The position numbers and the translations under genes are program-made. From Candidatus Krumholzibacteriia bacterium (GTDB lineage Bacteria > Krumholzibacteriota > Krumholzibacteriia > WVZY01), in NCBI GenBank assembly GCA_036478295.1, contig JAZGDW010000013.1:1-14791 (forward strand): 14,791 nucleotides of DNA, read 5' to 3'. This document shows positions 1 through 14,791 of the stretch, piece after piece. The notes under the pieces were generated by a model. That model had not been told where the DNA came from. It made no database searches and saw only the letters and a program-made list of their open reading frames with translations. How positions within the stretch are numbered: position 1 is the first letter of the stretch; every line of letters starts with the position of its first letter.

Positions 1-473
1 TCCTCGCTGGTCCCGTTCGGCGAATACGCCATCTGGAGGAGAAATTCCTGCTGTTTCGGGGACACGGCGGAACTCTTGGTGAGCACCAGCACGATAGCGC
101 TGACAAAAAGCGTGCCGGTGACGGCGATCGCGTGATATCCAACCCCCGCCGCCATCCCGATCACCAGCGCAAAAAAGATGAAGATAATGTCGTGCGTTTC
201 CTTCACCGCCGTCCGGAATCGGATAATGGACATGGCGCCCACGAGACCGAAGGCACGCGCCAGGTTGTTGCCGATCACCATGATCACAACCGCGGTAATC
301 ATGGCCAGGATCACGAGTGAGTTGACAAACACGATCGAGTAGCCGGGCCCGCTATACGTCATTCGATACACGAGCGCAATCACCAGACTGCAAGCCAAGG
401 CCACCAGTATGTTGCCCATGACGCTACTGACAGCGACGTTGAACTGACCGATGTTCTGAAAGTCTTGCAGCAT
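1..473 (-). CDS. DUF4956-family membrane protein (partial, 3' end outside the window)
   Basis: Absent from the ORF track because it has no stop in the window. Manual translation from the ATG at 473: MLQDFQNIGQFNVAVSSVMGNILVALACSLVIALVYRMTYSGPGYSIVFVNSLVILAMITAVVIMVIGNNLARAFGLVGAMSIIRFRTAVKETHDIIFIFFALVIGMAAGVGY... The motif 'IGNNLARAFGLVGAMSIIRFRTAVK' is typical of DUF4956. It starts 7 nt after the VTC gene stop, the usual gene pairing. Confidence 0.9.
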   Translation of the reverse strand, partial: MLQDFQNIGQFNVAVSSVMGNILVALACSLVIALVYRMTYSGPGYSIVFVNSLVILAMITAVVIMVIGNNLARAFGLVGAMSIIRFRTAVKETHDIIFIFFALVIGMAAGVGYHAIAVTGTLFVSAIVLVLTKSSAVSPKQQEFLLQMAYSPNGTSE

Positions 474-480
474 TATCCAA

Positions 481-1263
481 TCACGTTCCCAACATTCTCG
501 GGCGCCAGGCGAAGGTTCCGTTCCCTTCATACTTCGCCCAGGTCCCAGTGTTTCCCGTTCGCCTGCGGCTGGCATCCAGACAGATCGTGTACTTGGACAC
601 CGGAGTTCTGCTCAGACTGTACTGTTTGATTACCTGCCGGAGCCACAGGGGCAGTCCCCTTCTGAATTTCACTTCCAGAACAAAGTGCTTCAGCATGGCG
701 TACTGCATTTCACTCTCTTCGAACAATTCATGGAGCGACGGGTGCACCAGGTAGCGCAGGTTCTTGTCGAAGGTAATCCTCAGCTCGGGGTTGAACTTCG
801 AATGATAGGCCTCTCGTTCGTAGGCGATGAGCACGCTGGGTTTGAGAGACCTGCTGAACACGTGGTAGAAGAATTGTCGCGCGTGCCGGGCATCCCCGTT
901 ATCGGTCCGAATGTATTTCTCGATATCGCCGGTGCGGAACAGGTCCGCCAGGTGCCCGTGGAGCAAGGCAGCCCGGCCCTTTGTGACCCAGTTCACGTAT
1001 TTCCTTTTTATTTCCAACACGGCGGCACTCTCATCAGTGTGCTCATTATAACCCCGGATGCGGATCTTCTTTCGAACCGAGATACCTTCGATCCTCTCGA
1101 GGTAATATTCCATCTCTGCCGTGTCGAAATAGATGCTCCTCACCGTATATTCTTTTGCATCCCTCTTGTCCGCGTGCTCGTCCACGTTGACATAGGGCCG
1201 CATGAGCTTTCTGATAGCGGGCAGGTGCTCCAGAGAAACCGGGTATTTGTATTCCAAACGCAC
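481..1263 (-). CDS. VTC-domain (CYTH/triphosphate tunnel metalloenzyme) polyphosphate polymerase-like protein
   Basis: 260 aa with motifs RLEYKY (N-terminal ExK), YTVRSIYFDT, RKKIRIRGYN, LEIKRK, YEREAY, RITFD, VLEVKF and SKY. GTG start preceded by GGGGA. Confidence 0.92.
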   Translation of the reverse strand: MRLEYKYPVSLEHLPAIRKLMRPYVNVDEHADKRDAKEYTVRSIYFDTAEMEYYLERIEGISVRKKIRIRGYNEHTDESAAVLEIKRKYVNWVTKGRAALLHGHLADLFRTGDIEKYIRTDNGDARHARQFFYHVFSRSLKPSVLIAYEREAYHSKFNPELRITFDKNLRYLVHPSLHELFEESEMQYAMLKHFVLEVKFRRGLPLWLRQVIKQYSLSRTPVSKYTICLDASRRRTGNTGTWAKYEGNGTFAWRPRMLGT

Positions 1264-1272
1264 GGTGGTCCC

Positions 1273-2346
1273 CTACCCGAAGAGTGATCTCAAGAAACGC
1301 AGCACATATTCTCCCGGGCGGACATAACCGCATTGTATGGAACAGCGGATCATGAGCCCCGGCACCAACTCGCTCGCGTCTCCGTTAGTTACGGCGGTCG
1401 CCATCAATACCTGCTCCCCGTTCAGCGGGCGTGCCCGGCTGTCCAGCGTCAGCAATGTCGCGTCGGGGACGCTGGCGATGTCCGACGCCTTCACCTCGAC
1501 CGTTTGCTGTGGTGAAACGTAACGCCGCTGCCGCCATTTTACGGGCATAACGATTACATATTCCGTCATATCACCGACCACCAACAGGGTGTCTCCGGAG
1601 AACACGTGGTAGGCCGTTCCGGAAATCGGAGAAATCAATGTAAAATCAGCCAGCCTTTTCTCCAGGACCTCGATCTCGTCCCGTGTCGCCCAGATTTGAG
1701 ACCGGATGAATTCTATCTGTTCTTTCTTGGCGCCGCTCTCCACACTTTGCAGCCGCGCTTCGGCGATTGTGACGTCGATGTCGTCGAGCACCGATTTTCC
1801 CAGCTCGATTTCATACTCTTCCTCGGAAATCAGCCCCCTGTCGTACAGCGACCTCAGGCGCGCGAGAATTCTTTGACGCTCCTCGACCTGTTTCTTGCTG
1901 CTCGCCAGCTGCTGCTGCGCTTCCCTGACGACGGATTCCTTCTCGCCGGTGAGGTACAGCTGCAACGACGCCTCGGCAGTCGCAAGCTCGCCTCTCAGCT
2001 CGGCGATTCGTCTTTCGGTCTCATTGGAGTGGATGGCGCCGATCGTGTCCATCGCGGCGATGGCGGCGCCGGCGACGATGTGCGGCCTGAGGTTGAACGC
2101 GACAGCGTCTCCCCGCTCGAACTGCGTTACCGAGTAGGCCTGGCGGACACCGCGCTTGTGGTCGACGAGCACGGCGATCAGCCGCCCGTCCGTACCTTTG
2201 GAAACGACCCATTCGCGAGACGCGATGACCTTTCCCGGAACGTTGACGGAATACGGCAGATCGATCGGCAATAGCAGAAACCCGACGCACACTGCGACGA
2301 GAATAAGCAGATAGACGACCGTCCTGCTTGAAATGGCAACTCTCAT
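1273..2346 (-). CDS. HlyD-like membrane fusion / periplasmic adaptor protein
   Basis: N-terminal TM (VVYLLILVAVCVGFLLL), VNVPGKV strand, first lipoyl half-motif (GAAIAAMDTIGAI), long coiled coil with GLISEEEYE turn, second lipoyl half-motif (LISPISG) and a C-terminal barrel (LVPGLMIRCSI). Stop lies 9 nt before the VTC start. Confidence 0.78.
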   Translation of the reverse strand: MRVAISSRTVVYLLILVAVCVGFLLLPIDLPYSVNVPGKVIASREWVVSKGTDGRLIAVLVDHKRGVRQAYSVTQFERGDAVAFNLRPHIVAGAAIAAMDTIGAIHSNETERRIAELRGELATAEASLQLYLTGEKESVVREAQQQLASSKKQVEERQRILARLRSLYDRGLISEEEYEIELGKSVLDDIDVTIAEARLQSVESGAKKEQIEFIRSQIWATRDEIEVLEKRLADFTLISPISGTAYHVFSGDTLLVVGDMTEYVIVMPVKWRQRRYVSPQQTVEVKASDIASVPDATLLTLDSRARPLNGEQVLMATAVTNGDASELVPGLMIRCSIQCGYVRPGEYVLRFLRSLFG

Positions 2347-2671
2347 GTTAAATGCTCGCGCTGTCTATACTACGTCGTTGGCCAAGATAGCGTTACGCGG
2401 TCGAGCAGGACGATACTCCTAGCGAAACGAGGTGAACAATCTAGCGAGACCGGCTACACCCGTTCAATGCGCCGGAACACTACGCAGGCAGCTCCTGAGA
2501 GATTTAGATATATGCAACCGACCAAGACACGCGCACTCGTGCCACAAACCCTTGCCCCTATGGAAAGGTAATTACATAGTCTACCACGAAATCAGGCAGA
2601 AAACAACCGGTTTTGGAGCCCTGATTGGGAGGGATGGCGAGGGCCGGGGATGTCCTTGGGGCGGCAGAAAG

Positions 2672-4168
2672 TCACCGAATATAGCCCAGGGACCGCAGTT
2701 GCTCCAGGCGCTCCGACTGGGCCACGGCCTCCCGGATGCGCTCCTGCCGGGCGGCCTGCCACTCGCTGGTATCGTGGGTCCTTAGGTAGCGGATGGGATG
2801 GTCCTCGAGCCAGGCTGTCTCGACTACCCCCCGGAGCAGCTGACCGTCCAGGTCCTCACCCAGCGGGATCCCCTTCAACGCAAGAAGCGTGGGTGCGATA
2901 TCGAGCACGCCACCGACGACCGGCGTCACCCCCGGTTTCACGCGGGCGCCGGCACCCGCCCGGCGGGCGCTCCTGATGTGCGCGCCCGCCGCGATGAACA
3001 CGCCAGGCGGCGCGTCCAGGTGGTGGGCGGAATTCGTGTACTGTGGCGGATCCTCCGGTGAGAAGATGCGTTCGTTGTTGATGGCGTGCATGCCGTGGTC
3101 GGACACGATGATTACCGTGGCACTGTCTGGCGCGGCCTGGATGATCTCGCCGAGTACGCGGTCGACGTACGCGTAATAGTCATCGATGATGTTGCCGTAA
3201 TTGTCTATCTGTTCCCGGCTCGGTGGATTCGTGAACTCCTCCGGGTGGGCGTACCGCCAGAACCGGTGCGCCGCGACGTCGGGACCCCCTACATAGACGC
3301 TGAGGAGGTCGAACGGTTCACCCGAGCGGAGGATGTCCCGCGCCACTTCGATGTACGTCGCGTCGGCTCGGAACGCCCACAGCGTCTGGTCCCACATGAG
3401 CCGGCTGAATTCCGTCGACGGGTGCGGTCGCGTACCGAAGATACTCTCAGTCAGCCGGTCCATCGAGTTCTCCGTTTCTTCGAGGATACTCATGACCTTG
3501 TTTTGATAGTCCAGGGGATGCACCTGGTTCTCGACGCCTCTAAGCAGGCTGCCCTTCCAAAGGGCGCGCTGCGGATCGTGTAATACCGAGGTCGTATTGG
3601 TCTGGCTCACCATCGTCCCGTTTATCTTTTCGGCCGGATACGTCATCCACCAGCCGATGCAGTGAACCTTGAGGTCGTAATCGCTGAGGATATTCCAGAA
3701 GGCCTTGGTCTCGCGGTGACCGCTCGTGTAGTAGCGGTACTCGCGCCGCCCCCCCTGGTTTGTCTCGTAAACGAAATGGCGAATGCCGTGCTGGCTCGGC
3801 ACTTTGCCTGTGGCAATGGAAGTCCAAATGACAGCCGAGTACGTCGGCACCATCGATTCCAGTCTGCCGAACACGCCCCGCTTCATGAGACCCGCCATAA
3901 CGGGGAGCCTTCCCTCCTCGATCAGTGGATCCAGCACCCGCCACTCGAGGCCGTCGACGGCGAAGAGAATGACGGGCTCGCCCGAGACCGCCTCACGCGT
4001 CGAAGTGCTCGAGCACGCGGGCAGGATTGCGGCGGCGAACGTTCCGAGCAGCAATGCGGAACAGAGCAAGCGAGTACGCGAGGGGCGCCGGAGGGGGCGG
4101 ATTCCCACTCCCGCATGGCCCCCGCAATCGGTTCGCGGCCGGCGCGTTATTCTGGAGAATCGTGCCAT
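2672..4168 (-). CDS. Alkaline phosphatase superfamily (type I phosphodiesterase / NPP-like) protein, probably exported or a lipoprotein
   Basis: Metal/catalytic motifs LFAVDGLEW, PTYSAVIWTSIATGK, GPDVAAHRFW, IIVSDHG and SAHH, then LDIAPTLL and the C-terminal LEQLRSLGYI tail. A hydrophobic stretch ends in ILPAC (lipobox-like). Start is uncertain: ATG 4168, ATG 4201 or GTG 4108; the track's 4243 is likely too long. Confidence 0.85.
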   Translation of the reverse strand: MARFSRITRRPRTDCGGHAGVGIRPLRRPSRTRLLCSALLLGTFAAAILPACSSTSTREAVSGEPVILFAVDGLEWRVLDPLIEEGRLPVMAGLMKRGVFGRLESMVPTYSAVIWTSIATGKVPSQHGIRHFVYETNQGGRREYRYYTSGHRETKAFWNILSDYDLKVHCIGWWMTYPAEKINGTMVSQTNTTSVLHDPQRALWKGSLLRGVENQVHPLDYQNKVMSILEETENSMDRLTESIFGTRPHPSTEFSRLMWDQTLWAFRADATYIEVARDILRSGEPFDLLSVYVGGPDVAAHRFWRYAHPEEFTNPPSREQIDNYGNIIDDYYAYVDRVLGEIIQAAPDSATVIIVSDHGMHAINNERIFSPEDPPQYTNSAHHLDAPPGVFIAAGAHIRSARRAGAGARVKPGVTPVVGGVLDIAPTLLALKGIPLGEDLDGQLLRGVVETAWLEDHPIRYLRTHDTSEWQAARQERIREAVAQSERLEQLRSLGYIR

Positions 4169-4484
4169 GTATCCGTTCGAATTCGGGTGCGTCTCAAACA
4201 TGTTATCACACCCTGCGTGCTTCCCGCAGCAGCGGCGCCTCACGGGGCCGGCTGTGGCGCATACCAGCCCCGCATCCCAGGGCCGTGAGGCACGACTCCG
4301 GCCGCCCGGTCTCGGTACCGGGTCTCACAACCGACCGAGCGGCTTCCCGGCGCTTTATGTACCGCTTGTGTTGCTGGCCGCTCAGCGCTACATATAGTAA
4401 CTGTTCAACGGACGGCGTCCGCAGAGGCTACACTAGCGACGGATGGTCGCGTACTCGGGTCGAGTAAAAAAACGGGGAGCGGTG

Positions 4485-5535
4485 ATGACAGAAGAGTCGA
4501 CGAGGCGAGAAGTACTCGATCGAGTAAAGGCGATCCGCCAGGCGCAGAAGCGCATCAAACAAAAAATCAAACAGATTCTGCATATCCTCGAACTACTCGA
4601 GGACGGGACTTACCCCATCAACCAGCCGTGGATATCCTTGCGCAGGGTCACTCGAGTCGAGGACCTGCGAGCGAAAAAGCATACGACATTGAGAAGCGCG
4701 CTGATGGCGGATCTCGAGGATCTCAAGGCGCTGCTGGAGAGTCTAAAGAACGACTCGAAGACGCTCCGGCGCGAATTGTTCCGGCGCAAGACGCGGCGCA
4801 TGCGGCGGCGTGCGAGAAGATCAGAGAGGGATTTCAAGCGCTGGGCGGAGGAGATACTCAAGGAAGCGGAGAAGGAGGGTTACCTGTCCGATGAGGAAGT
4901 GGAAAAGCTGCGGGCGGAAGCGGAGGACGTGGTAGACCAGTGGGCGGACGTCCTCGACCGGGACCCATCCCGCAAGAACATAGAAAAAACGCTGGGTTCG
5001 ATGTACACACCGCTCGCTTTCGGTAGTGATCCGGACAAGGGCAAGCTAGGCAAGGCGATGGACTCACTGAAACAAGCGGGGCGCAAGCGCGCCAACCGGG
5101 CCAGGGCGCGCTTCGAGAAGACCCCGACCCGCGAGAACGCCAAACGCCTGTTCAACAGTGGTGCCGAATCCCAGGTGCTCGGCGGTGAGGAAGACGATCT
5201 GTGGGACACCGTTCAGGAAACGGCCGGGAAGCGCGCCGGGAATGCGGAGCGTCGCTTTCGCCGCAACCAGACGGTCAGGATACTACCAGCTCATGAATCG
5301 CATGCAGATTTTTTATGGAGAAGCGGGCGGCACCCTGTCCATTTATTCGCCGCGGGGATTTCGTCCGACGAACCGCACCAAACCCTACCCGGTCGATCGG
5401 GGCGACACACTGCCACGGCTTTCGAAGAAATTCTATGGGAAGCGGGGCTATTGGGACGTCATCTACCGGAAGAACCATACCGTTATTCCCAAGTCCTTGG
5501 CCTTGAGGCCGGGCATGAAACTCGCCATACCCTAA
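4485..5535 (+). pseudogene. Coiled-coil/helical-repeat protein with C-terminal LysM domain, frameshifted at about 5280 (pseudogene, sequencing error or recoding)
   Basis: ATG 4485 follows GGGGAG. The first frame reads as protein up to RRNQTVR (5279). The +1 frame from 5281 continues YYQLMNRMQIF... into a clear LysM domain, YPVDRGDTLPRLSKKFYGKRGYWDVIYRKNHTVIPKSLALRPGMKLAIP*, with the stop at 5533-5535. Confidence 0.8.
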
Positions 5536-5622
5536 ATGGCCTGAACCCTGAGTAGCCTGACCGACGACGCGGCCGCGGCCCTGGCACACCCCCAACACCA
5601 CCCACATCCCGGAAAGTGCGGT

Positions 5623-6687
5623 TTAGAAAGACCAGTTGACGATTGGCAGGATCGGCCAGCTGTCCTTGCTTTTTATGACATTGACAAGGCCGATCTGAAG
5701 ACCTTTGGTCATGGTCGTGGCCATGTTGACCACGCCGAGCTGAAACCCGGACATCGTCCCTGCAACATTTACTATGCCCCACTGCCAGCCACTGGCTTCC
5801 CCCTCCACGAAGTTCACCGCATTCAATCCAAAACCCGTGAATAGACCCGTGGTGTGGCCGACAAGACCGATGTCCAGGCCGGACATCTCGTCGTTGACGC
5901 CGTAGAGTATGTTCCAGCGGAACCAGCGGATCGAGGTATCCTCGGCATATATCTGTACTGGCTTGAACAGGGCGACCTGGAACGGCTTGGTTATCTGCTC
6001 TTTCGTGATGACGAGCTGCGCCTCACCGGCGAGGTTGTTCTCGCTGTCCCGGACGAGCAACCGGGCAGTGCCCGGCTTGAGTCCCGTGACGGTAATCTTG
6101 TCGCCTTCCTCGACGGTTGACGCCAGACCAGCGGGCTCCACCTCGGAGATAAGACTCGACGCCGGCGCCTTGAGGACCTTCTCCGCTGCGTTGTAATAAA
6201 TCACTCGGAATTTCGCTACTTCATCGACGCCGATCGTCTTCGACGCGGGGTCCAGCTCCATGTGGGATGGTTTCGTTCCTCGTTCGACAACGTCTTTCAC
6301 GGAGTTCTTCAGTTTTCTATCCCATTTGAAATCCTCGATGGCTTCCCGGTACTCTTCATCCCACAGCCGCCACAAGAGATTCTCGAACTGTGTGTTATTT
6401 CCAATGTTGGCAAAGTAGTGGTTGAGTACGGGGAACACATAGTCCCGGAGCGTCTTGGTGTTCTTTCTGTAGTTGCCACGCCTGATCATGGCTTCCATAC
6501 ACGGGAAGGTCTCGTCGTAGCTTCCCTCGAAGTACTTCTCGTTAACCATCTGAGGCGTCTTCAGCTCGTCACACAAAGCCTGCGACATCTGCGCGCGCGC
6601 GGGGCCGACGACAACAATGCCCGCGCAGATACACACCAGGCCGAACACGCAGAAGCTCCAACGTTGCATCGCAGAATGATGAGTCAT
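5623..6687 (-). CDS. Secreted/surface protein: helical N-domain + Ig-like (Big_2-like) domain + C-terminal Gly-rich G-x-Q-x-G-x-V-N repeats (LA_2272/VC2662-like)
   Basis: Signal peptide ending ARA-Q. Ig-like segment MELDPASKTIGVDEVAKFRVIY...ITVTGLKPGTARLLVRD. Repeats GLDIGLVG / GFGLNAVN / GWQWGIVN / GFQLGVVN / GLQIGLVN. Terminal PILPIVNWSF. ATG 6687 follows AAAGGT, 7 nt after the upstream stop; ATG 6669 is an alternative. Confidence 0.75.
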   Translation of the reverse strand: MTHHSAMQRWSFCVFGLVCICAGIVVVGPARAQMSQALCDELKTPQMVNEKYFEGSYDETFPCMEAMIRRGNYRKNTKTLRDYVFPVLNHYFANIGNNTQFENLLWRLWDEEYREAIEDFKWDRKLKNSVKDVVERGTKPSHMELDPASKTIGVDEVAKFRVIYYNAAEKVLKAPASSLISEVEPAGLASTVEEGDKITVTGLKPGTARLLVRDSENNLAGEAQLVITKEQITKPFQVALFKPVQIYAEDTSIRWFRWNILYGVNDEMSGLDIGLVGHTTGLFTGFGLNAVNFVEGEASGWQWGIVNVAGTMSGFQLGVVNMATTMTKGLQIGLVNVIKSKDSWPILPIVNWSF

Positions 6688-6694
6688 TCGATCA

Positions 6695-7930
6695 CTACCT
6701 TTCACCGTAATAAAACGTGAGACCGGTACCACTTTCCGCACCGTTGACGCGGAACCTGAAATCGCCTTCATGGCTCATACCACCCCGCGAGACGACTTCC
6801 CGGAATTCGCTATCGTCGGTATTGAACTTGATTTCATAGTTTCCGACAAACAATTGCTTTCTGTGACTCAGCTGGTGGGAATATGTAAAACCGTTGATGA
6901 GCAGTTCGTAATCCACGTTTATAACTGTTGGCACGGCGGCCTCGCCCAGATAGCCCACTATCGTCACCAATGCCCGCGCGCTGTCGACCGGGGCCACCGG
7001 CTGCAGGTTTATCGTGACTAAGCTATCCTCGCTCTTGACGAATCCTCGAACCGTCTTTTCCAGGAGGACGGTCTGGTCGACGATCGGTCGTTCTTTTGGA
7101 AAGATGTGGACCACGTACTCGCCGGCCCCGAGGTGACGGACCAGCCTGTTGTCCTTCAGATCGAGGAGCTCCGAACTGTCACCTATCCTGATCTTGCATT
7201 CGTAATCGGACTCGAAGGTCACCTCAAAACCCTCGATGACCGTCGTCCCGAAAAGGAACAAGACGAGGGCCAACAGCGGCACCAGCACACCCAGCGTGAT
7301 GGCATGGGCCGTATACGGCCCCCCAAAACCGTTCCAGAATCTCGCCGGCCAGTCGAACCAGACCCGCGGCCTGATGTCGACCTCAATATCCTCTTCGATG
7401 CCCTGGTCCGTCAGGCTCTGGTTCACGTTGATCTTCTTGCTGCCGGTGTGAAACCGGAACCGTTTCAGGGTCTTGATCTTCTTGCCGAAGAACTTGTACT
7501 TGCCTTTTATCTCGTTTAGCTTTCCTTCGATTTCGATCGAAAACTTTTCGGCCGGGTTCACAACCGCAGTCTCGTTGACGGCCACCGTCTTTCGCTTCCG
7601 AAACATCACGCGTCGCTGATCGGCGGGGTCGTCTCCCCAGAACCGCATGCGGAGATTTATCTTGGAGGCGACGTATCGAACGACGATATCGTCCTGTTCC
7701 TTGATCCCGGCGGCCGCTTCCCGGATATTCAACTTCAGGTTCAGTTTGACATGGTTGTGCTCGACAACGACCTTATCCGGAGCCGCCTCGGGATGCAGCA
7801 ATCCTCTCGCGATGGCCCTGGGTATGATACGGGCCAGGTTCTCTTCGATGGTCTCGCCATCTTCGAACGCGGTGAATGTCGGACTGTCATTCCCCGCCTG
7901 GTCCCTATATATAACCTGATAGGTTGCCAT
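6695..7930 (-). CDS. Single-pass membrane protein with two N-terminal ubiquitin-like (beta-grasp) domains and C-terminal PEGA-like beta-rich domains
   Basis: 411 aa ORF. EDGETIEENLARI...APDKVVVEHNHVKLNLKLNIREAAAGIKEQDDIVVRY and KRFRFHTGSKKINVNQSLTDQGIEEDIEVDIRP follow the ubiquitin pattern by eye. TM segment AITLGVLVPLLALVLFLFG at about 7247-7305. Then VTFESDYECKIRI...LGAGEYVVHI and LLING...LFVGNYEIKF (PEGA-like). Confidence 0.65.
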   Translation of the reverse strand: MATYQVIYRDQAGNDSPTFTAFEDGETIEENLARIIPRAIARGLLHPEAAPDKVVVEHNHVKLNLKLNIREAAAGIKEQDDIVVRYVASKINLRMRFWGDDPADQRRVMFRKRKTVAVNETAVVNPAEKFSIEIEGKLNEIKGKYKFFGKKIKTLKRFRFHTGSKKINVNQSLTDQGIEEDIEVDIRPRVWFDWPARFWNGFGGPYTAHAITLGVLVPLLALVLFLFGTTVIEGFEVTFESDYECKIRIGDSSELLDLKDNRLVRHLGAGEYVVHIFPKERPIVDQTVLLEKTVRGFVKSEDSLVTINLQPVAPVDSARALVTIVGYLGEAAVPTVINVDYELLINGFTYSHQLSHRKQLFVGNYEIKFNTDDSEFREVVSRGGMSHEGDFRFRVNGAESGTGLTFYYGER

Positions 7931-7955
7931 TCAGACTATGTCACTATCTATCTAT

Positions 7956-9035
7956 TTAGATAATTTGGAGGTCTTCGATGATCTGCTTAATCTGTTCTTT
8001 ACCTCGCGCCATCAGCGGCCCGATATCCACACAAAAATCCTCCCACGCGAGCCCCTTGATATCCGGTCGGCGCGCGTAGAATTTGGAGAGCACGTCCCCC
8101 TCACCGTATTGCCGCCTGTAGTAGTCTTCGTGCCAAACGGATAACGGGTAGACGACTTCAAAAAAGAGCGTGCTCGGACTGACGCGGCCCAGGTTGCGGA
8201 TTATACCGAGTTTGCTCAACAGGAACGATTGAAGCGTTAGAATCCCCAGAGCTTTTAAAAGAAGGTCCGAGCTGAGATTTTCACGGAGGATTCGGTTTTG
8301 TTCTGTCTGTTTCTTCGAAACTTCCGCCAGCATGTCGTCGAACAGGCTGGTGAGGTCGGCCAGCGCTCCCCCGGCAAATGCCTGGACGAGCTCGAGTCGC
8401 GCGACGGGCGGCATGTGCCCGTCAACGAGCGTCGCGTCGTTACCGTCGTACTTCAAGAGTCCAATGACCACGCTGTCGGCATAGAGGTTGCGAATGTCGT
8501 TCTTGTAACCGTCGATGTCGACGAGGTCCACCGCCACCCCGGGGTAACTGAGCTCTATCGAGCCGTCGCCGGCCTTGATCCCCTGCTGTTCCAGGACCCT
8601 GCCGACCTCGTAGTCGACCTTCAGATCCGGCCTCAGCTGCTGCCTGGCCGCGACAACGTATTCACCCGCCGTGAAATTACCCTTGTCCTTGACGACCTTG
8701 ACAGATGCCTCGGGCCACCCGAGGTGCCGCTGGTTGTTCTCGACGACGATGACGACCTTGCCGCTCGGCGCTAGCGCACGTAACGTCCTCGGCACGTTGA
8801 AGGTAATCTCGACCGAGCCCTCCGCGTGGTTCGTCTCCGCAATCGTAAGCGCCGCGACGCCCGCCGAAGAGGACGTGTCGATCTCGATAATACCCGGTTG
8901 ATCCATCGACAACCGGCTGATATCGGCCGCGACCGACAGCGCCCGCTGGTCCGAGTGCGACAGGTGAAGCTCGTTCACCAGCAGCCCGTCGTACCAGCTG
9001 ATTCCGAGAAAACGCTCGATGTCCCTACGTGCCAT
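7956..9035 (-). CDS. TssK-like (type VI secretion baseplate connector) protein, apparently lacking the C-terminal head domain
   Basis: Colinear TssK-like motifs: ISWYDGLLVNELHL (cf. VxWxEGM..PQHF / VNWxDGM..KxHF), LRALAPSGKVV, DGHMPPVARL (cf. DxxF/YIPP), SPSTLFFEV (cf. HPExLY) and a final helix DIGPLMARGKEQIKQII. ATG 9035 follows GGAGG at 9051-9047 and gives 359 aa. Confidence 0.68.
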   Translation of the reverse strand: MARRDIERFLGISWYDGLLVNELHLSHSDQRALSVAADISRLSMDQPGIIEIDTSSSAGVAALTIAETNHAEGSVEITFNVPRTLRALAPSGKVVIVVENNQRHLGWPEASVKVVKDKGNFTAGEYVVAARQQLRPDLKVDYEVGRVLEQQGIKAGDGSIELSYPGVAVDLVDIDGYKNDIRNLYADSVVIGLLKYDGNDATLVDGHMPPVARLELVQAFAGGALADLTSLFDDMLAEVSKKQTEQNRILRENLSSDLLLKALGILTLQSFLLSKLGIIRNLGRVSPSTLFFEVVYPLSVWHEDYYRRQYGEGDVLSKFYARRPDIKGLAWEDFCVDIGPLMARGKEQIKQIIEDLQII

Positions 9036-9089
9036 TCTTTGCCCTACCTCCGGGGTGCGATCCACGCGAAGCATCTGCCCGCGACCCTG

Positions 9090-9119
9090 AGCCTACTACC
9101 CTAACCCTAGCTTTGTCAA
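9090..9119 (-). promoter_or_regulatory. Sigma70-type promoter of the tssK-like operon
   Basis: Perfect TTGACA (9119-9114), an 18 nt spacer and TAGGCT (9095-9090), 55 nt upstream of ATG 9035. The -35 is bracketed by the inverted repeat CTAGC (9107-9111) / GCTAG (9123-9127). Confidence 0.6.
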
Positions 9120-9230
9120 GAGGCTAGAACAAACTGCCACACCGGCTTTCCAGCGCGAAAACACACGGCGCTGTCGCCGACGGAACCGCACCCGGCGTGG
9201 GCACGGTCTCCGGCAGGGCGCGGGTATCAT

Positions 9231-9968
9231 TCAGAACCGCCACCGGGAACCCACCAACACCATCCCACCGGTCCCGAGACCGAGCTGCACGGCAGGAGGC
9301 CTCGTTTCTTTTCTGCCACGAAACACTCTGAGGAAACCGTAGGCCATCACCCCGGCCCCCGCCGCGATCAGGACGTAGTTCGTGGCGCCCAGTTCCCTAC
9401 CGCTTTCCGAGCCATCCGGCGAGTTCTTTTCGTCGCCGAACCCCACCACCGCACCGACCCCGAGGGCGACAAATCCGGACCCGACGAGAAGCAGGCCGCT
9501 ATTGATGTCACGGGCGGACGGGTCCACGCCCGCCATGGCAGCATCATCACCGTGGCTCGAGGGGTCGTCTTGCGGGAACTCCAACGAGATTACCTGTGGC
9601 TTCTCCGGCGGCTCCGCCAGTTGCTCGGCGTTCTTGCCTTTCTCGCGCGCAGCGGCCGCTTGCTTCTGCATCTCGAGCTGTCGTTCTCTCAGCCCGGCCA
9701 GGTCGATGATCTCTCGCCCTTCGAACACCTCGAGAATGATGCGCCTGACGTCTCGCGCGTCGAACGTGACGAGCTTGGATTCACGGCTGCCGCCTCTTTC
9801 AAGCAGGATGGTAATCTTCTTGAGGCTTAGCGGATTGAGATGCAGGGTCGTCTGGTTGTCCAGCTCTCCCCGGTACGTCGTGCCGTCGGTGAGAATCAAG
9901 ATGTCCGCTTTACAGAGCGCGACGCAAAACGCCGGTAGTATGAGTGCCAAAACCGCTGCTCGTCTCAT
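9231..9968 (-). CDS. Hypothetical exported/outer-membrane-associated protein
   Basis: Signal peptide MRRAAVLALILPAFCVALCKA, small beta domain DILILTDGTTYRGEL, charged linker, two Gly-rich hydrophobic helices and a terminal beta segment ending in aromatic F (LVGSRWRF). GGGGG lies upstream of the ATG. Confidence 0.7.
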   Translation of the reverse strand: MRRAAVLALILPAFCVALCKADILILTDGTTYRGELDNQTTLHLNPLSLKKITILLERGGSRESKLVTFDARDVRRIILEVFEGREIIDLAGLRERQLEMQKQAAAAREKGKNAEQLAEPPEKPQVISLEFPQDDPSSHGDDAAMAGVDPSARDINSGLLLVGSGFVALGVGAVVGFGDEKNSPDGSESGRELGATNYVLIAAGAGVMAYGFLRVFRGRKETRPPAVQLGLGTGGMVLVGSRWRF

Positions 9969-10261
9969 GCTCGCCCCCAGGTCATCCCACCGAATCGCAG
10001 GTCGCCATCGTACCGTTGCTCCTAGAATACACCAATCTCCGCACCGGTTTCAAGAGCGTCCTGTGCGGGTGGCGTTGCTACCGGGCGATTGACTGACAGG
10101 TGCCGGAACCGGCGTCTATTCGAACTCCGCCCCGAAGACTTTCACACAGTTCATCGAGGTAGATATAGCAGGTAATGCGTGAGGCGGTTGAACCACTGTC
10201 TCTCGGAACCGACGACCGTTTCCGAGTCCCCAGCCAGCATGGCCTGGAAACCAGCCAGGTG

Positions 10262-10600
10262 TCGACATATAATGGGGTAAAAGTGTTGTTGAAATTACCC
10301 CATTATACAAATACATTACCCCAATAAATACGGAAGCGGCGGCCGGTGTTGGCGTGATTACTGCTTGCCACAGAGAGCCATGCCAGAAATGCCGTAATCG
10401 ACATATAATGGGGTAAAAGTGTTGTTGAAATTACCCCATTATACAAATACATTACCCCAATAAGTACGGAAGCGGCGGCCGGTGTTGGCGTGATTACTGC
10501 TCGCCACAGATAGGCCATGCCAGAAATGGCGTAATCGACACATTAACGGGGTAATTTTAGCCCTGACGTTACCCCATTTATGGGCTCATTACCCGTTTAC
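10262..10600. repeat. Tandem direct repeat: two nearly identical 136/137-bp units plus a diverged partial third unit
   Basis: Units begin with TCGACA at 10262, 10398 and 10535. Units 1 and 2 differ at about 5 positions (4 substitutions and 1 indel). The third keeps only the GGGGTAA-N14-TTACCCC...TTACCC architecture. Confidence 0.95.
10268..10327 (+). promoter_or_regulatory. Sigma70-like promoter overlapped by an operator-like inverted repeat (second copy 136 bp downstream)
   Basis: Perfect 13-bp inverted repeat TATAATGGGGTAA (10268-10280) - N14 - TTACCCCATTATA (10295-10307), plus a third half-site TTACCCCAATAA (10316-10327). TTGAAA (10289-10294) - N17 - TACATT (10312-10317) points toward fic. 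Confidence 0.6.
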
Positions 10601-10616
10601 CGGAGGGACGCGCCAC

Positions 10617-11693
10617 GTGAGGTCATTGAACCTTAACTATTTAAAAAATATAACGCTAAAGACGCCCCAGGGATCCACGCTCAAGAAGATCGGTGAGTAT
10701 CAAGGCAAGCAGGCTCTTTTTGCACGCCAGACGCCCGAGATTCTCGAATCGCTCAAACAGGTCGCGCAGATTGAATCGAGCGAATCCTCGAACCGCATCG
10801 AAGGGGTCACGGCGCCGCCTGGGCGCATCAAGGCACTGGTAATGGAATCGACCCAGCCGCAGGACCGGTCCGAGCAGGAGATCGCTGGTTACCGGGACGG
10901 GCTGGACCTGGTCCACGAATCCGCCGAATACATGGCGCTCTCTCGCATGAGCATCCTGCGCTTGCACTCGACGATGTACCGTTACCTGCCGCAACCCGGT
11001 GGCCAATGGAAAACACGTGACAACAAGATCATCGAGATAACCGACAAGGGCAAGGAGGTCCGGTTCGAGCCGGTAAGCGCCAAGAAGACGCCTGAGGCCG
11101 TGGAGACGCTGATTCGAAACTTCGACCAGGCGGTCAACCAGCACCAACTCGAGCCCTTGATTGTCATCCCGCTGGCGATCCTCGATTTCCTGTGTATCCA
11201 TCCGTTCACCGACGGCAACGGCAGGGTGTCCAGACTTCTCACGCTCTTGCTGCTCTATCATTTTGATTATCACGTGGGTCGTTATATCAGTCTCGAGCGA
11301 ATCATCGAAGAGTCGAAGGTGACGTACTACGAGACCCTCAAGCAAAGCTCTCAGAAATGGCACGACGGAGAACACGACCCGCACCCGTGGATGAACTATT
11401 TCTGGGGAGTGTTGCTGCGCGCCTACCAGGAATTCGAAGAACGTGTCGGTGAGATTCGAACCACCAAGCTCTCCAAGACAGAACAGATCCGGATGGCTGT
11501 CGAGCGGAGAATCGGACTCTTTGCCATCTCGGACATCGAGGCCGATTGCCCGAAAGTCAGCCGTGATATGATCCGTCTCGTGCTGCGGGAGCTCCGCGAC
11601 GAAGACGTGATCGTCGTTCGCGGCCGGGGCCGAGGCGCCAAGTGGCTCCGGGTCGCCGAAAAGGAGCCGGAAACCGTTAAGGGCAAGTCATAG
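10617..11693 (+). CDS. Fic-family protein (class II, N-terminal inhibitory motif) with C-terminal winged-HTH
   Basis: Canonical Fic motif HPFTDGNGRVSR and inhibitory (S/T)xxxE(G/N) motif SNRIEG. C-terminal FAISDIEADCPKVSRDMIRLVLRELRDEDVIVVRGRGRGAKW is wHTH-like. GTG start follows GGAGGG. Confidence 0.95.
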   Translation: MRSLNLNYLKNITLKTPQGSTLKKIGEYQGKQALFARQTPEILESLKQVAQIESSESSNRIEGVTAPPGRIKALVMESTQPQDRSEQEIAGYRDGLDLVHESAEYMALSRMSILRLHSTMYRYLPQPGGQWKTRDNKIIEITDKGKEVRFEPVSAKKTPEAVETLIRNFDQAVNQHQLEPLIVIPLAILDFLCIHPFTDGNGRVSRLLTLLLLYHFDYHVGRYISLERIIEESKVTYYETLKQSSQKWHDGEHDPHPWMNYFWGVLLRAYQEFEERVGEIRTTKLSKTEQIRMAVERRIGLFAISDIEADCPKVSRDMIRLVLRELRDEDVIVVRGRGRGAKWLRVAEKEPETVKGKS

Positions 11694-11797
11694 ACGCCGA
11701 TTAGCCGTCGTCGCAGCATCTGGTCTCGTTCAACGGATGTCGAACCGGCTTGTGGCGCCGCCGGCAGCCCGCCACACGTTGCAGATCGAACGCGCCG

Positions 11798-11813
11798 TGG
11801 CACAAAAAATGCT
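11798..11813 (+). promoter_or_regulatory. Sigma54 (RpoN) -24/-12 promoter
   Basis: TGGCAC-AAAAA-ATGCT matches TGGCAC-N5-TTGCW with one mismatch. Exact GG(11799-11800)-N10-GC(11811-11812) spacing, about 40 nt upstream of ATG 11852. Confidence 0.75.
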
Positions 11814-11851
11814 CCTCGCGTTCATCGGTAAACCCTGTCAAGGATTTGACC

Positions 11852-12793
11852 ATGCCCGAAGCAGGCCTGAAGCGCACAACGGACTCCGAGACCCACCGCG
11901 CCAATGAAGACGCGGCCAGAATCGGCCGTCTCAACGACCAGGAGACACGGCACTGGTACCTTCTTGCCGCAATCTCCATCATCAGTACCGCGGGCCTTGC
12001 GTTCGCAGCCTATCCGATCCTCAGCCAGCGCATGGCGGACGTGTGGCCATGGGCCAATACCAATCTCGTTCTTCTCATTGGTCTCATGCTGTCGATCCTC
12101 ATGCTGGTCGGCTACCTGACCCTGCAGCAGCGTACAGCGAGAACGGTCCGCATCCAGGTCCAGAACATGATGCAGGACTCATCGCGTCGTGCACGTCAGA
12201 ACACGGCCCGTATGCACGCCCTTCTCAACGTCAGCCGCATGATGGGCTCGGTGACCAACCTCGAGAACGTCTTCAATTCAATCACCAGCACCAGCCTGGA
12301 GATATTCGACTGCCAGCAGGCCACGCTCATGCTCCTCAACGAGAAAACGAACGAACTGGAGACGCGGGCCGTCACCGGCCACCTGCAGGGGGAACAGGTC
12401 AAGCACGCCACGCAAAAGGTCGGAGAAGGCATCGCCGGGTGGGTCGCCGAGACCACCGAGCCGCTGATTCTGACCCGCGATACCGATCCGTCGCAGTACC
12501 CGAACCTCAAGCTCAAGAATCTCTCCATCTCGGCCGCAATGGTGGTGCCGATTCTCTTGAGAGACGAGCTGGTCGGCGTGCTGAACATCAGCAGCCGCGC
12601 GCCCGACGCTTACTACACCGATGAAGATCTGCAGGCGCTGCAGGTATTCGCCGAGAACGCCGGAACGTGCATCCGACACACCGAACACGTGGAGTGGATG
12701 AGACAGACCATCCAGAATCTGCAGCAGGAACATTCTTCCGGTTCACAACACGAGAAGGTCCACGATATCGAACACTCGAACGAGCCTTCCTGA
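11852..12793 (+). CDS. Membrane-anchored GAF-domain protein with no output domain
   Basis: Two TM helices (WYLLAAISIISTAGLAFAAY; LVLLIGLMLSILMLVGYL), a coiled coil, then a GAF domain (ATLMLLNE...KVGEGIAGWVAETTEPLIL...SAAMVVPILLRDELVGVLNI...YTDEDLQALQVFAENAG). ATG 11852 follows AAGGA; the track's start at 11750 would overlap the sigma54 promoter. Confidence 0.88.
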   Translation: MPEAGLKRTTDSETHRANEDAARIGRLNDQETRHWYLLAAISIISTAGLAFAAYPILSQRMADVWPWANTNLVLLIGLMLSILMLVGYLTLQQRTARTVRIQVQNMMQDSSRRARQNTARMHALLNVSRMMGSVTNLENVFNSITSTSLEIFDCQQATLMLLNEKTNELETRAVTGHLQGEQVKHATQKVGEGIAGWVAETTEPLILTRDTDPSQYPNLKLKNLSISAAMVVPILLRDELVGVLNISSRAPDAYYTDEDLQALQVFAENAGTCIRHTEHVEWMRQTIQNLQQEHSSGSQHEKVHDIEHSNEPS

Positions 12794-13033
12794 AACAGAT
12801 CTTTTCTTAGCACTAGTTAGTATTGTTTTGTTGCGACTCGATGTCCGAGTGACCGTGTTCTTAACGTGTCGCATGTGGCCGTCGACAAGTTTTTTCGTAA
12901 ACCTGGTTACGCTTTATTTCTACGGCACGCGACTTCCCGAACCTCCCCCCCCGGGACAACTAACTCAAAGCAAGCGGGTTACGTAACGGCGCCGCCCTGG
13001 CAACCAAGGCTTGCGTTTCCTGCAGATTTTCTT

Positions 13034-13079
13034 ATTCTATATATAGTAGTAGTGTTCAATGCACCGCTACATGTTGTAT
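13034..13079 (+). promoter_or_regulatory. Tandem NrdR boxes
   Basis: attCTATATATAGtag (13034-13049) and ccgCTACATGTTGtat (13064-13079) match the NrdR-box core CwAyATrTwG. They are 30 bp apart and lie directly upstream of a ribonucleotide reductase gene. Confidence 0.85.
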
Positions 13080-13143
13080 AGTTTGCTCCCGTTCGATGAT
13101 GAGGTCGGTCGGACACAGAAAATTGATTTGGGAGGAAGCAATT

Positions 13144-14791
13144 ATGAATCTCAGTGAAAACGCCTTCACGGTTCTTGAGAGAAGGTACCTGCGCAAGAAA
13201 GAAGGCAACGGTCTTTTCGAAACAGTCGAGGAATTGTTTCGGCGTGTGGCAAACAACATCTCACAGGCGGAACTAAACTATCACCACAATGAACGCGAAA
13301 GAGAGAAACAGGCCGACGAGTTCTTTGACATCATGACGAACTTCGAGTTCCTGCCCAATTCTCCGACCCTAATGAACGCAGGCACGGACATCCAACAACT
13401 CGCCGCGTGTTTCGTCCTCCCCGTCGGCGATTCCATGGAGGCCATTTTCGACTCCGTCAAGAGCGCGGCGCTGATCCACAAGAGCGGCGGCGGTACGGGT
13501 TTTTCCTTCTCGCAGCTGCGCCCGAAGGACGACGTCGTACAGAGCACCCGCGGGGTTTCGAGCGGTCCGATTTCCTTTATGGCGGTGTTCGACGCCGCAA
13601 CCGAAGCGGTCAAGCAGGGCGGCCGCAGGCGCGGGGCCAACATGGCGATTCTGCGGGTCGACCACCCCGATATCCTGGACTTCATCGAGTCCAAGAAAAA
13701 CCACGACCGCCTGAACAATTTCAACATATCGGTCGCCCTCACCGACGCGTTCATGGGAGCGCTGGCGAGCGATGCGGAATACGATCTCACGAACCCGCGT
13801 ACCGGGGTGACCGAGGGCACCCTGTCTGCGCGCAGGGTATTCGAGCTTATCGTGCAGTCCGCTTGGCAAAGCGGTGAGCCGGGAATAGTCTTTATCGACC
13901 GCATCAACAGGGACAATCCAACCCCGCACCTGGGAGAGATCGAGAGTACCAACCCGTGCGGCGAGCAACCGCTTCTGCCCTACGAGTCATGCAATCTCGG
14001 ATCGTTGAATCTCAGCGCCGTGGTGCGAGAGGAGAACGGTGAGAACTTTATCGATTACGACCGCCTGGCAAGAAATATCCGCGTCGCCGTCCGCTTCCTC
14101 GACAACGTCATCGACATGAGCGTGTACCCCATACCCGAGATAGGGGAACGGACCCGCGCCAACCGCAAGATCGGCCTCGGAATCATGGGGTTCGCAGACA
14201 TGTTGATAAAGCTCCATGTCGCGTACGACTCGGATGAAGCCATTGACTTGGGCAGAAAAATCATGCGTTTCATTCAGCAGGAATCGGCCACTGCGTCGGA
14301 AGAGCTCGCCGAAGCGCGCGGACCTTTTCCCGCTTTCCAGGGAAGCGCGTTCGACCTCAGCGGCAAGCGTCCCCGGCGAAATGCGACGACGACCACCATC
14401 GCACCAACCGGTACTATCAGCATCATTGCCGGAGCTTCCAGCGGCATCGAACCACTCTTCGCCCTGGCGTACGTCCGCAACGTTCTCGACAACGACGAGC
14501 TCGTCGAAGTCAACCCCGTGTTCAAGGAGATCGCAGAGCGCGAGGGATTCTACAGCGACGAGTTGATGGAGCGTATCGCCACGGAAGGCACAGTGGAACA
14601 TATCGACGACGTACCCGTGCAGTGGCGCACTGTTTTCCGGACCGCGCACGACATTTCACCGGAGGCGCACATTCGCATGCAGGCCGCCTTCCAGGAGCAC
14701 ACGGACAACGCCGTGTCGAAGACAGTGAATTTCGCGAGAGATGCGAGCACCGGCGACGTGGAGGAGGTCGTCCTGCTGGCCCACAAGCTGG
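13144..14791 (+). CDS. nrdJ: Class II (adenosylcobalamin-dependent) ribonucleotide reductase (partial, 3' end outside the window)
   Basis: Absent from the ORF track because it has no stop in the window. ATG 13144 follows GGAGGA: MNLSENAFTVLERRYLRK...FLPNSPTLMNAG...LAACFVLPVGDS...KSGGGTGFSFS.LRP...VKQGGRRRGANM...HPDILDFI...NFNISV...GEPGIVFID...TNPCGEQPLLPYESCNLGSLNL...RKIGLGIMG...TTIAPTGTISII...SSGIEP...TDNAVSKTVNF. The frame is intact at the checkpoints I tested. No ATP-cone or intein is visible. Confidence 0.96.
   Translation, partial: MNLSENAFTVLERRYLRKKEGNGLFETVEELFRRVANNISQAELNYHHNEREREKQADEFFDIMTNFEFLPNSPTLMNAGTDIQQLAACFVLPVGDSMEAIFDSVKSAALIHKSGGGTGFSFSQLRPKDDVVQSTRGVSSGPISFMAVFDAATEAVKQGGRRRGANMAILRVDHPDILDFIESKKNHDRLNNFNISVALTDAFMGALASDAEYDLTNPRTGVTEGTLSARRVFELIVQSAWQSGEPGIVFIDRINRDNPTPHLGEIESTNPCGEQPLLPYESCNLGSLNLSAVVREENGENFIDYDRLARNIRVAVRFLDNVIDMSVYPIPEIGERTRANRKIGLGIMGFADMLIKLHVAYDSDEAIDLGRKIMRFIQQESATASEELAEARGPFPAFQGSAFDLSGKRPRRNATTTTIAPTGTISIIAGASSGIEPLFALAYVRNVLDNDELVEVNPVFKEIAEREGFYSDELMERIATEGTVEHIDDVPVQWRTVFRTAHDISPEAHIRMQAAFQEHTDNAVSKTVNFARDASTGDVEEVVLLAHKL

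Follow-up and report, generated by a model that had tools for sequence, protein, structure and literature searches.

A head-less TssK and a membrane protein with tandem ubiquitin-like domains in a probable envelope-anchoring module of a very divergent T6SS-like machine

Contractile machines are known to be fastened by TssJLM in Proteobacteria and, since 2024, by TssNQOPR in Bacteroidota. PMC10781749 raises the question of how T6SS membrane complexes arose. Does the small gene set analyzed here, which begins with a TssK-like gene, encode a further way of anchoring such a machine? The trio sits mid-contig, at 5.6-9.1 kb of a 14.8-kb contig that constitutes the window (the whole analyzed stretch, 14,791 nt). 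Its features and those of its flanks are:

7956-9035, minus strand: P1, 359 aa, head-less TssK-like baseplate protein (shoulder ~1-220, helical neck 224-358)
6695-7930, minus strand: P2, 411 aa, bitopic membrane protein with tandem ubiquitin-like domains
5623-6687, minus strand: P3, 354 aa, secreted envelope protein
4443-5555, plus strand: convergent ORF, bounding the trio where relatives have clpV
9114-9119, minus strand: TTGACA hexamer upstream of P1, read directly
9158-9137 and 9179-9166, minus strand: two terminator-like hairpins in the stretch that separates the hexamer from the upstream gene
9231-9968, minus strand: upstream gene, 245-aa membrane protein, signal-like at its N-terminus and with two hydrophobic segments in its C-terminal part

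According to our analysis, the trio is likely to serve as the baseplate-to-envelope anchor of a very divergent T6SS-like machine in Latescibacterota-like bacteria. The ORF coordinates agree with the first-pass annotation, which had described three co-oriented genes (P1, P2, P3 in transcriptional order) with gaps of 25 nt (7931-7955) and 7 nt (6688-6694). The ATG of P1 is preceded by GGAGG and agrees with the starts of its homologues; an alternative longer frame for P3 (from 6771) would overlap P2. A Pfam scan of the 12 window ORFs detected no hcp, vgrG, sheath, tssEFG, tssJLM or clpV; that annotation had stated this absence for the three-gene unit. Its claim that the unit is complete holds locally only: in relatives, a longer cluster begins with these three genes. 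The convergent gene that it had placed downstream exists as an ORF, but its coding-like composition (GC3 0.72) stops at about 5200, and it matches no Pfam family above the family cut-off.

P1 is a remote TssK homologue that has the shoulder and the neck and lacks the head domain, as profile comparison, Foldseek, VIA-align and the ESM Atlas agree; the expected TssK fold was thus borne out. Alignment of P1 with canonical TssK (hhalign) gave a probability of 82% and an E-value of 1e-5 over 184 columns, placing P1 residues 6-219 on TssK 1-201, i.e. the shoulder. Across 33 P1-family sequences W14 is invariant and D16, G17, V20, H24 and H27 are invariant or nearly so; the TssK-type N-terminal shoulder with its conserved Trp/hydrophobic pocket motif is present in P1. 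Standard models barely register the family: PF05936 matches 14 of the 33 members at E<=1 (best 9.8e-4), TIGR03353 matches all five homologues tested with 21.5-25.4 bits against a cut-off of 100, and the window's own P1 matches no TssK model of Pfam or NCBIfam at E<=0.1. Family members score far below the curated TssK cut-offs.

Structure searches point to the same protein. The AF2 model of P1 is of low quality (mean pLDDT 48.4; helices 224-358 at ~70-86), which makes its Foldseek and VIA-align numbers weak. Foldseek ranks 1-15 are all TssK, none of them at E<=0.001, and the five best VIA-align rows are all TssK (Z 9.4-11.4; next row Z 8.1). The central four-helix neck of TssK was found in helices 224-358, which superpose on residues 195-311 of 5y0e_C (Z 10.1, rmsd 2.8 A, 109 residues); support for the neck is moderate, since helical bundles can match by chance in this range of Z. 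In the ESM Atlas, P1 matched TssK/ImpJ clusters at TM 0.59-0.70; most of its structural neighbours there are 'TssK' clusters from Bacteroidota, 366-383 aa long. The C-terminus of P1 coincides with the end of the TssK neck, the C-terminal head domain is absent, and all 36 P1-family representatives among 1.84 billion proteins are <=371 aa long. P1 has no hydrophobic segment. Francisella IglD (T6SS-ii), which works with a DotU/PdpB/IglE-type membrane complex, is also among its structural matches (Z 7.4).

Canonical T6SS-i TssK (PDB 5MWN, 5M30, 5Y0E, 6N38, 6GIY) shares with P1 the shoulder with the conserved Trp motif, the helical neck and the clustering with ClpV, Hcp, VgrG and TssF/G-like genes. 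It differs in its length of ~445-450 aa, with a C-terminal head that binds TssL/TssM (PMC9600919). IglD (PDB 8DQL) is comparable as a TssK relative seen mainly by structure, with a conserved pocket for a TssG-like partner, but keeps a flexible C-terminal domain (same source).

P2 carries two ubiquitin-like (Ubl) domains (1-97 and 119-186), a TM helix (210-228) that is its only hydrophobic segment, and two beta-sandwiches (229-310, 319-408); the Ubl domains are predicted to be cytoplasmic and the sandwiches periplasmic. Within its family, the motif P..F.WP is invariant. With an AF2 model of mean pLDDT 73.3, Foldseek matched linear di-ubiquitin/ISG15 at E 1e-7, and VIA-align aligned model residues 1-92 with the ubiquitin-like fold (Z 9.4, rmsd 2.6 A, 79 residues), so that the ubiquitin-like membrane protein of the earlier annotation was confirmed. 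PF18037 (Ubiquitin_5) weakly matched four of 18 P2-family members. Neither P2 nor these 18 members matched a described T6SS membrane family in Pfam, and PF17555 (TssN) gave no match at E<=1 for any of them; the view that P2 stands outside such families is upheld in this set.

The closest parallel is TssN of Bacteroidota. Its cytoplasmic ubiquitin-like domain recruits TssK in B. fragilis, and the tssK-tssN adjacency is conserved (Bongiovanni et al. 2024, PMC10781749). P2 likewise combines a cytoplasmic ubiquitin-like (beta-grasp) domain with a gene that adjoins tssK (16 of 16 distinct loci). The architecture differs: TssN places its one Ubl at the C-terminus, behind an N-terminal bundle of five TM helices, whereas P2 starts with two Ubl domains, which a single TM helix and periplasmic domains of its own follow. 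The best reading would be that P2 resembles TssN in function and not in family membership. EccD/YukD of type VII secretion, a likeness noted for TssN in PMC10781749, also puts a cytoplasmic beta-grasp scaffold domain on a membrane protein; compared with P2 by description only, EccD has about ten TM helices instead of one.

P3 consists of a signal peptide, a conserved N-terminal domain in which two Cys are invariant, a Big_2-like Ig domain and a Gly-rich C-terminal repeat domain of the LA_2272 type that ends in ...NWSF. ESM Atlas structure rows for P3 were Big_2 clusters and ~160-aa hypothetical proteins (TM 0.67-0.77). The C-terminal ~100 residues, whose structural likeness is to these ~160-aa proteins, resemble LA_2272/VC2662 surface-repeat proteins (NF047436, NF047435, NF047437) and score above the LA_2272 surface repeat and lipoprotein-domain cut-offs (NF047436 33.9 bits, cut-off 25; NF047435 32.2 bits, cut-off 30), but stay at 38.1 bits against 140 for the VC2662 equivalog. 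Alignment with its orthologues shows that the domain occurs in the window's P3 only and that this C-terminus differs from all others: in the orthologues a hydrophobic helix with a short tail closes the protein, whereas the only hydrophobic segment here is N-terminal. The location of the window's P3 is uncertain because of this divergent C-terminus and the missing C-terminal helix.

Do the three genes belong together? Wherever a locus reaches far enough, P2 adjoins P1 on its downstream side (16/16 distinct loci) and P3 adjoins P2 in the same way (11/11); this holds for both subfamilies and also for the orphan copy. The co-occurrence in other genomes that the first-pass annotation had called for was therefore found. 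ClpV directly follows P3 in nine of the 11 distinct loci with visible DNA downstream of P3 (L001, L003, L004, L005, L047, L048, L050, L051, L053; L055 and L056 were left out as duplicates of L003 and L001), so that the TssK-like gene sits in a T6SS cluster in these nine and not in the window itself. As far as each locus reaches, ClpV is followed by a conserved 231-aa/470-aa pair, Hcp, VgrG and TssF/TssG-like genes, and a PAAR-like gene joins where the locus extends that far. The notion of a stand-alone three-gene system has to be given up: the trio does not form a system of its own, and its detached state is derived and confined to a minority of loci (2/11 distinct loci).

The rest of the system is present in the window's own genome. 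This genome is a MAG of 316 contigs (91% complete, 4.96% contamination), in which the window (C35) and contigs C24, C276 and C129 were assigned to one organism by binning. The ClpV on C24 is 71% identical to that of L001, the relative of the same family. C276 carries a 230-aa gene (66% identical to the L001 counterpart), a 472-aa gene (68%), Hcp-like (51%), VgrG (44%) and TssF-like (49%) genes; a DUF4280 PAAR-like gene lies on C129. The start of C24 and the end of C276 abut, with a junction that reads GGAGG, 6 nt, ATG. The genome's TssG-like gene, within C24+C276, matches PF06996 at E 2.2e-4, below the family cut-off. Hcp-like proteins match, weakly, only PF17642 TssD, which we take to be the Bacteroidota-type Hcp model. 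Of the options originally proposed, that of an adaptor serving a T6SS encoded elsewhere agrees best with the data, because the remaining system lies on C24, C276 and C129.

That the detached trio might be a decaying remnant or an assembly/binning artefact, with no function in this organism, is highly improbable. It does stand apart from its usual neighbours in a fragmented MAG with some contamination, and its P1-P3 are the most divergent of their subfamily (P1 48-53% identity). However, its three frames are intact, with coding-like GC3 (0.72-0.76, comparable to adjoining genes), the family-invariant columns are retained in all three proteins, the trio lies mid-contig behind the same upstream neighbour as in L001, and the core genes have diverged proportionately.

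Exchange is a somewhat stronger contender, yet clearly unlikely: detached trios could be exchangeable or alternative anchor modules (one tail with several TssK/membrane sets), or serve a T6SS-independent job. The complete chromosome G067 has two trios, the linked L005 and the orphan L044, with only 27-29% identity between them, but a single 470-aa gene. The L053 lineage shares 66-68% identity with L001 in the core and only 30/25% in P1/P2, and the trio and core trees disagree on the window's place. The identity gap could come from faster evolution of the trio, and the trio topology remains acceptable on the core data (p-AU 0.093, for groups named after the trees had been seen). With a single trio and a single core in the window's genome, plain relocation is enough.

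Models for DotU/TssL (PF09850) and IcmF-related/TssM (PF06761) matched in none of five carrier genomes, one of them a complete chromosome, and the E. coli control was positive; this membrane-complex search covered TssL and TssM. The TssN model was silent in the same five genomes, as was its control. TssE (gp25), VipA and VipB models found no match in them either. Of the genes that the first-pass annotation had listed for a search of the genome, Hcp, VgrG and TssF/G-like genes are present, and models found no TssE, VipA/VipB or TssL/M. The 231-aa/470-aa pair occupies the sheath position but shows no similarity to VipA/VipB or phage sheath, so that the contractile tail is itself putative.

These results bear on a further alternative, in which P1 is the system's TssK while P2 and P3 are accessory (assembly, positioning, regulation, target sensing) and the membrane complex is absent or built of unrecognised proteins. 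T6SS accessory genes are numerous and varied (review PMC13584744), the P3 C-terminus varies among lineages as expected of an adaptor or sensor, and the P1-P2-P3 contacts are putative. We nevertheless regard this alternative as unlikely: P2 and P3 accompany P1 in every informative locus, the conserved 11-gene cluster encodes no membrane proteins besides those of the trio, and TssL/M models stay without match in carrier genomes. The anchoring reading is supported on the three points fixed beforehand: P1 has the TssK fold, the genes co-occur, and P2 matches no described T6SS membrane family in Pfam.

An anchoring module of this kind would share several traits with T6SS-iii, which PMC10781749 reports in Bacteroidota only. 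According to the same source, T6SS-iii also has a ubiquitin-like membrane protein encoded beside tssK, lacks TssJ/L/M, builds its periplasmic part from Ig/PKD-like domains (TssP) and may have loci split over the genome. It uses five envelope proteins (TssNQOPR), against two here. We found no published description of the present T6SS lineage in the literature.

How might the module work? P1 would be the TssK of the machine, its shoulder motif W-x-D-G-L-L-V...H binding the TssG-like 'feet' of the baseplate wedge and its helical neck mediating trimerisation. In known systems TssG LG-repeat feet bind the N-terminal hydrophobic pocket of TssK (PMC9600919), and the TssG-like proteins here have LG-containing stretches, including near the C-terminus. 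Without the head used by canonical TssK for TssL/TssM binding, docking would pass to P2, whose tandem cytoplasmic Ubl domains may bind the head-less TssK like the Ubl of Bacteroidota TssN. The single helix of P2 would span the inner membrane and its two beta-sandwiches extend into the periplasm, where P3, presumably exported via its signal peptide, could complete the periplasmic/outer part by means of its Ig-like domain, the conserved domain at its N-terminus and, at the C-terminus, a variable membrane/surface anchor.

A bolder proposal, possible but rather doubtful at present, is a fifth, undescribed T6SS class: a minimal two-protein trans-envelope complex (P2+P3), a head-less TssK docked via tandem Ubl domains, tail proteins so far diverged that sequence does not reveal the sheath, and a trio acting as a portable cassette (detached, duplicated in a complete chromosome, perhaps exchanged). 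A third anchoring solution, beside those of Proteobacteria and Bacteroidota, would be a small, tractable case (head-less TssK, one bitopic Ubl protein, one exported partner) that could reveal which features a membrane complex really needs and could tell whether ubiquitin-like docking of TssK predates Bacteroidota. Our results also highlight how T6SS-like systems of candidate phyla escape standard models: here these detect TssK, Hcp, TssG and VgrG weakly, and TssF and the sheath not at all.

In this genome the trio was probably split from the rest of the cluster by rearrangement and presumably has its own transcription. The TTGACA hexamer proposed as its promoter is present (9119-9114), but a sigma-70 scan of the region lends it no promoter role: the scan found no minus-strand site upstream of P1 and a single site on the plus strand (shuffles 1.7 +/- 1.3). 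The terminator signal upstream of P1 is weak, because the region has 6 terminator-like sites against 3.3 +/- 2.0 in shuffles. A functional tie of the upstream 245-aa protein to the trio is uncertain; its position is conserved in the closest relative (L001) only, where the gene just upstream of P1 encodes a protein of 43% identity.

The window makes up all of contig C35 (14,791 bp). The three genes of the trio and both gaps between them (25 and 7 nt) were read on the minus strand, as the first-pass annotation had described for three co-oriented genes:

Features of the trio locus
5623-6687, minus strand: P3, the secreted envelope protein, an ORF of 354 aa
6695-7930, minus strand: P2, the ubiquitin-like membrane protein, an ORF of 411 aa
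7956-9035, minus strand: P1, the head-less TssK-like protein, 359 aa, with GGAGG before the ATG and a start position common to homologues
9231-9968, minus strand: a 245-aa protein whose N-terminus is signal-like and whose C-terminal part has two hydrophobic segments

GC3 of P1, P2 and P3 is 0.72-0.76, the same as in neighbouring genes. The convergent gene described downstream (ORF 4443-5555, plus strand) does bound the trio; it is Lys/Arg/Glu-rich and its last third is not coding-like (GC3 0.72 to about position 5200, then GC3 0.50 and GC2 0.69), a composition change pointing to a frameshift or to a real gene that is shorter than the ORF. Composition (GC3 0.55) also ruled out 5275-5607 (minus strand) as a fourth gene of the operon. 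Of the promoter attributed to the trio only the TTGACA hexamer at 9119-9114 stood, and a sigma-70 scan returned no promoter-like site on the minus strand. Two terminator-like hairpins precede the hexamer, a weak signal (6 sites in the region versus 3.3 +/- 2.0 in shuffles). A scan of 12 ORFs in the window recognised no T6SS gene, in agreement with the claim that no such genes lie beside the trio. The neighbours at 3-2346 (minus strand), 2672-4243 (minus strand) and 10617-14790 (plus strand) are unrelated to it and include DUF4956 and VTC-domain proteins (polyphosphate-related), a HlyD-like adaptor, a type I phosphodiesterase, a Fic-domain protein, a GAF-domain protein and the ribonucleotide reductase large subunit.

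The trio belongs to a T6SS-like gene cluster. Related loci were collected from 185,579 species genomes (5 loci), a metagenome scan (12 more) and 208 genomes from the window's phylum searched by profile (further loci), and duplicates were removed (L055 = L003, L056 = L001, L020 = L002, L053 ~ L025). The synteny proposed for testing in other genomes was found throughout: P1 is followed by P2 in 16/16 distinct loci reaching beyond P1, and P2 by P3 in 11/11. Directly after P3 a ClpV-type double AAA+ ATPase is encoded in 9 of the 11 distinct loci (L001, L003, L004, L005, L047, L048, L050, L051 and L053), the window and L044 being the only exceptions. The trio as a stand-alone unit is thus an accurate description of the window and L044, and not a general one. 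To the extent that the loci reach, the genes beyond ClpV are the following:

Genes downstream of ClpV in the related loci
Between ClpV and Hcp: two conserved proteins, of 231 aa and 470 aa
Downstream: an Hcp-like protein of 140 aa (5/7 scanned copies match PF17642 below cut-off, E 1.9e-5 to 0.012)
Downstream: VgrG (Phage_GPD and Phage_base_V)
Downstream: a TssF-like protein of 504-506 aa, named by position, size and its TssG-like neighbour
Downstream: a TssG-like protein of 220-240 aa (PF06996, E 2.2e-4; TIGR03347, E 0.0036)
Downstream: a PAAR-like DUF4280 protein (E 3e-24)

Pfam and PDB searches with the 506-aa TssF-like protein were without match.

In the window's own genome (a MAG of 3.52 Mb in 316 contigs, completeness 90.9%, contamination 4.96%) these partner genes were identified on other contigs:

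Partner genes elsewhere in the genome
C24:21-2381, minus strand: ClpV
C276:29662 down to 23098, minus strand: 230-aa, 472-aa, Hcp-like, VgrG, TssF-like and TssG-like genes
C276:27552-29662, minus strand: the 230-aa/472-aa pair (= L007:17853-19963; counterpart L001:15825-17932)
C129:37653-38009, minus strand: PAAR-like DUF4280 gene

The start of C24 (C24:1-80) and the end of C276 (C276:29589-29668) abut. On the minus strand this junction reads GGAGG, 6 nt and the ATG of the 230-aa gene, and the joined gap between ClpV and the 230-aa gene is 26 nt (27 nt in L001). The PAAR-like gene forms the cluster end in genomes G067 and G045, to which the C129 copy is 77-81% identical; since it lies on yet another contig, the system of this genome occupies three loci or more. 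The position upstream of ClpV on C24 is taken by a divergent gene and not by P3, so the ancestral cluster was broken between P3 and clpV in the window's lineage. In the closest relative, L001 (titled Candidatus Latescibacterota; its genome, G031, is of the same family as the window's), the cluster is intact and the gene upstream of P1 is common with the window. It is 43% identical to the window's 245-aa protein and has no equivalent at this place in L003-L005; the protein may be a fourth component specific to this lineage, or it may reflect no more than conserved neighbourhood. The proposed genome search for T6SS genes found Hcp-like, VgrG, TssF-like and TssG-like genes (C276), with ClpV on C24; sheath and TssE models gave no match.

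Several independent lines of evidence (profiles, hhalign and structure matches) tie the P1 family to TssK. P1 of the window itself has no match in Pfam or NCBIfam. Its family comprises 8 clusters in a 5.8-billion-protein index, one of them named TssK by NCBI; a search of 1.84 billion proteins gave 36 representatives (E<=0.001), every one of at most 371 aa. TIGR03353 (TssK) was matched by 5/5 homologues tested, at 21.5-25.4 bits (cut-off 100), and PF05936 by 14/33 family members at E<=1, with no second family recurring. An hhalign comparison of the P1 profile (33 members) with a canonical TssK profile (8 proteins from the window's phylum) gave a probability of 82% (E 1e-5), P1 residues 6-219 corresponding to TssK residues 1-201. 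The aligned part holds the motif W-x-(D/E)-G-(L/M)-x-(L/V)...H-(F/L)-x-H/Q-x-D, and the N-terminal pocket of TssK is described as binding the TssG feet (PMC9600919). The AF2 model of P1 is poor, its mean pLDDT being 48.4 and that of helices 224-358 ~70-86. No Foldseek match to this model reached E<=0.001, and only the ranking was used, in which ranks 1-15 are all TssK (E 2.3e-3 to 3e-2; next E 0.16). In VIA-align the best five rows are TssK (Z 9.4-11.4; next row Z 8.1), 5y0e_C aligning with Z 10.1 and rmsd 2.8 A over 109 residues (P1 224-358 = TssK 195-311). The ESM Atlas holds the exact P1 (pTM 0.73), with TM 0.66-0.70 to 'TssK' clusters of 366-383 aa, mostly from Bacteroidota, and TM 0.59 to a 447-aa ImpJ cluster (100% PF05936). 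A profile search against PDB sequences returned designed helical repeat proteins only, TssK being absent. P1 has no hydrophobic segments. Its C-terminal loop is conserved and reads R-R-P-D-I-K-G-L in subfamily A. As its end coincides with the end of the TssK neck, 'head-less TssK' is a fair description; the shoulder and neck predicted for 7956-9035 are recovered by hhalign in the N-terminal part and by VIA-align in helices 224-358.

The second gene was likewise correctly described as encoding a ubiquitin-like membrane protein. The AF2 model of P2 (mean pLDDT 73.3) comprises five parts:

Domains of P2 in the AF2 model
Residues 1-97: ubiquitin-like domain
Residues 119-186: second beta-grasp unit
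Residues 205-227: helix
Residues 229-310: beta-sandwich domain
Residues 319-408: beta-sandwich domain

Foldseek matched linear di-ubiquitin and ISG15 (E ~1e-7), and VIA-align gave Z 9.4 for residues 1-92 (rmsd 2.6 A, 79 residues) and Z 8.8 for residues 2-187 against di-ubiquitin. Hydropathy shows a single segment (210-228); from Arg-rich residues ahead of the helix and acidic ones behind it we infer a probable N-in/C-out topology. A P...F.WP motif just ahead of the helix is invariant in 18 sequences from both subfamilies. PF18037 (Ubiquitin_5) is weakly matched by 4 of the 18 P2 family sequences, and TssN, TssO, TssL and TssM models by none (0/18), which argues against a plain member of a described T6SS membrane family.

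P3 carries a signal peptide, two invariant cysteines in a conserved N-terminal region and a Big_2-like Ig domain, followed by a C-terminal domain scoring above the LA_2272 repeat and lipoprotein-domain cut-offs. Orthologues share only residues ~9-228 of the 354-aa form and end in a hydrophobic helix and short tail in place of the window's domain; those of subfamily 2 contain a TIG domain. All five aligned P3 sequences (5/5) terminate in ...[VLW]-[STK]-F, which is aromatic and beta-strand-like.

Missing parts were sought in five carrier genomes, including one complete chromosome. The DotU, IcmF-related and VipA models found nothing there, with controls detected, and the expected absence of tssL/tssM was thereby observed (DotU and IcmF-related models, 0/5). 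GPW_gp25 gave a single match, below cut-off, in genome G068; VipB had no match in G000, G031, G045 and G067, and the phage sheath model matched in G068 only, on a different contig. The TssN model had no match in the five genomes, its control being silent too. The 231-aa/470-aa pair between ClpV and Hcp occupies the tssB/tssC position. Similarity of the pair to Pfam, NCBIfam, PDB sequences, VipA/VipB or phage sheath was not found, and hhalign against canonical TssC gave a probability of 1%; the label 'sheath' is positional only. All 46 clusters of the 470-aa family (46/46) are labelled hypothetical.

The most economical reading of these data would be a scheme in which P1 trimers attach via their shoulders to the TssF/G-like wedge, the tandem ubiquitin-like domains of P2 stand in for the missing head-to-TssL/M contact, and the periplasmic and outer part is made up of P2's periplasmic beta-sandwiches together with exported P3. 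Binding among the machine parts we only infer; an uncontrolled complex prediction of P1 with P2 residues 1-195 had a median score of 0.25, under the mark of 0.32, and weighs on neither side. For Bacteroidota, the cytoplasmic ubiquitin-like domain of TssN is reported to recruit TssK, and the tssN gene adjoins tssK (PMC10781749). P2 would work alike on the reading proposed here, but topology, domain order and family model all differ, and P2 is therefore not placed in the TssN family. That 2024 study reports T6SS-iii from Bacteroidota only (PMC10781749), a 2026 review still counts four T6SS classes, i to iv (PMC13584744), and in a 2015 paper one Latescibacteria single-cell genome is reported to carry a conventional T6SS with 10/13 core tss genes (PMC4454575). 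A prior description of the trio system was not found in the literature searched, subscription journals lying outside its coverage. We rate the system as a T6SS-like machine whose probable anchoring module is new, known from computation on MAGs alone.

Strong P1 matches occur in 8/208 genomes of the phylum, spread over four families. Core identity to L001 is 66-68% in the L053 lineage and 68-71% in the window's genome; for P1/P2 the values are 30%/25% and 53%/47%, respectively. The trio and core trees place the window differently. In an AU test, with tree groups picked after the trees were seen, trio data reject window+L053 (p-AU 3e-8) and core data do not reject the trio topology (p-AU 0.093). 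A module swap was not accepted as established, given the post hoc groups and this failure of the core data to reject the trio topology; a cassette exchange of the trio is thus a possibility and not a result. The complete chromosome of G067 holds two trios, 27-29% identical, and a single 470-aa gene. One of them, at L044:9919-13486 (= G067:C1, about 2.371-2.374 Mb), is an orphan trio flanked by LpoB-like/TPR and beta-helix/subtilase genes and by no T6SS genes.

Canonical TssK is present in 12/101 sampled genomes (10 strong, 2 weak), with none in the window's family (0/5) or in f2, another family of its order (0/9). A third TssK-like family of ~483 aa, found via an N-terminal W-x-DGLLV...H motif, occurs in 15 genomes of the phylum (L027-L041); PF05936 was weakly matched in 3/4 of the proteins tested (E 0.001-0.0045). 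The phylum thus has canonical, 483-aa and head-less TssK types.
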